Shown here one piece after another: positions 1 to 64,000 of a stretch of 64,000 bases of DNA (position 1 is its first letter; each line of letters opens with the position of its first letter). This stretch comes from Methanobacteriota archaeon. GTDB taxonomy: Archaea; JAADCQ01; Methanopyri; Methanopyrales; Methanopyraceae. The notes beneath the pieces are model-generated. The model had not been told where the DNA came from, ran no database searches, and saw only the letters and a program-made list of their open reading frames with translations. The stretch is taken from positions 1 through 64,000 of the forward strand of contig JAMOPO010000003.1 in the NCBI GenBank assembly GCA_027064425.1, written 5' to 3'. Made by a program: the position numbers and the translations under genes.

Positions 1-112
1 TTCTCACCTTGAACGGTCCGGTGACTTCGCCCGCCACCGGGTACTCCTGCGCTACCGCGGCACCCAGGCTCGCCAGGAGGGCCGCGGTGAGGAGAAGCAG
101 CGCGCGCCTCAT
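1..112 (-). CDS. N-terminus of an exported protein (runs off the window)
   Basis: ATG at 112 reads MRRALLLLTAALLASLGAAVAQEYPVAGEVTGPFKVR, a signal peptide with an AVA cleavage site; open to the window edge. Confidence 0.65.
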   Translation of the reverse strand, partial: MRRALLLLTAALLASLGAAVAQEYPVAGEVTGPFKVR

Positions 113-172
113 CCCCGGAGCCCCCGGAACTCGCGCCGGGAAAGCACGGGAAATAACCGTTTCGAGACCGGG

Positions 173-1081
173 CTACCCTTCTTCCGAGCGCTGGACGCTC
201 GCACGCCGGCGCTCGGAGGCCCGCGGACACCGGGGGTCCGGCATCAGGTCCCCGGTCACGTTCCAGGCGTAGGCGTTGCAGCCGCCCTGACACTCCTCAA
301 AGCGTGGACAGCCCCGACACGGTCCCCTGGGTTCCAGGTCCCTGAGGCGCTCGAACTCGTCCAGGTCGTTCAAGGTGAAACCTTTCCAGTGCTGGCACGG
401 GGTGAGCCTGCCGTCGACCCGCACGTGCACGTTGTACTCCCCGTGGCGGCAGGAGGTGAACGGGACCTCCTCCTGGAAGGGCATTCCCGCGAGCAGGGCC
501 CGCCTCAACCCCGCCACCAGCCCGGGCAGCTCGCCGTGCGGGTACCCGTCCAGCGGGTCGTCGGGCCCGCGCGGGACGTAGGCGATGATGAAGTGGGCCG
601 TCGCGCCCCGCCCGATCACTTCCTCGTTAACGCGGTCCAGCTCCCCGAACGTGTCCCGGCAGGCGACGGTGTTCGCGTAGATTTCGTCAGGATCCAGCCT
701 CGCGACCCGGTCCCAGGTGCGCAGGGCGCCGCGCAGCCCGTACTCCCGATGCGGTTCGACCGCCACGTACACGTGATCCACGTCGGCCAGCGCGGGGTGA
801 ACCTCCGTGGCCACGTTCACGCCCACGCCCGCGTCGTAGCGGCGGCAGATGTCGACCACCTCCTCGAACCTGGGATGTAGGCAGGGCTCGCCTCCAGTCA
901 GGATGATGAATCCGAGGTCGTAGCGGTCGTCAAGCTCGCTCAGGATCCGCTCCAGAGCATCCGGGTCCAGGTCGCGGGCCCCGTAGCTCGCCTGGCGGAG
1001 GTTGCAGTGGGGGCACGAGTGCGGGCACCGGGTCGTCAGGTCGATGGTGACGTGGAACTCGCCCAACCCCGGAACCCCCAT
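173..1081 (-). CDS. Radical SAM/SPASM protein, possibly the activase for the adjacent class III RNR
   Basis: CPHSCPHC (CxxxCxxC), TGGEP, C-terminal CxxCxxxxxCxGGC SPASM cysteines; directly downstream of nrdD. Confidence 0.8.
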   Translation of the reverse strand: MGVPGLGEFHVTIDLTTRCPHSCPHCNLRQASYGARDLDPDALERILSELDDRYDLGFIILTGGEPCLHPRFEEVVDICRRYDAGVGVNVATEVHPALADVDHVYVAVEPHREYGLRGALRTWDRVARLDPDEIYANTVACRDTFGELDRVNEEVIGRGATAHFIIAYVPRGPDDPLDGYPHGELPGLVAGLRRALLAGMPFQEEVPFTSCRHGEYNVHVRVDGRLTPCQHWKGFTLNDLDEFERLRDLEPRGPCRGCPRFEECQGGCNAYAWNVTGDLMPDPRCPRASERRRASVQRSEEG

Positions 1082-1102
1082 CGTTACGATAACCTTAACG
1101 AT
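1080..1102. repeat. 23-bp palindromic element, copy 1
   Basis: ATCGTTA-CGATAACCT-TAACGAT; 18 nt past the nrdD stop and overlapping the radical SAM start codon. Confidence 0.85.
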
Positions 1103-1120
1103 CGCGGGGCGGGGTGGGGG

Positions 1121-2905
1121 CTAGAGCGAGTGCCGGTAGCGCTCCTTGTGCTCCTGCTTCTTGCCCTCCACGAAGGAGTCGACGGGTGCCAGGTACCCTG
1201 TTACCCGTGACCAAACGGTGGTGCGGGCGCCGCACTCCGGGCACTCCTTCACGACGCCATCGTAGGTACGCTGGCACCGGTCGCAGACGCTGTAGTCTCG
1301 CGTGAAGGCCATGAACCCGACGGTGTTCCTGCGCATGAGCCGCAGGCCGAACTTCATCAGAGTCTCCGGGAAGTCCACGCGCTCACCGAGCCAGATGTGC
1401 GTGATGTGGCCTCCGAGCGTAAGCGGATGGAACTCCGCCTCGAGCTCCACGCGGTCGACGACGCCGATCTCCTCGTCGTACGGGATGTGACACGAGTTGG
1501 TTAGGTACGGGCGCTCCTTGGTGCCCCGGACCACCGCCTCATCCCCGAACTTCTCCAGGTAGGCCCGGGCGAGCCGCTCGGCCGCCGACTCGGCCGGTGA
1601 CTGGACGACTGACCATCGTCGCCCGTCGAGCTCGTGGAACTCCTCGCGGACCTCGTTCAGGAACTCCAGGGTCCTGCGGGCCAGCCGGTAGGCCGACTGG
1701 TCCTCCCAGAAGCCCTCGCCGGTGAGCACCTCGACCGCCTCGGCGAGTCCCACGAATCCGATGCTCCATGTCGTGTGCTCGTACCGGAAGTAGGCCTCGT
1801 CCTCCCCGTCCGGTCGCCAGTTCTGGCACCCATCGTAGAGGCCCGCTTCAAGACACCTCTTCACACACCTCCAGCGGGCCAGCAGGGCCTTCCGGGCGAG
1901 GATGCAGTACTCTCGAACCTTCTCGAAGAACTCGTCCTCATCCCCGGCCTCGTGGGCGATCAGCGGCAGGTTCAGCGTCACGTACTCGAAGTTGCCCGTC
2001 CGGATCGTGTCGACGTCCCACTCGCCCGTCCAGTTCGTGGCGAGGCAGGTCCGACAGCCCATGTAGTTCACGTTCTCGCCGACCAGCTTGCGCCACTTGC
2101 TGTTGAGCAGGTTGGCGAAGTACACGGCCCCGTTCTCGGCCGCGACGCGGAAAGCCAGCTCCAGCGTCTCCTCGTCGTAGCCGGGTCGCACCTTGACGAT
2201 CAGCTGCGGGAACTTGAGCGGTGCGCCGGCGGCGTCGCCCTCCAGCTGCACCTCCAGCAGGGCGCGGGCGAACATGATGGCCTCTTCCTCGAAGTCCCCG
2301 TAGGTTCCTACCACCTCACCGCGCGGCCCGATCGCGGGCTCGTCCTCCAGGAAGTCCGGGCAGGTGAGCTCCAGGTTCACGTTGGTGAACGCGGGCTGAC
2401 CGCCCCGGGCCACGAGGTCCTGCGTGGCCTCGAACATCATGATCTGGGCCAGCTGCTTGACCTCCTCGTAGCTGAGCCCCTCCTCCGCGATGTAAGGGGC
2501 GACGAGGAAGTTCACGAAGTCCTGGCCCTGACCGCCGGCGAAGAAGTTCTGGGACGTCATGAGCCACTTAAGGATGTGAAGGACGGCGACCTCCGCGTGC
2601 TTCGCCGGCTTGCTCACGCAGGTGAGCCGACCGATGGGACTGCGGGCGTACAGCCCGTACTTCAGCACCCACCGGCAGTCGTGCTGGCAGCAGTTCGAGC
2701 GCGTCAGGGCGTAGTCCATGTCGTGGATGTGGATGTAGCCCTCCCGGTGCGCCCGGGCCACCTCCGGCTCCAGCACGTCGTTCAGAAACCGCTCCTTCTG
2801 CACCTCGTCCTGGAGCAGCTTCGAGACCACCTCAGGGGTGGGGAGCATGTTCGCGTTCCGGGCCGCCCGAATCGGCTCCTCCAGCACCTTTCCCGGCAGC
2901 TCCAC
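1121..2905 (-). CDS. nrdD: Anaerobic (class III) ribonucleoside-triphosphate reductase, no ATP cone
   Basis: YIHIHD, SNCC, ARGGQ, MGCRT, SPAES, CxxC...CxxC Zn site, and the RVTGY glycyl-radical motif. Confidence 0.95.
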   Translation of the reverse strand: MELPGKVLEEPIRAARNANMLPTPEVVSKLLQDEVQKERFLNDVLEPEVARAHREGYIHIHDMDYALTRSNCCQHDCRWVLKYGLYARSPIGRLTCVSKPAKHAEVAVLHILKWLMTSQNFFAGGQGQDFVNFLVAPYIAEEGLSYEEVKQLAQIMMFEATQDLVARGGQPAFTNVNLELTCPDFLEDEPAIGPRGEVVGTYGDFEEEAIMFARALLEVQLEGDAAGAPLKFPQLIVKVRPGYDEETLELAFRVAAENGAVYFANLLNSKWRKLVGENVNYMGCRTCLATNWTGEWDVDTIRTGNFEYVTLNLPLIAHEAGDEDEFFEKVREYCILARKALLARWRCVKRCLEAGLYDGCQNWRPDGEDEAYFRYEHTTWSIGFVGLAEAVEVLTGEGFWEDQSAYRLARRTLEFLNEVREEFHELDGRRWSVVQSPAESAAERLARAYLEKFGDEAVVRGTKERPYLTNSCHIPYDEEIGVVDRVELEAEFHPLTLGGHITHIWLGERVDFPETLMKFGLRLMRRNTVGFMAFTRDYSVCDRCQRTYDGVVKECPECGARTTVWSRVTGYLAPVDSFVEGKKQEHKERYRHSL

Positions 2906-3053
2906 CTCCTGATACCCTACCCCGGAGCGGAGGGCGCTGAGTTAAGCCCCCTTCGCCCGCGCCTTCTTCCGACCCCGGCGCTGATCACGGGCACGTCGGT
3001 CACAGTACGTCGGGGGGACGGGAGCGATTTCGTTTGCTAAAGGCTGGCGATAG

Positions 3054-4688
3054 CTAAGGTTCTCCCAAAACATCGCGAACCCATTCCAGCGCCTCAAACT
3101 GCAACTCTGGCCCCTCGTGCGCGAGCTTCAAGAGACTCACCGCCGTGCTCGCCCCCTTCTCCTCGTACAGCCGGCGGAACAGCTTCAGCGCGTGCCGCTC
3201 CGAGGCCAGCGCCGTCCTCACGTACTCCCGCTCGAACTCCTCCGACTCCACGATCTCCGGCCGCTCCACCAGCTCCTCCACCACGTCCTCACCGATGTTA
3301 CCCAGCGAGGTGACCCACCACGGCAGCAGCACCGAGTCCTCCCAACCCACCGTCACCTCCTCCCCGTCCCACCGGATTCGGATCCCCTCCAGCGGCTCCG
3401 ACGAGCCCAGTGACACGCCCACGGAGAGCGCCTCCATCGCCTCCTTCACCGGGCGCTCCCCGATCCGGTCCACCATCTCACCCAGCGCGTCCAGCACGGC
3501 CATCGGATCGTACGCCTCCGCCGGCGGGTTCAGCGACATCGAGAACCCTAGCGCCAGGCCCGCGAAGCAGGCCGCGTCGAAGGCCTCGTCCGGATCACCC
3601 TCCACCACGACCTCCCATGGCGTCGGCACCTCCACGTCCACGTCGACCTCCTCCAGGATCACCTCAGGGAGCATCCCCAGGTCGACCCTGCGCACGAACC
3701 AGGCCAGCCTCGAGAGCGACATCGGCGCACTCCTCAGCGGCCGGAACCGCCGACCGCGCCACCAGCCCCACCACCGGTACAGTCCCGCCCACGCGGTCCC
3801 CTCCTCCGCGGACGGTGGCTCGCCCACCTCCTCGCCGAGCCTCACCTGCTTCACCCGATCCACGAGCGGGTCCAGGTCCTCCCGGGTCCGGATCGGGCCA
3901 CGGACGGCCACCCACACGTCCCAGTCCTCCGCCTCCCCCAGCACGTCCCCGGGGTCCACCGGCGCGTAGCCGTCCTCCCCCTTCACGACCAGACCCAGGA
4001 AGCATCGGTCCGCCTGGTGCACGACCATCTCCGGATGGTCCACGAACTCGGCCGCCACCGGCTCGACCTCACCCACCGCCTCGACGATCCACAGCTCCAG
4101 CTCGGGCACCCGAATCCCCGGAGCCTTCCGACCCAGCGCCAGCCGCTCCAGCACCTCCAGCCGGTCCCGCTGGTACCGGGGCAGCTCGTCCGACGTGGGT
4201 GCGTCCAGCACGGGCGACAGCTCGTTCAGGCACTGCCACGGGTCGCCCCGGTAGCCCATCACCTGCAACAGCGGCGCGCACGCGAGCGCGGCCGCCGCGT
4301 GCAAGAGGTCCTCCGACTCACCCTCCCCCTCCACCAGCGCCGCGACCAGCGCCAGGAACACCCGACCGTGGGTGGCGAACCCCACGTCGCAGTACTCCAT
4401 CTCCGGGAAGGGCCGACCGCTCCGGTACACGAAGGGGCGCGCGGGCACGACCAGGTCCAGGCTGGACGTCTGAAGGCTCTCCAGCAGCTTACCCGGGCCC
4501 TGATACCGCTCCGCCAGCAGCTCGCTGACGTCGCCCACGGGGTCCTCGCACCGCGCCCGGTACTCTAGGTACACCGGCTCCCGCCGGAACGTGACCCTGA
4601 ACGCGTGCCTCCCGGGCCGGATACGCCGCTTCCTCGGGCTGCCCGTGAAAACGTCTTTTAGCTCGAAGCCGACCTCCACCACGGTCAC
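3054..4688 (-). CDS. Hypothetical protein with faint Cas10-like motifs
   Basis: 544-aa ORF with typical acidic E/V-rich composition and a G-rich RBS; no firm family motif. Confidence 0.7.
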   Translation of the reverse strand: MTVVEVGFELKDVFTGSPRKRRIRPGRHAFRVTFRREPVYLEYRARCEDPVGDVSELLAERYQGPGKLLESLQTSSLDLVVPARPFVYRSGRPFPEMEYCDVGFATHGRVFLALVAALVEGEGESEDLLHAAAALACAPLLQVMGYRGDPWQCLNELSPVLDAPTSDELPRYQRDRLEVLERLALGRKAPGIRVPELELWIVEAVGEVEPVAAEFVDHPEMVVHQADRCFLGLVVKGEDGYAPVDPGDVLGEAEDWDVWVAVRGPIRTREDLDPLVDRVKQVRLGEEVGEPPSAEEGTAWAGLYRWWGWWRGRRFRPLRSAPMSLSRLAWFVRRVDLGMLPEVILEEVDVDVEVPTPWEVVVEGDPDEAFDAACFAGLALGFSMSLNPPAEAYDPMAVLDALGEMVDRIGERPVKEAMEALSVGVSLGSSEPLEGIRIRWDGEEVTVGWEDSVLLPWWVTSLGNIGEDVVEELVERPEIVESEEFEREYVRTALASERHALKLFRRLYEEKGASTAVSLLKLAHEGPELQFEALEWVRDVLGEP

Positions 4689-4689
4689 C

Positions 4690-4752
4690 CCCCAATGATG
4701 ACTGCGCTACAGGCCGACAGCGAATGGGGAGGGGTCGCTTCGCTGAGGTGGG
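4690..4752 (+). ncRNA. C/D box guide sRNA candidate
   Basis: C ATGATGA 4695-4701, 12-nt guide, D' CCGA 4714-4717, C' ATGGGGA 4724-4730, 12-nt guide, D CTGA 4743-4746, CCCC/GGGG flanks. Confidence 0.8.
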
Positions 4753-4760
4753 GTCCGGGG

Positions 4761-5180
4761 TTGAACGAGCGCGCCCGAAAGATCGTGCGCGTGAAGGCAC
4801 GGGGAGAGGTCGTTCGCACCCTCTCCGAGGTGGTGGAGGAGGGCCTCGAGATCAGCATCTTAAGCGCCTCGGTGACCCCCGACTCCATCACCGCGGAGCT
4901 GGCCGTCCAGGCGCCCAGCGAGGAGCACGTTCGCGAGTTCTTGCGCACGCTGCGCCGGTTCGGCCTCGAGGTCAAGGAGCTGGAGAAAACCCTGGTCCAC
5001 GATGAAGAAACGTGCGTGCACTGCACGGCCTGCCACTCCGTCTGCCCCACCGGCGCCGTCGTCGTGGAGGACCACGAGGTGTCCCTCGACGAGAGCGAGT
5101 GCATCATGTGCGGCTCCTGCGCGGAGATCTGTCCCACGGGTGCCATCAAGGTGGCCTCCAGGAAGGAGGGTGAAGAATGA
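4761..5180 (+). CDS. NIL-domain 2x[4Fe-4S] ferredoxin (MA1822-like architecture)
   Basis: ISILSA NIL-like N-terminus plus CVHCTACHSVCP and CIMCGSCAEICP; TTG 4761 chosen because the upstream ATG is the sRNA C box. Confidence 0.85.
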   Translation: MNERARKIVRVKARGEVVRTLSEVVEEGLEISILSASVTPDSITAELAVQAPSEEHVREFLRTLRRFGLEVKELEKTLVHDEETCVHCTACHSVCPTGAVVVEDHEVSLDESECIMCGSCAEICPTGAIKVASRKEGEE

Positions 5181-6193
5181 GGTTTTGGGTCGCCCACCCC
5201 GGCCACACCTCCGGCCTGAAGACGCTGCTCTCCGAGATCGAGGACCTGAGCCGCGTGGAGGCCGTGTACGCCGGCGGCTCGCCCGAACGAATCGGCACGG
5301 GCCGCCCCAACCTGCACTACCCGACGATCGAGGAGGTGCGCGAGCAGGTCGAGCTCGCTCACTCGCACGACGTCCTGTACGACGTGGTCGTGAACTCAAC
5401 CTGCCCGCTCCGGGGCGAGCCCACCCGCCGCGTCGTGGAGCGCTACGACGAGTACCTTCGGAAGCTAGAGCGCGCCGGAGTGGACGGGATCGTCGCGGCC
5501 GACCCCCTCGTCCTGGAGCTGGCCGCCGAGTACTTCGACCGGGTGACCGTCTCCTGCCTCGCCTTCGTTAACGATCCAGAGAAGGCGGAGTTCTACGAGG
5601 ACGTCGCCACCGCGATCACCCTCGACACGTCGCACAACCGGCGCTTTGAGACCCTCCGCGCGCTCTCCCGGCTGAGGCTGGAGCTCAAGGTGATAGTCAA
5701 CGAAGGGTGCCTGCTGGACTGCCCCTACCGCCCCTTCCACTTCAACATGTTCTCCCACCTGTACGGGCCCGACGACGTCTCCATTTACGACGATTACTAC
5801 TACCGCCGGTGCATCGCGGACCGCATCCGCCGGCCCGAGCTGATCATCAAGTCACCGTGGATCCGGCCCGAGGACCTCGAGCACTACGAGCCCTACGTGG
5901 ACGCGTTCAAGGTCTCGGGCCGGTCTCACCAGGTCCGGTGGATCGCCAAGGTCGTCAACGCGTACCTGGAGGGCCGATGGGACGGCAACCTGCTCGACAT
6001 CTTGGACTGTCCGCGCGAGCTCCGGGACTACTTTTACCTGGACAATCGGGCCCTGGACGGCGCCATCGAGCGCTGGAAGGAGTGCGACCACCGCTGCCAC
6101 GAGTGCGGGTTCTGCCGGGAGCTGGCGGAGCGAGCCCTGCGCGTGAAGGAGTTCCGGGCGACCGAGACCGCGGTCGCGGGTGAGCGGGCTTGA
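5177..6193 (+). CDS. Peptidase U32 family protein (Fe-S hydroxylase-type)
   Basis: GVDGIVAADP, VNEGCLLDCPYR, FKVSGR and conserved Cys residues. Confidence 0.85.
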   Translation: MRFWVAHPGHTSGLKTLLSEIEDLSRVEAVYAGGSPERIGTGRPNLHYPTIEEVREQVELAHSHDVLYDVVVNSTCPLRGEPTRRVVERYDEYLRKLERAGVDGIVAADPLVLELAAEYFDRVTVSCLAFVNDPEKAEFYEDVATAITLDTSHNRRFETLRALSRLRLELKVIVNEGCLLDCPYRPFHFNMFSHLYGPDDVSIYDDYYYRRCIADRIRRPELIIKSPWIRPEDLEHYEPYVDAFKVSGRSHQVRWIAKVVNAYLEGRWDGNLLDILDCPRELRDYFYLDNRALDGAIERWKECDHRCHECGFCRELAERALRVKEFRATETAVAGERA

Positions 6194-6531
6194 TCGATCG
6201 GTGCGCGGAGTACCTGCGCCGCCTGGAGGAGCGGCTCGAGGACGGCATGGTCATGGAGGTCGACGCGTTCGTGGCCCGGTGCGGCTGCGTTGGGGTTGTC
6301 TTCATGCTCCGTGGGGTCCGCATGGACGACGTCACCGACGGGGCCGTCTCCATCGTCCGGCGCGCGGCCCGGGAGGTCGGGGCTGACCCCGACATCGTGT
6401 ACGCCCGGGTGGTCCCGGGCACGGATCTCGTCATCGACCTGGGCGCGAGGACGCTCTGCGAGACCTGTGAGCGCGAATTCTCCGGCGAGGAGCCCCGGCC
6501 GGACCTCCGGATACTCCGGGGCGGCAAGTGA
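6190..6531 (+). CDS. Small Cys-containing hypothetical protein
   Basis: CGC and CETC motifs; translationally coupled to both neighbours. Confidence 0.75.
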   Translation: MIDRCAEYLRRLEERLEDGMVMEVDAFVARCGCVGVVFMLRGVRMDDVTDGAVSIVRRAAREVGADPDIVYARVVPGTDLVIDLGARTLCETCEREFSGEEPRPDLRILRGGK

Positions 6532-7226
6532 TGCGGTGGTACCTCTGCTCCTCTGAACATCAGCTGGAGCACCTACCCGAGGACGCCGACGGGGTGGTCG
6601 TGCCCTACCCGGAGCTCGGGATCTCGACGCTGCTGCCCCGCTGCCCGTCCGAGGCCGAGGCCGAGCGGATGATCCGGGAGGCCTCCGACCGGGGCCTCGA
6701 GGTCCAGGCGCTCGCCGACTTCACGTGCGCGGGCTGCGACCACCTCTCGACCTCGGAGCACGGGACCTTCCGATCCCTTCTCGACTACCTGATCCACGAC
6801 CTGGAGGTGGACGGGATCGTGGTGGCGGACCCGTACGCGGTGGAGCTGGCGTCCGAGCACGACGTGACCGTGGTCGTCTCGCACACCGCCGCCGTGGACA
6901 CGCCGGAGAAGGCCTGGCACTTCGAGCGGCTCGGGGCCGACGTGATCACGCTGGACCCGGCGCTGAACGAGGACGAGAAGGCCGTCAAGCTCGTGCGAGA
7001 GCGCGTCTCAGCCCGACTACGCGCGGCCGTCAACGCGGTGACCTGGCGCGACCCGGCCGCGTACTTCGAGCGGAACCTGCAGTCGCACGCCACCCGGCGG
7101 GGAGAGGCCCTATCCCCCTACCGAAACAACCCGTACGAGCCGCTTCGCGAGCGGAAGGTGGTTGAGGAGGTGCGGGAAGAGCTCTTCGACGAGGTGCTCG
7201 TCATCCTCGGCGGAGAGCCTCCGTGA
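6528..7226 (+). CDS. Second, shortened U32-family paralogue
   Basis: VDGIVVADP, VSHTAAVDTPEKA and ITLDPALN align with 5177-6193; lacks the NEGC...C cysteines. Confidence 0.75.
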   Translation: MMRWYLCSSEHQLEHLPEDADGVVVPYPELGISTLLPRCPSEAEAERMIREASDRGLEVQALADFTCAGCDHLSTSEHGTFRSLLDYLIHDLEVDGIVVADPYAVELASEHDVTVVVSHTAAVDTPEKAWHFERLGADVITLDPALNEDEKAVKLVRERVSARLRAAVNAVTWRDPAAYFERNLQSHATRRGEALSPYRNNPYEPLRERKVVEEVREELFDEVLVILGGEPP

Positions 7227-8700
7227 TGTCCGTCCGGGTGACGATCCCCACCACCCGGTTCTCCTCGTCCACGACGGGCAGGCAGGAGATGTTGTGCTTG
7301 TTCATACGCTCCAGCGCCTCGTTCACGGTCTCGTGCGGCCGGATCGTGACCACGTCCTTGGTCATGATCTCCTCCAGCTTCTTCTTGCCCTCCGCCACCG
7401 CGGCCGCGATGTCCCAGGAGGTGACGATGCCGACGAGCTTACCCTCCTCGTCCACCACGGGGATGTGGTTGATCTCCTCCTCGATGAGCGTCTTCGCAAC
7501 CTCCTCGATGCTCTCGTCCGGGTGAGCCGTGATCACGTCCTCCGTCATGATCTCCCGGATCTGCGGTAGGTGCGGGGGCCGACTCGGCATCGGCTTGAGC
7601 TCCCGGTCCCGGGGCAGCCGCTCAACCGGCTCCGTGAGCAAGAACTCGCCCTCCTCGATCTCCTCCCGGAGCCGCTCCGCGATCTCCCGAGCCATCTTGT
7701 AGCTCGAGAGAGCGCCCGTCCGCACCTTCCTGCCCTTGATCTCCACCTTACCCGACCGCAGCTCCGCGTAGGTGACCTTGGCCACCACCGGCCGGTCCCG
7801 GGACTGGACGCCGTAGTCCACCACCGGCACCTCGATATCCTCGTCGCTGACCGCCGTTGACTCGGCCACCTTCTCGTCGAGCACCGGGATGGGGACGCCG
7901 ATCCCCACCGCCAGGCTCACGCCGTAGTTCTTCAGGACGACCGGACGCAGGAACTCCGGGTCCGCCTCCTTGAGGTCCCCCTTCACCATCAGGGTGGCCA
8001 TGCCGCTCCTGGGATCGTGCTGCGTGCCCTCCCCGATGATGTACCCGTGCGCTCCCGCCAGCCAGATCCGCGTTCCCACCCCGATCGTGCGGAACTCGGG
8101 GTCGTTGGCGAGCGGGTTCAGCTGGCCCGCGCCGCAGTACGTCACGTTGCCGTACTCTGGGAGGAGCGTGCCCATGTACGTGTACAGGGTCTCCTCGGAC
8201 GAGTTCGTGGCCGCGACGTACCGCTGGTAGCAGTTCCGCGGGTTCACCAGGATCGCCTGGTTCAGGTCCTCGATCGTGATAAGCGTCTCCACGGACTCCC
8301 GCGGGTAGCAGTCCGTCACGGCGCCCTCGGCCCGGAGAACTACCTCCTCGCCGGCCGCCAGCTCGTGGATCACGTGGGCTCCTCCGTACTCGATCCCGCG
8401 GTCCTCGCTCGGCTGGGTCGCGCCCAGGTACGCGTCGACCGCCGCCAGACCCGCGTACGCCTCCACCTCGTTCAACCACACGCGCTGCATCTTGATGGGC
8501 GGGTCCGAGTGCCCGAAGTTCAGGAACACGCCGGAGCTGCACATCGGCCCGAACGTGGCGCACGTGACCACGTCCACCTCCTTGGCCGCCCGCTCCGGCC
8601 CGACGTCCTCCACGATCTCCACCATCTCCTCCGCGGTGACCACGCACGCCTCACCGCGCTTGATCTTCTCGTTGATCTCCCGCACGCTCTTCCGCCGCAA
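7201..8700 (-). CDS. L-aspartate semialdehyde sulfurtransferase (DUF39 + CBS pair; homocysteine biosynthesis)
   Basis: VDVVTCATFGPMCSSG, NPRNCYQ, GEGTQH and two C-terminal CBS domains (MA1821/MJ0100 architecture). Confidence 0.9.
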   Translation of the reverse strand: MRRKSVREINEKIKRGEACVVTAEEMVEIVEDVGPERAAKEVDVVTCATFGPMCSSGVFLNFGHSDPPIKMQRVWLNEVEAYAGLAAVDAYLGATQPSEDRGIEYGGAHVIHELAAGEEVVLRAEGAVTDCYPRESVETLITIEDLNQAILVNPRNCYQRYVAATNSSEETLYTYMGTLLPEYGNVTYCGAGQLNPLANDPEFRTIGVGTRIWLAGAHGYIIGEGTQHDPRSGMATLMVKGDLKEADPEFLRPVVLKNYGVSLAVGIGVPIPVLDEKVAESTAVSDEDIEVPVVDYGVQSRDRPVVAKVTYAELRSGKVEIKGRKVRTGALSSYKMAREIAERLREEIEEGEFLLTEPVERLPRDRELKPMPSRPPHLPQIREIMTEDVITAHPDESIEEVAKTLIEEEINHIPVVDEEGKLVGIVTSWDIAAAVAEGKKKLEEIMTKDVVTIRPHETVNEALERMNKHNISCLPVVDEENRVVGIVTRTDITEALRRG

Positions 8701-9799
8701 CGCCCGAACCCCGCAGGCCGCGTTGGAGGATGCCCAGCTCCTCCTCCAGCGCCAGCACCTTCCCCAGCCGCGCCCGCTTCACCGGGTTCTTGGGCGCCAG
8801 CTCGCAGGGAGCGTGCTTCCGGGACACCTCGAAGAACCCCAGGCGCTCGGACACCCGCTGCACCTCGTTCTTATCCATGCCCGCGAGCGGCCGGAACACC
8901 GGGAACCGGGCCACCCGGTCGATCACGGCCAGGTTGTCCGGGATCTGGCTCGCCACCTGGCCGATCACGTCCCCGGTGGCGACACCCACTCCACCGACCC
9001 GCTCGCATAAATCGCACGCCCTCCGCAGCATCTCCCGCTTGCAGAGCACGCACCGGTACCGCGCATCCTCTCCCCGCAGCGACGCGAGCGCCTCCATGAA
9101 GTCCTCAAAGTCTTCAACCTCCAGTCGAACCTCGCCCGGAACCCACTCGGAGAACCGCTCCGCCAGCTCCTCCACCACGTCCACCTCCGACCCGAACCTC
9201 CCCCGATCCAGGTGCAGCCAGACCACCTCGCAGCCCCGCCTCGCCACGTACCACGCCGCCACCGGGCTGTCGATCCCGCCCGACACCAGGCACACCACCG
9301 GCGACTGCGACCCGTACGGTAGCCCGCCCGGCCCCTCGCGCACCCACGAGTCCAGGTACACGAAGCTACCCTCGCGGCGCAACTCCACGTGAATCTCCAC
9401 GTCCGGGTCGTCCAGGTCCACGGACCAGCCGGTGAACCGGCGCACCAGGTCCCCCAACTCCACGTTCACCTCCCGGGAGGACGGGGCCCCCTTCCACGCA
9501 CGCCTCGATCGAACCGCGAAGGACTCGGCCCTCACCTCCCGGAGCTCACCCTTCAGCGCCTCGAACACGTCCTCCGGATCGTGCGACTCCACCCGGATCA
9601 CCCGGGCCCACTTCTCGATCCCGAACACCCGACTCAGCGCCTCCGGATCCTCCGGGTCCCGGACCAGCAGCCGGCCCTCCAGCCGCTCCACCTCGCCGCC
9701 CGCCTGCTCCCGCACGTTACGAGCCAACACCCGCTCCATCTCCTCACGGACCCGAGGCGACTTAACGGCCACCTCCGCGTACATCACCAGGTACTCCAC
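8651..9799 (-). CDS. thiI: tRNA 4-thiouridine(8) synthase, Fe-S type
   Basis: THUMP domain, PP-loop SGGIDS, CVLC, GDVIGQVASQ, RPLAGMDK; GTG start after a GGGGGTG RBS. Confidence 0.9.
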   Translation of the reverse strand: MEYLVMYAEVAVKSPRVREEMERVLARNVREQAGGEVERLEGRLLVRDPEDPEALSRVFGIEKWARVIRVESHDPEDVFEALKGELREVRAESFAVRSRRAWKGAPSSREVNVELGDLVRRFTGWSVDLDDPDVEIHVELRREGSFVYLDSWVREGPGGLPYGSQSPVVCLVSGGIDSPVAAWYVARRGCEVVWLHLDRGRFGSEVDVVEELAERFSEWVPGEVRLEVEDFEDFMEALASLRGEDARYRCVLCKREMLRRACDLCERVGGVGVATGDVIGQVASQIPDNLAVIDRVARFPVFRPLAGMDKNEVQRVSERLGFFEVSRKHAPCELAPKNPVKRARLGKVLALEEELGILQRGLRGSGVAAEERAGDQREDQAR

Positions 9800-9851
9800 G
9801 CACACCCCCGCCCACCCGACCACCCCGGCCCGGAGTCATGGGGGTTACGGT

Positions 9852-10688
9852 GTGGGCCTGCTCGACTCGCTGTTCGGCGGTGAGGGGCCCGAGAGCGGCG
9901 AGGCGGAGGTAACGGAGGTTCGGGACGAGGTCATCAAGGTCGACCTCGCCGAGGGCCCGGTGTACTTCAAGAATGACAGCATCATCGCGGCTCGGGGCGA
10001 CCTCGAGTTCTCCGCCACCAAGCCCGTCCGCGCGTCCGGCGGCCCCGCAGGATTGTTGGAAAAGATACTCAAGATCAAGCTGCTGGGCCTGCGGCGCTAC
10101 TTCGTCCAGGTGGACGGAACCGGCGTCCTGTACGCGGGCGACGGCGGCAAAGTTCACGTCATGGAGGTTCCCGAGGGCGAGCGCCTGACCGTGAACCAGG
10201 ACCGCCTGCTCTTCACCGACACGCCCGCCGACGTGGCCGCCCAGCTGGACGCCAGCGTCCTGAGCACCGGACTGATCGACCTCGGGTTCGAGGGACCGTG
10301 TCAGGTCGTAGTCACCGCCGAGTGCGACCCGGTGGTCATCGAGGTGGAGGAGCCCGTCCTCGTCGACCCGGAGTGCTTAATCGCGTGGACGGGCGACGTC
10401 ACCTTCGAGGCCACCTGGGAGGGGAGCGCGCTGGACCTGCTGCTGGGGCGCAAGCACGGGGAGGAACTAATGCTCGAGGCGCACGGCACCGGGAAGGTGC
10501 TAGTGGCCCCGTACGACGAGCGGCTCAGAAGGCTCGAGAGGATGGTACGTAGATCGGGTGCGAGGGGACACGGGGGGCACGGCGACGAGGAGGAACCGGA
10601 GGAGGGTGAAGGGTGGGAGGGAGGGGAATCCCCGAGTGACCCCCTGGACCTCGACGCGGATGACCTGTTCGACCTCGACTTTGACTAG
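9852..10688 (+). CDS. AIM24/DUF124 family protein with an acidic tail
   Basis: Repeated GxGxL/V beta units, VDPECLIAW, GEELMLEAHGTGKVLV; GTG start chosen inside the longer ORF. Confidence 0.8.
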   Translation: MGLLDSLFGGEGPESGEAEVTEVRDEVIKVDLAEGPVYFKNDSIIAARGDLEFSATKPVRASGGPAGLLEKILKIKLLGLRRYFVQVDGTGVLYAGDGGKVHVMEVPEGERLTVNQDRLLFTDTPADVAAQLDASVLSTGLIDLGFEGPCQVVVTAECDPVVIEVEEPVLVDPECLIAWTGDVTFEATWEGSALDLLLGRKHGEELMLEAHGTGKVLVAPYDERLRRLERMVRRSGARGHGGHGDEEEPEEGEGWEGGESPSDPLDLDADDLFDLDFD

Positions 10689-10711
10689 ACCTCGCCCGTC
10701 CCTCGCGGGGA

Positions 10712-10734
10712 AACGTTACGAATCTCGTAACAAT
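10712..10734. repeat. 23-bp palindromic element, copy 2
   Basis: AACGTTA-CGAATCTCG-TAACAAT; 6 nt downstream of the tRNA-His CCA. Confidence 0.8.
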
Positions 10735-10740
10735 TCCGGC

Positions 10741-10818
10741 TGGGGCCGCGGCCGGGATTTGAACCCGGGACCACCGGCTCCACAGGCCGGCGCTCTAACC
10801 AGGCTGAGCTGCCGCGGC
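10741..10818 (-). tRNA. tRNA-His(GTG); C8, encoded CCA, no genomic G-1
   Basis: Acceptor stem GCCGCGG/CCGCGGC, anticodon arm CCGGC-CTGTGGA-GCCGG, GTTCAAATC T-loop, discriminator C. Confidence 0.97.
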
Positions 10819-10844
10819 GCCCTCCGTCACCGGCGGCTCCCCCT

Positions 10845-10862
10845 CGGCTTATAAAGGTTTCC
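10845..10862 (-). promoter_or_regulatory. BRE/TATA promoter of tRNA-His
   Basis: Minus-strand AAACCTTTATAAG about 30 nt upstream of the tRNA. Confidence 0.75.
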
Positions 10863-12858
10863 GACCCACGGCCGCCAGCACCGCGAGCAGTAGCGCACCG
10901 CTCGCCAGGTAAGCCCACCGCTGGTACCGCTCCCACCCCTCGTACCGGAGCACTGCGGCCCCCCTTCCCACGTGAACCATCATGAACGGGCCGACCGGAC
11001 ACGTCCGGCCCTCCCTACCGCCCACGGACCAGAACGGCGCCCACCCCCACGGAATCACCACGAACCCCCTCTCTCGGACGACCAGCGTGTCCCGGTGCCA
11101 GCTCACGGAGCGCCTGTCGACGTGGATCCTACTGGAGAGGTATGGGGCGAGCTCATCCGCCGCACGATCCACGCTCACGCCTCTCCCCCAGGGGAGCACG
11201 GGGCACGAGACCCGGACCACCCGCCTCGCCCGGCTCACCAGCCCCTTCCTCACCGCCCACCTCCAACCCATCCGATCCACCACCAGGACCTCGCCCGTCC
11301 ACGGAAGCTCCTCGGGGGAGAGCTCCTGTCCCGCCTCCACCGCCGGCGGGTAAAGTCCGGGCACGAGCGGCGGGCGGCCCACCTCACCCGCCAACCGGGC
11401 CCAAAGCACACCGTACACCGTGAACGATCCCACGTACAGTACCCTGACCCGCTCAACCGGGATCGCGTCGCGCAGCGAGAGCTCGGGGGATATGACCTTC
11501 CTGATCCGGCTCGGCGCCGCCGCCCGGGGCAGAGCGTCCGAGGACCTGCCGGCGACTGCCACGTCGACGCGCCGAACCGGAAGCGTCCTCAGGTACCTTT
11601 CCAAGGATTTCCGAACGACCCGCCTCGCCTCCTCTCGCTCCCAGCCCCACGCCGCCAGGTACCAGTTGCAGTGCGGCTGGGTGGTCATCAGGAGCTCGAG
11701 CGCGGGCGCCAGAGCGTGCAGCTGGGGCTCGGAGGCGCCCTGGTAAAAGGCCCCGCTGAGGAGGCAAACGGGTCGACCGGACCAGACCGGCGATGCGGAC
11801 TCGATCCCCGAGCCGTCGTCCACGAGCACCCGGTAATCGTGCGACGGGACGACCCGAAGGTGCGGGTGAACGGCGATCGCGGCGGCCAGCGTGCAAAAGC
11901 CGGCCGCGGAGAGCGCCGCGAAGACCGTTGCGAGCCTCCGCAGACCGGGACCGCCGCGGCGGGCTCCCGCCACCCCGGCCGAGAGCACGATCACCGGCGC
12001 CCGGCCCGCGTCGATGAACCGTAGCGGTCCGTGAGGGCCCACCGCCACGAGACCTAGCGTCGCGACGCTGGTGGACAGGACCACCGTGCCGGCCCCGGAC
12101 CGGAACGCGAGCGGGATTAGTGGGGCGAGCAGGACCGCCACGCCGGCGAGCAGCGGGACGTCCGCCGCGATGACGTGGTGGAACCAGGAGCCCGGGGCGT
12201 ACGAGAACGCCAGGTGGGTGTACCATCCTCCCACCGCCGCTGGCGGTAGGGCGGGCAGGAGCGTGAGCGGAAGAGTCCTATCCCGGCGGGCCTCCAGCAG
12301 CAGCGCGGGGAGGACGTAAACCGGGTTCCCTAGCGCGGCCAGTGACCACGCCAGGGCGACCGGCCAGCGCCGCCTTAGCTCGCACCGGGCCAGGAGAATT
12401 CCGACGGTGATGAGGGCTAGAGAGTAAGTGGTGACCAGCCTGACGGTGAAGGCCTCGAGCAGCTGGGTGGGGATAGAGCCCGCGTAGAAGAGCGCGACGG
12501 CCTCCGCCCGTGGAGTGCCCGCCCCCAGCCTCCTCAGCAGAACCCAGACCCAGCAGGGGAGGGCCCGGTACAGCCCGTCCACGACCGTGCACGCCAGGTA
12601 CGGGTTTCCGGTGAGCTCAAACACCACCACGGCGGGTAGAAAGGGGACGATGGGGTAGTTGATCAGGGGCGGCCGGCCCGTGTAGGAGTACGGGTCCCAG
12701 TCCCCTCGGGCCGGTCCCGCCGTACCCAGCAGGTAGACCTTGTGCGCCTGCACGGCCAGGTCCATGACGACCGCGTGCTCACCGCGAAGCTCTGGGATCG
12801 ACGGTGCCAGCGCCGCCGCGGTAACGAACAGGGCCAGTGCGACGTCGAGCCGGCGCAT
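10849..12858 (-). CDS. GT-C fold (YfhO-like) multipass membrane glycosyltransferase, paralogue 1
   Basis: WDPYSYTGRPPLINYP loop after TM1, many TM helices, SGAFYQG, C-terminal PWGWAPFW...GPFM. Confidence 0.7.
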   Translation of the reverse strand: MRRLDVALALFVTAAALAPSIPELRGEHAVVMDLAVQAHKVYLLGTAGPARGDWDPYSYTGRPPLINYPIVPFLPAVVVFELTGNPYLACTVVDGLYRALPCWVWVLLRRLGAGTPRAEAVALFYAGSIPTQLLEAFTVRLVTTYSLALITVGILLARCELRRRWPVALAWSLAALGNPVYVLPALLLEARRDRTLPLTLLPALPPAAVGGWYTHLAFSYAPGSWFHHVIAADVPLLAGVAVLLAPLIPLAFRSGAGTVVLSTSVATLGLVAVGPHGPLRFIDAGRAPVIVLSAGVAGARRGGPGLRRLATVFAALSAAGFCTLAAAIAVHPHLRVVPSHDYRVLVDDGSGIESASPVWSGRPVCLLSGAFYQGASEPQLHALAPALELLMTTQPHCNWYLAAWGWEREEARRVVRKSLERYLRTLPVRRVDVAVAGRSSDALPRAAAPSRIRKVISPELSLRDAIPVERVRVLYVGSFTVYGVLWARLAGEVGRPPLVPGLYPPAVEAGQELSPEELPWTGEVLVVDRMGWRWAVRKGLVSRARRVVRVSCPVLPWGRGVSVDRAADELAPYLSSRIHVDRRSVSWHRDTLVVRERGFVVIPWGWAPFWSVGGREGRTCPVGPFMMVHVGRGAAVLRYEGWERYQRWAYLASGALLLAVLAAVGRKPL

Positions 12859-12870
12859 CCGGTGCGGCCC

Positions 12871-14583
12871 TCAGTCGTACTTCAGCGCCTCGCACTCCTC
12901 CTCGTACGTCGAGTAGAAGTACGGGGACACGGCCGCGAACTCCGCCGCGCACGTGTCCACCAGCTTGTACGTGGCCTCCACGCCTACCCCCAGCCGCGCC
13001 TCGCGGACCTCGTCCTCATCCACCCCGAGCAGCTCCGCCAGCTGCGCGTCCGAGAAGCCCATCCGCTTGATCTCCCTGACGAACTCTCGCACCTCCTCGT
13101 CCACCTCCTCGCCCCGAATCAGCGCCAGCAGCTCCTCCTTCCTCTCCTCGATCTCGCGCTCCATCTCCACGATCCGCTTAATCTTCTCGATGAACCACGG
13201 GTCGATGCCCGACAACTCCGCCACCTCCTCCACGTCCATGAGCCCCCGCTTCAGGGCCGCGTAGATGTAGAAGATGCGCCGGTCGTTCGGCCGCTCGATG
13301 TTCTTCCGGATCTCCTCCGGGCTTGCCTTCAGCTCCTCTGGCGACGGTCCCAGGCCCGGCTCCCCGATCTCCAGCGACCGGATCGCCTTCTGCAGCGCCT
13401 CCTCGAACGTGCGCCCGATCGCCATCACCTCACCGACCGACTTCATCTCCGTGCCCAGCGTTCGGTCCGCCTCCGGGAACTTGTCGAACGGCCACCGCGG
13501 GATCTTCACCACCACGTAGTCCAGCGCGGGCTCGAACGCCGCGTACGTCTCTCCAGTCACCTGGTTCTCGATCTCGTCCAGGCGCAGCCCGATCGCGATC
13601 TTGGCCGCGATCCGCGCGATCGGGTACCCCGTCGCCTTCGAGGCCAGCGCCGACGACCGGCTCACCCGCGGGTTCACCTCGATGACCCGGTACTCACCCG
13701 TCTCCCGGTTCAGCGCGAACTGGATGTTGCAGCCTCCCTCCACGCCCAGCGCGTCGATGATGTGCAGCGCCGCGCTGCGCAGCATCTGATGCTCCTCCTC
13801 CGTCAGCGTCTGCGCCGGCGCCACCACGATCGACTCGCCCGTGTGCACGCCCATCGGGTCCACGTTCTCCATGCTGCAGACCGTGATGCAGTTGCCCGCG
13901 CCGTCCCGCATCACCTCGTACTCGATCTCCGCCCAGCCACCCACGTACTCCTCGATCAGCACCTGGTTCACCCGGCTGTACTCCAGCCCCCGCTCCACCA
14001 CCCGCTCCAGCTCCTCCTCATCCTCCGCGATGCCCCCGCCCGTGCCGCCCAACGTGTAGGCCGGCCGCACCACCACCGGGTACCCGATCTCCTCCGCCAC
14101 CTCTTTCGCCTCCTCAACCGACGTGACCGCCTCACTCCTGCACACCGGCTCCCCGATCTTCTCCATGAACGCTCGAAACTCGTCCCGGTCCTCCGCCCGC
14201 ACGATCGTCTCGACCGGCGTGCCCAGGACCTTGACGTCGTACTCCTCCAGCACGCCCATCTCGTCCAGCTCCACCGCGATGTTCAGACCCGTCTGCCCGC
14301 CCAGCGTCGGCAGGATCCCGTCCGGCGTCTCCTTCTCGACCACCTTAGCCACGATCCGCGCGTCCAGCGGCTCGATGTAGACGCGGTCCGCCATGTTAGG
14401 GTCCGTCATGATCGTCGCCGGGTTGCTGTTAACGAGGACGACCTCCACGCCCTCCTCCTTCAGCGCCTTGCACGCCTGAGAACCAGAGTAGTCGAACTCC
14501 GCCGCCTGGCCGACGATGATCGGGCCCGACCCGATAATCAGGACTTTATCCGGGGTCTCGGGCAACAGAACCCGCTCCCGCAC
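12871..14583 (-). CDS. carB: Carbamoyl-phosphate synthase large subunit, N-terminal half (split CarB)
   Basis: [32 protein letters not shown]; ends at VDTCAAEF...YFYSTYEEE, the usual split point. Confidence 0.95.
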
Positions 14584-14640
14584 CAGTGGCGCACATTAAT
14601 AAAGGCATCGACGGGCGAGCTCGTCGCGGGGTGAGCTCGG

Positions 14641-16179
14641 GTGCCCCCCGTTGCCCGCCGGCACGTTGACATCGCCTTCATCGCCGTGACGGTCGGGCTC
14701 GTTTCGCTAATTCTGGTCACCGTTCCCGCCCGCGTCCCCCTGACCCCGTACGTCTACGCTTCCGGCGCCGCGGACCTGAAGGCCGTGAGCGAGAGCCTCA
14801 AGCGCATCGAGCTCCCCGAATGGAACCCGTACCTGGGGGGAGGATACCCGCTGACCCCGACCCCCTGCTACCTGCTTTACGGCCTGAACAGGGCGACGCT
14901 GTTCCTGGCAGCGCTCGCGCTGACGATCGCCGCCTACAGGGCGTTCTCCTCCCGCCTCCTTGCGGCCCTTCTGACGCTCCCGGGCCTCGCCGCCACGATC
15001 TATACCTTGCACCCTGGTCCCTCCCTCGCGACCTGCTACCTGGCGGGACTGATCAAGGACAGCCCGGTGCTCAGGGTGCTGGGTAGCTTCGCGATTCCCG
15101 AGCTCGCCCTCTGCACCGAGCTGGCACTCCGCCGGCCCTCCGGCTGGGTCGTGCTCGCCTCCACCGCCTGCGTGGTCGACATCATCGCCGCCTACTTCGG
15201 GGAGGTGCTGGGCTCCTTCCTGCTGCCGCCGGCAAGGAACCCGTGGTTGATCGCCTACGCCCTCCTTATCCTCGCGACCATCCCGGTGGCCGCCGGGCTG
15301 GCGTACGTCATCCACATGGCGACGACTCGTCCTCCCCGCACCCCTTCCAGGCGCAGGTGGGCGGCCACCACCGCCGCCACCCTCGCGATGTCGGTGGCTT
15401 CCCTGGTGCACCCCGGCTCCCTGGTATTCCTGGCCTTCCCCCTCCTGATCGCGCTGCGCGAGATCCTGAGGCGGACCGACGCCTACCTGAACAGGCTGGA
15501 GTTGCGGCACCCGCTGGCGCTGCCGGTCGCGCTGATTCTGATCATATCCTACGCGCCGGTCAACTCCTTCCTGTTATCGAAGCTGGCCGAACCGCGGCTG
15601 ACCACCCTCGGCCAGAAGGTCGTCGGGAGCGGGGCGACCGCCATACTGTCACCCGACCCGTGGTTCACGGAGGTCACCGAGCGCGTCCTTCGGGGACGCC
15701 CCGTCGCGAACCCACCGTTCCTATCCTCCACACCGACCACCGCCGGCTTTGCGATGCTTCTGCGAGGGCTGGGCGACTACCGGTACATGCTGCTCGCCCC
15801 ACCGATCGCCAGCTGGAGCGTCGACGTCCGCCTGCGTCTGATCGTGCCGCGGATAGCGTCCCCGGGGTACCTCGCGGCCTCCTCCGCCGACCAGCAAGTG
15901 CTGGTCGAGGAGTGGGAGAGGGTGTTCCGGGGTCCCACGGCCCAGGAGCCTAAGGTGGTGACACCACGGACCATCTCGGGTCACGGCCTCGTGGCCCAAT
16001 CCTGCGGCGCCTGGTGGAAGCACTGCCGGAGAGGGCCGTTCGGGCTGATGGTCACCCACGGCGCGGCCCGGTACGACCGACCCACGGCCCCGCTCAGCAC
16101 CCTGCTCGCCCTGTTCAGTGCCGGCTCGGCCGCGATAACGGAGGTCCGGCGGAGCCGCCGACGGGGGGCTGAGGCGTGA
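14641..16179 (+). CDS. GT-C fold (YfhO-like) membrane protein, paralogue 2 (divergent)
   Basis: PEWNPYLGGGYP loop, many TM helices, C-terminal WW...GPFGLM and terminal TM. Confidence 0.6.
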   Translation: MPPVARRHVDIAFIAVTVGLVSLILVTVPARVPLTPYVYASGAADLKAVSESLKRIELPEWNPYLGGGYPLTPTPCYLLYGLNRATLFLAALALTIAAYRAFSSRLLAALLTLPGLAATIYTLHPGPSLATCYLAGLIKDSPVLRVLGSFAIPELALCTELALRRPSGWVVLASTACVVDIIAAYFGEVLGSFLLPPARNPWLIAYALLILATIPVAAGLAYVIHMATTRPPRTPSRRRWAATTAATLAMSVASLVHPGSLVFLAFPLLIALREILRRTDAYLNRLELRHPLALPVALILIISYAPVNSFLLSKLAEPRLTTLGQKVVGSGATAILSPDPWFTEVTERVLRGRPVANPPFLSSTPTTAGFAMLLRGLGDYRYMLLAPPIASWSVDVRLRLIVPRIASPGYLAASSADQQVLVEEWERVFRGPTAQEPKVVTPRTISGHGLVAQSCGAWWKHCRRGPFGLMVTHGAARYDRPTAPLSTLLALFSAGSAAITEVRRSRRRGAEA

Positions 16180-16952
16180 TTCGGGCGCTGTGCCGTGCGG
16201 TGACCGTGGCCGCGGCTATCACGGTGGTGCTCCTCGCGGTCGCCAAGGCCTACTTCCACACCTGGGTCGTTGGGACGACGGTTCACACGCCGCCGTGTGC
16301 CGAGGTGATGACCGTCAAGAAGCTGCCGGCGGCGACGGGCCGCGACCTGGAGCCGGGCCCGGTACGGGTGTACGCCTGGTACAGGGACAGGACCGTGTAC
16401 GTCAGGATGGCCAGTCCCTGGGGTTGGGAGATCGTCCCCGCACCGAAGTTCGGGAGCCGGTACAGGGTCGTGATAGGAGGTCGCAAGGTGGACGTGTACC
16501 TCGGGGCCCTTCCGGCCCCCTTCACCATAGTCTGCGACAGGGTCGTCGGCGTTACCGACGTCAGCGTGGACTACTCCCGGGTTGAGATCGACTGCGGGTG
16601 CTCCGTGGTGCTGCTCAAGAGGCAGATGCTGTACGGCTCCAGGGCCACCCTGCCGTCCTTCATTATCAACGGGAAGATCGTCCGAGGGTACCGAGGGAGG
16701 GCCCACCGTCTGGCGATCGTTTTCCCCACCAGGTTGCCCGTCTTACCCAAGATGCTGCTGGTATTCGGCTTCTCGCCGCCCCTGGAGGTGATCTCGATAG
16801 AGTCCAACTCCGGCGACCTGGAGGTCGACGGCGTGCGTGGTATCATCCGCGCGAAGTCCGGCGTGACCATCCGCTGGGTCCCGATAACCCCGCTGAACTT
16901 CACGGCGGAGGACCTGCTGTACCGGTACCCGCGCTGGCCCTACCCGCTCTGA
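16176..16952 (+). CDS. Membrane-anchored or exported hypothetical protein
   Basis: N-terminal TM, beta-rich body, coupled to the upstream gene (GTGA overlap). Confidence 0.65.
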   Translation: MIRALCRAVTVAAAITVVLLAVAKAYFHTWVVGTTVHTPPCAEVMTVKKLPAATGRDLEPGPVRVYAWYRDRTVYVRMASPWGWEIVPAPKFGSRYRVVIGGRKVDVYLGALPAPFTIVCDRVVGVTDVSVDYSRVEIDCGCSVVLLKRQMLYGSRATLPSFIINGKIVRGYRGRAHRLAIVFPTRLPVLPKMLLVFGFSPPLEVISIESNSGDLEVDGVRGIIRAKSGVTIRWVPITPLNFTAEDLLYRYPRWPYPL

Positions 16953-19135
16953 CCCCTCGACGGTATGACCGCGGCGAGGGCCAGCCCAGCCGCCAGGAGC
17001 AGCAGCGACGCGCGGTAGGCCTTGGACTGGTGGCGCTCCCACGCCACGTAATGCAGCTTGACGGTCTTCCCCCCTGTCCACACGAGCATGTACGGACCAA
17101 TCGGGCACGTGAGCCCCTCCCGGCCGTTCACGGCCCAGAACGGCGCCCAGCTCCACGGGACGATCACCATGGGGCTGCGCGTGCTACCGACCAGCATCAT
17201 GTCGCTGGACAACCGCTTGACCTTGCCGCGAGCTCTGTGCTTGAGCGGAATCCCGGACGCCTCCACCACCCGCGTCAGTACGGGGTGATCGATGGGTGAG
17301 TAGACCGGCCCGAGGACCACGGGCCTCTTCCCGCACCTCTCTACCAGCCTCACCAGCTCACCGACCCTGTGCCGATCGGTCTCCTGCCTGGAGTACGTCA
17401 CAATCACGGTGCGAGCGCGCTTGATCAGCTCGGCCAGGTTCCGGTGGTCGAGCGCCTCGGGATCCACGACCAGCACGTCCCCGGTCCAGTACCGGGTGAC
17501 GTCCAGCGACTGGCGGTGGGCAAGGTTGTACGGCCTCAGGCACGGGACCGCCGGGAAAACCTCGGGGCGGGCGTGCCTGACGAGGTTGATCCAGAAGTAA
17601 CTGTAGTCGGTGAACGAGCCGACGTACACGACCCTAACCCGCGGGACCGGCAGCGCGTCATTCACCGACAGTCGCCCGCCCCGGATGGTGATCGGCCTGA
17701 CGTCCTTGATCCCGGAGACCGAGCCTCCAAACACCGGGGAGAAGTACTCCATCCGGCTCATCGGGAGCATGGTAGCCAGCTTCTCGGACAGCTGGACGCT
17801 GAACATCTGCTTGAGCACGGGCCTCTGGGCGTAGTCGGAGAAGTCTGCCATGACTCCAGGGAAGTAGAGCGCGCTCAGGATCCTCAGCGTCGGTTCCGAG
17901 TTGCCCTGGTAGAACGCGCCTGAGATGGAGAGGCCCACCCGGTTACCCGTCCACGGGAAGATGGCGCTGGCGTCCTCCGGGGACACGATCGCGAACCGCT
18001 TCGCGTGGGTGGACCAGACGCTGCTCGTGGCCGAGTGTATCATTGCCACGCTCCAACTGTGCCCCGTCAGAACGAGCATGGCCATCGAGTAGCACGCCAA
18101 GCCTCCCACGATCCCGCCGAGCACCAGGGACCTGTTCATCACCCGAGAGGTCTTCGCCGCGAGTACGACCAGGGCCATCGACGACACGAGCGCTAGCCTG
18201 TACGTGTCGAGCTGCGTCGTTACCTTCGCGATTCCCAGGACGTAGTACGCCACCGTTGGGGCCGCGATGACCAGGAACGGGCCCACCGTGGCGCTCAGGA
18301 GGGCGACGATCATCAGCGCGCTTGACCGGAGTCTCCTGCAGGCGAGTGGGCAGAGCAGTATCGTCGGCACGGTCAGCACGGCCGTCGCCATCAGCAAGGT
18401 CATGTCGTCATCGTTGTACACGGAGAACGTCAGCCTGGAGGATGCCGGCGGGTTGTCGAACTCCAGCTTACCCGCGTAGTACGTGAACAGAATGATGGGA
18501 GCTGCCGCCGCCGCGGGTATCAGGAAGCTCGCGCCCTCGACCACGGCCAGGAGCAGCACCGGGATTATGGGATAGATGAAGTTTGAGGTCAACGACACGT
18601 ACAGCGTGGCCATGGACACGACTTTCCTTACCCTTCTTTTGAGGTTTGAGAACCACAGGATTACGGCCGCGGCGAAGGCACAGTAGGACAATGTCGTGGC
18701 TACGCGGACGTAGTGGGCGTCATACAGTGGATAGGTTGAGTACAGTGCCAGGTACGTGATGGTCGCAACGGAGGACTCCAGTGTGCACTTCCTTACCGCA
18801 AATAGTATCGCCCAAATTGCTAGTGGAAATATTCTGTAGATGACCTCGGCGACCGTACAGGACAATATCGGGTCTCCAATTAGATGATTAAGCAACGCTG
18901 GGAGGAGGAATGGGATGATCGGATAGTTGATCAACGGGGCCCTACCCAGGTACGAGTAGGGGTCCCAATCCGATCCGGACAACCCGTACTCCGAGATTAG
19001 GTAGGCTTTTAGGGCTTGAACAGGTAGGTCCATGTAGGTTGTGATCCTGCCGATATCGCTGCAGCAGTCGTAAACGATAAAGCTTAGTGACGCTAAAACG
19101 GCAATTGAGATGGCAGCGATAACTTTGGCTTCCAT
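16940..19135 (-). CDS. GT-C fold (YfhO-like) membrane glycosyltransferase, paralogue 3
   Basis: MDLPVQA, WDPYSYLGRAPLINYP, SGAFYQG, YVGSF, PWSWAPFW...CPIGPY; clear paralogue of 10849-12858. Confidence 0.75.
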   Translation of the reverse strand: MEAKVIAAISIAVLASLSFIVYDCCSDIGRITTYMDLPVQALKAYLISEYGLSGSDWDPYSYLGRAPLINYPIIPFLLPALLNHLIGDPILSCTVAEVIYRIFPLAIWAILFAVRKCTLESSVATITYLALYSTYPLYDAHYVRVATTLSYCAFAAAVILWFSNLKRRVRKVVSMATLYVSLTSNFIYPIIPVLLLAVVEGASFLIPAAAAAPIILFTYYAGKLEFDNPPASSRLTFSVYNDDDMTLLMATAVLTVPTILLCPLACRRLRSSALMIVALLSATVGPFLVIAAPTVAYYVLGIAKVTTQLDTYRLALVSSMALVVLAAKTSRVMNRSLVLGGIVGGLACYSMAMLVLTGHSWSVAMIHSATSSVWSTHAKRFAIVSPEDASAIFPWTGNRVGLSISGAFYQGNSEPTLRILSALYFPGVMADFSDYAQRPVLKQMFSVQLSEKLATMLPMSRMEYFSPVFGGSVSGIKDVRPITIRGGRLSVNDALPVPRVRVVYVGSFTDYSYFWINLVRHARPEVFPAVPCLRPYNLAHRQSLDVTRYWTGDVLVVDPEALDHRNLAELIKRARTVIVTYSRQETDRHRVGELVRLVERCGKRPVVLGPVYSPIDHPVLTRVVEASGIPLKHRARGKVKRLSSDMMLVGSTRSPMVIVPWSWAPFWAVNGREGLTCPIGPYMLVWTGGKTVKLHYVAWERHQSKAYRASLLLLAAGLALAAVIPSRGQSG

Positions 19136-19692
19136 GTGTACACGGCCCCGAGTGAGCGCTCGGGCGAGACGGAAATTAGCATCGCCTTCTTCAAGCTGAC
19201 GTACGCGACTCCGAACGACTCGATGACCCTCAGCCCCGACCCCTTCGCGATGAAGAGGTTGTTGCCCACCATCACCACCAGGTTCTTACCGATGGAAGCG
19301 GTGAAGAAGTTGCCCGGAATGATCACTCGCAGGTGGTTCGATTTCAGACCGTAACCCGAGACCGCGGCCCGGTCGGAGATGCTGTCCACGTGGATCCGGC
19401 TGACGAGTCTAATCCTCGGCCGGAGCGTTACGTACCCTGGCCCGGTGATCAGGTCTCCAATGAACAGGTCCTCCGAGGAGATGAAGGTGTTAGTGGGAAG
19501 CGCCGACTTCACCGCCGGACCCAGCACGGTCGGCAGTAGGAGGGTGCTGTAGGCGTCTTGGCGGTTCAACCAGGCGTAGCAGACGCGGTGGTCTTTGATC
19601 GAGTAGCGCGGGGTGCTCGCGGCGTGGGCGTTGATGGCAGCCAGGGCCAGGAGCACTACCACTCCGGCGATTTTAACCTGGTTAACACCCAC
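19093..19692 (-). CDS. Exported hypothetical protein
   Basis: KIAGVVVLLALAAINAHA signal peptide; start uncertain. Confidence 0.6.
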   Translation of the reverse strand: MGVNQVKIAGVVVLLALAAINAHAASTPRYSIKDHRVCYAWLNRQDAYSTLLLPTVLGPAVKSALPTNTFISSEDLFIGDLITGPGYVTLRPRIRLVSRIHVDSISDRAAVSGYGLKSNHLRVIIPGNFFTASIGKNLVVMVGNNLFIAKGSGLRVIESFGVAYVSLKKAMLISVSPERSLGAVYTWKPKLSLPSQLPF

Positions 19693-20219
19693 CAGATACC
19701 CCCCTCCATGAGGACAACGACCGCCACCGCCGTCAAGAATTGCGGGAGGACGGCCGGCAACGGTACTATCGGCCATGCCAGGTACTTGTACCAGGCGACC
19801 AAGACGTTGGACGCGGCGGTGACTGCGGCTCCGACAACCAGCGAGGTTCGGGGTCTGACGCTCGCGAGGCAGTTCAGGAGCCAGGTCGCCGTCAGGGAGC
19901 AGGAGTAGAGCACGTCGGCCCACTGGTTCACGCCAGTGAGGATGACCGCGAGCGCCGACCCGACCGCATAAAGCAGCACCACCGCGTCCGTGACCCCGTA
20001 CGACAGCAGTATGGGAGCCCCGGTGAAGTAGGCGTAAAGGTTGCCCGGGACGGGCACGGAGACGCCGTACACCACGACCAGGACCGGGGCGAGGTAAAGC
20101 ACGGAGTACAGCTGAGTCAGGGCGCGGTCCGGGCGCCTCAAGACGACGTAGGTCGCGGCTGCGAAGGGGAGGCTGGTGAGCACCGTGTTAATCGTCGCCA
20201 CGGTCTCCGGTCTTAGCAT
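19656..20219 (-). CDS. Multipass membrane protein
   Basis: About six hydrophobic segments; ATG 20219 preferred over the longer ORF. Confidence 0.65.
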   Translation of the reverse strand: MLRPETVATINTVLTSLPFAAATYVVLRRPDRALTQLYSVLYLAPVLVVVYGVSVPVPGNLYAYFTGAPILLSYGVTDAVVLLYAVGSALAVILTGVNQWADVLYSCSLTATWLLNCLASVRPRTSLVVGAAVTAASNVLVAWYKYLAWPIVPLPAVLPQFLTAVAVVVLMEGGIWWVLTRLKSPEW

Positions 20220-20622
20220 GCGAGGTACTCCCAACGAACATCTTGGTGATCTCCTCCACGTACACGCGCAGCGCCCGGCGGACGTCGCCCTGCTCCAGGG
20301 CCTGCTGGATCTCGTCCTCGCGGTCCAGCACCACAAACTCCCGCCTGCGCGCCGCGATGCTCTCGGCCACCTCCCGCAGGAAGTTCTCCTTGGTGAGCTC
20401 GTACAGGGCAAGGAACACGGCCTCGGTGGCGAGGCTGAACTCGGGCGGCGTCCATGGTATCCGCGTGAACACCACGGCGAAGGCCAGCAGTAGCACGAAC
20501 AGGATAATCAGCGGGGTCAGCGCGAACACCGCGACGATGAGCAGGACGGGCAGGACGAAGAACAGGAGGAAGAGGTAAGCCACCACCCGGATGGCCTCCG
20601 CCCTAGAGCGCTCCTTTGCCAT
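20188..20622 (-). CDS. Membrane protein
   Basis: Two N-terminal TM helices and a charged C-terminal domain; abuts the upstream gene. Confidence 0.7.
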   Translation of the reverse strand: MAKERSRAEAIRVVAYLFLLFFVLPVLLIVAVFALTPLIILFVLLLAFAVVFTRIPWTPPEFSLATEAVFLALYELTKENFLREVAESIAARRREFVVLDREDEIQQALEQGDVRRALRVYVEEITKMFVGSTSHAKTGDRGDD

Positions 20623-21693
20623 TCATACCACCCACTCGTCTTCCATGTCCTCCTCGGCCTCCTTGCCCGGTGCTACCTTGACGTCTCGCAGTGTACAGCC
20701 GCGGACTTCGGCGTCGTGCCCGATGACACACCCGTCGAGCTCCGCGTCCTCGATGTGGCACTTCTCCGCGATGATGGTGTCCCTAATCTCCGCGTCCTCG
20801 ACCCTGGTGTCCGCCAGGATAACCGAGTTCTCGATCGTGGCCCCCTCGATTTCGACTCGCTCGCCGATGTACACGTACGGGCCGAGCTCGGAGCTCCTGA
20901 CTTCGCTCATCGGGTCGGCGACGACGGGCTCCTTAACGTCCGCCTCGTCCATCCTAACCCCCACCAGGGCCGCGCCCGAGCACTCGTGCTCCATCAGGAC
21001 CCGGTGCGCTTCGAGGTAAGTCTCCGGCAGCCCGACGTCGACCCAGTACCCCTCGAACTTGAACCCGTAAAGCAGGCCCTCTTCGGCCAGCTTCGGGAAG
21101 ATCTCGCGCTCGATGGAGACCGGGCGGCCCTCGGGGATGTAGTCGAGCACCTCCCGGTCCAGGATGTAGGCGCCGGCGTTGATCAGGTTGGAGGGAGCCT
21201 CCTCGGGGGCCGGCTTCTCGACGAAGTCCAGGATGCGGTTGTCCTCGTCTAGGTCCACCACGCCGAACCGGGAGACCTCGTCCTTGGGCACCGGGTAGAG
21301 CGCGATCGTGGCGATGCCGTCATGCTCGCGGTGGAACTCGAGCATCTCGCGCACATCGAGCGAGGAGATGATGTCGCCGTTGAACGCGATGAACACGTCC
21401 GCGGTCGAGTCGCGGCAGGCGAACTTGATCGCGCCCGCCGTGTCCAGGGGCTTGGGCTCGACCTTCAGGTGGAGCTTGCGTGGGAGCGGGTTGGACTCGA
21501 CGTACCTCTCCAGCTTGTCGGAGCTGAATCCGGCCGCAAGGTGCACGTGCACGACGTCGTCGGGCAGGCTGCGGATCACCCACTCGAGCAGGGGTCGGCC
21601 GAGGATCGGAACCAGCGGCTTGGGCGTGTCCCAGGTGAGCGGCCTCAGCCGGGTCCCGAACCCGCCGGCCAGGACCACCGCGTCCACGTTCAA
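20623..21693 (-). CDS. NDP-sugar pyrophosphorylase (mannose-1-phosphate guanylyltransferase-like)
   Basis: LAGGFGTRLRPLT, PKPL, NGD, FVEKP, INAGAY, YWVDVG, C-terminal hexapeptide repeats. Confidence 0.9.
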   Translation of the reverse strand: MNVDAVVLAGGFGTRLRPLTWDTPKPLVPILGRPLLEWVIRSLPDDVVHVHLAAGFSSDKLERYVESNPLPRKLHLKVEPKPLDTAGAIKFACRDSTADVFIAFNGDIISSLDVREMLEFHREHDGIATIALYPVPKDEVSRFGVVDLDEDNRILDFVEKPAPEEAPSNLINAGAYILDREVLDYIPEGRPVSIEREIFPKLAEEGLLYGFKFEGYWVDVGLPETYLEAHRVLMEHECSGAALVGVRMDEADVKEPVVADPMSEVRSSELGPYVYIGERVEIEGATIENSVILADTRVEDAEIRDTIIAEKCHIEDAELDGCVIGHDAEVRGCTLRDVKVAPGKEAEEDMEDEWVV

Positions 21694-21708
21694 CGCTCCT
21701 CGCCCCGG

Positions 21709-22641
21709 TCAGAGGTGGTCCCACCAGTCCCGGGCCTGGGAGGTGTTGACGGGACCGTACGCCGCGTCAATCGCCAGGTACAGGGCGGGCAGGACCACGA
21801 CGGGCGCGTTCGGATCATCTGGTTCGGCCTTAACTTTTACCACCTCATTCGGGCGGAAAACGTTGGCCTCGCCGCTCGAACGCTCCTCGATGAGGTCCGC
21901 GCTGCCCTCGTTCAGGCAGATGTAGAGCCGGCGCGAGTGGTCCCCGAAGAACCTGCCGTGAAAGAGCTCGTCGGTCGTGGTGGCCAGGGCGTTGGCGTCC
22001 CCGACCTCCACGGCCTTGAGCGCGGCCTGCTCCGCGGCGACGTGGAGGTACCCATCTCCCACGAAGAAGACCTTCTCGCACTCGCGCATGGCCTCGACGA
22101 GGTCGTCCCGCGGGCCCGCCTCAATCGACTTCTCCACCTCTTTCGGCGCCCTCGTGTCCAGGACGTCCAATCCCGTGATCTCGGACACGTAGGCGCAGAA
22201 GACGTACATGGCCGCGACGATGGTCTTCGTGTTCAGGAACCCGGACTCCCGTTCCACCGGGATGAGCAGGACCGAGTCCGCCTCCCGGGCGAGCGGAGAG
22301 TCCTTCTCGCACGTGACGGCCATGATGTCGGTACCGTCGAACTCGCGCGCGATCCGGTGTGAATCCTTCCCGCCGGAGATGGAGAAGATGATCACGGTGT
22401 CCGCACCGTCGACCCAGGGGGCCAGCTTGCCCGGGTAGTGAGAGGCGGCCACGTCGGTCTCCCGGGTGAGCAGCATGGAGGCGTAGTAAGCCACGTGGTA
22501 GCTGCTGCCCGAGCCGGTGGTGATGACGAAGTTCCGCTCGCGGAGGTCCGGCAGGCCGCTCAGGTCGGCCTCCAGCACGCTCCTGAGGGCCTCCGGCGTC
22601 TCTCTGACGTCATCGGCCATCCGCTCACTCAAGCAGGACAC
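21709..22641 (-). CDS. Double-SIS sugar-phosphate isomerase (like the GlmS isomerase domain)
   Basis: TGSGSSY, SISG, SPLAREAD, ALKAVE, ELFHG; no glutaminase domain. Confidence 0.8.
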   Translation of the reverse strand: MSCLSERMADDVRETPEALRSVLEADLSGLPDLRERNFVITTGSGSSYHVAYYASMLLTRETDVAASHYPGKLAPWVDGADTVIIFSISGGKDSHRIAREFDGTDIMAVTCEKDSPLAREADSVLLIPVERESGFLNTKTIVAAMYVFCAYVSEITGLDVLDTRAPKEVEKSIEAGPRDDLVEAMRECEKVFFVGDGYLHVAAEQAALKAVEVGDANALATTTDELFHGRFFGDHSRRLYICLNEGSADLIEERSSGEANVFRPNEVVKVKAEPDDPNAPVVVLPALYLAIDAAYGPVNTSQARDWWDHL

Positions 22642-23068
22642 CCCAGGTTACTCGGTTGTTCATCCAGTAGTTCCAGAGCGTGGCTGCTGCGATCCCGAAC
22701 AGGGCCGAAACTATATAATAAATATGGAAGAACGCGGTCAGCACCCATAGGACGGTCGTGTTTATCACGAGCCCGCCCGCGCATATCACGTTGAAGGCCG
22801 CAAGCCGCTTTAGAAAGTTGATCAGGCCCGGATCGCGCCGATCCCTCCACGTCCACAGGTCGTTCAGTATGAAATTGGATATTATTGATACTTCCACCGC
22901 GATCACGTTGGACACCAGGTAGTATATTCCCACGATCTCGGTTAGGAACCAAAGGAGCCCCAGGTTCACGAAGACGCCGCTCAGCCCCACCAGCGAGAAC
23001 TTCAGGAACCTCTCCGGGTCGTCTACGCCCGGCGTTTTCTCGAGGACCTTAAACACCAGCCTGATCAA
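22625..23068 (-). CDS. GtrA family lipid-linked sugar flippase
   Basis: FLKFSLVGLSG, NFILNDLWTW, WNYWMNNRVTW; four TM helices. Confidence 0.9.
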   Translation of the reverse strand: MIRLVFKVLEKTPGVDDPERFLKFSLVGLSGVFVNLGLLWFLTEIVGIYYLVSNVIAVEVSIISNFILNDLWTWRDRRDPGLINFLKRLAAFNVICAGGLVINTTVLWVLTAFFHIYYIVSALFGIAAATLWNYWMNNRVTWGVLLE

Positions 23069-23093
23069 CGCGCCTCACCCGGGGGACCTCGGG

Positions 23094-24464
23094 ATGGGAA
23101 GGTTGTTCGGCACGTTCGGGGTTCGGGGAGTCGTGGGTGAGGACCTGACGGAGGACCTCGCGAGGCGGCTCGGCCTCGCCTTCGGCACGTACCTGGGCGG
23201 CGACGCCGAGGTGCTGGTCGGTGGTGACACGAGGACGAGCACGGACACGCTCAAGGACGCGCTCGTCTCCGGCCTCACGGCCGCGGGCTGCGACGTGGTC
23301 GATGTCGGCGTCGCGCCCACCCCAGCCGTGCAGTACCTGGTTGAGTCCGAGGGGTTCGACGCGGGAGCCGTCGTCACGGCGTCACATAACCCACCGGAGT
23401 TCAACGGTATCAAGCTGCTGGGCTCCGACGGGTGCGGCCTGCCCAAGGAGGCGGAGCGCGAGGTCGAGCGGATCTACTTCGAGGAGGGCGAGGACCGGGC
23501 CGAGTGGGAATCCGTCGGGACCAGGACCCGGGCTCCCGAGCTCTTAAACGATTTCGTAGGGGCCGTTCGGGACTACGTGGGCGACTTCGACGGGGAGGGG
23601 CTCCGCGTCGTCGTGGACGCCGCCAACGGCGCCGGCGCCCTCGTGACGCCGCGCCTGCTCTCGGAGCTCGGCGTAGAGGTCGTCAGCGTGAACGCGCACC
23701 CGGACGGGAGGTTCCCGGGCCGCGAGCCGGAGCCCTCCGAGGAGAACCTGAAGGAGACCATGCGCATGGTCCGCGCGTCGGGCGCGGACTTCGGGATGGC
23801 GCACGACGGCGACGCCGACCGGCTCATCCTGATCACCGGGGATGGTCGGTTCGTCCCGGGCGATTACTCCCTCGCGCTCATCAGCGCGTGGGCGCTCGAC
23901 GAGGGCAAGGGTCGCCAGATCGTCACCCCGGTCAGCTCGTCCATGTGCGTGCAGGAGGTGGCGGAGGAGCACGGTGGTGAGGTCGTCTGGACGAAGGTGG
24001 GCGAGCCGATCGTCGTCGAGGAGATCAAGCGCGCGGACGACCCCGCGCTCGGCGGCGAGGAGAACGGGGGCATCATCTACCCGGACTTCCACCTCTCGAG
24101 GAACGGCATCATCACCGCGCTCCTCGTCTGCAAGCTCGTCGCGGAGGAGGGCTCGCTGGACGACCTGCTCGCCGAGGTGCCTCAGTACCATCTGCACAAG
24201 ACGGGCGTGGAGTGCCCCGACGACCTGAAGCCCCGGGTGATGGAGGAGGTCGAGTCCCTGGTGGAAGAGGAGGAGGTGGAGGAGGTGATCACGATCGACG
24301 GCGTGAAGCTGTTCTACGAGGACGGGTGGGTGCTGGTGCGACCGTCCGGAACGGAGCCCCTGATCCGCGTGTTCGGTGAGGCTCGGGACGAGGACACGGC
24401 CGTCAAGCGGGTCGAGGAGTGGAAGCGGCGCGTGGAGGAGATCGTCCGGGAGCTGCAGGGGTAG
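23094..24464 (+). CDS. Phosphohexomutase (PMM/GlmM family)
   Basis: FGTFGVRG, TASHNP, DGDADR, GEENGG, VRPSGTEP. Confidence 0.93.
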   Translation: MGRLFGTFGVRGVVGEDLTEDLARRLGLAFGTYLGGDAEVLVGGDTRTSTDTLKDALVSGLTAAGCDVVDVGVAPTPAVQYLVESEGFDAGAVVTASHNPPEFNGIKLLGSDGCGLPKEAEREVERIYFEEGEDRAEWESVGTRTRAPELLNDFVGAVRDYVGDFDGEGLRVVVDAANGAGALVTPRLLSELGVEVVSVNAHPDGRFPGREPEPSEENLKETMRMVRASGADFGMAHDGDADRLILITGDGRFVPGDYSLALISAWALDEGKGRQIVTPVSSSMCVQEVAEEHGGEVVWTKVGEPIVVEEIKRADDPALGGEENGGIIYPDFHLSRNGIITALLVCKLVAEEGSLDDLLAEVPQYHLHKTGVECPDDLKPRVMEEVESLVEEEEVEEVITIDGVKLFYEDGWVLVRPSGTEPLIRVFGEARDEDTAVKRVEEWKRRVEEIVRELQG

Positions 24465-24468
24465 CCGG

Positions 24469-25902
24469 ATGGAGCGGCTGCAGTGGCGCGAGGCCTCCCC
24501 CGCCGAGTTCTTCGAGCGCAACCGCGAGATGTTGGGCTTCGACGGGCCCGTCAAGAGCCTCGTGATGGTCATTCACGAGCTGGTCACCAACGCCATGGAC
24601 GCCTGCCACCTCCATCGCATCCGTCCCGACGTCCGCGTCGACATCCGCCGGGTGGGCGACGGAGTCTACCGCGTCCGCGTGCTGGACAACGGCCCCGGGA
24701 TCCCGCCGAAGCGCGTGCCCAAGGTCTTCGGCAAGTTCCTCGCCGGCGACAAGTTCGACCCCGTGTACGGCATCCAGTCCATGGGGCAGCAGGGAATCGG
24801 GGCGGCGGGGGTCGCCCTCTACGCCCACATGACCACCGGCGAGCCCGTGCGCGTTCTCACCTCCACCGATGGTAAGGTCGCTCACTACTTCGAGGTGCGT
24901 CCCGACCCCAGCGAGAACGAGCCCGTCGTCCTGCGCCGCGAGCGCCGGACCGCCACCCGGCGCGGAACGCTCGTTGAGGTCACCGTGGGCGACGTGCGCT
25001 ACGAGTCCGGCCGCCGGGGACCGCTCGAGTACCTCAGGCGGCTCCACGCGGCCAACCCGCACGCCCGACTGATCCTCCGCGACCCGAACGGCCGCGCCCA
25101 CCGCTGGGAGCCGCGGGTCGACGAGGTTCCCGAGCCGCCCAAGGTGCTCAAGCCCCACCCTCACTCCCTCGACGCCCACAAGCTCCTCCGGCTGGCGGAG
25201 CGGACCAACCGACAGACCGTGCGAACGCTGCTGACGGAGGAGCTCTGCCGCTTCTCGCGCGAGAGGATCGACGAGATGAAGGAGAAGCTGCCGGAGGACG
25301 TCGACCTGGAGAAGGACCCGAAGGAGCTCACCCGGCGCGAGGCCGAGGCCATCGTCGAGGCGCTGCGCCAGATGGACTTCATGCGGCCGCCGTCCGACGT
25401 GGTCTCACCCATCGGAGAGGAGGCGCTCACGGCTGCGCTGGAGGCGGAGGGGTGTCGGCTGGTCGCCGCCGTATCCCGTGACCCCGTTCCCACCCGGGAC
25501 AACGTCCTGCAGGTCGAGGTCGCGGTGGGTCTCGTGGAGGATGGTCAGGGCGACCTGTGGCGGTACGCCAACCGAGCCCCCCTGATGTTCCGGTCCGGCG
25601 GCTGCTCGATCACGCAGGGCGTCGAGGACGTGGACTACTCCCGCTACGACCTGGACGAGGACCGGCTGCTGATCCTGGCGAACGTGAACTCGCCGTTCGT
25701 CCCCTTCAGCGGCCCCTCGAAGCAGGAGATCGGAAGTGAGCTCGTCCGGGAGGAAGTTAAAAAAGCGGTGCAGCACGCCTGTCGCCGGCTGGGCCGCGAG
25801 GTCCGGCGGCTGGAGCGGGAGCGTCGGGAGCGGGAGCGTCGCCGCAAGATCCGCCGGCATCTGAGCATCGTCCGGCGCAAGGCTCGGGAAATCCTGTCCT
25901 AG
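24469..25902 (+). CDS. top6B: DNA topoisomerase VI subunit B
   Basis: SPAEFF, ELVTNAMDA, DNGPGI, GQQGIG, PHPH, RYANRAPL; no top6A in the window. Confidence 0.88.
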   Translation: MERLQWREASPAEFFERNREMLGFDGPVKSLVMVIHELVTNAMDACHLHRIRPDVRVDIRRVGDGVYRVRVLDNGPGIPPKRVPKVFGKFLAGDKFDPVYGIQSMGQQGIGAAGVALYAHMTTGEPVRVLTSTDGKVAHYFEVRPDPSENEPVVLRRERRTATRRGTLVEVTVGDVRYESGRRGPLEYLRRLHAANPHARLILRDPNGRAHRWEPRVDEVPEPPKVLKPHPHSLDAHKLLRLAERTNRQTVRTLLTEELCRFSRERIDEMKEKLPEDVDLEKDPKELTRREAEAIVEALRQMDFMRPPSDVVSPIGEEALTAALEAEGCRLVAAVSRDPVPTRDNVLQVEVAVGLVEDGQGDLWRYANRAPLMFRSGGCSITQGVEDVDYSRYDLDEDRLLILANVNSPFVPFSGPSKQEIGSELVREEVKKAVQHACRRLGREVRRLERERRERERRRKIRRHLSIVRRKAREILS

Positions 25903-25964
25903 CTCGTGATGAGCTCACGACGGGGAGACCGGGAGGGATGATCGGCCCCCTGGCAGGCTGAAAA
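25903..25964 (+). ncRNA. C/D box guide sRNA candidate
   Basis: C GTGATGA 25906-25912, C' GGATGA 25936-25941, D CTGA 25958-25961; D' degenerate; guide CTCACGACGG is complementary to the 23S motif CCGUCGUGAG (recalled from memory). Confidence 0.7.
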
Positions 25965-25965
25965 C

Positions 25966-26052
25966 GGCGCGGGACGAGGTAGCCGGCGGGGAGCGTACGG
26001 GCTCTTAGACCCGCCGCGATGAGCCGCCGGATGCCGCGGCCGCGCCACACCC
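25966..26052 (+). ncRNA. H/ACA pseudouridylation guide RNA candidate
   Basis: Lower stem GGCGCGG/CCGCGCC then ACA 26047-26049; pocket strands CGAGGTAGC and GCCGCGG; upper stem CGGCGG/CCGCCG; GGA/GATGA K-turn; 3' guide starts 14 nt before ACA. Confidence 0.75.
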
Positions 26053-26067
26053 CCGAACTAGGGGCCA

Positions 26068-26133
26068 CCGATGACGAGCTTCACCCTGTCCGACCCGCCG
26101 GGTGAGAATGAGGAGGGGAGCGTTTGCCGAGGG
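26068..26133 (+). ncRNA. C/D box guide sRNA candidate
   Basis: C ATGACGA 26071-26077, D' CCGA 26090-26093, C' ATGAGGA 26108-26114, D CCGA 26127-26130; both guides 12 nt. Confidence 0.75.
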
Positions 26134-26186
26134 TCAGGGGCGGGAGTACTCTTCATCGATCCGCGGCTTGCATGATCATCATCCCC
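26130..26186 (-). ncRNA. C/D box guide sRNA candidate
   Basis: Minus strand GGGG-ATGATGA-tcatgcaagccg-CGGA-tcg-ATGAAGA-gtactcccgccc-CTGA-CCC. Confidence 0.8.
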
Positions 26187-26259
26187 GGCGCGGCGCGCCG
26201 GGCCCGTTGAAAAGCCTCTCGCCCGGGAAGTTGCCGCCGGCTCCTTGCCCGCTCACACA

Positions 26260-26282
26260 ATCGTTATGAACCTCGTAACGAT
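26260..26282. repeat. 23-bp palindromic element, copy 3
   Basis: ATCGTTA-TGAACCTCG-TAACGAT; 9 nt downstream of the tRNA-Asn CCA. Confidence 0.88.
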
Positions 26283-26291
26283 AGTCGGGTT

Positions 26292-26367
26292 TGGCGCCGC
26301 GGCCCGGACTTGAACCGGGGACCACGGGATTAACAGTCCCGCGCTCTACCTACTGAGCTGCCGCGGC
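26292..26367 (-). tRNA. tRNA-Asn(GTT); C8, encoded CCA
   Basis: GCCGCGG acceptor stem, anticodon arm CGGGA-CTGTTAA-TCCCG, GTTCAAGTC, discriminator G. Confidence 0.97.
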
Positions 26368-26397
26368 CTCGCCCGGGGCCGTGCCCCACCTGGTCGC

Positions 26398-26415
26398 TGC
26401 AAATATAACGTTTTC
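26398..26415 (-). promoter_or_regulatory. BRE/TATA promoter of tRNA-Asn
   Basis: Minus-strand GAAAACGTTATATTTG about 35 nt upstream of the tRNA. Confidence 0.7.
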
Positions 26416-26427
26416 GGGGGAGGACCG

Positions 26428-27006
26428 GTGCCGGTGAGGTTGAAGGTGGTCGGATCGGAGGAGCGCGAGGAGTCGCTGCGCGACCGCCTCTCCCTGCTCA
26501 GCCCCTCGGAGGACGTGGAAGTGCTCTTCGACGAGGAGGCAGGTATGGTGAGGGTCTCCGCCTCGGGCACGAGGATCAGGGTTAGGAGGGAGTCCGCCTA
26601 CGCGTCGACCCGGGGCAGGATCAACGAGGACGCCGTGGCCGCGGCCTCGGTGGTGATCCCGGAGCTGGGGGTTGGGAAGTCCGTGGAGAGGTTCATGTCG
26701 TCCGTCGTGGACCTCGGCAGGACGGTCCCGTCCGACCGCGAGCTGGTGGCGGTGCTGAGGGGGCGGGACGTCGTGGTGAAGTTTCGCGGGGGCACCGACC
26801 GGGGCGGTTACGCGCTGGAGTCGCGCGGGAGCGTGCTGGTCAGGAGGACCAGGTCGGTCTGCGAGATCGAGGTGCTGACCACGGTACAGGACGTCGACGG
26901 GCTGGCCCGGAGGGCCCAGCGCGTCTGGAGGCAGCTGGCTAGACTCTCGGCGGGGGAGGAGGTGGAGGACGTGCTGGGAGAGATACTCCAGGTGATAGGG
27001 AGGTGA
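26428..27006 (+). CDS. Hypothetical protein
   Basis: GGAGG RBS, typical composition. Confidence 0.65.
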   Translation: MPVRLKVVGSEEREESLRDRLSLLSPSEDVEVLFDEEAGMVRVSASGTRIRVRRESAYASTRGRINEDAVAAASVVIPELGVGKSVERFMSSVVDLGRTVPSDRELVAVLRGRDVVVKFRGGTDRGGYALESRGSVLVRRTRSVCEIEVLTTVQDVDGLARRAQRVWRQLARLSAGEEVEDVLGEILQVIGR

Positions 27007-27010
27007 GTCA

Positions 27011-27904
27011 GTGCAGTGGTGGAAGCTCGTGGAGACCCTGGCAACGATGTACGTGGGAACCCTGCTGGCCTCCCTGGTGGGCTCCCGGCCCGAGTGCGTC
27101 CGGACGCTGATACGCCCGCTTAAGCCGCTGGTGGGCGGCGGAAGGCTGGGCCGCGCCGCCGTGCTCTCCGTGCTGAGCTCTTCGGTGGCCATGTACGCGG
27201 CCCGTGACTCGGCGAAGGGTCTGCGCGACGTCTCGTCGTTCCTGCTCCTCCTGGCGTTCCCAGCCTCGCTGGCGGCCGCCGTGCAGTTCTACCTCCCCGT
27301 CGTCGCTCCGCTGGTGGGGCCCGCGTGCCTGATCCTCGTGGCTATCTCGATGGTCTCCGCGCTGATCACCTCGCTGATCGGCAGGATTCTGTCCGATGAC
27401 GAGGGCGGCGGCGACGCGCCCCGGGACCTGAGGCTCGTGAGAAGGCCGCTAAGGACGGCCAACCGCGTCTTCCTGAGGGTGGCTCCCCCGGTGATGGCCG
27501 CGGTTCTGGCCTTTCACTGGTGCGAGCGGGAGCACCTGCTGGACCCGCTGATCTCCCGCCTCGCGCCGCTGGCCACCTCGTTCAACCTGCCTCCCGCGGC
27601 CTCGCTGGTGGTGCTGGGGTGCCTGGTTAACGTGGCGGTCGGGGCGGCCGTGGGAGCGGAGCTCATGGAGCGGGGCAAGCTGGACTGGTGGAGCGTGGCG
27701 ATGGCGCTGTCGCTGGGGCGCGCCCTCTCGCTGTTCAGGATCCACGCGCAGTTCCTGGCGCCCCCCGCCCTGTCGTTTTTCGGTGGGCTGGGGGCCGCGG
27801 GCGTCGCCCTCAGGACGCTCGTGGAGACCGGCGCGAACGTGGCAGTGGTGTGGGCGCTATCACAGGCGCCCCGCCTCCTCCCTCTCCACCACCTCCCCGC
27901 CTGA
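27011..27904 (+). CDS. Multipass membrane protein, possibly nucleoside-recognition (Gate) domain type
   Basis: GGAGGTGA RBS; two internally repeated PL...LP/LG TM units. Confidence 0.6.
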   Translation: MQWWKLVETLATMYVGTLLASLVGSRPECVRTLIRPLKPLVGGGRLGRAAVLSVLSSSVAMYAARDSAKGLRDVSSFLLLLAFPASLAAAVQFYLPVVAPLVGPACLILVAISMVSALITSLIGRILSDDEGGGDAPRDLRLVRRPLRTANRVFLRVAPPVMAAVLAFHWCEREHLLDPLISRLAPLATSFNLPPAASLVVLGCLVNVAVGAAVGAELMERGKLDWWSVAMALSLGRALSLFRIHAQFLAPPALSFFGGLGAAGVALRTLVETGANVAVVWALSQAPRLLPLHHLPA

Positions 27905-28757
27905 ACGGCTCGTAGCCGGCCGCCCAGATCAGGGCCCGAACGAAGAACTTCCACGCCCCGATCCGCTCCGTGAGCTCCGGGTGCACGCCGAACAGCACGA
28001 ACCGACCCCTTGGAACCCACTTGTCGCCCCGCCTGAGGTAGTACCGGCCGAGGACGATGGCCCATCCCTCGACCGTGCTGAGGTACCTGCCAACGCCCTC
28101 CACCTCGACCTTGACCTCGCGGCCGTTGATCGTGGCGGTTTTGTACCACTCCCTTTCGGACACGATGACCGACCCGGCCTCCGGGCCGAGCCCCGGCCCG
28201 TTGGCGTACGAGTACTGGAACACGCGCCCCCACGTGTTCGGCGGCGTCATCGGGTTCTCGTACAGCAGCACGGGTACCTCGCCCTCGCCCTTGTTCCCGT
28301 CGATGGCCGTCACCCCATCGAAGAACACGTCCTCACCGATGGCACCCTTCGTCGTGACGCCCGCGTGCAGGTAGGCGCCCGCGCAGACGCCCACGTAGCC
28401 GATGCCCAGGTCGATCTGCGCGTGATACAGCGCGCTGACCCAGTCGAAGTCCCAGTGCCACTCCGGGTGGTACCCGCCGGGCACGTAGATCACGTCGATC
28501 CTGCGTCCCGTACACGGGTCGCGGCCCGTCTCCAGAACGTACTGCCAGTCAGCGCTCGAGTAATAAGGGATGACCTCGACCAGGAACTCGCGGGCCTCGG
28601 GCAGCTGGTTCCAGTAACTGACGGCCTTAAGGGACCGCTCGACGCAGTTCTCTGAGGCGCCCTCCCCCGCCCACATGGCCACCGTGATGGTGACGCCGGC
28701 CGCGCCGGTGGCCAGAGTGAGGGCGGCCACCAGCGTGACGAGTACCGCCACCCTCAT
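27810..28757 (-). CDS. Exported class I glutamine amidotransferase-like (BPL_N-type) protein
   Basis: Signal peptide, YVPGG, YVGVCAGAY nucleophile elbow, YANGP, GVHPE. Confidence 0.75.
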   Translation of the reverse strand: MRVAVLVTLVAALTLATGAAGVTITVAMWAGEGASENCVERSLKAVSYWNQLPEAREFLVEVIPYYSSADWQYVLETGRDPCTGRRIDVIYVPGGYHPEWHWDFDWVSALYHAQIDLGIGYVGVCAGAYLHAGVTTKGAIGEDVFFDGVTAIDGNKGEGEVPVLLYENPMTPPNTWGRVFQYSYANGPGLGPEAGSVIVSEREWYKTATINGREVKVEVEGVGRYLSTVEGWAIVLGRYYLRRGDKWVPRGRFVLFGVHPELTERIGAWKFFVRALIWAAGYEPFRRGGGGEGGGGAPVIAPTPLPRSRRSPRAS

Positions 28758-28800
28758 CGGACCGCCCCGCCGCGCAGTAGGTGGGAGGGGATGAATAAGG

Positions 28801-30222
28801 TTGAGGACGATCGTTGCGGAGCTTGCGGGCAGACTGGCCCTTCACCTCGTCAAGCTCGGACCGGGTATGGGTCGGAGCTTCCCGGGCTGGCTGACCATCA
28901 AGCTCGGCGGGCTTGAGGCGGTCAGGAGGTTGGCCCAGAGACCCCGTCACGGCGTCGTCCTGATCACCGGCACGAACGGGAAGACGACCACCACCCGGCT
29001 GGTCTGCGAGCTCCTCTCCCGGGACGCGGAGGCCTCCTGCAACTACGACAGCAACACGATCAACGCCGTCGCGACGGGTCTCCTCCGGGGGCGCTCCGCG
29101 GACGTCGTGGTGACCGAGTACGGCATCCGGAGCCGGGAGTACGGGATCCCAGACGTCGTGTGCGAGACCGTCGACCCCACGGCCGTGGCGTACACGACCA
29201 TCTCGAAGGAGCACTACAAGGAGAACGCGGACAAGGAGGACCCGTTCGGAGCCTACTTCGAGGCCAAGCGCCTCCTGGCCAGGCCACTGCGCGACGGGGC
29301 GCTGGTGCTTAACGCCGACGATCCGCGGGTGACTTACATCCGGGAGGAGAAGCGCGGCGACCCCGTGGAGTACACCTTTTACGGGCTGGAGGTGGACCTC
29401 CGAGACAGAACGGCCCCCACGGAGGAGCTGGAGTGCCCCGCCTGCGGCGGCGAGCTGGAGTACGAGGTCCGGTACTTCAACCACAAGGGACGGTACGAGT
29501 GCCCCTCCTGCGGGTTCTCCCGGCCTGAACCCGACGTGCGCGTGGTCGAGCTGAAGGGGGGCCCGGAGGAGTGGAGGGTTGAGGTCGAGTTCGAGGTCAC
29601 CAACGTGGTGGCGGACGAGGAGCTCGAGGGCCGAGCGTCCTACCGGCTGCCGCTGCCCGGGCTCCACAACGTGTACAACAGCCTCTGCGCGGTGGCCCTG
29701 TACCTGACCGTGACCCCGCAGCCCGACGGCGTCGAGCGGACCATTAGGGGGGTGATGGAGGGGCTCGACCCCGCGGAGTTCATCCCGCCGGGCAGGTTCG
29801 AGGTGCTGACGGTCGACGGCCGTCGGGTCGGCGTGGGTCAGGGGGATAATGGGGACGCGTTCAAAGCCAACGCCAACCTGATGCTGGAGGAGGCCGGCGA
29901 GGTGAGCACCTGCGTTTACACGACTCCGGACGCGGGGGAGCGCCCCATCTTCGAGATGCACCGCCGGATCCTGCGCGAGCTCGACCCGGAGGAGGTCCAC
30001 GTCTTCCCGGGTCGCGAGTCCGTGCGGGCGGCCCGGGAGTACTGCAGGGCACTGTCGGAGGAGTTCGACGTGGAGTTCCACGACATCCCGCACGACCGCA
30101 TGAAGGAAAAGGTGGAGGCGCTCGCCGAGGTCTGCCTGGAATCCCCGGAGCCCGTCTTCGCCTCCGGGTGCGGTCCGGAGCACGAGATGTGGGAGGCGCT
30201 GAAGCGGCGACTCCGGGGTTAG
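28801..30222 (+). CDS. MurT-like Mur ligase (pseudomurein-related)
   Basis: ITGTNGKTTT, LNADDP, CPACG...CPSCG Zn finger, GLHNVYN, GRFE. Confidence 0.8.
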   Translation: MRTIVAELAGRLALHLVKLGPGMGRSFPGWLTIKLGGLEAVRRLAQRPRHGVVLITGTNGKTTTTRLVCELLSRDAEASCNYDSNTINAVATGLLRGRSADVVVTEYGIRSREYGIPDVVCETVDPTAVAYTTISKEHYKENADKEDPFGAYFEAKRLLARPLRDGALVLNADDPRVTYIREEKRGDPVEYTFYGLEVDLRDRTAPTEELECPACGGELEYEVRYFNHKGRYECPSCGFSRPEPDVRVVELKGGPEEWRVEVEFEVTNVVADEELEGRASYRLPLPGLHNVYNSLCAVALYLTVTPQPDGVERTIRGVMEGLDPAEFIPPGRFEVLTVDGRRVGVGQGDNGDAFKANANLMLEEAGEVSTCVYTTPDAGERPIFEMHRRILRELDPEEVHVFPGRESVRAAREYCRALSEEFDVEFHDIPHDRMKEKVEALAEVCLESPEPVFASGCGPEHEMWEALKRRLRG

Positions 30223-30225
30223 TCG

Positions 30226-30993
30226 ATGAGGGCGCTGAGGGTGCTCAAGCTGGTCCTCTCCGCCCTCCCCATCCCCTACTTTGGACTGCTGCTCGCGGAG
30301 TACCAGTCCTTCCAGTCCGTCCTGGGCGATCCTTGGGGGCGGGCCGTCTACGTCAAGCTGCACAACCCCGACATCGCCCCGGGCACGCCCCACATGGTAA
30401 GGTTGGCCCGGTACGCCCGCGAGCACGGGTACCGGAAGATCATAGTGATCCACAACGCGGGCAAGGTAGGGTACAGCCACTTCTGGTGCGACGGCGTCCT
30501 GGTGATCCAACTGGCGTGGTACGACTACCGGACGGTCTTCGCGAGGCCGAACTGGAGCCTCATCTTCGAGGACATAACCCGCGGTCACCGGAACATGCTC
30601 GGGCAGTGGGTGGCCGACCGGCGGACCTTCGACAGCACGGATCAGGCGGTCAAGTACGTCCGATCCCTGGCCCGGTCGGTCCCGGGCCCCGCGATGGTCG
30701 TGTGGCACGGGTCGTGCCGGTGGGGCAACCCGCTTTGGAGACTGGGGTGCGGAGCGGAGCCCTTCTATTGGCTCCTCACGCGCTACGGGGGGCGCGTCCT
30801 GGCCATCACCACCATGATTCTCGGGAACTTCGCTCCGCTCGCGTTCTACGGTCAGGACGCGTGGGCCGAGCTGAAGAACCACCGGAAGATCCAGGAACTG
30901 TATAACTCGGGCTACCTGAACACGCACGCCATCGACCCGCACCTGCGGGAGGTACCGCCACCCAGCGGCCTGCCTCGGGGTGCCTTCGAGTGA
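30226..30993 (+). CDS. Membrane-anchored hypothetical protein
   Basis: N-terminal TM; in an operon with its neighbours. Confidence 0.7.
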   Translation: MRALRVLKLVLSALPIPYFGLLLAEYQSFQSVLGDPWGRAVYVKLHNPDIAPGTPHMVRLARYAREHGYRKIIVIHNAGKVGYSHFWCDGVLVIQLAWYDYRTVFARPNWSLIFEDITRGHRNMLGQWVADRRTFDSTDQAVKYVRSLARSVPGPAMVVWHGSCRWGNPLWRLGCGAEPFYWLLTRYGGRVLAITTMILGNFAPLAFYGQDAWAELKNHRKIQELYNSGYLNTHAIDPHLREVPPPSGLPRGAFE

Positions 30994-32018
30994 TGGAGAT
31001 CGACGCGCTCCGAGACTACCACGAGATCGAGCGCGACCGGCTCTCGGCCCGTTACCTCGTGGCCAAGTCCGTGGAGGTCGAGTCGCTAGAGGGCGACCTG
31101 GACGAGCTGTGGAAGGAGCACGACGAGGCCATGGAGGAGTTCCGGGCCCGGTGGGAGGAGCGTCCGGCCCCCTCGGAGGTCGAGCCCGCGAGTCCGAACC
31201 TGCTGGAGCTGAAGGCCACCATCGCCCGACGCCTGCTGGAGCGGTGCATCTTCTGCGAGCGGCGGTGCGAGGTGGACCGGAGGAGGGAGGAGGGCTTCTG
31301 CCGGGTCCCGCCCAAGCCTCGCATCTCCTCCGAGTTCCTGCACATGGGAGAGGAGCGGGTGCTGGTTCCGTCACACACGATCTTCTTCTGCGGGTGCACG
31401 TTCAGGTGCGTCTACTGCCAGAACTGGGACATCGCGTTCAACCCGAAGAACGGGGTCAAGGTGGATCCGGAGGGACTGGCCCGAGTCATCCGACACCGGC
31501 GCTCCGAGGGGGCCAGGAACGTCAACTGGGTGGGAGGCGACCCCACCCCGAACCTGCACTACATCCTCCGCGTGCTGACCGTCCTGGACGTGAACGTGCC
31601 GCAGGTCTGGAACTCGAACATGTACCTCACGGAAGAGGCTATGAAGCTCCTGGACGGAGTTGTTGACGTCTACCTGACCGACTTCAAGTACGGCCGAGAT
31701 GAGTGCGCCGAGAAGTACTCGAGCGCGCCGAACTACTGGGAGATCGCGACCCGCAACCACCTGGAGGCCCACCGGCAGTGCGAGCTGATCATCCGCCACC
31801 TGGTCCTGCCCGGACACGTCGAGTGCTGCACCTACCGGATCCTGGAGTGGATCGCGGAGAACCTGGGCACGGACACGCCCCTCAACGTGATGCCACAGTA
31901 CCGGCCCGAGCACCGGGCGCACGAGTACCCAGAGATCAACCGGCGCCCCTCGGCGGAAGAACTAGAGGACGCGTGGGGGAAGGCGAGGGAGCTGGGGTTC
32001 GAGCACTACCGGCTCTAG
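30990..32018 (+). CDS. PflX-like radical SAM protein
   Basis: [38 protein letters not shown]. Confidence 0.88.
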
Positions 32019-32932
32019 AGCTGCTCGTGCACCTTGCCCGGCTCCGGCAGGCCCAGCTCCTTCCGCTCCTCGATCTCCTTCTGGTTCTTGCTCTTCTTGG
32101 CTTGAGCCAGCTTCTCGACCAGGCCCAGCCCCGGCTTGACCTCCTCGATGCTCTTCACCTCCAGCAGGCCCTGCTCCACCATCTCGTTGAGCAGCTCCAG
32201 CGCCTTCTCCGTCCGGACAATCACCGTGCTCCAGCCGTCCGGCGAGCCCACGGAGCCCGCGGTCAGGTCGGAGAGCTCGGCGCAGTAGTCGGTGCACACG
32301 TGGCACGGCTCGCCCTCGAACGGGTGCGTCTCGTCGATCGGGATGGTCTTCACCTCGCCGTCGTCCGTGTACACCCAGAACTTGCCCTTACCGATGTCCA
32401 TCTTGGCGACCTCGCGCATCCACACGCCGCACAGCTGCTCCACCATCGTCTTGAGTCCCTCGTACGGGAAGTTCTCCATGCAGATGATACCGATCAGCAG
32501 CTCGATCTTATCGGGCACGTGCCGCATTCCTACCGGCAGCAGCTGCGCCTTTCGGACCGCCCGGATCTGGCAGGGCGTGCCGACCATCGCGACGCGCTCG
32601 CAGCCGTACCGCCGCACCGCCTCCTTCAGGACGCTCACGTTAGGACAGTACGTGTACTTGGTGCCGGCCGCCTCCAGCACCTCGTCCGGGTCCGTGATGA
32701 CCACCGGCCGTGGCTTCCACGGCTCCTCCGGATCGTCCGGGTCCGTCACGGAGGCGATCACGCCGTCGAACTTGCCCTCCTCCAGCCCGTAAATCATGAC
32801 CGCCGAGACGATGCCACCGTCCTGGGCCGCCTTCAGGATCCGCCGCTCGGTCGACCGGGCCGTGAACACGCCCAGGTGCTCGCCCAGCAGCTCCTCGTCA
32901 CCCTTCACCATGACCTCCTCCAGCTCGCTCAC
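32015..32932 (-). CDS. fruB: F420-reducing hydrogenase beta subunit
   Basis: [44 protein letters not shown]. Confidence 0.93.
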
Positions 32933-33636
32933 TCCTCCTCACCCCCCATCACGAGCTCCTTGATCGCCTCGTCACCCGGCCAGATCGTCCGCGGGCACTG
33001 CGTGAAGCAGGCGCCGCACTTGATGCACCGGTCCTCGTTAACCACAGGTCGCCCGTCCACGACCTCGATCGCCCGGGTCGGGCACGCCGCCGCGCACGTG
33101 CCGCATCCCATGCACATGTTCTTGTTCACAACGTGATACATCAGGTCGCAGCCGCAGTACTCCGTCTTACCCTCAGCCAGCTTGGCGAAGGGCTCCAGCA
33201 GCTCCGTCTTGCCCTCCAGCAGCAGCGTCAGGAACCGCTCGATCGCCTCCGGGGCCGGCGGGCACCCAGGGACCGCGTAGTCCACGTCCACCACCTCCGT
33301 CAGCGGCACGAACGCCTCGTGCGTGGGAGCGGACTGCTCGTTGCCCCGCGAGTACCGCATGAAGTTCCCCGTCGACGCGCAGGCACCGAGCGCCACGATG
33401 GTCTCGGCCTTCTCCTCCAGCTCCCGCGCCTCCTCCACGCACTCCTCATGGTTCAGGCACACGGCGCCCTCCACCAGCACGACGTCGCACTCGGGCACCT
33501 CCCGCTCGTCCATCAGCGTCTGACAGTAGACCAGCTCCACCTCGTCCAGAATGTCCAGCAGCCGCTCGTACGTGTCGGCCAGCGAGACCAGACATCCGCA
33601 GCACCCGGCCAGCTGCACGTACGCGAGCCGGACCAA
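32929..33636 (-). CDS. fruG: F420-reducing hydrogenase gamma subunit
   Basis: LAGCCGC, VEGAV, GACA, PGCPP and two ferredoxin motifs; TTG start after GGGGTG. Confidence 0.93.
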
Positions 33637-33767
33637 CGGCGCACCCCCTAGGACGGGTGTCAAGGGTGCGGCGGGGGACGACGGTAAAGGGAGTGAACGG
33701 GACGAAGGATGGGTGAAGGGTGGGAAGGGTGCGAGGGAGGCGACGGCCCCCGCGTAGGGGGCCGGTC

Positions 33768-33804
33768 CCGCCGCGGGTCCCCCTTTCGGGGTTCCCCGCG
33801 GCGG
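33768..33804 (-). promoter_or_regulatory. Archaeal SECIS element in the fruA 3' UTR
   Basis: CCGCCGCGGG-GAA-CCCC-GAAA-GGGG-GA-CCCGCGGCGG: a 10-bp GC stem with a GAA-containing internal loop, immediately after the true stop. Confidence 0.9.
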
Positions 33805-35058
33805 TCATCCCCGGAGGAGGTTGATTCGGGACTCACTCAGCTTCTCTCCGGAATCAGCATCCCGGACCTCCTTGACCACGTGAGCGGCGCACGAGGCTCA
33901 TATGTCGTAACAACGCATGATGACCTCGGCGTAGTCCTGATGCTCGCCCTCGATCGCCTTCTCTACCACCGGGAAGTTCCACGTGGACGCCGCGATGATG
34001 CGGTAGTCCTCGACGATCCCCTTCTCGTTGACCCTGGCGATGTGCACGTTCGTGCCTCGCGGCGCCTCGTGAACGCCCACGCCCGTGCCGGCCCTCGGCT
34101 CCCACTCCGCGAGCGTCTTACCGCTCGTGTTGAGCTCCTCCAGGATGTTCAGGCACCGGTCGATGGCCGCTAGCGTCTCCTGCGACCTCAGGATGTGAAT
34201 GTACAGGACGCCTCGCGGATCGACGCCGTCGAACACCACGTACCGGGACCGCGGCCCCACCTCGACCGGGACGCCGTCGTACAGCGGGATCTGGCCGTTG
34301 TGCTCGTACGCCTCCTCCTTGTGCTCCTCACCGTAGTACTCAATCGGCAGGACCTCGACTACACGGTCCAGGTCCAGCCGGTCCGGGTCACCGTACGTCG
34401 GGTGCGTGGCCAGGAACGGCTGGTCGTGTCGGCCGAACTCGTCCATGTCCAGGTCGTTCTCCTCCGCGAACCGCTCCACAACCTCCTTCATGAACTCGTG
34501 CTGCTCCTCCATCAGCTCCCGGGCCTCACGCAGCCGTCGGTAGAGCCGCTTCCGGGCGCTCTCCGAGATGTTCTCCGCCATGCCGCCGATCCGGATGTTC
34601 GGTGGGTGGATGCCCTCGCCGCCCACCACGTCCACCACGTACTGGCCGATCTTGCGGATCTGCTGGATCCGCTTGACCGCCTCCACCTTCTCCTTCTCGT
34701 CCTCCACGAAGTCATCCAGCACCAGCAGCTGGTGCAGCACGTGGGACTGGATCCGGTTACCCAGCGCGCAGAGCTCCCGGAGCAGCCGCCCGTCCCGCGG
34801 CGGCTCGATGCCCATGGCCCGCTCGAAGGCCTCGGCGGACGCGGTGCCGTGCGTGGCCTGGCAGATGCCGCAGATTCGCATCACCGCCACCTGCACGAAC
34901 TCCGCGGGCCGCCCCTTCGCCATCGCCTCGAAGCCACGGATCGCCGACGTGTTCAGGTAGAACGCGCGCTCCACGTACCCCTCGTCGTCCACGTACAGCA
35001 CGAGCTTAGCGTGTCCCTCGTGCCTCGTGGTGGGCTGTATCTCCGCACGCTCCGACAC
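33805..35058 (-). CDS. fruA: [NiFeSe] F420-reducing hydrogenase alpha subunit (selenoprotein)
   Basis: TRHEGH, RICGIC; in-frame TGA at 33898-33900 gives YDI-U-ASCAAH plus a 24-aa tail; SECIS follows; GTG start after GGGGGTGA. Confidence 0.95.
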
Positions 35059-35172
35059 CTTCTCACCCCCTGTTCCCGGCCGGGCCGGTGGACGGAGATT
35101 AATGTAAAAGCGGCAAGGTTCGGTCCGAGCGTGAAAGGAGGCACCACTCAACCGCGACCGGGTGCTCCGGGC

Positions 35173-36729
35173 TTGACCGAGCGCGTCCTGGTCGTTGACG
35201 CGCTGGGGGCCGGTTCGGGGCGCAGGGTCCGGTCCCGAGACGTGATAGGCGTCGGACCCCGGCTCGTCGCGTCGGTACTGAGGGAGCACGGTTACGAGGT
35301 GGAGCTCGCGGAGTTCGAGCGGCTGAAGGAGGGTGGGGAGTACGACTGCGTAGGCGTCAGCGTGATGACCGGGGACGAGCGCGCCGCCCGCCGAGTCTTC
35401 GAGCGCCACCCGGACTCCTTCAAGTTCCTCGGCGGTCCCGGGGCCGCGGACCCCAACGCCCTCCTCAAAACCCGGGCCGACGCGGCGATCGTAGGTGAGT
35501 GCGAGCGCACCCTACCCGAGCTCCTCGAGCGTCGCGAGCCCGTGAGGGGCGCCTACTGGCGGCGGGGCGACGACGTCGAGTTCCCTGGACCGAGGCCCAT
35601 CGTTCGGCGGCCGGCCTCCCCCGACCCTAGGTTCATTCGGGCCTACCCCACCCGGTGGGCGGCGCGCGTGTACGTCGAGGTGGTGCGCGGCTGCAGCAAC
35701 TCGCACCGTACGACCCTCGAGCTGCCGGACGGGCGGAGGTGCGCCGACTGCGGCCGGTGCCGGGAGGGCGAGGGGGAAGAGCGGTGGGAGTGCCCGGAGG
35801 GAATCCCGCCCGGCTGCGGGTTCTGCTCCGTCCCCTCCCTGTTCGGCCCCTCCCGGTCCCGACCGCTGAGGGACATCGTCCGGGAGGTGCGCGGGCTCGT
35901 CAAGGAGGGCGTGAGGAGGATCGTCCTCAGCGCGTCGGACGTGCTGGACTACCGGCGGGGCGAGGAGCCCCTCACGGACCCCCGGCACCCTCCCCCGAAC
36001 CTCGACGCCCTGGAGCGGCTGCTTCGGCGCGTCTCCAAGCGGGCTGAGGTCGTGTTCGCGGAGAACGTGAAGGCATGCCTCGTGAACGAGGAGGTCGCGG
36101 AGCTCCTGGGCGAGTACTGCCGGGGCACCTCCGTGAGCGTGGGCGTGGAGACGGGGGACCCGGGACTCCTGCGGGCCGTCGGAAAGCCGTCCACGGTGAA
36201 GGAGGCCCTACGAGCCGTGAGGCTGCTCCGCCGGGCGGGCTTAAGGCCCCACGTCTACTTCGTGTACGGGCTCCCGGGCCAGACCCTGGCCTCGGCCCGG
36301 GCGACCGTCCGGGTGATGCGCCGCGCGGTCGAGCTCGGCGCGGAGAAGGTGACTGTGTACCGGTTCCGCCCGCTACCCGCCTCGGCCTTCGGCAACTTCC
36401 CGCCCGGGCCCAGCCCCCGCGAGAGCCGGGCGAGCAAGCTCATCGCGGACGCGGCGCGAGAGCTCAACACCCGGCTCAAGCGGCGGCTGGTTGGGGACGA
36501 AATCGAGGTCTTCGTGGCGGAGAGGGACCTGAAGAACCCGAAAAACGCCGTCGGCTGGCCGGTGCTCGGCGGGCCGAAGGTCCTGATCAAGGGTGGCTCG
36601 AAGCTGCTCGGCACGCGGTGCATGGTGCGCGTGGAGGGCGTTATCTCCGACAAGATGGTGGCGGGGAAGGTCAGGAAGGTGCTGGAAGAAGTGGACCTCG
36701 AGGCGCTGGAATCACGGGTACCTACGTAG
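35173..36729 (+). CDS. B12-binding-like radical SAM protein with a C-terminal TRAM-like domain
   Basis: EVVRGCSN...GCGFCSV, SRSRP, GVETG, YFVYGLPGQ; TTG 35173 chosen. Confidence 0.85.
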   Translation: MTERVLVVDALGAGSGRRVRSRDVIGVGPRLVASVLREHGYEVELAEFERLKEGGEYDCVGVSVMTGDERAARRVFERHPDSFKFLGGPGAADPNALLKTRADAAIVGECERTLPELLERREPVRGAYWRRGDDVEFPGPRPIVRRPASPDPRFIRAYPTRWAARVYVEVVRGCSNSHRTTLELPDGRRCADCGRCREGEGEERWECPEGIPPGCGFCSVPSLFGPSRSRPLRDIVREVRGLVKEGVRRIVLSASDVLDYRRGEEPLTDPRHPPPNLDALERLLRRVSKRAEVVFAENVKACLVNEEVAELLGEYCRGTSVSVGVETGDPGLLRAVGKPSTVKEALRAVRLLRRAGLRPHVYFVYGLPGQTLASARATVRVMRRAVELGAEKVTVYRFRPLPASAFGNFPPGPSPRESRASKLIADAARELNTRLKRRLVGDEIEVFVAERDLKNPKNAVGWPVLGGPKVLIKGGSKLLGTRCMVRVEGVISDKMVAGKVRKVLEEVDLEALESRVPT

Positions 36730-36874
36730 CGGGCTCGGGTACGTCGTGGACCAGCGAAGGAGCCACCACAGATGGCACGGACCCTTCCCGGGCCGACCCG
36801 GGCCGCCGCGCCAGCGACCCCGGCCACGCCACCTCATGTTAGGGTCCCCTAACGCCCGGCGCGCAGGGAAAACG

Positions 36875-37927
36875 TTAAGCGTTTCGGTCCTCGCCCGGCC
36901 CGGGCCGTGGTGAGAATTCCTTTAGCCGACGTAAGGATGAGGAGTACTCCCCAGGCCGAGCCGCCCACTCCGCAACCCTCGACTCTCCACCGTACTCCGA
37001 CACCTCCCTGATCACCTCCTCGTAGCTCACCCACCTCGACCTCCTCCCGCACCGGGGGCAGACCAACCTCACCCTCTCTGGGTTCTCACCCTGGAGCGTG
37101 GCGGGGTTCCCGCACTCCGGACACCGGAGGTGACGCACGAATCGGAACACGGGACACCCCGAGCCGCGCCTGCAGCGCGTGCACAGGTGGTACTCCCGGG
37201 CGCAGGGAACGTCCGCCTCCAGGCACGCGGTTAGGTCGACGCGCAGGCCGAAGTCCGGCTCCACCACGGCCGCGTCAACGTCCAGCTCGCGCACGAACCA
37301 GGGGTCGTAGGCGATCAAGTGGACGGGCACCACGACCTTGGGCCTCACGATGGTGCAAAGTCGCTCCAACCCGGGCCGGTCCAGGTGGCCCGGCACCCCC
37401 GAACACTCGGCCACCAGCACGTCCACTCCGGGTAGATCTCGACTCAGGAACACGTCCGGGTCCACGTCACCCGTGAACAGGACCCGATACCCGGCCACTT
37501 CGACGACGTAGGCCACCGCGCCGGGGCAGTGCCCCGTCTCAATGGTCTCGACCACGGGGTCGCACTTTGACGCCGGGCGCGGGCGGTACCCGAACCTGCG
37601 CTCGATCCTCCCGGCCGCGGTCGGGTGGGCGTACGCCTGACCGTACTCGCCCCCGTGTTTCGCGTGGTCCGTGTGGTGGTGCGTGATCAGCGTGTGTTCG
37701 GGATCGGGCTCACCGAACCGGCGGAACAGGCCGGGGGCTGACTTCACCCACTCGGGCAGGTCGGCCCACCCGGGGACGCGCCGCTCGTACCCCTCCCGCC
37801 ACCCACCGGGATCGAAGAGGATCTCGGTCCCGGCGCCTTTCAGCCCCACCACGGCTCCGGGCGTGGCCCCGAACAGCCGGACCGGGGACCACACGATCAG
37901 CTCGAGCCTACCACCTCCTCCACGCAT
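36875..37927 (-). CDS. Metallo-beta-lactamase fold hydrolase with C-terminal Zn ribbons
   Basis: THHHTDH, TGHCPG, FTGD, VPVH, and several CxxC pairs. Confidence 0.8.
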   Translation of the reverse strand: MRGGGGRLELIVWSPVRLFGATPGAVVGLKGAGTEILFDPGGWREGYERRVPGWADLPEWVKSAPGLFRRFGEPDPEHTLITHHHTDHAKHGGEYGQAYAHPTAAGRIERRFGYRPRPASKCDPVVETIETGHCPGAVAYVVEVAGYRVLFTGDVDPDVFLSRDLPGVDVLVAECSGVPGHLDRPGLERLCTIVRPKVVVPVHLIAYDPWFVRELDVDAAVVEPDFGLRVDLTACLEADVPCAREYHLCTRCRRGSGCPVFRFVRHLRCPECGNPATLQGENPERVRLVCPRCGRRSRWVSYEEVIREVSEYGGESRVAEWAARPGEYSSSLRRLKEFSPRPGPGEDRNA

Positions 37928-38739
37928 TCCGCAACCCTCACAACTTCCTCTGGAGTCAGATGCATCGGGCGCTTGCCCAGCAGGTCCTCGGGCAGCTTCT
38001 CGAGGACCTCCTTCACGACCTCGTCGTCGCCTCCCCACTCGTGAGCCGACAGCTTCAGCGCGTTGCGGACGGTCTTCCGACGGTGCTGGAACAGCCCCCG
38101 GCAGACGGCCTCCAGCACCTCGAGGTTCACGTCCGGGAGCTCGGACTCGGGCCGGGGCTCGAGCTTGACGATCGCCGAGTTCACTCGGGGCGGGGGCACG
38201 AAGGCTCGCCGTGGGACGGTGCGCAGGATGTCCACGCGGGCGAGTAAGCGCACCATCACGGTGAGCCGGCCGTACTGCCTGGTCCCGGGTTCGGCCGTCA
38301 TCCGCTCGGCGAACTCGCGCTGATAGGTGAGCACGGCGAGCTCCACGTCGGACTTAAGGATCTCAAAGGTGGCCTCCGAGGAGATCTGGTACGGGAGGTT
38401 GGCGACCACCTTGTTCGCGTCCTCGGGCACGCCGTGATCTAGGAAGTCCGCGTGCACCACCTCCAGGTTCTCGGCACCTCCCAGCTCTTCCCTCAGTATC
38501 TCGACCATGCGCTCGTCCAGCTCCACCGCCACGACGCGACCAGCGCGCTCAACCAGGTACCGGGTCAGCAGACCGGGGCCGGGCCCGATCTCCAGGACGG
38601 TATCCTGCGGGCCGACCTCCGCGGCCTCCACCATGAACTCAAGCAGCCGGTCGTCCACCATGAAGTGTTGCCCGAGCCTCCGGTTAGGTCGGAGTCCGTA
38701 CCGCCGCCTCAGGTACTCGAGATACTCAGCGCTTCTCAA
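37897..38739 (-). CDS. ksgA: 16S rRNA adenine dimethyltransferase
   Basis: [39 protein letters not shown]. Confidence 0.95.
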
Positions 38740-39565
38740 CGCCCACGGACACCCGGTCTCCCAGCACGTCCACGTGCACCACGGTTCGAGGCTCGTCAAG
38801 GTCCACCTCGTGGCCGGCGGAGGTCAGCACGTCCCCCAGGAACACCTCGGCGTCTCGGGAGGACGAGAAGAGGCCGGCGCGCGCGATCCTGGCCCGGACG
38901 GCGAACGGGTCCTCCACCCTGGGTTCGATCTCCTCCAGCACCCGCTTGGAGAGCTCCTCCCGGTCGTCGAATCGATCGCTGAGTAGGAAGTGTCGGACGT
39001 TGAAGGTGGGTAGCTCGCGCTCGATCACCCTCGCCGCCCGCTCCGAGTCGCCGTCCGTGATCATGACCTCGACTCGACCCGCCAGGTTCTCCGGGGCCGG
39101 GGCGATCTCGGCCTTGATCCCCTTCCCGGTGAGCAAGCAGTACACCCGGGCGGCCACGTCCTCCTCCGTTAAGTACGGGTTGCCACCGAAGGTTACCAGG
39201 ACGTCGAGCCGCTCGACCGGGTCGTAGTGCAGAGGCCGGCTCGGGTTGACCTCCACCACCTCGATGCCCTTCCGGGCGAGGTAGTAGGGACCTAGACCGC
39301 GGCCCCGACCGATGTACACGACGCCGGCGACGCCGGCTTTCGCGAGCTCCCTGGCGCAGTACAGGCAGGGCCTGATGGTCACGAAGACCACGCCGTCGGA
39401 CACGTCGTGGTTCCGGATGAGCTTCTTCTCCGCGTGCTCGCCGTCCGCCTCCTCGTAGGCCTTGACCTCCCCGTCCTTGATCAGGGCGGCCGTGACCGTC
39501 CTCGTGGGGATCTCTCGCAGCACCTTCTCAACGTCGATGGTCTCTCCCGCTAACGTTATCTTCAC
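38726..39565 (-). CDS. cdat8: tRNA C8 cytidine deaminase (CDAT8; deaminase plus THUMP)
   Basis: HAE...PCLYC deaminase motifs fused to a C-terminal THUMP domain; all three tRNAs in the window carry C8. Confidence 0.9.
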
Positions 39566-39593
39566 CGGGCCGCCTCCCCCGTCGGGGACTCCG

Positions 39594-39989
39594 ATGCCGA
39601 AAGAGGAGCTGGTCAAGGATCACATGACGCTTGGCGTCGCGCAGGTGCTGATGACCGACACCGTTCGGGAGGCGCTGCGAGAGATGATCGACCTGGGTGT
39701 CCACGGCGTCGCGGTGGTCTCGGACTCGGGTGAGCTGGTCGGCGTGCTCGAGGAGGAGGACCTGATGAAGCTGATCCTGGAGCACTGGGGCGAGTGGGAT
39801 CAGATCCTGGAGGTTCAAGTCGAGGAGGTCATGAACCCCGACCCGGCCGTCGTCGGTCCGGACGACCCGCTGGTTAAAGCGCTGGAGGTGATGCGAGAGC
39901 ACGAGACCACGCGGGCGTTCGTCATCAGCTGCGAGGGGCGTCCGGTGGGCGTCATCAGCCTCACGGACGTGCTGGCTGCGATCACTTGA
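39594..39989 (+). CDS. CBS-pair protein
   Basis: VKDHMT...GELVGVL...VEEVMN...[11 protein letters not shown]. Confidence 0.85.
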
Positions 39990-41280
39990 TGTGGATCTCC
40001 GGCAGCACCCTCCGGGCGGCCAGCTCCGCCACCTCCCGGTAGGACTGGACTGGTACCGGCCGCTCGGCCTCGGGCTTCGTGCGAGACTTGATGTTGGCAC
40101 ATTCCACCTCAAGCCGCTGAACCTCGTTGAGCTCCGCGCCCATATCCCTCGCGATGTCCTCGATCTCCTGAACCAGCTCCTGGGGCTCCTCGCCGTACAC
40201 CTCGATGACCTCCACTCCCGCGTCCTCCTCCACGCACTCGCGAACCCATCCCTCGCACTCCTCCTTGGTGACGAGCAGGATCAGGCTCTCCACGTCCAGC
40301 CGCTCGAGAGCCTCCAGCTGCGTCCAGAACAGGTAGTGCGAGCCGCTGTCATCCTTCCACAGCTTCCGCCTCGGGAGCTTCGCCCGGTACTTCAGGTACA
40401 GCAGGTGAGAGAAGTCGAACATCGGCAGGTCCAGCAGCGCGGACAGGTAGTACGAGTACAGGCTCCCGAGCACGTCGACGTGGGCCACGGCGATGTCGGA
40501 GCGCTCCCAGCCGCGCTGGGCGGTGATCCCGTCCAGTCCCCAGGCCATAACGCGCGGGAGGTACTTCCAGTTGACCCAGATCACGCTGACATCGCTCGGC
40601 ACCTCCTCTATCGTGTACACCTCGTCGGCGTCCAGGGGGACGTCGTTCAGCTGGGTGACCTTCCGCCCGACCCGGAGGTACGGCAGCACGATCGCCTCGG
40701 ACGACGTTCCCTCCCTGACCTCCGTTGGGTCCTCGGCGAGATTCCGCGCCGCGGTCACACTGGCGGTCTTGGCCAGCGCTAGGGAGACGAAAGCCCTCTT
40801 GAGCTCCGTCTTACCCAAAATGTACGAGATGCGAAGCGTCGAATACTCCAGCTCGAGCAGGGTGGCCGCGTCCACCTCGAAGATGGGGAGGACCGCGACC
40901 TCGGAGTGCCGGTTCTCGCTGGGAGAAACGGTGGGGGAGGACCGGGCGAGCCGCTCGCGGAACCGTCGCAGCGCCTCCATCAGCTTGCTTTCCAGCTCCT
41001 GATCCAGCTCCCAGTCCACGTGGATGCGGAGGATGGCGGGGCCCACGGCGCGCCTGGGTGAGATGCGAACGTTGGACGGGACGTCCAGGCGGACCTCAAT
41101 GTCTTCGGTCTCGGACGATACGAGGAGGACCTCGCCCTCCCAGATGACGCGGCAGCCCTTCGGGACTTCTATCTCCGCGGGAACGGGAGCCTCCAGCAGG
41201 CTAGATAGGCTGTTTACGAACTCGAGAACGTCTCCCTCCACCTTCTCCAACAGGCCCTGATCGACCTCTTCGGCAGCCAT
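39982..41280 (-). CDS. Hypothetical protein
   Basis: 432-aa ORF with typical acidic composition. Confidence 0.7.
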   Translation of the reverse strand: MAAEEVDQGLLEKVEGDVLEFVNSLSSLLEAPVPAEIEVPKGCRVIWEGEVLLVSSETEDIEVRLDVPSNVRISPRRAVGPAILRIHVDWELDQELESKLMEALRRFRERLARSSPTVSPSENRHSEVAVLPIFEVDAATLLELEYSTLRISYILGKTELKRAFVSLALAKTASVTAARNLAEDPTEVREGTSSEAIVLPYLRVGRKVTQLNDVPLDADEVYTIEEVPSDVSVIWVNWKYLPRVMAWGLDGITAQRGWERSDIAVAHVDVLGSLYSYYLSALLDLPMFDFSHLLYLKYRAKLPRRKLWKDDSGSHYLFWTQLEALERLDVESLILLVTKEECEGWVRECVEEDAGVEVIEVYGEEPQELVQEIEDIARDMGAELNEVQRLEVECANIKSRTKPEAERPVPVQSYREVAELAARRVLPEIHIK

Positions 41281-41300
41281 AAGGGCCCGCCCGGCCCTGC

Positions 41301-41882
41301 CTACCCCTTGATCAGTTTAACAACTTCCCCGACACGCCTTCCAGTGTTCCTGGCCGTCTCAATACCTTCCTCGTCCTGCTTGACGTCACCAGGCTCCAGC
41401 CCGACCCCCGCGCCCCCGAAGTGCGCCGTCGGATCAGCGTCGCCGACGACGATCATTGCGTGGATCATGAAGAAGTTCTGGATGTCCCGGAGCGTGTGTT
41501 CCTGACCACCGTTTCGGGCTCCACCGACGGCGATGGCCCCGCCCACCTTGTCCTTCAGCTCCCAGTTGATACGCAGCGGCCGGGTACGGTCCATCAGCGC
41601 CTTCAGCTGGGCGCTGACGCCGCCGTAGTAGACGGGGGACCCGATGATCATGCCGTCGCACTCGCGCATCAGCTCGTACACGTCCTGCATGTCGTCATTG
41701 ACGGCGCACTCACCGGTCTCCGTGCACTCGTCGCACGCCCGGCAGGGCGAGATGTCCAGGTCGCGCACGGAGAGGAACTCGGTCTCCTCACCAGACACCT
41801 CCTCGGCCGCCTCGAGCGCCACCTTGACCAGGTAGTCCGTGTTGCTCCCCTCACGCGGGCTGCCCGAGATGCCTAAAATCAC
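41301..41882 (-). CDS. Iron-sulfur flavoprotein (Isf family)
   Basis: [12 protein letters not shown]...C, GSPVYYG, RNGGQE. Confidence 0.9.
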
Positions 41883-41910
41883 CCTGATCCGCCCCCGCGG
41901 GGGGCTCGCG

Positions 41911-42756
41911 TTGAGGCGGGTTGTGGTCGTGTGGAACCCCGACGATCCGGCGTCTAAAAATATCGCGGAAAGCCTGCTGGCCGACGCTGAACGGACCGAC
42001 GTGGAAGAGGTTCACAGTTACACGATAGAGACCTGGGAGGTGGAGGGGGTACGGATCCACACTGTCCAGTCGCTGGGCGACTTGATCGAGGAGGACGAGT
42101 GTCGAGAGCTGGCCCGCAAGTTCGACGCGATCATCTTCGCCTCGCGGCACGAGAGCGAGTCCGGGAGGCCCTGCCTCACCGTGCACGTCCCGGGTAACCC
42201 GACCCCCGAGGCCAAGTTCGGCGGCAAGCCGCTGGAGGTCTGCACGGCCGACCCCGCCGGGATGAAGGCCGCGCTCCTCGAGCTCAAGCGCCTTCGGGAC
42301 AAGAAGGGTCTCGACTACGACGTGTGCTACGAGGCGACGCACCACGGGCCCGTGGACCCGGGCATCCCCTGCTTCTTCATCGAGATCGGGTCCGATGAGG
42401 AGCGGTGGACGGACCCGGACGCGGGCGAGATCTGCGCCCGAGCCATCCTCGCCGCGGTGGATCCACCGGACGTAACCCCAGTCATCGGATACGGGGGCGG
42501 CCACTACGCCCCCGCGCACACGGACGTGGCCCTGTCCGACGAGCGGATCGCCTACGGACACATCGTACCCGAGTACGCGGTCGACGGCGAGTACCTCCGC
42601 GACCAGTTCCGCGAGGTCCGCCGCAAGACCCCCAAGGCGAAGCGGGTCATCGTCGACCCCCGCGGCCTGGAGGGACGGTACCTCGAGATGATCGAGGACC
42701 TGGCACGGGACGAGGGGCTTCGCGTTCAGACGGTGGAGGAGGTGAAGCGTGGTTGA
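41911..42756 (+). CDS. dtdA: Archaeal D-aminoacyl-tRNA deacylase (DTD2)
   Basis: [31 protein letters not shown]. Confidence 0.92.
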
Positions 42757-43265
42757 CCGAACGGGTCCGGCGCGGGCATCGGTTGCGGGGTCGCCGGGGC
42801 CCGCTGCGGCGCATCGGGGCCATCGTCCGCGTGGCCAGCTACTCCCTAATCTTCACCGTGAGGGGGGCGAAGCCCGCGCCCCGGTTCGTTCTCCTGGACG
42901 GCGTTCGGTGCCCGAAGCTGTACGAAAGTCGGGAGCTGGACGTCGCGGTCTACGTCCTGGAGTTCCCCGAAATAGCCGAGCATGACGAGGTGAAGGAGCC
43001 CGAGCTGGGACGCGGTCGGCTGGAGGTGGATGAGCCCCGTGAGTGCCGGATCGAGTCCGTCGATCGGAACTACATCCGGGCCACCATCCCCTCGTACGTG
43101 CCCCGGCCCGGGGACGCGGGAGCGCCCATAACCCAGGACGGGTACGTGGTCGGCATGCTGGCCTCCTACTGGACCAACGACATGCTCGGGATGGGGCCCC
43201 GCATGGACGTAGCCCTCGAGCGCGTGGCGGATCACCTTCGCCGGACCCGGAGCTCAACCGCGTAG
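42753..43265 (+). CDS. Trypsin-like fold protein, probably catalytically inactive
   Basis: PGDAGAPI...GYVVGML, a GDSG motif with Ser replaced by Ala. Confidence 0.55.
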
Positions 43266-44005
43266 TGGTCCATGCCCGGTGAGTAGCTTTTCACTCGACG
43301 CACGTCCAGCACCTCCCCCTCGTAACCCTCCGGCAGGCTCTTCAGTACCCGGCGCGCGACCCTCTCCTCGGACCAGCGCTTAGGGAACGCCTCGTGAACG
43401 ACCAGCCTTCCACCGTCCCTCACCGCGCCGCACGCGTACGGTAAGAAGTCCAGCGTCCCGTGCAGGTAGCCCATTATCACCACGTCCGCACCGTCCACGA
43501 ACCGGGCGACCTCGCGGCAGTCCCCTAGGAAGGCGCGCACCCTGCCCTCCACCCGGTTCAGCTCCAGGTTCTCCAGCAGGTAGCGGTACGCGATCGGGTT
43601 GAGCTCGGCCGCGATCACCCGGGCCCCAGCCAGCGCCGCCGGGAGCGTGAAGTAGCCGATCCCCGCGAACATGTCGAAGACGAGCCGGGACGAGAGGTCC
43701 GACTCCAGCAGCCGCCGTCGCTCCTCGAAGTTTCCCCGCGCGAACATGACCCGGGTCGGGTCGAGCTTGAACTTGATCCCCAGCTCCCGGTGCACCGTCT
43801 CGGCGTCCTCGTCGCCCGCCACGACCTCCCCGACCGGCTCCCTGAAGGTTCCCCTCACCCGGCGGAGCGCGACCACCGACCGGGCTCCCGTCGCCTCCCG
43901 GAGCGCCTCCCCGATCTCCCTCCGGTACCTCCAGCACTCCTCCTCGTACAGCCTGATGACGACGACGTCGCCCAGCTGCTGCCATCGCCTCGGGACCTTC
44001 TCCAC
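43232..44005 (-). CDS. Trm5/Taw2 (Met-10-like) SAM-dependent tRNA-modifying enzyme
   Basis: LGDV, HRELG, DMFAGIGYF, ELNP, VIMGY, VKSYSPG. Confidence 0.85.
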   Translation of the reverse strand: MEKVPRRWQQLGDVVVIRLYEEECWRYRREIGEALREATGARSVVALRRVRGTFREPVGEVVAGDEDAETVHRELGIKFKLDPTRVMFARGNFEERRRLLESDLSSRLVFDMFAGIGYFTLPAALAGARVIAAELNPIAYRYLLENLELNRVEGRVRAFLGDCREVARFVDGADVVIMGYLHGTLDFLPYACGAVRDGGRLVVHEAFPKRWSEERVARRVLKSLPEGYEGEVLDVRRVKSYSPGMDHYAVELRVRRR

Positions 44006-44062
44006 AACCTCCTCCGGCAGCCGCTCCCGCAGCGCCCGCTCGAACTCCTCCCGGGACAGCGA

Positions 44063-44830
44063 CTATCCCCCCGACAGCCGGGCGGCTAACCTCAGCGCCC
44101 GGGCGTACCCGGCGGGCCGCTGCGCCCGAGAAGTGTCCACGAACACGATCCCCTCGGACAGCGCCGAGAGCACCGGCGCACCGTGGCTCTTGAGCCCCGC
44201 CACGAGTGACAGCGTTCGGAAGGCGAGGTTGCCCAGCACCCCGTTCACGAACAGGAGCACGTCCCTGTCCAGCGCCTCCTCCACCAGCACCCCCACGTGC
44301 TCCGCCCGCATCCCCCTCTCCCGCAGGAGCCGGGCCGTGAGCTCGCCCACGGCCAGCCACTCATCGACCGTCGGGTGACGCCCCACGTCCTCCAACCGGC
44401 CCGAGGACACGACCGCGACCTCAGGCTCCTCCACCCCGAGGCGCCGGCAAAAGTCAGCCGCGAGCTCTCCCAGCCTGACCAGCTCCTCGACCTCCCAGCC
44501 CTCGTCGATCCCCACCGGGGTCAGCAGGACGAGCCCCTCCTCCATCTCCAGTACCGTCGACCGGCCGGTGAGCTCGAGCCCCAGCTCGTCGACGAGCTTC
44601 TTGACGCACGCCGCCGACACCGCGCCCCGAACGGCCGCGTCCAGCTCCCCCGAGACCAGGTCTGAGACCAGCCGAGTCCCGGGATCCTCGCAGAGGACCG
44701 TCTCCGCGCTCACCTCAAGCTCCGAGTCGGTGTAGACCACGACGTCAACGTCCGCCCGTTCGACCGCCCGCACGACCCGCTCCAAACCACCTTTAACCCG
44801 GCGCGACGCGGCGATCCCCACCCGGGGCAA
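44063..44830 (-). CDS. mtxX: Methanogenesis marker protein MtxX/Mmp4
   Basis: DAAVRG, PVGIDEG, SSGRLEDVGR, GNLAFR, DTSR. Confidence 0.85.
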   Translation of the reverse strand: MPRVGIAASRRVKGGLERVVRAVERADVDVVVYTDSELEVSAETVLCEDPGTRLVSDLVSGELDAAVRGAVSAACVKKLVDELGLELTGRSTVLEMEEGLVLLTPVGIDEGWEVEELVRLGELAADFCRRLGVEEPEVAVVSSGRLEDVGRHPTVDEWLAVGELTARLLRERGMRAEHVGVLVEEALDRDVLLFVNGVLGNLAFRTLSLVAGLKSHGAPVLSALSEGIVFVDTSRAQRPAGYARALRLAARLSGG

Positions 44831-44840
44831 CCGCGCGCCC

Positions 44841-44900
44841 CCTGGTGATGACAGATGGCCCTAGCTGACCGGGATGATGTGGCTCGGGCAAGCTGACTAC
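44841..44900 (+). ncRNA. C/D box guide sRNA candidate
   Basis: C GTGATGA 44845-44851, D' CTGA 44865-44868, C' ATGATGT 44874-44880, D CTGA 44893-44896; fills the intergenic gap. Confidence 0.88.
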
Positions 44901-45403
44901 AGACGCTCCCACCTGCGATCGAAGGCGTCCCACTGGTAATGGGCCCTCTCCCTCACCGCCCGCTTGATCACCGGCTCGACCCGCTCCCCCGACTCCGCGG
45001 CGGCGAGCGCCCCGTGCACGCTCCACCCGTCCCCCAGCAGCGAGCCGTCCGGCACGGGCGCCGCCCGGTAGCCGGAGGCCCACTCCCAGAGCCTCCTCAG
45101 CGGGCTGGCCCGGGGTGGGTCGGACGAGATCACCGCGGGGACCTCGCCCGAACAGGCCCGGGAGATCCCCAGGTCGACCGCCCTCACCACGATCTCCGGA
45201 TCAACTTCCACCAGCGAGACCGACGCGAGCAGCCTCCTCCGGTACACCATGACCGCATGAGGTCGGAGGTCGATGGTCACCAATTTATGCTCCATGAACC
45301 GGTCGAGGAGCCGAGCCGCGATCCTCCTGGCTTCGCTCGGAGGATCCCCCATCACGGAGTCCTCCCAAGGCCCCGCCCTCCTCCGAAGGAGGATGCGAAA
45401 CAC
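44897..45403 (-). CDS. Hypothetical protein
   Basis: Only plausible ORF in the interval; start uncertain. Confidence 0.55.
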   Translation of the reverse strand: MFRILLRRRAGPWEDSVMGDPPSEARRIAARLLDRFMEHKLVTIDLRPHAVMVYRRRLLASVSLVEVDPEIVVRAVDLGISRACSGEVPAVISSDPPRASPLRRLWEWASGYRAAPVPDGSLLGDGWSVHGALAAAESGERVEPVIKRAVRERAHYQWDAFDRRWERL

Positions 45404-45432
45404 CGGGGGGCCACCCCGAGGGGGCTGGGGAG

Positions 45433-46614
45433 TTGTCCCGAGTGGTCCTGGCGTACTCAGGGGGACTGGACACGTCCGTATGTATCGAGCTGCTTCGGGA
45501 GGAGTACGGTTACGATGAGGTGATCACGGTGACCGGCTACGTGGGCCAGCCCGAGGAGGAGGTGAAGGAGGCCGAGCGCAAGGCCCGGAAGCTGGCGGAC
45601 GAGCACTACACGGTCGACTGCCTCGAAGAGTTCGTGACCGAGTACTGCTGGCGGGCCGTCAAGGCCAACGCGGAGTACGAGGGATACCCGCTGAGCACCG
45701 CCCTCGCCCGCCCGCTCCTGGCCAAGAAGGTCCTCGAGGTGGCGCGGGAGGTGGACGCGGACGCGATCGCGCACGGGTGCACGGGCAAGGGCAACGACCA
45801 GTACCGGTTCGAGGCGTACCTCCGGGCCCACGCGGGGGACGAGTTCGAGATCGTCGCGCCGGTCCGCGACCTCAACCTGACCCGCGAGGAGGAGATCGAG
45901 TACGCCAAGGAGCGCGGGATCCCGGTTCCAGTGGACGCCGACAGCCCGTACAGCATCGACGAGAACATCTGGGGTCGGTCCATCGAGGGCGGCGAGCTTG
46001 AGGACCCGACGCGGGAGCCGCCCGAGGAGGTCTTCGAGTGGACGTGCAGCCCGGAGGAGGCGCCCGACGAGCCGAAGGTCGTGGAGATCGAGTTCGAGGA
46101 GGGCGTCCCGGTCTCCGCGGACGGTCGGAGCGACCCGGTGAAGATCGTCCGGTACCTGAACAAGGTGGCCGGCGAGCACGGGGTGGGCCGGATCGACCTC
46201 ATCGAGGACCGGGTGGTTGGACTAAAGTCCCGGGAGGTGTACGAGGCGCCCGCCGCCGTGACGCTCCTGGAGGCTCACCGGGCGCTCGAAGCCCTGACGC
46301 TGACCCGCCGTGAACTCTCGCTGAAGTCCGAGCTGGAGGGCCTGTGGTCGGAGCTCGTGTACCAGGGCCTCTGGTTCGACCCGCTGCGGGAGCACGTGGA
46401 GGCGTTCATCGATTCCACCCAGCGCTGCGTGACGGGCACGGTTCGGGTCAAGCTGCATAAGGGTCGAGCGCAGGTCGTTTCGCGGGAGTCGCCGCACTCC
46501 CTGTACGACGAGCGCCTGATCTCGTACGAGGAGAAGGAGTTCGACCAGCGCGTCGCGGAGGGCTCCGTGCGTCTTCACGGCCTGCAGGAGCGGCTAGCCC
46601 TAAGGCGGAGGTGA
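45433..46614 (+). CDS. argG: Argininosuccinate synthase
   Basis: LAYSGGLDTS, HGCTGKGNDQ, YSIDENIWG, KSREVYEAP. Confidence 0.97.
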   Translation: MSRVVLAYSGGLDTSVCIELLREEYGYDEVITVTGYVGQPEEEVKEAERKARKLADEHYTVDCLEEFVTEYCWRAVKANAEYEGYPLSTALARPLLAKKVLEVAREVDADAIAHGCTGKGNDQYRFEAYLRAHAGDEFEIVAPVRDLNLTREEEIEYAKERGIPVPVDADSPYSIDENIWGRSIEGGELEDPTREPPEEVFEWTCSPEEAPDEPKVVEIEFEEGVPVSADGRSDPVKIVRYLNKVAGEHGVGRIDLIEDRVVGLKSREVYEAPAAVTLLEAHRALEALTLTRRELSLKSELEGLWSELVYQGLWFDPLREHVEAFIDSTQRCVTGTVRVKLHKGRAQVVSRESPHSLYDERLISYEEKEFDQRVAEGSVRLHGLQERLALRRR

Positions 46615-46680
46615 CCGGAGAGCGTAGACGCGTAGAAAAGTTATAGCGAGGAGCCGGTCGACCTCGCCGGGGGCGGCCCG

Positions 46681-48249
46681 TTGCTCCCCGTCCTCGCACT
46701 TTTAATGGTAACCGCGCCGGCACCGGCGACTGCGGACGTGGTACTCCACGTTGTTCCCTACACGGACAGTAATGCCTGGTCAAAGGAACACGTGGCCAAG
46801 CTCGCGGAGTTCCTAACCTGGTGCCGGGAGCACAACGTCAAGCTGGCGGCGTTCTACTTCCCCGTCAGCGAGCAGAGCGCGGCCGGGGTCAGCGACGTGC
46901 TGAAACGGTTCGTGGACGACGGGACGATCACGGTCATCGGACCGCAGACGGTCTCCCACGCGCTGGGCGGGCTGCCCTACTCCATCCAGTACTGGGAGAT
47001 CGACCGCAGCCTGAAGTACACGCAAAACCGGTTCGGCACCGCGGACCGCGTCCTGCACGTGCCGTACTGGGTCCTTGACGAGAACACCCTGCGCGCGTGC
47101 CTGAAGTGCGGCGTTCACATCCTTGTCAGCGGTACTGGGCCCGACGTGGACGCCGACTTCTGCAGGGAGAAGTATCCGGGGTTGCTCCAAGTGAACCCGG
47201 CCGGTCGCCACATGCTTGTCGGAGTCTGGCGCACGGGTAACTCCATCGTCTACAACCTGCCGGCCATGTCGTTCGTGCGCGACTTCGGCGGAAGGGCCGA
47301 TAAGGCTCTCTCGGAAATCAAGGAGGGCCTCCGAGGGCTCATCCAGCACGGGATCGTCAAGGACGGGGACAAGCTGGTCCTATGGCTCCTGCTGGAACCG
47401 TGGCAAATGGACGGCGCAACCCTGCGGGAGTTTGAGGCCCTTATCGAGCGGATCAGCGAGGGGATCACGCTGACCGTCAACGGCGTGACCGCACGGATCG
47501 TGCTCGGCGACCCGCGGCGGGTAATCGAGAACCTCGAGTCCTTCAAGACCGTCGAGCTGCCCTCCCCCGACTACATCAAGATCCTGAAGTACGAGGGCTA
47601 CACGCCCGTGGACGAGCTGCAGGTGGACCCGGAGATCAAGCTCCTTTACAGCACGTACATCGACATCCTGCGGAGCATCGACCGGAAGCTGCTGGCGATC
47701 ATCGAGAGCGGGCGCATGGACGGTGAGCTCGAGCGCGCCCTCGACGAGGTGGCCCAGCTCGCGTGGAACGACGCCGCGCTCTGTGCCGCCGTGGAGCAGT
47801 GGGAGGATGAGGAGCTGGTGAAGGCGCACCTGAAGCGGCTGCTAGCCAAGACGCAGGAGCTGGCCTACCTGGTCAACGCGAAGTACAACGAGCTGCGGAG
47901 GGAGCGGAGTCGGTCGGTGCGAGAGCACGCCACCCGGACGCAGGAGGGCCAGGCGCGGCAGCCCACCCAGCCACCGCAGGCGTCGACACCGTCCCAAGCC
48001 AAGCCGGGACGATCGCAGCCTTCGACCGAGTCTCAGGCCCAGCGGCAGCCGCAGCGATCCACCGGGGAATCAGGTCGGCAGGGTGGTAAGAAGCGGGTCG
48101 AAAGGGGCGGCGAAGTCACCGGGCAGCGGTCCGGTCAGACGGTGAGTACGGTGAGTCGGCCGCAGCGGAGGGTGCGCAGGCTCCCGGTGGCCGCGGTGAC
48201 GCTCCCGGTGGCGCTCGCGCTCATCCGTCTCCTCAGGCGCGCCGCCTGA
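46681..48249 (+). CDS. Exported polysaccharide-deacetylase-like protein with a Q/P/S linker and C-terminal anchor
   Basis: Signal peptide, NodB-like pattern (TVSH...L, PYW), low-complexity linker, tail LPVAAVTLPVALALIRLLRRAA. Confidence 0.6.
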   Translation: MLPVLALLMVTAPAPATADVVLHVVPYTDSNAWSKEHVAKLAEFLTWCREHNVKLAAFYFPVSEQSAAGVSDVLKRFVDDGTITVIGPQTVSHALGGLPYSIQYWEIDRSLKYTQNRFGTADRVLHVPYWVLDENTLRACLKCGVHILVSGTGPDVDADFCREKYPGLLQVNPAGRHMLVGVWRTGNSIVYNLPAMSFVRDFGGRADKALSEIKEGLRGLIQHGIVKDGDKLVLWLLLEPWQMDGATLREFEALIERISEGITLTVNGVTARIVLGDPRRVIENLESFKTVELPSPDYIKILKYEGYTPVDELQVDPEIKLLYSTYIDILRSIDRKLLAIIESGRMDGELERALDEVAQLAWNDAALCAAVEQWEDEELVKAHLKRLLAKTQELAYLVNAKYNELRRERSRSVREHATRTQEGQARQPTQPPQASTPSQAKPGRSQPSTESQAQRQPQRSTGESGRQGGKKRVERGGEVTGQRSGQTVSTVSRPQRRVRRLPVAAVTLPVALALIRLLRRAA

Positions 48250-49327
48250 GACTCTCCCAGTACTCCGAGAGCTGCCGTGCCACCTCCTTGACCCTCTTGG
48301 GACCCTCCGGGTTCTCGTCCGGGACGCCCGCCGGCTCCTTCAGGTCCGTCGGCAGCCCCGCCAGCCCGCAGATGACGGCCATGTTGGTGTACGGGAGCCC
48401 GTCCTCCACGGAGTAGCCCCCCTCCAGCACCGCCACGGGGCCCAGGGCGTCCACGTCCTCGGCCAGCTCCACGGCCCTCCGCATCATCCACTCGTAACCC
48501 CGGGCGGTCACCGCCAGGTTCGTGATCGGGTCGGTGAAGTGGCAGTCCTGGCCCGCGGAGATCAGGATCAGATCCGGATCGTACTCGCGCACGACCGGGT
48601 CGATGATCTCCCTGAAGGCCCGCCGGTACGTCTCGTCCCCCGACCCCGGCGGGACGGGGATGTTCACGGTGTAGCCTTCCCCGTCCCCCTCGCCCACCTC
48701 GTGGGGGAACCCGGTGCCGGGGTACAGCGTCCTCCCGTCCTGGTGGATCGAGACGTAGAGCACGTCGTCCCGGTCGTAGAAGATCTCCTGCGTCCCGTCG
48801 CCGTGGTGCGCGTCCCAGTCCAAGATCGCGACCCGCTCCACGTCGAGCTCCTGGATCGCGTACTCGGTGGCGATTGCGGCGTTGTTGAAGTAGCAGAACC
48901 CGGCGGCCTTGGCGCGACCCGCGTGGTGCCCGGGCGGCCTAACCATGGCGAAGGCCACGTCGTACTCGCCCTTCACCACCAGCTCCACGGCCAGGATGGA
49001 CCCGCCCGCCGCCAGCAGGGCCTGCTCGTAGGTGCGCTCGGTGACGGCCGTGTCGGCGTCTATGACCCCACCACCCTGCTCGCTCATCCGCCGAATCAGC
49101 TCCACGTGATCGGGGTCGTGGACCAGCTCAATGTCCTCCCGATCGGCCGGCTCCGGCTCGACCAAGTCCACCCCCTCGACCTCGAGCACCCCTTCCTCGC
49201 GCAGCCTGTCCAGGGTGTAAGACAGGCGCTCCCGCCGCTCCGGGTGCGTGGGGTGCTGCTCGTGCTCCAGGTACTCGTCGTCGTAGATCAGCGCCAGCCG
49301 CCGCTCCGCCCTCCACAAGCTCATCAC
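48233..49327 (-). CDS. Histone deacetylase family amidohydrolase
   Basis: HPE, RPPGHHA, GFCYFNN, DWDAHHGDGTQ, LEGGY. Confidence 0.93.
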   Translation of the reverse strand: MMSLWRAERRLALIYDDEYLEHEQHPTHPERRERLSYTLDRLREEGVLEVEGVDLVEPEPADREDIELVHDPDHVELIRRMSEQGGGVIDADTAVTERTYEQALLAAGGSILAVELVVKGEYDVAFAMVRPPGHHAGRAKAAGFCYFNNAAIATEYAIQELDVERVAILDWDAHHGDGTQEIFYDRDDVLYVSIHQDGRTLYPGTGFPHEVGEGDGEGYTVNIPVPPGSGDETYRRAFREIIDPVVREYDPDLILISAGQDCHFTDPITNLAVTARGYEWMMRRAVELAEDVDALGPVAVLEGGYSVEDGLPYTNMAVICGLAGLPTDLKEPAGVPDENPEGPKRVKEVARQLSEYWESLRRRA

Positions 49328-49395
49328 CCCCCCGGATGACGAGAGGGCGGGGGTGACCGGGCCCGGGATGATCGAGGAGACCGCTGCCGAGGGGG
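49328..49395 (+). ncRNA. C/D box guide sRNA candidate
   Basis: C ATGACGA 49336-49342, D' GTGA 49353-49356, C'-like ATGATCG 49368-49374, D CCGA 49387-49390, CCCC/GGGG stem. Confidence 0.6.
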
Positions 49396-49402
49396 CGGAC
49401 CC

Positions 49403-50260
49403 TTGCGGGTCACGGAGCTGAAGGGGTTAACCATCTCCTGGGATGCGAGGCCGCTCGCCCCCGACTCCGTGTACGGGGAGGATTACCGGAGGATCTACGA
49501 GAACGTCTCCTCCGTGCTCGAGGCGGTCTCCGAGGCGTTCGGTGAGCCCGAGGGCGACCTGGCGATCGGCTTCAGCGGGGGCAAGGACAGCTTCACCTGC
49601 GCGCTCGCCCTCAAGCCCTTCCTCGAGGAGTGGGACGTGGAGGCGCGGCTCGTGACCGTCGACGTGCGCGTCCGCGGGGTGGAGATCTGGCGCCCGTACC
49701 GGCGGGACCTGAAGCGGATGGCCGAGGAGTTGGGCTACGAGCTAAGGTTCGTGCGGCCGTCCGAGGACGTGGAGGACCTGGCGGAGGAGATGAACAAGCC
49801 GCCGTGTAAGGTCTGCTCCGCCCTGCGCCGCCGAGAGCTCGCGGAGCGGTACGACTGGGTCGTGTACGGGCACACGGCCGAGGACGCGCTGGAGACGCTG
49901 CTGATGAGCGCGAACAGGCCCCGGGAGGCGGGCACGTTCCCGCCCGCGGAGTACCTGGAGGAGGACGACGCCTACCTCCTCCGACCCCTGTACGTGGTCA
50001 GCGAGCTCCGCACGGCCCGGGTCTACCGGGAGGTCCGCGAACGACTCGGACTGCCTCGGGTCGAGCCGGAGTGCCCGCACGCGAAGCGGTACCAGGACAC
50101 CGACTCGCCGCGACGCGTCGCCGCGGAGGCGGTGGAGGGGATCCGCAGGCTGGCCCGCGTCCGTGACGAGCTCGCCGTGGAGAACGTGGCCCGGGGACTG
50201 GCTCGGATGGCCCTGGCCGACGTGACGTGCGGGCGGGAGCGGTTCCCAACGCTGCTCTGA
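49403..50260 (+). CDS. PP-loop ATPase of the TtcA/TtuA family
   Basis: SGGKDS, PCKVCS, GHTAED, RPL, CPH. Confidence 0.8.
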   Translation: MRVTELKGLTISWDARPLAPDSVYGEDYRRIYENVSSVLEAVSEAFGEPEGDLAIGFSGGKDSFTCALALKPFLEEWDVEARLVTVDVRVRGVEIWRPYRRDLKRMAEELGYELRFVRPSEDVEDLAEEMNKPPCKVCSALRRRELAERYDWVVYGHTAEDALETLLMSANRPREAGTFPPAEYLEEDDAYLLRPLYVVSELRTARVYREVRERLGLPRVEPECPHAKRYQDTDSPRRVAAEAVEGIRRLARVRDELAVENVARGLARMALADVTCGRERFPTLL

Positions 50261-50275
50261 CGCCTCGGCCCGGCA

Positions 50276-50298
50276 ATCGTTATGATCCTCATAACGAT
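50276..50298. repeat. 23-bp palindromic element, copy 4 (perfect 11-bp arms)
   Basis: AATCGTTATGA-TCC-TCATAACGATT; 6 nt downstream of the tRNA-Thr CCA. Confidence 0.9.
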
Positions 50299-50304
50299 TC
50301 ACGG

Positions 50305-50382
<78 letters not shown>

Positions 50383-50407
50383 GCGGTCCGAGGACGACCC
50401 CGCCCTC

Positions 50408-50424
50408 ACGTTTAAAAACGTTGC
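50408..50424 (-). promoter_or_regulatory. BRE/TATA promoter of tRNA-Thr
   Basis: Minus-strand CAACGTTTTTAAACG about 30 nt upstream of the tRNA. Confidence 0.75.
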
Positions 50425-50428
50425 GTGC

Positions 50429-50914
50429 TCATCGGTGGACGAGCGCCAGGATCTGAACGGCGCAGAGCGGCACGGTCAGCGCGGCGAGTCCCAGGGCTGA
50501 AAGCGAGTGGAGGGACGGGTACCTTAGCCCGCGCAGGACCTTGGAGCCGTCGAGCGGCGGGATCGGGATCAGGTTGGCCAGCTGCAGGATCGCGTTCCAG
50601 GCGGCTCCGTGCGGGACTATCGGTAGGAGGAGCAGGCCCGCGAGCGCCCCGCTGAACGGTCCGGCCGCCGCGATGAGCGCCTCGGAGTCGGGCGTGGTCG
50701 GCAGGTGCTCGACGAACGCTCCCCCTAGGGGCAAGAAGACGGGGGCGGACGCCGGAACGCCGAGCAGTCGGCAGGCGACGTAATGACCCAGCTCGTGGAA
50801 GAAGATCCCGACCACCACGGCCAGCCCGACGGTTCCCCAGATCCCCCAGTGTAGGGCGGCGCTGATCCCCAGCGTTTTGAGCGTCTTGCCCCATCCCCAA
50901 CCCATTTTGCCCAT
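50429..50914 (-). CDS. Site-2 protease (M50 family) membrane metalloprotease
   Basis: HELGH, IAAAGP, NLIPIPPLDG. Confidence 0.88.
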   Translation of the reverse strand: MGKMGWGWGKTLKTLGISAALHWGIWGTVGLAVVVGIFFHELGHYVACRLLGVPASAPVFLPLGGAFVEHLPTTPDSEALIAAAGPFSGALAGLLLLPIVPHGAAWNAILQLANLIPIPPLDGSKVLRGLRYPSLHSLSALGLAALTVPLCAVQILALVHR

Positions 50915-50971
50915 CTTGAGGATGGGACCCGCGAGCCTCGCGATCCCGGGCATCGCGATCACCCGAAGGGG

Positions 50972-52582
50972 GTGACGACGTTGTCCGAGGCCGAGGCCTT
51001 CGAGAGGGCCTGCCGCGAGCTGATCGAAAAAATGCTCTCCGGGGAGATCAAGACGAAGGAGGAGCTGCAGGACGCGAAGCGTGAGGTCTGCCGGAAGTAC
51101 AAGCTGTCGAAGTTCCCGACGGACGCGGACGTGCTGGAGCACGCGACGCCCGAGGAGCGGGAGAAGCTCCGCGAGATCGTGGTGAAGAAGCCCGTGCGGT
51201 CGATCTCGGGCGTGGCCGTGGTCGCCGTGATGGCCAAGCCGTACCCCTGCCCGCACGGGCGCTGCGCGTACTGTCCGGGCGGTCCCGAGCAGGGCGTCCC
51301 GCAGAGCTACACGGGCAAGGAGCCGGCCGGTCGACGGGCTAAGGAGCATGACTTCCACCCGCGCAAGCAGGTGGAGGCCCGGCTGCGTCAGCTCGAGGTC
51401 TCGGGCCACCCAACGGACAAGGTCGAGCTGATCATCATGGGCGGCACGTTCCCGGCCATGCCCCTCTGCTACCAGGAGTGGTTCGTGCGGGAGTGCCTCA
51501 ACGCGCTGACGGGCAAGGACGCGCTCACGATCGAGGAGGCGCAGAAGTACGCGGAGACGTCCGAGCGCCGGCCCGTGGGGATCACGTTCGAGACGCGGCC
51601 GGACTACTGCAAGGAGGAGCACGTGGACCGGATGCTCAAGCTGGGCGCCACGCGCGTCGAGGTAGGTGTTCAGACGATCTACGATTTCATCCTCAAGCGC
51701 GTCGAGCGGGGTCACACGGTCAAGGATACGGTGGAGGCTACCCGGATCCTGAAGGACGCTGGTCTCAAGGTGTGTTACCACGTGATGCCCGGCCTGCCGG
51801 GCTCGAACCCCGAGCGGGACCTCCGAATGTTCAAGCGGCTGTTCAAGGACCCGAGGTTCAAGCCGGACATGCTGAAGATCTACCCGTGCATGGTCTTCGA
51901 GGACACGCCGCTTTACGACATGTGGAAGGAGGGCGAGTACGAACCGTACGACGAGGAGACGGCCGTGAAGGTGATCGCGGAGGCCAAGCGCCGGTACATC
52001 CCGGAGTACTGCCGGATCATGCGCGTGCAGCGGGACATCCCGGCGCACCTGGCCGCGGCCGGGATCCGGAAGACGAACCTGCGGCAGCTCGTCCATGAGT
52101 ACATGGAGGAGCGCGGCTGGGAGTGCCGGTGCATCAGGTGCCGGGAGGCCGGTCACCGGATGCGCGAGGGGGTCGAGGTCGATCCGGAGCGAGCCGAGCT
52201 GCGCATCATCAAGGAGCGGACGTGGCGGGGCGGCGTCGACTACTTCCTGGCCTACGAGGACCCGGAGGCGGACGCGATCCTCGGCTACCTGCGCCTGCGG
52301 AAGCCCACGGAGTACGCGCACCGTCCCGAGATCGACCCGGAGACCGCCATCGTGCGCGAGCTGAAGGTCGTGGGCCCGACGGTCCCGATCGGCGAGCGGG
52401 ACTCGGAGGCGGTGCAGCACCGCGGGCTCGGAGAGCGGCTGATGAAGAAGGCTGAGGAGCTGGCAGAGAGCGAGCTGGACGCGGAGAAGATCATCGTGAT
52501 CAGCGCCATCGGCACCAGGGAGTACTACCGACGGCTGGGCTACGAGCGCGTGGGCCCGTACATGGGCAAGGAGCTCGGCTAG
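50972..52582 (+). CDS. elp3: tRNA uridine(34) acetyltransferase Elp3
   Basis: CPHGRCAYCPGG, QSYTGKEP, ETRPD, LKIYP, QHRGLG GNAT domain. Confidence 0.96.
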   Translation: MTTLSEAEAFERACRELIEKMLSGEIKTKEELQDAKREVCRKYKLSKFPTDADVLEHATPEEREKLREIVVKKPVRSISGVAVVAVMAKPYPCPHGRCAYCPGGPEQGVPQSYTGKEPAGRRAKEHDFHPRKQVEARLRQLEVSGHPTDKVELIIMGGTFPAMPLCYQEWFVRECLNALTGKDALTIEEAQKYAETSERRPVGITFETRPDYCKEEHVDRMLKLGATRVEVGVQTIYDFILKRVERGHTVKDTVEATRILKDAGLKVCYHVMPGLPGSNPERDLRMFKRLFKDPRFKPDMLKIYPCMVFEDTPLYDMWKEGEYEPYDEETAVKVIAEAKRRYIPEYCRIMRVQRDIPAHLAAAGIRKTNLRQLVHEYMEERGWECRCIRCREAGHRMREGVEVDPERAELRIIKERTWRGGVDYFLAYEDPEADAILGYLRLRKPTEYAHRPEIDPETAIVRELKVVGPTVPIGERDSEAVQHRGLGERLMKKAEELAESELDAEKIIVISAIGTREYYRRLGYERVGPYMGKELG

Positions 52583-52968
52583 CCTGGGACCAGGATCACC
52601 GGCACATCCCGCACGCACTCCTCGATCCCACGCCTGAAGGTGATCTTCTCGAACCCCGGCACGTTGCCCACACCGACGACCACCGCGTCGGCACCGACCT
52701 CCTTCGCGTACTCCATCACCGCCTCGGGCCCGTCACCCTCCACCACCTCGAACTTGGCACCGTACTCCTCCCTCACCACCTTCTCCACGAGGCTCGCCTC
52801 CTGCCGCATGAACTCGCGCAGCGCCCGCGCCATGTCCTCGTTCAAGCCCTTGAACGACCTGGAGTCGATCAGGTACACCGCGATCACGTCGTCCGCCCGC
52901 TCCCGGGCGTACTCGAGCGCCCGGAGCGAGGGGTCCGACCCGTCCACTAGGACCACGTAGCGCGCCAT
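52579..52968 (-). CDS. Universal stress protein (UspA family)
   Basis: VLVDGSDPSLRALEYA, ADAVVVG, PVILVP. Confidence 0.85.
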   Translation of the reverse strand: MARYVVLVDGSDPSLRALEYARERADDVIAVYLIDSRSFKGLNEDMARALREFMRQEASLVEKVVREEYGAKFEVVEGDGPEAVMEYAKEVGADAVVVGVGNVPGFEKITFRRGIEECVRDVPVILVPG

Positions 52969-54116
52969 CAGCCGGCGTCCCCCAGCAGCACCTCGATCTC
53001 GGCCAGCTTGATCACCTGGAGCAGGTGGGCGGCCACCCGGTCCACCCCCTCGCCCGCCACCCGCCCCAGGGCCGGGACCCCCTTTAGCCCCACGGCTCTC
53101 AGCCGCTCCCCCTCCCTGAGCACCGGGAGGTCAAAAAATCGAGCCGGCACCACGGTTACGGCCCGCAGGGCGTCGGCGGGCTTCATCCCCAGCCTGAGCC
53201 ACGCGTAGCGGGCCTCCTCCCAGACGTCCGGCTCCAGGCACATCGCGTTGTCGGTCCCGAGGGCGATCCGAAGTCCCCTCAACCGGTCGTAGTCCGGCAC
53301 CCCGAGGTCAAAGTACTCGTTCGAGCGCGGGCAAAGAACCACGAGCGGGTTCAGGTCCCGCAGGAGCTCCTCGTCCCGCTCCGTCAGGATCACGCAGTGG
53401 ACAACGCCCTCCGGCTCCAGCAACTCCACCGCCCGCTCCAGCTCCGTCACCCCGTACCTCCGGACGCACTCCCGGACCGACCGCCAGCTTTCATTAACGT
53501 GGACAAACACCCGGAGCCCGGAGTCCCGGATGGCCTCCAGGACCTCCTCCGGCAGATGGACGTCCGGCACGCCCACGAACTCCGTGAAGTCTCGCAGCCG
53601 GCGCAGGTCTTCCTCCACCAGGTTCGGGTCCGAGAGATCCCTCGGTCTACCCATGGGCACGTACTCTGGAAAGCCGACCCGGTCCGCCGCGCCCACGCCC
53701 AGCTCGACACCCTCCGGACCACCCTCCCGAAAGTCCGCCACGCCGGGGCAGCCAAGGTGCAGTGAAGTCTCGAGGAACTCCCTGATCGCGGCTTCGAGCT
53801 CCCCTTCGCCCGCCTCGCGAAGTAGCCGGTGCTTCAGCCCGTCCCGGGGCGCCACCACGCGCTCCAGGGGCATCCCGAGGCCCGCGTGCCGGAAGGCCCA
53901 GTCCGCCGCGTGAACGTGAGCGTTGAACGGGGCGGGGAGGAGGACGTCGTAGCGGCGTGCGCCACGCTCGCGCCCCTCCTCCACCCGACGCACCACGCCG
54001 TTCCGAACCTCAACGGTCACCGGCGAGTAGGGCTCCAGGTCCTCTCCCAGCAGCCCGAGGTCCGCGGTGATCACGCCGTCACTCACTCGCCGCACTGGCA
54101 CGGCTTCTGCCCGCAC
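52968..54116 (-). CDS. Amidohydrolase/deaminase family protein
   Basis: PFNAHVH, DFREGG, HVNE, VHC, CPRSN, LGTDN. Confidence 0.85.
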   Translation of the reverse strand: MRAEAVPVRRVSDGVITADLGLLGEDLEPYSPVTVEVRNGVVRRVEEGRERGARRYDVLLPAPFNAHVHAADWAFRHAGLGMPLERVVAPRDGLKHRLLREAGEGELEAAIREFLETSLHLGCPGVADFREGGPEGVELGVGAADRVGFPEYVPMGRPRDLSDPNLVEEDLRRLRDFTEFVGVPDVHLPEEVLEAIRDSGLRVFVHVNESWRSVRECVRRYGVTELERAVELLEPEGVVHCVILTERDEELLRDLNPLVVLCPRSNEYFDLGVPDYDRLRGLRIALGTDNAMCLEPDVWEEARYAWLRLGMKPADALRAVTVVPARFFDLPVLREGERLRAVGLKGVPALGRVAGEGVDRVAAHLLQVIKLAEIEVLLGDAG

Positions 54117-54370
54117 TTAGGGCACTTCCCCGGGTACTTCTCCCTCAGCAGCTCCTCCACATCCACGCCGACCACGTTGGCCAGGGAGAACGCCCAGGCG
54201 ATGACGTCGGCCAACTCCTCCCGAATGCTCTCCTCGTCGCCCCTGCGCACGGCCTCGGCCAGCTCTCCGACCTCCTCGACCAGCCAGAGCAGGGTCCCCT
54301 CCGGCCCCCGCTCCCGATCCTTTTCGCCGTAAATCTCGTCCATCAGCCGCTGGAACTCGGAGATCCTCAT
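54083..54370 (-). CDS. MazG-like NTP pyrophosphohydrolase
   Basis: EEVGELAEA, EELADV, CPKC...C.C tail. Confidence 0.9.
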   Translation of the reverse strand: MRISEFQRLMDEIYGEKDRERGPEGTLLWLVEEVGELAEAVRRGDEESIREELADVIAWAFSLANVVGVDVEELLREKYPGKCPKCGQKPCQCGE

Positions 54371-55914
54371 GCCTTCTTCACCCGCCCGTACCCGCCGCCT
54401 CCGGCCGTTTTCACGATGAGCATGTCGCCGGGCTCCAGCACGGTCGAGTCCTTGGGCCCGAGCCGCTCGACCGAGCCGTCCGAGCGCTCCACCAAGTACT
54501 CAGCGGGCTTGCCCGGTTCCCCACCCGCGGCCCCGCGGGGCCCCTTCTCAACCCTGTCACCGAGCACCGTCACCCGGCACCGCTTCAGCGCCAGGTAGCG
54601 CCGGACGATCCCGTCACCACCCCGGCGCCGGCCGGCGCCCCCGCTCCCGCGGCGCACGGTGTATTCCATGATCCTGATCGGATACTCCCGCTCCACGTGC
54701 TCGACGGGCGTGTTGGCCGTGTTGGTCATGTACACGTGCACGGCGCTCTCCCCGTCCCGCTCCGGAGAGGCGCCGGCCCCGCCCCCGATCGTCTCGTAAT
54801 AAGCAAAGTCCGGGCCGCCGATCGCCACGTTGTTCATCGACCCGTGCGAGTGGGCAGGGAGGTCCGGGACGGCCCGCCTCAGCGCGTCCAGCACCGCGTC
54901 CACGATGCGCTGAGACGTCTCCACGTTACCCGCGCAGACGGGGGCCGGAGGGCGCGGGTTGACCACGGTCCCCTCCGGAGCCTTGACGTGGATGGGCCGG
55001 TACGCGCCCTCCGACGCGGGTGTCTCCGGGTCAAGCACCGCTTTGAGCACGAAGAACACCGCCGAGTGGGTCACCGGCAGCGGGGCGTTAACGGGCCCGT
55101 CCGCCTGCTCGCTCGTCCCGGAGAAGTCCACGGTGATCTCGTCGCCCTCGACGGTGACGGTCACCTGGATCCAGATCTCGTCCTCCGACACCCCGTCTCC
55201 CTCCAGCCGGTCCCCGCCCCGATACTTGCCGTCCGGTAGCCCCTCAATGGCCCGCCTCATGCGCCGCTCAGCGTACTCCTTCGCCCACTCGCAGGCCTCG
55301 CGGAACGCCTCAAGCCCGTGCTCCTCGATCAGCTCCTCAACCCGCTCGCACCCACGGAACGCGGCGGAGAGCTGCGCCATCAGGTCGTACCGACGCTCCC
55401 GACCCCCGCGAGAGTTGGCCTCGACCAGCCGGAGGATCTCCTCCCGGGGCTCCCCGCCCTCGGCCACCCGGACCGGTGGAATTCGCAACCCCTCCGAGTA
55501 CACGTCCTCCGCATCGTGCGGCATGCTTCCCGGGACCTTCCCACCCACGTCGGCGTGGTGCGCCCGGACGGCCGTGAACCCAACCAGCTCGTCCTCGTGG
55601 AAGATCGGGGCGATGACGGTGAGGTCGGGCAGGTGCGTGCCGCCGCGATACGGGTCGTTCAGGAGGAACGCGTCCCCGGGCTCCATTTCACCCCGGTCGA
55701 ACTCCTCTAGCACCGCCCGGACGGCCCAGCGCATGGAGCCCAGGTGCACCGGGATGTGCTCCGCCTGGGCGACGAGCTCACCGGACGCGTCGTACACGGC
55801 GCAGGAGAAGTCCTCCCGCTCCCGAATGTTGGGAGAGAACGCGCTCCGCTTCAGGTGCGCCCCCATCTCCTCGCACACGTAGATCAGACCCTGTCGAACC
55901 ACCTCACGCTTCAA
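54367..55914 (-). CDS. Hydantoinase B/oxoprolinase family subunit
   Basis: SPNIRE, IPVHLGSM, NDPY.GGTHLPD, HHADVGG, GNVETSQR, TAGGGGYG. Confidence 0.92.
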   Translation of the reverse strand: MKREVVRQGLIYVCEEMGAHLKRSAFSPNIREREDFSCAVYDASGELVAQAEHIPVHLGSMRWAVRAVLEEFDRGEMEPGDAFLLNDPYRGGTHLPDLTVIAPIFHEDELVGFTAVRAHHADVGGKVPGSMPHDAEDVYSEGLRIPPVRVAEGGEPREEILRLVEANSRGGRERRYDLMAQLSAAFRGCERVEELIEEHGLEAFREACEWAKEYAERRMRRAIEGLPDGKYRGGDRLEGDGVSEDEIWIQVTVTVEGDEITVDFSGTSEQADGPVNAPLPVTHSAVFFVLKAVLDPETPASEGAYRPIHVKAPEGTVVNPRPPAPVCAGNVETSQRIVDAVLDALRRAVPDLPAHSHGSMNNVAIGGPDFAYYETIGGGAGASPERDGESAVHVYMTNTANTPVEHVEREYPIRIMEYTVRRGSGGAGRRRGGDGIVRRYLALKRCRVTVLGDRVEKGPRGAAGGEPGKPAEYLVERSDGSVERLGPKDSTVLEPGDMLIVKTAGGGGYGRVKKA

Positions 55915-57314
55915 CCCTCCTCCCCCAGCACCGAGGATACTCCGCGGAGGAACGCCCGGCGCACGCGCTCGTAGGCGTTCACCACGCCGGGCCCAACGTG
56001 CAGCAGGACGTCCCCCTCCCGGGAGCGCTCGGCGATCTCCCGGGCCGCCTCCTCGACGGACCTCACCGCGATCCCCTCGCAGCCGGACTCCTCCGCCCCC
56101 TCTACCACCTCCCGGGCCGCGTCCATGTCGAGCCGCTCCAGCGTCTCGTTGTAGCCGCTCGCCGCTACGAAGTCCGCGTACTCACCCACGATCCGTCCGA
56201 ACTCCAGCTTATCCCGCTCGGTCACCGTGTCCGGGTTGTCCACGCTCACGAGGAGGCGACCGCCGCGCTCCTCCGCCAGCTCTCGGAACGGGGGCAGGCT
56301 GGCCTCCAGCCCCTCAGGATTGTGGGCGGCATCGATGTACGCGGCCCGGCCCGAGAAGTCACCCAGCGACTCCATCCGGCCGGGTACACCGTCGAACGTC
56401 GCGAGCCCTTCCTCCACACCCTCCGGGTCCGCGCCGAACTCCAGGCAGGCCGCGACGGCCCCGGTGCAGTTCTCGACGTAGTACCCCAGCAGCCGGAACT
56501 CCGCCTCCACCCGGTGCTCCGGCCCCTCCACCACGAGGCGCGAGTCCTCGCGGCGCCCGAGGTAGTCGGCCTCCCCGGTCCGGACGGAGTACCACACGGC
56601 CTCGTCCAGGCGCTCACGCAGCTCCCGGCAGTCGTACCCAGCCACGAGCGTCTCGCTCATGTCCACGATCGTGAGCTTCCGCCGGACGTAGCGCTCGAAC
56701 GAGCCCCCGAACTCGTCCAGGTGCTCGGGAGAGACGTTGGTCAGCACACCCACGTCGAGCCGGATGCCCGACGCGAGCCGGATCGTCCCGTGCGGCAGCT
56801 CCACGACCGCGAGGTCGTGGCCCTCGATCTCCCCGGTCACGACCCCCTCCACGATGGCCTCGATCACCAGGTGCCGGTCCAGGGAGGAGCACCGCCAGAC
56901 GTCGTACCCGCACGCCTCCAGCAGGTGCGCGATCGCCCAGGTCGTGGTCGTCTTCCCGTTCGTGCCCGTTACCCCGATGGCCGGGACCGGAAAGAGGTCG
57001 CCCAGTATCTCCGCCACGTCCCGGACCGTAACGCGCTCGGGCACCCGCTCCGCGAGCCTCCTCCCCTCCGCATCCTCCGGGATCGCGGGCGAGACGAAGG
57101 CCGCGTCCGCGGACTCGAACAGCTCCGGGTCGTGCCCGCCCAGAACCACCTCCACGCCCTCGCGCTCCAGCGTCTCGAGGTACTCGCGCTCCTCGGAGGT
57201 GAACTCGTCCTCCTCCTTGACGTCGTTGAGCACGACCTCGTACCCGACGTGGTTCAGCAGCCGGGCGACGGAGCGTCCCGCGCTCCCCGCGCCGACAACT
57301 ATAACCCGAGTCAA
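55911..57314 (-). CDS. MurD-like ligase (probably pseudomurein peptide synthesis)
   Basis: GAGSAG Rossmann motif, SPAIP, GVTGTNGKTTT, PEHLD, GRME, DAAHNP. Confidence 0.82.
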   Translation of the reverse strand: MTRVIVVGAGSAGRSVARLLNHVGYEVVLNDVKEEDEFTSEEREYLETLEREGVEVVLGGHDPELFESADAAFVSPAIPEDAEGRRLAERVPERVTVRDVAEILGDLFPVPAIGVTGTNGKTTTTWAIAHLLEACGYDVWRCSSLDRHLVIEAIVEGVVTGEIEGHDLAVVELPHGTIRLASGIRLDVGVLTNVSPEHLDEFGGSFERYVRRKLTIVDMSETLVAGYDCRELRERLDEAVWYSVRTGEADYLGRREDSRLVVEGPEHRVEAEFRLLGYYVENCTGAVAACLEFGADPEGVEEGLATFDGVPGRMESLGDFSGRAAYIDAAHNPEGLEASLPPFRELAEERGGRLLVSVDNPDTVTERDKLEFGRIVGEYADFVAASGYNETLERLDMDAAREVVEGAEESGCEGIAVRSVEEAAREIAERSREGDVLLHVGPGVVNAYERVRRAFLRGVSSVLGEEG

Positions 57315-57343
57315 ACCCCGGCCCCCTCGGGCGGGGAGGTGCC

Positions 57344-58162
57344 TTGACCGCCGAGACCCGCCGCCTCACCTTAAACGCTGCCGCCGGGCCCGTGGAAGGC
57401 TACCTCTGCCGCGTTCACGCCTCGGACGGGAACTACGGCACCGGGTTCGGGTACGACCCCACCACCGCGCATGAGATGGCCATTCTGGACGCCGAGGCCC
57501 GCTCCGAGGGCCTCCCCCTCGTCGAGGTGCTCGGGGGCGAGGCGGGCACCGTTCAGTCCGCCTTCCGGGTCCACGACCGGAGCAAGCACGGGGGGCTCCG
57601 GGAGGCGCGCGGGGTGCTCTCCGAGGGTTACACGATGATCCGCGTCCCCGCCGAGTCCGCCGGGATCGCCTCGATCTCCTCGCTGGACTTCGAGACCATC
57701 CTCCTGGACTTCGACGAGCGGCCCAGCGAGCGCGCCCTCGAGGAGGTTCGCATGGTCACGGACGCCGAGATCGTCGTGATCGCGCCCCGAGAGTTCGATG
57801 CGGACGTTCCGGTGTACGTGAAGGTGACCTCGGAGGAGGAGCTGCACGCGCTGGAGGAGGCCGACGGCGTCGCCCTCAGCGTCCAGCGCGTCGGCTTCCT
57901 GGACACCGTGATCCTGGGCAGGAAGGCCCGCGAGCAGGGGCTGGACGTCGCCATCCTGACCGAGGTGGAGAGCGCGATCTCCGTGAAGGCGGCCGCCCAC
58001 ATCGCCGGGGCGCTGGGGGCCGAGATCTGCGACCTGTCCGGCCACCTGCCGCTGTACGAGGACCTAGAGTCGCTCGGGTACGCCCCGGAGATCGAGCTGA
58101 CCGGACCGGGGCGCGAGGTCCGGGTGCACCACGACCCGTACGAGCTCGCGGAGGCCCCCTAA
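57344..58162 (+). CDS. Shortened enolase-superfamily (Ala-Glu epimerase/MLE-like) protein
   Basis: DGNYGTG...EMAILDA...GLPLVEVLGG N-domain; ESAISVKAAAHIA...CDL; catalytic KxK not evident. Confidence 0.65.
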   Translation: MTAETRRLTLNAAAGPVEGYLCRVHASDGNYGTGFGYDPTTAHEMAILDAEARSEGLPLVEVLGGEAGTVQSAFRVHDRSKHGGLREARGVLSEGYTMIRVPAESAGIASISSLDFETILLDFDERPSERALEEVRMVTDAEIVVIAPREFDADVPVYVKVTSEEELHALEEADGVALSVQRVGFLDTVILGRKAREQGLDVAILTEVESAISVKAAAHIAGALGAEICDLSGHLPLYEDLESLGYAPEIELTGPGREVRVHHDPYELAEAP

Positions 58163-58174
58163 CGCCCCGGCCAG

Positions 58175-58197
58175 TTCGTTATCAACCCCGTAACGAT
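58175..58197. repeat. 23-bp palindromic element, copy 5
   Basis: TTCGTTA-TCAACCCCG-TAACGAT between convergent genes, 23 nt past the stop of 58221-59693. Confidence 0.8.
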
Positions 58198-58220
58198 TGC
58201 GCGGGGGCGGGTGGGGGGCG

Positions 58221-59693
58221 TTACCGCCGCCGGAGGGCCGGGAGCAGCACCGCGACCAGCGCCAGCGCTGGGAACACCGGCGCCCGCTTCCTCGCCGCGA
58301 GCCCCTTCAGCGTCTCGTACTCGTGCACCCACTCCGGCAGCTTCAGCGACAAATAGTTCGCGATCACCCGGGCCACCTTCTCGACCGCCCCGGGCGCGTC
58401 CAGCAGGCCCCGCCGGACGTAGATGACGTACATGTCACCCGGCGTGTCCAGCTTGTCCGCCGGCAGCCGGTAGATCCGGGTGTTGATGTACACGACCTTT
58501 CGGTGCTCCTTGCCGTCCTGCACGTACGTGTACTTCTCCACCGCCGCCTTCGTCTCCGCGACGAGCTCCCCGGCGAAGTGCCTCAGAATGGCCTCCGGGA
58601 AGTCGTACACGTCGGGCTCGCTGCCCTCGGGCCCCTTCTCCGGGTTACCCTCGAACAGCTTCCGGTCCGTGATCCCCGTCACCGTCAGATAGGGGAACGC
58701 GATGACGTACCGGACGCCCTGGCTGTACAGGTCCTGCATCAGCTTCTTGAACTGCTCGTATCGGATCTCCCAGCGCGACCTCTCCCACTTCTCCGGCCCG
58801 ATCTCCGGGTTCTGGAAGGCGAAGTAGTATGCCTTACCGTGCCTGATGAACGGATTCTTCAGCGCCCAGTCCACCTCGCCCACCGGGATCTTCACGCCCA
58901 GCAGTTCACCGAGCCGCTCCGCCACGCCCCGGAGCGCGTACATGATGTTCGCCTTGTAATCGTCCCAGAACCCGATCCTCAGCGTGCCGAACGCGATCTC
59001 CAGCAGGCCCACCTCCTCCCTGTGCTGCCTCAGGAAGTCCAGCAGGTTCGAGCAACCCTTGAACGGGTCGCCCGGCTCGCCCCGCTGGTTGGGTCCTACC
59101 AGCGGCTTCTGCAGCTCGACCTTGACGTTCTCGAACAGCAGCTCCGGCACGATCCCCAGGCCGTCCTGCCGGTCCCAGGACGTGATACCGAACTGCTCGT
59201 ACACGAATGCGTACTGCGGCACCTTCTCCTCCTCCACCAGGACCTTCTCGATCAGCTCCGGGATCTCGATGCCCTGGTGACCACCGCCCCGGTCCAGGAA
59301 CGCCGGAAGGATCACGACCAGTCCCTTCCTACCGCGGTCCGTGAACCTAGCGGCCTGGCGCAGGGCGTACCCCATCTCCGTCTCCAACGACTCCTCCTCC
59401 ATCGTCACCGTCTCCTGATGGATCACGTACGTCTTACCGCCCTCCAGCGAGACCCTGGTTACGCCCTCCGTCTCGAACTCGCCCGGGTACACTCGGATCT
59501 CGTAGGCCTCACCGAGCGTCACCGACAGGTGCTCCTGCACCTTCTCCGGCAGCTCGTGCGCTTTGTACACCCAGTGCGGGTCGTAGCTACCGTGGTACGG
59601 CAGCACCACCGCGATCCGTAGCTTCTCCTCGTCCGCCAGCGCCGGGCCCGACAGCGCCAACAGGGCCGCGAGCAGCGCGATCACGCTCCTCAT
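58221..59693 (-). CDS. Exported, C-terminally anchored class II (CbiX/CfbA-like) chelatase-fold protein
   Basis: Signal peptide; VLPYHGSYDP and ILPAFLDRGGGHQGIEIP match the two His motifs of CbiX; tail APVFPALALVAVLLPALRRR. Confidence 0.65.
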   Translation of the reverse strand: MRSVIALLAALLALSGPALADEEKLRIAVVLPYHGSYDPHWVYKAHELPEKVQEHLSVTLGEAYEIRVYPGEFETEGVTRVSLEGGKTYVIHQETVTMEEESLETEMGYALRQAARFTDRGRKGLVVILPAFLDRGGGHQGIEIPELIEKVLVEEEKVPQYAFVYEQFGITSWDRQDGLGIVPELLFENVKVELQKPLVGPNQRGEPGDPFKGCSNLLDFLRQHREEVGLLEIAFGTLRIGFWDDYKANIMYALRGVAERLGELLGVKIPVGEVDWALKNPFIRHGKAYYFAFQNPEIGPEKWERSRWEIRYEQFKKLMQDLYSQGVRYVIAFPYLTVTGITDRKLFEGNPEKGPEGSEPDVYDFPEAILRHFAGELVAETKAAVEKYTYVQDGKEHRKVVYINTRIYRLPADKLDTPGDMYVIYVRRGLLDAPGAVEKVARVIANYLSLKLPEWVHEYETLKGLAARKRAPVFPALALVAVLLPALRRR

Positions 59694-59720
59694 CGTACGA
59701 CCCCCACGGTCGGCCCTTCA

Positions 59721-59766
59721 GAAGCTAATAAAAGGTTTAGCATTGGTTCACCGCGGTGAACTAACG
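59721..59766 (-). promoter_or_regulatory. TATA box with an adjacent perfect 16-bp palindrome
   Basis: Minus-strand AAACCTTTTATTA; GTTCACCGCGGTGAAC at 59746-59761 directly upstream. Confidence 0.65.
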
Positions 59767-59841
59767 TCAACGCCATTTTAGCAACACTAAAGAAAATCTG
59801 AGTAAGTTGGGAAGAAGCAGCGGGCCCGGCCGGCGCCGGCA

Positions 59842-61347
59842 TCACCGACGCCGGAGCCGCGCCAGCGCCAGCCCCGCCACCGTCAGAACGGGCAGCACCG
59901 GGACGATCCCTCTCTTCTTGGGCCTGGGTACGTAGTCCCAGACGTTCCTGGTGAGGCGCTCCAGGAACACCTCCGGGTGGGAGAACGCCACCGCGCAGAG
60001 GGTGGCGGCCCGCTGCGACGAGGCGGTGACGCTCATGAAGTGCTCCCGGTTGGGATACGGGAACGCGGCCAGGTCATCGTACTGCACGCACTCCCGGTAC
60101 AGCCACTCCTGCTCGGTTTCCAGCGTCGCCCCGAGCCGGTTCAGCTCGCTGATAGCCTCCTGGCCCAGCCCCAGCCGGTTGGCCAGGGCCAGCGACGTCA
60201 GCACGAGCGCCGTGTGCACGACGTAGGGGCCTCGCCCCTTCAGCCTGGTGCTGGTGTAGGCCCACCCGACCGCCTTCTTCCCGTCCACCTGCACGACCGA
60301 GGCATCGCTGTACTTGGCCGCCCAGTCCACGATCGCCTTCAGCGCACGGTTGATGCAGTCCGCCAGCCGGCGCTTGTCCAGTCCCACCTCGTCCGCGACC
60401 ATGTACGCGTAGAGCAGTCCCATCGCGATCTGGGCCTCGGAGGGTGGGGCGTACTCGGATCCCATGATCGCCGCGGCCGTCATCTTCCACAGTCCTGCGT
60501 GCTCTCCGGAGGTCTCCTGGTGCCTCTCCAGCCACTCCACCGCCCTCCGGATGGCCTCCTTGAGCTGCTCCACCGTCCGGTCACTCAGCCCGATCAGGTC
60601 CCGGTACAGGTACGCCTCGCACAGGGCCCTCAGCGCCCAACCGGTGTACAGCGGGTCCGGCGTCTTCGACCACGATCGGTTCGCACTGAACCCACCGTCC
60701 TCCAGCTGCTGGTCGAGGAGGAATCGCACGGCGGCCTGCGTGCACTTGGCCACGTCGTACCGTGATGGGCCGAGCGAGACGGTGCGGATGTTCAGCCTTA
60801 GCGCCGGGATCAGCACCTCCGACAGTATCTGGGCCGTCCGGAGCACGTGTCCCCGACCTCCCGGGAACCTCACCTTACCCTCCGTGAGCACCACCTTCCA
60901 GCCCCAGCCACCGTCCGGCTGCTGCAGCGACAGCAGCTTGGCCAGCGCGGTGGTGACCGCGGTTGCCATCCTGGACCGGTACGGCTCCGGCCACCGCTTG
61001 ACGTTCACCTCACCGCTGAGCAGGGCCGCGTAGATCGAGCTGAGCGCGGAGTACGTGCCGTAGATCACCTCACCCGACGTCTCCCACCGCGCGCGCCCGT
61101 ACTTGCCCGTCCAGTAAACGCAGTCCTTCGACGCGTGCAGTCGGATGTGGCCCGGGAGCAGGTAGTGCCTCGGGTCCTGCCTCGACTTCGCCTGCTGGGC
61201 CAGCTTCTCGGCCTCGTCCAGGGCCACCCAGTAGCGCGCGGCCTTGTCGATCACCGGGCCCCAGTCGACCGACGCCGACGCCGGCCACAGCAGGCAGCAC
61301 ACCAGCACCGGCACGGCGACCGCCGACCACCTCACGGCCTCGCTCAA
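59842..61347 (-). CDS. Exported prenyltransferase/squalene-cyclase-repeat (alpha/alpha barrel) protein with C-terminal anchor
   Basis: Signal peptide; QW-type repeats LLSLQQPDGGWG, LLDQQLEDGGF, WLERHQ; tail VPVLPVLTVAGLALARLRRR. Confidence 0.75.
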   Translation of the reverse strand: MSEAVRWSAVAVPVLVCCLLWPASASVDWGPVIDKAARYWVALDEAEKLAQQAKSRQDPRHYLLPGHIRLHASKDCVYWTGKYGRARWETSGEVIYGTYSALSSIYAALLSGEVNVKRWPEPYRSRMATAVTTALAKLLSLQQPDGGWGWKVVLTEGKVRFPGGRGHVLRTAQILSEVLIPALRLNIRTVSLGPSRYDVAKCTQAAVRFLLDQQLEDGGFSANRSWSKTPDPLYTGWALRALCEAYLYRDLIGLSDRTVEQLKEAIRRAVEWLERHQETSGEHAGLWKMTAAAIMGSEYAPPSEAQIAMGLLYAYMVADEVGLDKRRLADCINRALKAIVDWAAKYSDASVVQVDGKKAVGWAYTSTRLKGRGPYVVHTALVLTSLALANRLGLGQEAISELNRLGATLETEQEWLYRECVQYDDLAAFPYPNREHFMSVTASSQRAATLCAVAFSHPEVFLERLTRNVWDYVPRPKKRGIVPVLPVLTVAGLALARLRRR

Positions 61348-61403
61348 CCCCCTGCAAACAATATTTAGACCGCGTTGAGTTCCGCCCGGGGCGATCGGTA
61401 AAC

Positions 61404-64000
61404 TTGGCTGTAAAAGAGTTACGTTCGACTTTACCTCTCGCGGCGTTGGTGACGGCGCTCGCGGTCCTGGTCGGGGCCGCGGACGCCGCCCGGGTGCACG
61501 TGGTGCTGTTCACGAACGCGCCTCTTCCGGGGCTGAAGGAGGCGGAGCGCCAGGCCCACGCGTTCGTCAGCGTCTACCCGATCCCGAGGCAGCCCGAGGA
61601 CGCTTCGAGGATGCCCTGGGATCGGATCGTCCGGGACGTTTCCTCCGCCGATGTCGTGGTGATCGACGCGATGGGTGGCCTCCCTTCGGTCCTGATTCAC
61701 GAGCTCTCGGCCCGGATGGGCGCCCGGACGAGCGACCCCTCAGCGCTCGTGCGGTCGATCGCGCGCCGCGTTCCGGTGGTCATGCTGGTCGCGTCCAAGC
61801 CCGAGCGCTCCGTCGTTGAGATCCGAGGCGGCAGGCTGGCGAGCGTGGCGAGGGCCGGGACCGGCGTCCCGGAGGCGGTGGCCGCTCACGTCTGGCTGTG
61901 CCTGCACTCCGGCGACCCGGCGGCGCTGCTCACCTTCCTGGTCTGGGTGGCGGACCCCAGCTACCCGACCGATCGCGTGGTACCGCCCCGGCGTCTGGGC
62001 CGGGTGATGCTCTCGGTCTACGTGCCAGGGTCGGGGTACAGGTCGCTGGCGATTCGAGTGGATCCGCAGCGGTTCCACCGGTGGCTGCGAGAGCTGGAGC
62101 GCGGCGGCAAGGGCCTCCTGGTCTACGACGTGCGGCTAGCGCGCGAGCTTCCGGGTTGGGTCGTGGACGCGCTCGACTCGGCGGTGCCGCGGATGAGAGA
62201 CCTGCTGGGTGGGCTTCCGGACGACCTCGTGGTGGTCTTCACGCACGGAGTTTACGCGCTGACCCGAGTCCGCGCGGTGGTGGAGGAGCTCACCGACCGG
62301 CTGGATCGGGCGGCGAGGCGGTACGGGGTCAGGGCGGTCGCCGTCTTCTGCGGACTCGGGGTCGTGACGCCGGCTCAGGTCCTGGACGAGCTGCGCGAGC
62401 TGGGCAAGCGCGTGGAGGTAGTGGTCAGCGCCCGGGCCTTCACGCTCAACTTCCCCAGGCCGGCGGAGTACGTGCTGTCCCGGCTGGACGTTCCGCTGGT
62501 GCAGATCGTCTTCCCGTTCTCGAGCGATGAGAGGATGGCGGTCGGCAGGTACGTGAGCGAGCGGTCCGGCCCGCTGCTGGAGTGGACGTACCAGGTCCAG
62601 CTGGGCTCGGAGCGCGAGGGCGGGTTCTGGTTCCGCGTCCTGTGGCTGAACGCGCCCGAGGGGCCGAGGCTTCTCCCGGGTGCGCCGGACGACCTGGCGG
62701 GCCTGGTCGAGCGGCTGCTCAGGCTGAGAAAGCTGCCGAACCGTGACAAGCGGATCGCCCTCGTCGTGTACTGCTACCCGCCGGGACGCTCGGGGCTGGG
62801 GGCCGCGTACCTAGACGTTCCGCGGAGCCTGGTGCGGCTGCTGGCCGCGCTCGCCGGGGCCGGGTTCGACCTGGGCCCCGCGACTCGGTTCTTCTCTCGG
62901 CTATGGGCCCTGTACCGCGAGAGCCCGGAGAAGGCGAGGCTGCTGGAGAAGGCGCTCTCAACGGTCTTCGGGCTGCTCGCCGCCGGAGTGGATCCGCACC
63001 GTCCCGAGCGCTCGGTGGCGCTGCTGGTGAACGTGGGTCCGTGGAGCGGGCCGGAGCTGAGGAGGATCGTGAGCCTGTACCGGGGCGCTCGCGGGGAGTG
63101 GTCCACCGTCGTGGACGGCGTCCCGGTGCGGGTCATCGTTGATCGCGGCCTGATCACCGTGAGGATCGGCGACCTAGAGTTCACGCTGGGCCGCGTCTCA
63201 TCGGATCAGCTGGTGCCGGCCGATCGAGTGAAGGAGTGGTTCCGAGAGGACGTGCTCCGTCGGCTGAAGGCGTACCTGGACCTGGTGCGCGAGTGCAACC
63301 CCGCCGCCTACGAGCGGGCGCGCCGAGCCATTGAGGGCATGCTGAGGGCCTTCCGAGAGACCTGGGGTCCGGCCACCTCCAACCGCGGGCTGATGATCTG
63401 CGACGGGCACTACCTGGTCCCGGCCCTGGTGATAGGGAAGGTTGCGATCGTGCTGCAGCCGCCCCGGGGCTGGTCCGCCACCTCCACCGTCTACCACTCC
63501 CGAACCCTGCCACCGCACTGGCAGTACATCGCCGCGTACGAGTGGATACGGCGCGTGTTCCGGGCGGACGCGGTGGTTTACGTGGGCACCCACGGCACGT
63601 TCGAGTTCCTGCCCGGGCACGACCGCGGCCTGACGGTCACGGACTGGACGCACCTCCTCCTGCCCGACGTCCCGCAGGCCTACTTCTACATCGTCAGCAA
63701 TCCCGGCGAGGCCCTCCTGGCCAAGTACCGGGCGGGAGCCGTGCTGCTGACGTACCCCTCCCCGCCCACCGGGTACTTCCGGGACTACCGGCGGTACGCG
63801 GAGCTGGAGCGGCTCTGGTCCGAGTACGTTGCGTCCTCGGCCTACGGAGGATATCCGGCCGTCCAGCGTGAGATCCTGAGGAAGATCGTTGAGGAGGCCC
63901 GGAGGCTCGGGCTGCTGGACGAGATCGTGCGCGCGATCTTCCGGGAGCGCGGGCAGGCCCCACCGCCGGATCCGGTTCGGTGGGCGATGGAGCACCCGGA
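61404..64000 (+). CDS. CobN/ChlH-family chelatase with an N-terminal signal peptide (truncated by the window; absent from the ORF track)
   Basis: Open frame from TTG 61404: LPLAALVTALAVLVGAADAA; LRKLPNRDKRIALVVYCYPPG, GAAYLDVPRSL, LQPPRG, PPHWQYIAAYEW, GTHGTFEFLPG, NPGEALLAKYR. Confidence 0.88.
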   Translation, partial: MAVKELRSTLPLAALVTALAVLVGAADAARVHVVLFTNAPLPGLKEAERQAHAFVSVYPIPRQPEDASRMPWDRIVRDVSSADVVVIDAMGGLPSVLIHELSARMGARTSDPSALVRSIARRVPVVMLVASKPERSVVEIRGGRLASVARAGTGVPEAVAAHVWLCLHSGDPAALLTFLVWVADPSYPTDRVVPPRRLGRVMLSVYVPGSGYRSLAIRVDPQRFHRWLRELERGGKGLLVYDVRLARELPGWVVDALDSAVPRMRDLLGGLPDDLVVVFTHGVYALTRVRAVVEELTDRLDRAARRYGVRAVAVFCGLGVVTPAQVLDELRELGKRVEVVVSARAFTLNFPRPAEYVLSRLDVPLVQIVFPFSSDERMAVGRYVSERSGPLLEWTYQVQLGSEREGGFWFRVLWLNAPEGPRLLPGAPDDLAGLVERLLRLRKLPNRDKRIALVVYCYPPGRSGLGAAYLDVPRSLVRLLAALAGAGFDLGPATRFFSRLWALYRESPEKARLLEKALSTVFGLLAAGVDPHRPERSVALLVNVGPWSGPELRRIVSLYRGARGEWSTVVDGVPVRVIVDRGLITVRIGDLEFTLGRVSSDQLVPADRVKEWFREDVLRRLKAYLDLVRECNPAAYERARRAIEGMLRAFRETWGPATSNRGLMICDGHYLVPALVIGKVAIVLQPPRGWSATSTVYHSRTLPPHWQYIAAYEWIRRVFRADAVVYVGTHGTFEFLPGHDRGLTVTDWTHLLLPDVPQAYFYIVSNPGEALLAKYRAGAVLLTYPSPPTGYFRDYRRYAELERLWSEYVASSAYGGYPAVQREILRKIVEEARRLGLLDEIVRAIFRERGQAPPPDPVRWAMEHP

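Follow-up and report, generated by a model that had tools for sequence, protein, structure and literature searches.

The window analysed here, a 64,000-nucleotide stretch of a Methanopyraceae contig (C3), ends in three adjacent genes. Gene A (58221-59693, minus strand, 490 aa) and gene B (59842-61347, minus strand, 501 aa) lie next to a divergent gene for a CobN-like protein of 1800 aa (plus strand), which occupies 61404-63998 and beyond in the window, with its first 865 aa inside 61404..64000, and ends at 66806 on the contig. In all three proteins the N-terminus is hydrophobic and signal-like, and the C-terminus bears a membrane anchor. The original prediction of three neighbouring genes with signal peptides, the CobN-like one divergent, agrees with this layout; the C-terminal hydrophobic helix common to all three was not part of it. 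Export is read here from hydropathy and the appearance of the N-termini. We found no AAA+ partner and no ChlI/ChlD-type gene at the trio locus, in keeping with the predicted lack of an ATP-supplying partner. ABC transporter genes, proposed as something to seek beyond position 64000, were not found near the trio, nor was a gene for a tetrapyrrole-binding protein.

The model of A (pLDDT 84) shows a class II chelatase fold, in line with the chelatase fold expected for this gene, in a two-lobe layout like SirB and long CbiX with about 180 residues of insertions. When the model was compared with 48,161 chains by VIA-align, class II chelatases took each of the first seven places (Z 16.8-12.9). The model reaches Z 16.8 with CpfC/HemH, 16.1 with SirB (5ZT7, 245 of 254 residues aligned), 14.5 with FetB (9B86) and 14.3 with periplasmic CbiK (2XVX), while identity to the two-lobed chelatases is only 10-16%. 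The N-lobe alone aligns with CfbA (6M25) across 106 residues, 27% of them identical (Z 9.5). Both histidine motifs of CbiX and CfbA are present, as predicted. The first is HGS at residues 34-36 (59586..59594, minus strand), where H34 is the first catalytic-type histidine. The second is PAFLDRGGGHQGIEIP at residues 130-145 (59259..59306, minus strand), which runs from P130 over the second catalytic-type histidine H139 to P145 and coincides with a sub-threshold Pfam CbiX match (residues 124-156; 17.1 bits, cut-off 22). H34 and H139 are retained in 11/11 orthologues covering these positions, and in BLASTP both motifs pair with their counterparts in the CfbA/CbiX that this genome also encodes, a match that is weak alone (E 0.036 and 0.15). 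The C-lobe is without these histidines; an invariant loop, TVTGITDRxLFEGNP, is peculiar to it. The signal-peptide-like residues 1-21 (59631..59693, minus strand; ending LSGPALA/DEE; hydropathy 1.85 over residues 3-21) are kept in orthologues. The C-terminal tail (residues 470-490; 58224..58286, minus strand) consists of KRAPVFP, a hydrophobic helix and RRR, and could serve as an anchor or an archaeosortase-type sorting signal. Such a tail occurs in just 14 of the 3111 ORFs in the genome.

B is modelled (pLDDT 88) as an (alpha/alpha)6 toroid built from repeats of the prenyltransferase/squalene-cyclase type, matching the QW-repeat barrel originally described. Its nearest neighbours are class II terpene cyclases, namely drimenyl-PP synthase (Z 26.3, 21% identity) and squalene-hopene cyclase (Z 25.5). 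The Pfam SQHop_cyclase_C score of B is 21 bits, below the cut-off of 26.1 that two of its paralogues clear with 49.4 and 40.8 bits. Fold and QW-like repeat are shared with class II terpene cyclases, with the beta-gamma domains of squalene-hopene cyclase and with further (alpha/alpha)6 toroids, among them haptocorrin/transcobalamin. Unlike the cyclases, B is of exported type and has a single toroid; a DxDD motif was not found, and there is one QxxDGGW motif. The signal-peptide-like N-terminus spans residues 1-26 (61270..61347, minus strand), and the tail, by hydropathy and tail comparison, residues 481-501 (59845..59907, minus strand; IVPVLPV, hydrophobic helix, RRR). The suggested analogy to transcobalamin turns out to be weak. 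Haptocorrin ranks 48th among the best 50 matches (Z 19.4), behind terpene cyclases and many glycoside hydrolases (Z 24-26), and B has no Cobalamin_bind Pfam match at E <= 0.1. The fold is common to many unrelated enzymes.

The large protein belongs to the CobN/ChlH/HmuS superfamily, as predicted (PF02514, E 8.5e-157). PDB sequence matches are CobN (4.9e-68), ChlH (1e-64) and HmuS (1.9e-55), and NCBIfam equivalog scores are well under the cut-off, e.g. 176 vs 1248. Behind a signal-like N-terminus, residues 295-1497 form the CobN body; some 200 aa rich in Pro, Ser, Thr and Arg come next, and a TM helix lies at the C-terminus. In the alignment, His730 of VGTHGT (residues 727-732; 63582..63599, plus strand) is the superfamily-wide His of HFG(T/A)HG, whose first His is Tyr in this protein. 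His730 is equivalent to HmuS His-538 and invariant across four aligned exported paralogues; one paralogue is without the GxHG motif. The HmuS-family motif LSLDHxxEFMGG reads IDVNDYYSWAGG, which places Asp at His-1209 and Ser at Glu-1212.

Five or six exported modules in the genome, the trio among them, pair a CobN-like protein with a toroid (C3; C15:85670; C15:216803; C15:327107-333188; C57:147772; C55, partial). A B-like toroid gene adjoins every exported CobN-like gene, and two divergent B-like proteins are related to B with hhalign probabilities of 87.9% and 97.3%. A is present in the C3 trio only. The gene order PolB, rSAM, CobN-like, then divergently B, A, a hypothetical gene and a MurD-like gene is conserved in two complete Methanopyrus genomes, and A comes after B in five of six genomes. 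Module genes are 53-67% identical between genomes vs 80-84% for flanking genes. Accessory proteins carry coiled coils, and the genome contains an archaeosortase-family gene. Families A and B were found only in Methanopyrus-type genomes, so that other lineages give no clue to their roles.

The comparison covered 80 related loci, 29 with a C-terminal TM helix in the CobN-like ORF, 43 without and 8 with cut ORFs; neighbouring genes were checked against Pfam in a sample of the loci. DUF2162, ExbB or DUF2149 genes lie in the locus in 25/29 cases with the helix, compared with 2/43 without it and 2/8 cut ORFs. A toroid or A-like neighbour occurs once in the 80 loci, in a Methanopyri genome. In a FastTree phylogeny, which has long branches for two paralogues and does not include Bacteroidota HmuS, 34 proteins of anchored or exported type, among them the one in the window, are split from 40 cytoplasmic-type proteins, among them the genome's own cytoplasmic CobN, by a branch whose SH-like support is 100. 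The exported proteins cluster with membrane-anchored CobN-like proteins of bacteria. Those of Desulfobacterota, Planctomycetota and Acidobacteriota lie with the Methanopyrus proteins on one side of this branch and likewise have the C-terminal TM helix. They are about 1300 aa long and, unlike in Methanopyrus, stand in one operon with transport and corrinoid-linked genes (TonB-dependent receptor, DUF2162, ExbB and DUF2149, and in many cases a BtuF-CbiZ fusion). In a Methanobacteriaceae genome, DUF2162, MotA/ExbB and DUF2149 come directly after an exported CobN-like gene; no TonB-dependent receptor gene is among the ORFs called on this 20-kb locus. An exported CobN-like gene from Methanobacteriaceae is also seen in divergent orientation to genes for FeoB and a DtxR-type repressor.

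A table of the P. gingivalis hmu operon lists HmuS as a CobN subunit, HmuU as MotA/TolQ/ExbB, HmuV as DUF2149 and HmuT as hypothetical (PMC11681262). We infer from the position of DUF2162 in the bacterial loci that HmuT is a DUF2162 member. Our genome has a single DUF2162-MotA/ExbB-DUF2149 operon (C27:24372-26551), and DUF2149 is single-copy in 6/6 Methanopyrus genomes. MotA/TolQ-like genes, which were likewise to be sought past position 64000, are present in the genome, but not there and unlinked to the trio.

The closest known parallel is HmuS of the Bacteroidota hmu operons (B. thetaiotaomicron, 9D26), which takes iron out of heme, has a single predicted helix at each end and is predicted to be periplasmic (PMC12583661). 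BtuS1 and BtuS2 of B. fragilis, from the same PF02514 superfamily, are likewise predicted to be periplasmic and anchored (PMC6460266). The CobN-like protein shares helices at both ends and a body predicted to be extracytoplasmic. It also keeps the GxHG His, which in HmuS is essential for dechelation (PMC12583661). The proposed link to HmuS holds for the grouping with anchored relatives rather than cytoplasmic CobN; it does not extend to the second axial histidine motif, which has changed to Asp. In addition, the archaeal protein is larger through its N-terminal extension and low-complexity stalk. The host is an archaeon without outer membrane, TonB-dependent receptor and HmuY are absent from the locus, and the toroid and chelatase-fold partners appear neither in the P. 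gingivalis hmu operon table (PMC11681262) nor in the sampled bacterial loci. B. fragilis BtuS1/2 mutants still dechelate heme (PMC6460266), so that a catalytic role is not required of every family member. The HmuS authors call the role of archaeal homologues unclear (PMC12583661).

For A, extracytoplasmic class II chelatases are known in FetB/IhtB of Porphyromonas gingivalis and the periplasmic CbiK of Desulfovibrio vulgaris. The outer-membrane CbiK homologue FetB inserts Co and Mn into porphyrin in vitro (PMC13065792) and is a precedent for an active exported enzyme. Unlike these proteins, A is almost double in length, has a C-terminal membrane tail and carries both histidines in its N-lobe, as do SirB, CbiX and CfbA. 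CbiK-type proteins have their histidines in the C-terminal lobe. The HGS and PxFLxxGxxH motifs are common to A and the cytoplasmic Ni/Co/Fe sirohydrochlorin chelatases CfbA/small CbiX and SirB, from which A differs in its exported, anchored type and its Pfam CbiX score.

We tentatively favour the reading that the locus is an HmuS-type system handling metal and tetrapyrrole outside the cytoplasm, possibly driven by an ExbB-like channel instead of ATP; we regard it as plausible, if somewhat short of probable. Its core would be the CobN-like protein, which is probably secreted and stays tethered to the outside of the membrane through its C-terminal helix and long flexible stalk. The exported toroid B would be its partner, joined in the C3 module alone by A as a putative SirB/CbiX-like chelatase with a catalytic histidine pair. 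The trio may either remove metal as HmuS does, or insert or exchange it like the surface chelatase FetB. The single unlinked DUF2162-MotA/ExbB-DUF2149 operon could supply membrane passage and possibly energy, with proton-motive force replacing the AAA+ ATPase that cytoplasmic CobN requires. One such gene set would then face five or six CobN-like modules, which is a counterpoint. Ni or Co tetrapyrroles or corrinoids would be favoured over heme as substrate. Since the genome also encodes a cytoplasmic CfbA/CbiX and a cytoplasmic CobN, the organism has no obvious need of salvage. A heat-loving methanogenic archaeon would thus place relatives of the enzymes that insert metal into B12-like rings at the outside of the cell, parallel to gut bacteria that strip heme iron with such proteins outside the cytoplasm.

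Alternatively, the trio could capture Ni(II) or Co(II) ions, where these are scarce, at the surface and pass them to a membrane transporter, as metallochaperones acting without tetrapyrrole. The change of the axial site from His/His to His/Asp gives a metal-ion-like ligand set, the Pfam name of DUF2162 is predicted transporter, and an exported CobN-like gene of Methanobacteriaceae diverges from FeoB and the DtxR-type repressor. CobN1, whether of exported type or not, and candidate transporters go up in M. marburgensis under nickel limitation (PMC12350162). We nevertheless consider this unlikely, though a serious contender. Both protein families are known solely as tetrapyrrole enzymes or binders, and bacterial members of the same clade adjoin heme or corrinoid genes such as TonB-dependent receptors and BtuF-CbiZ fusions.

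It is less likely still that the giant paralogues, together with their partners, serve the cell envelope in a structural or adhesive role, with chelatase-like folds but without catalysis. The fast divergence of the five or six modules, the low-complexity stalk, the coiled coils, the common sorting-type tail together with the archaeosortase-family gene, and the paralogue lacking GxHG would suit such a scaffold. Despite this divergence, A has kept H34 and H139 and the CobN-like protein has kept His730, and the family is closely tied to HmuT/U/V-like genes in other lineages. Ordinary cytoplasmic F430 or cobamide synthesis, with A as CfbA/CbiX and the large protein as CobN, follows from the family names alone and is hardly credible given the signal-like N-termini and anchors, the equivalog scores far under cut-off, the lack of a ChlI/ChlD-type gene in the locus, and a separate canonical CfbA/CbiX (108 bits) and cytoplasmic CobN with full HFGTHG and DLDHYYEFLGG motifs.

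B and the divergent CobN-like gene are separated by 56 bp (61348..61403), in which a TATA-like, AT-rich stretch, AACAATATTTAGA, can be read directly from the sequence. In a C15 module the divergent spacer is similarly short, at 53 bp, and also has an AT-rich stretch. The C57 spacer has 94 bp, and the B-like start in C55 is uncertain.

The three genes lie at the end of the window, which is the first 64 kb of a 164.6-kb contig (C3) in a genome of 1.54 Mb and 57 contigs. The closest named relatives of the window proteins are found in Methanopyrus. Gene A (58221-59693, 490 aa) and gene B (59842-61347, 501 aa) are both on the minus strand. The CobN-like gene (61404-66806, 1800 aa) is transcribed in the other direction, begins 56 bp from B and leaves the window. 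On the upstream side of the trio are genes for an Elp3-like radical-SAM protein, an amidohydrolase, hydantoinase B, a MurD-like ligase and a 272-aa protein without family. On the downstream side, a family-B DNA polymerase and another radical-SAM protein are encoded. These flanking genes look to have no relation to the trio. The MurD-like protein (55911-57314, two genes from A) carries the N-terminal, middle and C-terminal domains of Mur ligases and is a candidate wall-peptide ligase of a pseudomurein-walled methanogen, not a tetrapyrrole enzyme. A 16-bp perfect palindrome, GTTCACCGCGGTGAAC, is located at 59746-59761, 53-68 bp upstream of A, and has no second copy in the genome when one mismatch is allowed. 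We do not count it as an established operator, because it is not kept in the corresponding spacer of three other Methanopyrus genomes. Among sequencing data sets listed as containing the locus, five were of DNA, from two studies, and none of RNA.

For all three proteins, hydropathy indicates a hydrophobic, signal-peptide-like N-terminus and a hydrophobic helix at the C-terminus. In the CobN-like protein these segments reach 2.01 (residues 8-26) and 2.04 (residues 1771-1789), and its C-terminus consists of a stretch of about 200 residues rich in Pro, Ser, Thr and Arg, followed by the helix and by basic residues. From these terminal features we infer that A, B and the CobN-like protein are exported. 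The match of the CobN-like protein to PF02514 spans the whole domain (E 8.5e-157, residues 295-1497 against positions 88-1089 of the 1090-position model). Compared with solved sequences it reaches 4.9e-68 for CobN, 1e-64 for ChlH and 1.9e-55 for HmuS, and it stays far under the NCBI equivalog cut-offs for CobN or BchH. CobN and ChlH proper are cytoplasmic and work with the AAA+ partners ChlI/ChlD (CobS/CobT). In contrast, no ChlI/ChlD-type (Mg_chelatase-family) gene is present in the locus, and on the contig PF01078 has its nearest match at C3:94269.

[quoted passage not shown] Like HmuS, the CobN-like protein has single hydrophobic helices at both termini and a body that is predicted to lie outside the cytoplasm. 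According to the same paper, the motif HFG(T/A)HG is found superfamily-wide with an essential second histidine (His-538), and the HmuS-family motif LSLDHxxEFMGG holds the opposite axial His-1209 (PMC12583661). In the CobN-like protein the first motif reads YVGTHG. The essential histidine is kept as His730 and is invariant in the four aligned exported paralogues, while the first histidine is replaced by Tyr. The second site, matched by motif position and not by a full HmuS alignment, reads IDVNDYYSWAGG, with Asp in place of His-1209 and Ser in place of Glu-1212. In contrast, the cytoplasmic CobN of the genome has the full HFGTHG and DLDHYYEFLGG. With this changed site the CobN-like protein combines an HmuS-like topology with the absence of one HmuS-defining feature. 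Further features of the HmuS family are a Met-79/His-254 heme site between head and neck and a methionine-rich insertion.

By analogy with HmuS, the exported CobN-like protein and its partners in the module would handle a metal-tetrapyrrole pair at the external surface of the membrane. The change from His to Asp would also fit a capture of free metal ions in which no tetrapyrrole takes part. This explanation fits the nickel data as well, in which a CobN1 is nickel-regulated (PMC12350162), and we consider it conceivable, if somewhat doubtful. For action on a metal-tetrapyrrole pair, the body of the CobN-like protein would provide a large chamber for binding and (de)chelation. In this step, as in every other of the proposed mechanism, we infer function from fold.

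Gene A had been proposed from sequence alone to encode an exported protein with both CbiX/CfbA histidine motifs. At the sequence level, the match to Pfam CbiX (PF01903) is 17.1 bits, under the cut-off of 22, and there is no NCBIfam match. A precomputed PF01903 match exists for 3 of the 12 A-family members, and a PDB profile search with the family returned no chelatase and only a spurious match at E 0.9. The family is small: a set of 5.8 billion clusters contains 12 members and one of 1.84 billion representatives contains 4. All named members come from Methanopyrus-type archaea. The fold is recognisable only via the predicted model. The AlphaFold model, built on the 12-sequence alignment (pLDDT 84, pTM 0.83), predicts two Rossmann-like alpha/beta lobes with a cleft, which is the layout of class II chelatases. 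In a comparison with 48,161 representative chains (VIA-align), the first seven ranks are taken by class II chelatases (Z 16.8-12.9, 221-272 residues aligned): CpfC/HemH (9KTA, Z 16.8), SirB (5ZT7, Z 16.1, 245/254 residues), yeast ferrochelatase (Z 15.7), FetB (9B86, Z 14.5), periplasmic CbiK (2XVX, Z 14.3), CbiK (2XWP, Z 14.2) and CbiX (4CCS, Z 12.9). The tier below contains periplasmic-binding and LacI folds with Z of at most 9.3. Foldseek likewise places a ferrochelatase first (probability 1.0).

Both motifs are real as well. HGS (H34) and PAFLDRGGGH (H139) are kept in 11/11 orthologues that cover them and align with the motifs of the genome's own 158-aa CfbA/CbiX. The N-lobe shares 27% identity with CfbA 6M25 over 106 residues. 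The C-lobe has no histidine pair and carries an invariant TVTGITDRxLFEGNP loop, and relative to ordinary chelatases A contains insertions of about 180 residues. Given fold, motifs and insertions, A therefore looks like an exported, enlarged chelatase of the SirB/CbiX-long type with its active-site pair preserved. In the proposed mechanism it would serve as a second chelatase, one that needs no ATP. Activity of such proteins beyond the cytoplasm has a precedent in FetB, a CbiK homologue of the outer membrane that can insert Co and Mn into a porphyrin in vitro (PMC13065792). The canonical CfbA/CbiX of the genome (L013:1477-1953, equal to C57:78715-79191) has a long His/Asp-rich insert, HHHDHGHDHDHDHDHHGHDH, after its second catalytic motif.

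Gene B is a toroid protein. Its match to the Pfam squalene-cyclase repeats is below cut-off (21 vs 26.1), and two of its paralogues exceed this cut-off with 49.4 and 40.8 bits. The predicted structure (pLDDT 88) forms an (alpha/alpha)6 toroid. Its closest structural matches are drimenyl-diphosphate synthase, at Z 26.3 with 21% identity, and squalene-hopene cyclase, at Z 25.5. Slightly lower values are reached by many glycoside hydrolases, epimerases and complement thioester domains, and haptocorrin (4KKJ) appears at Z 19.4, rank 48 of the best 50. No Cobalamin_bind match is found in B at E <= 0.1. With class II terpene cyclases B shares the toroid and the QW repeat, but not the catalytic DxDD motif, which a pattern search found neither in B nor in three paralogues. 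The QxxDGGW motif occurs once in B and three times in B paralogues. Look-alikes in the Protein Atlas, with a best score of 0.87 that is a lead only, are again toroid families. The fold by itself indicates no particular ligand. B would be the recurring partner of the CobN-like protein and perhaps a holder of the ligand. A complex prediction of B 26-478 with the N-terminal third of the CobN-like protein (27-560) gave a score of 0.00 and a mark of 0.32, which is no verdict either way.

The arrangement of an exported CobN-like gene with a B-like gene is repeated within the genome, which has about seven CobN-like genes. Two are of the cytoplasmic type, one at C15:261189-264704 and a split copy on contig C26. 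The exported type, with signal-like N-terminus and C-terminal helix, is found on C3 and at C15:85670-91192, C15:216803-223174, C15:327107-333188 (frameshifted) and C57:147772-152127, with a partial copy on C55. A B-like toroid gene adjoins each exported-type gene, divergent or just upstream, and for the two most divergent B-like proteins profile comparison supports kinship with probabilities of 87.9% and 97.3%. The third gene varies. It is A on C3, and elsewhere it encodes proteins of 469, 630/662 or 961 aa, some with coiled coils. These are related to A only by signal peptide and tail: hhalign of the A profile with the 469-, 630- and 961-aa proteins and with the CobN-like alignment matched nothing else (probabilities of 4.8%, 22%, 0.8% and 0.9%), and tblastn found no A paralogue in the genome. 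The CobN-like gene at C15:327107-333188 consists of two overlapping ORFs (1209 and 1233 aa) without a GxHG motif, and the cytoplasmic-type gene at C26:28882-32281 of two pieces on opposite strands with a TAG within one match. Both may be pseudogenes or reflect inversion or assembly faults. The small contigs C9, C10, C43 and C55 carry near-copies of a pair of B-like toroid and 600-660-aa coiled-coil protein, for which repeat collapse or strain variation of a single module are possible explanations.

At their C-termini A and B share a tail in which K/R-x-P-V-x-P is followed by some 14 hydrophobic residues and then RRR, encoded at 58224-58286 and 59845-59907, respectively. Among the 3111 ORFs with 150 aa or more, only 14 carry this PVxP-helix-RRR tail, and 11 of them are inside CobN-like modules. 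Besides A and B, the ORFs are C15:82167-84059, C15:215037-216782, C15:333205-334581 and C57:152222-154897, those on C55, C9, C10 and C43, and C15:382784-383953 and C52:203597-204505. The genome also has an ORF of the exosortase/archaeosortase family at C57:74023-74508 (TIGR04178, 41.3 bits vs a cut-off of 23). Known sorting-domain models have no match in A or B. Given its concentration in the modules and the presence of this gene, the tail could thus function as a dedicated sorting signal, with the tripartite look of archaeosortase/exosortase substrates.

An alignment of four exported paralogues was used to scan one genome per prokaryote species, which yielded 80 loci. The largest ORF per locus was classed as anchored when a strongly hydrophobic 15-residue window fell in its last 50 residues. 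This C-terminal TM helix is present in 29 ORFs and absent from 43, and 8 are cut by a contig end. With local profiles for DUF2162, MotA/ExbB and DUF2149, built from Pfam-verified examples with four or five of the positive loci as seeds, at least one of these families was detected at 25 of 29 anchored, 2 of 43 non-anchored and 2 of 8 cut loci. Neighbors similar to A or B were not found in the 80 loci, except for a B-like gene in one Methanopyri genome. A FastTree phylogeny was calculated for 74 proteins, of which 68 come from the 80 scan loci, five from this genome and one from an additional archaeal gene; incomplete ORFs, ORFs below 1100 aa, L052, L055 and L120 were left out, and Bacteroidota HmuS is not among the rows. 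A branch with SH-like support of 100 separates the 29 anchored proteins, the four exported paralogues and a Methanopyri orthologue from 39 non-anchored proteins and the cytoplasmic CobN of the genome. Two of the paralogues are on long branches.

Pfam-checked bacterial loci of this kind (Desulfobacterota, Planctomycetota) contain genes for a TonB-dependent receptor, DUF2162, MotA/ExbB, DUF2149 and the CobN-like protein, often together with a fusion of periplasmic-binding protein and CbiZ. These BtuF-CbiZ neighbors suggest corrinoids as a candidate ligand. The layout is that of Bacteroidota hmuRSTUV. A P. gingivalis table lists HmuS as a CobN subunit, HmuU as a MotA/TolQ/ExbB protein and HmuV as a DUF2149 protein, and gives HmuT as hypothetical (PMC11681262). 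HmuT would then be the DUF2162 member. The original prediction directed attention to MotA/TolQ-like genes past position 64000. None is present there. A single DUF2162-MotA/ExbB-DUF2149 operon was found instead on another contig (C27:24372-26551), and it is the only copy of these families in the genome. DUF2149 is single-copy in 6/6 Methanopyrus genomes. The operon (L130:7372-9551) is situated between genes for a superfamily-1 helicase and a methyltransferase, and its DUF2162 protein is extended at the N-terminus by about 147 aa.

In a Methanobacteriaceae genome, an exported CobN-like gene (1787 aa) is directly followed by DUF2162, MotA/ExbB and DUF2149, and no TonB-dependent receptor gene is among the ORFs called on this 20-kb locus. 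Within five archaeal genomes, DUF2162 is present in 2/2 with an exported-type and 0/3 with a cytoplasmic-type CobN match. The wider archaeal distribution rests on these five genomes and the 80-locus scan; the phylum-level search spanned 6 Methanopyrus genomes. A second exported CobN-like protein of Methanobacteriaceae (1615 aa, with a CarboxypepD_reg-like domain; L050:4910-13405) is encoded divergently from FeoB and a DtxR-type iron-dependent repressor, with a ChlI-like gene nearby.

Archaea have no outer membrane. The cassette of CobN-like, DUF2162, ExbB and DUF2149 genes therefore cannot merely energise an outer-membrane receptor there, which is the role assumed for HmuU/V in bacteria in the HmuS study (PMC12583661). 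The same genes in archaea that lack the receptor suggest that the channel serves the CobN-like protein itself. The set would provide membrane passage and possibly proton-motive energy. Since the cassette exists in archaea with neither an outer membrane nor a TonB-dependent receptor, a wider proposal can be put forward, which we rate as improbable. A MotA/ExbB-DUF2149 proton channel would drive extracytoplasmic CobN-like proteins in place of AAA+ ChlI/ChlD. Methanopyrus would have multiplied this system to five or six surface modules, each with a toroid that holds or delivers the tetrapyrrole, and here with a surface class II chelatase of its own. Ni or Co would be loaded or unloaded outside the cell, as tetrapyrrole-based trace-metal acquisition in a vent methanogen.

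Bacteria are already known to export CobN-like proteins (HmuS, BtuS) as well as class II chelatases (FetB, periplasmic CbiK). In the openly accessible literature searched, five points appear to be undescribed: the arrangement seen in archaea, a toroid as obligatory partner, the presence of both chelatase classes in a single exported locus, the common sorting-type tail and the receptor-less CobN-like-DUF2162-ExbB-DUF2149 cassette. The role of many archaeal HmuS/CobN/ChlH homologues is called unclear in the 2025 HmuS study (PMC12583661). Our findings make this question concrete, as the archaeal proteins here are of the exported, anchored type and occur together with the DUF2162, ExbB and DUF2149 genes known from bacteria. 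Methanopyrus adds another two partners, including a protein of chelatase fold whose active-site histidines are intact. Should the modules serve to acquire metals or cofactors, they would matter for how methanogens are supplied with Ni and Co, metals that limit methanogenesis.

Within Methanopyrus, B-like genes are present in 6/6 genomes searched and A in 5/6, always directly after B; A was not found in one genome that is 94% complete. The gene order PolB, radical-SAM, CobN-like, divergent B, A, hypothetical protein and MurD-like is kept in two complete genomes. At these loci (L138, L139), identity to the window is 53-67% for the three surface genes and 73-84% for the flanking housekeeping genes, so the exported proteins diverge faster than their flanks. 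This fast divergence and the paralogy of the modules would fit a purely structural role in the cell envelope, as would the stalk of the CobN-like protein and the coiled-coil partners. Such a role is unlikely, as it agrees neither with the conserved histidines nor with the tight tie to transport genes in other lineages. Both the topology of the trio and the separate canonical genes of the genome contradict a role in ordinary cytoplasmic biosynthesis, which we regard as highly implausible. Action on a metal-tetrapyrrole pair outside the cytoplasm is the reading we prefer. At L139 (G001:C1:999001-1016000, in one complete Methanopyrus genome), the orthologues of B (with one TGA), the CobN-like protein, the radical-SAM protein and the 272-aa protein are each in two frames or pieces, which are frameshifts or sequencing errors.
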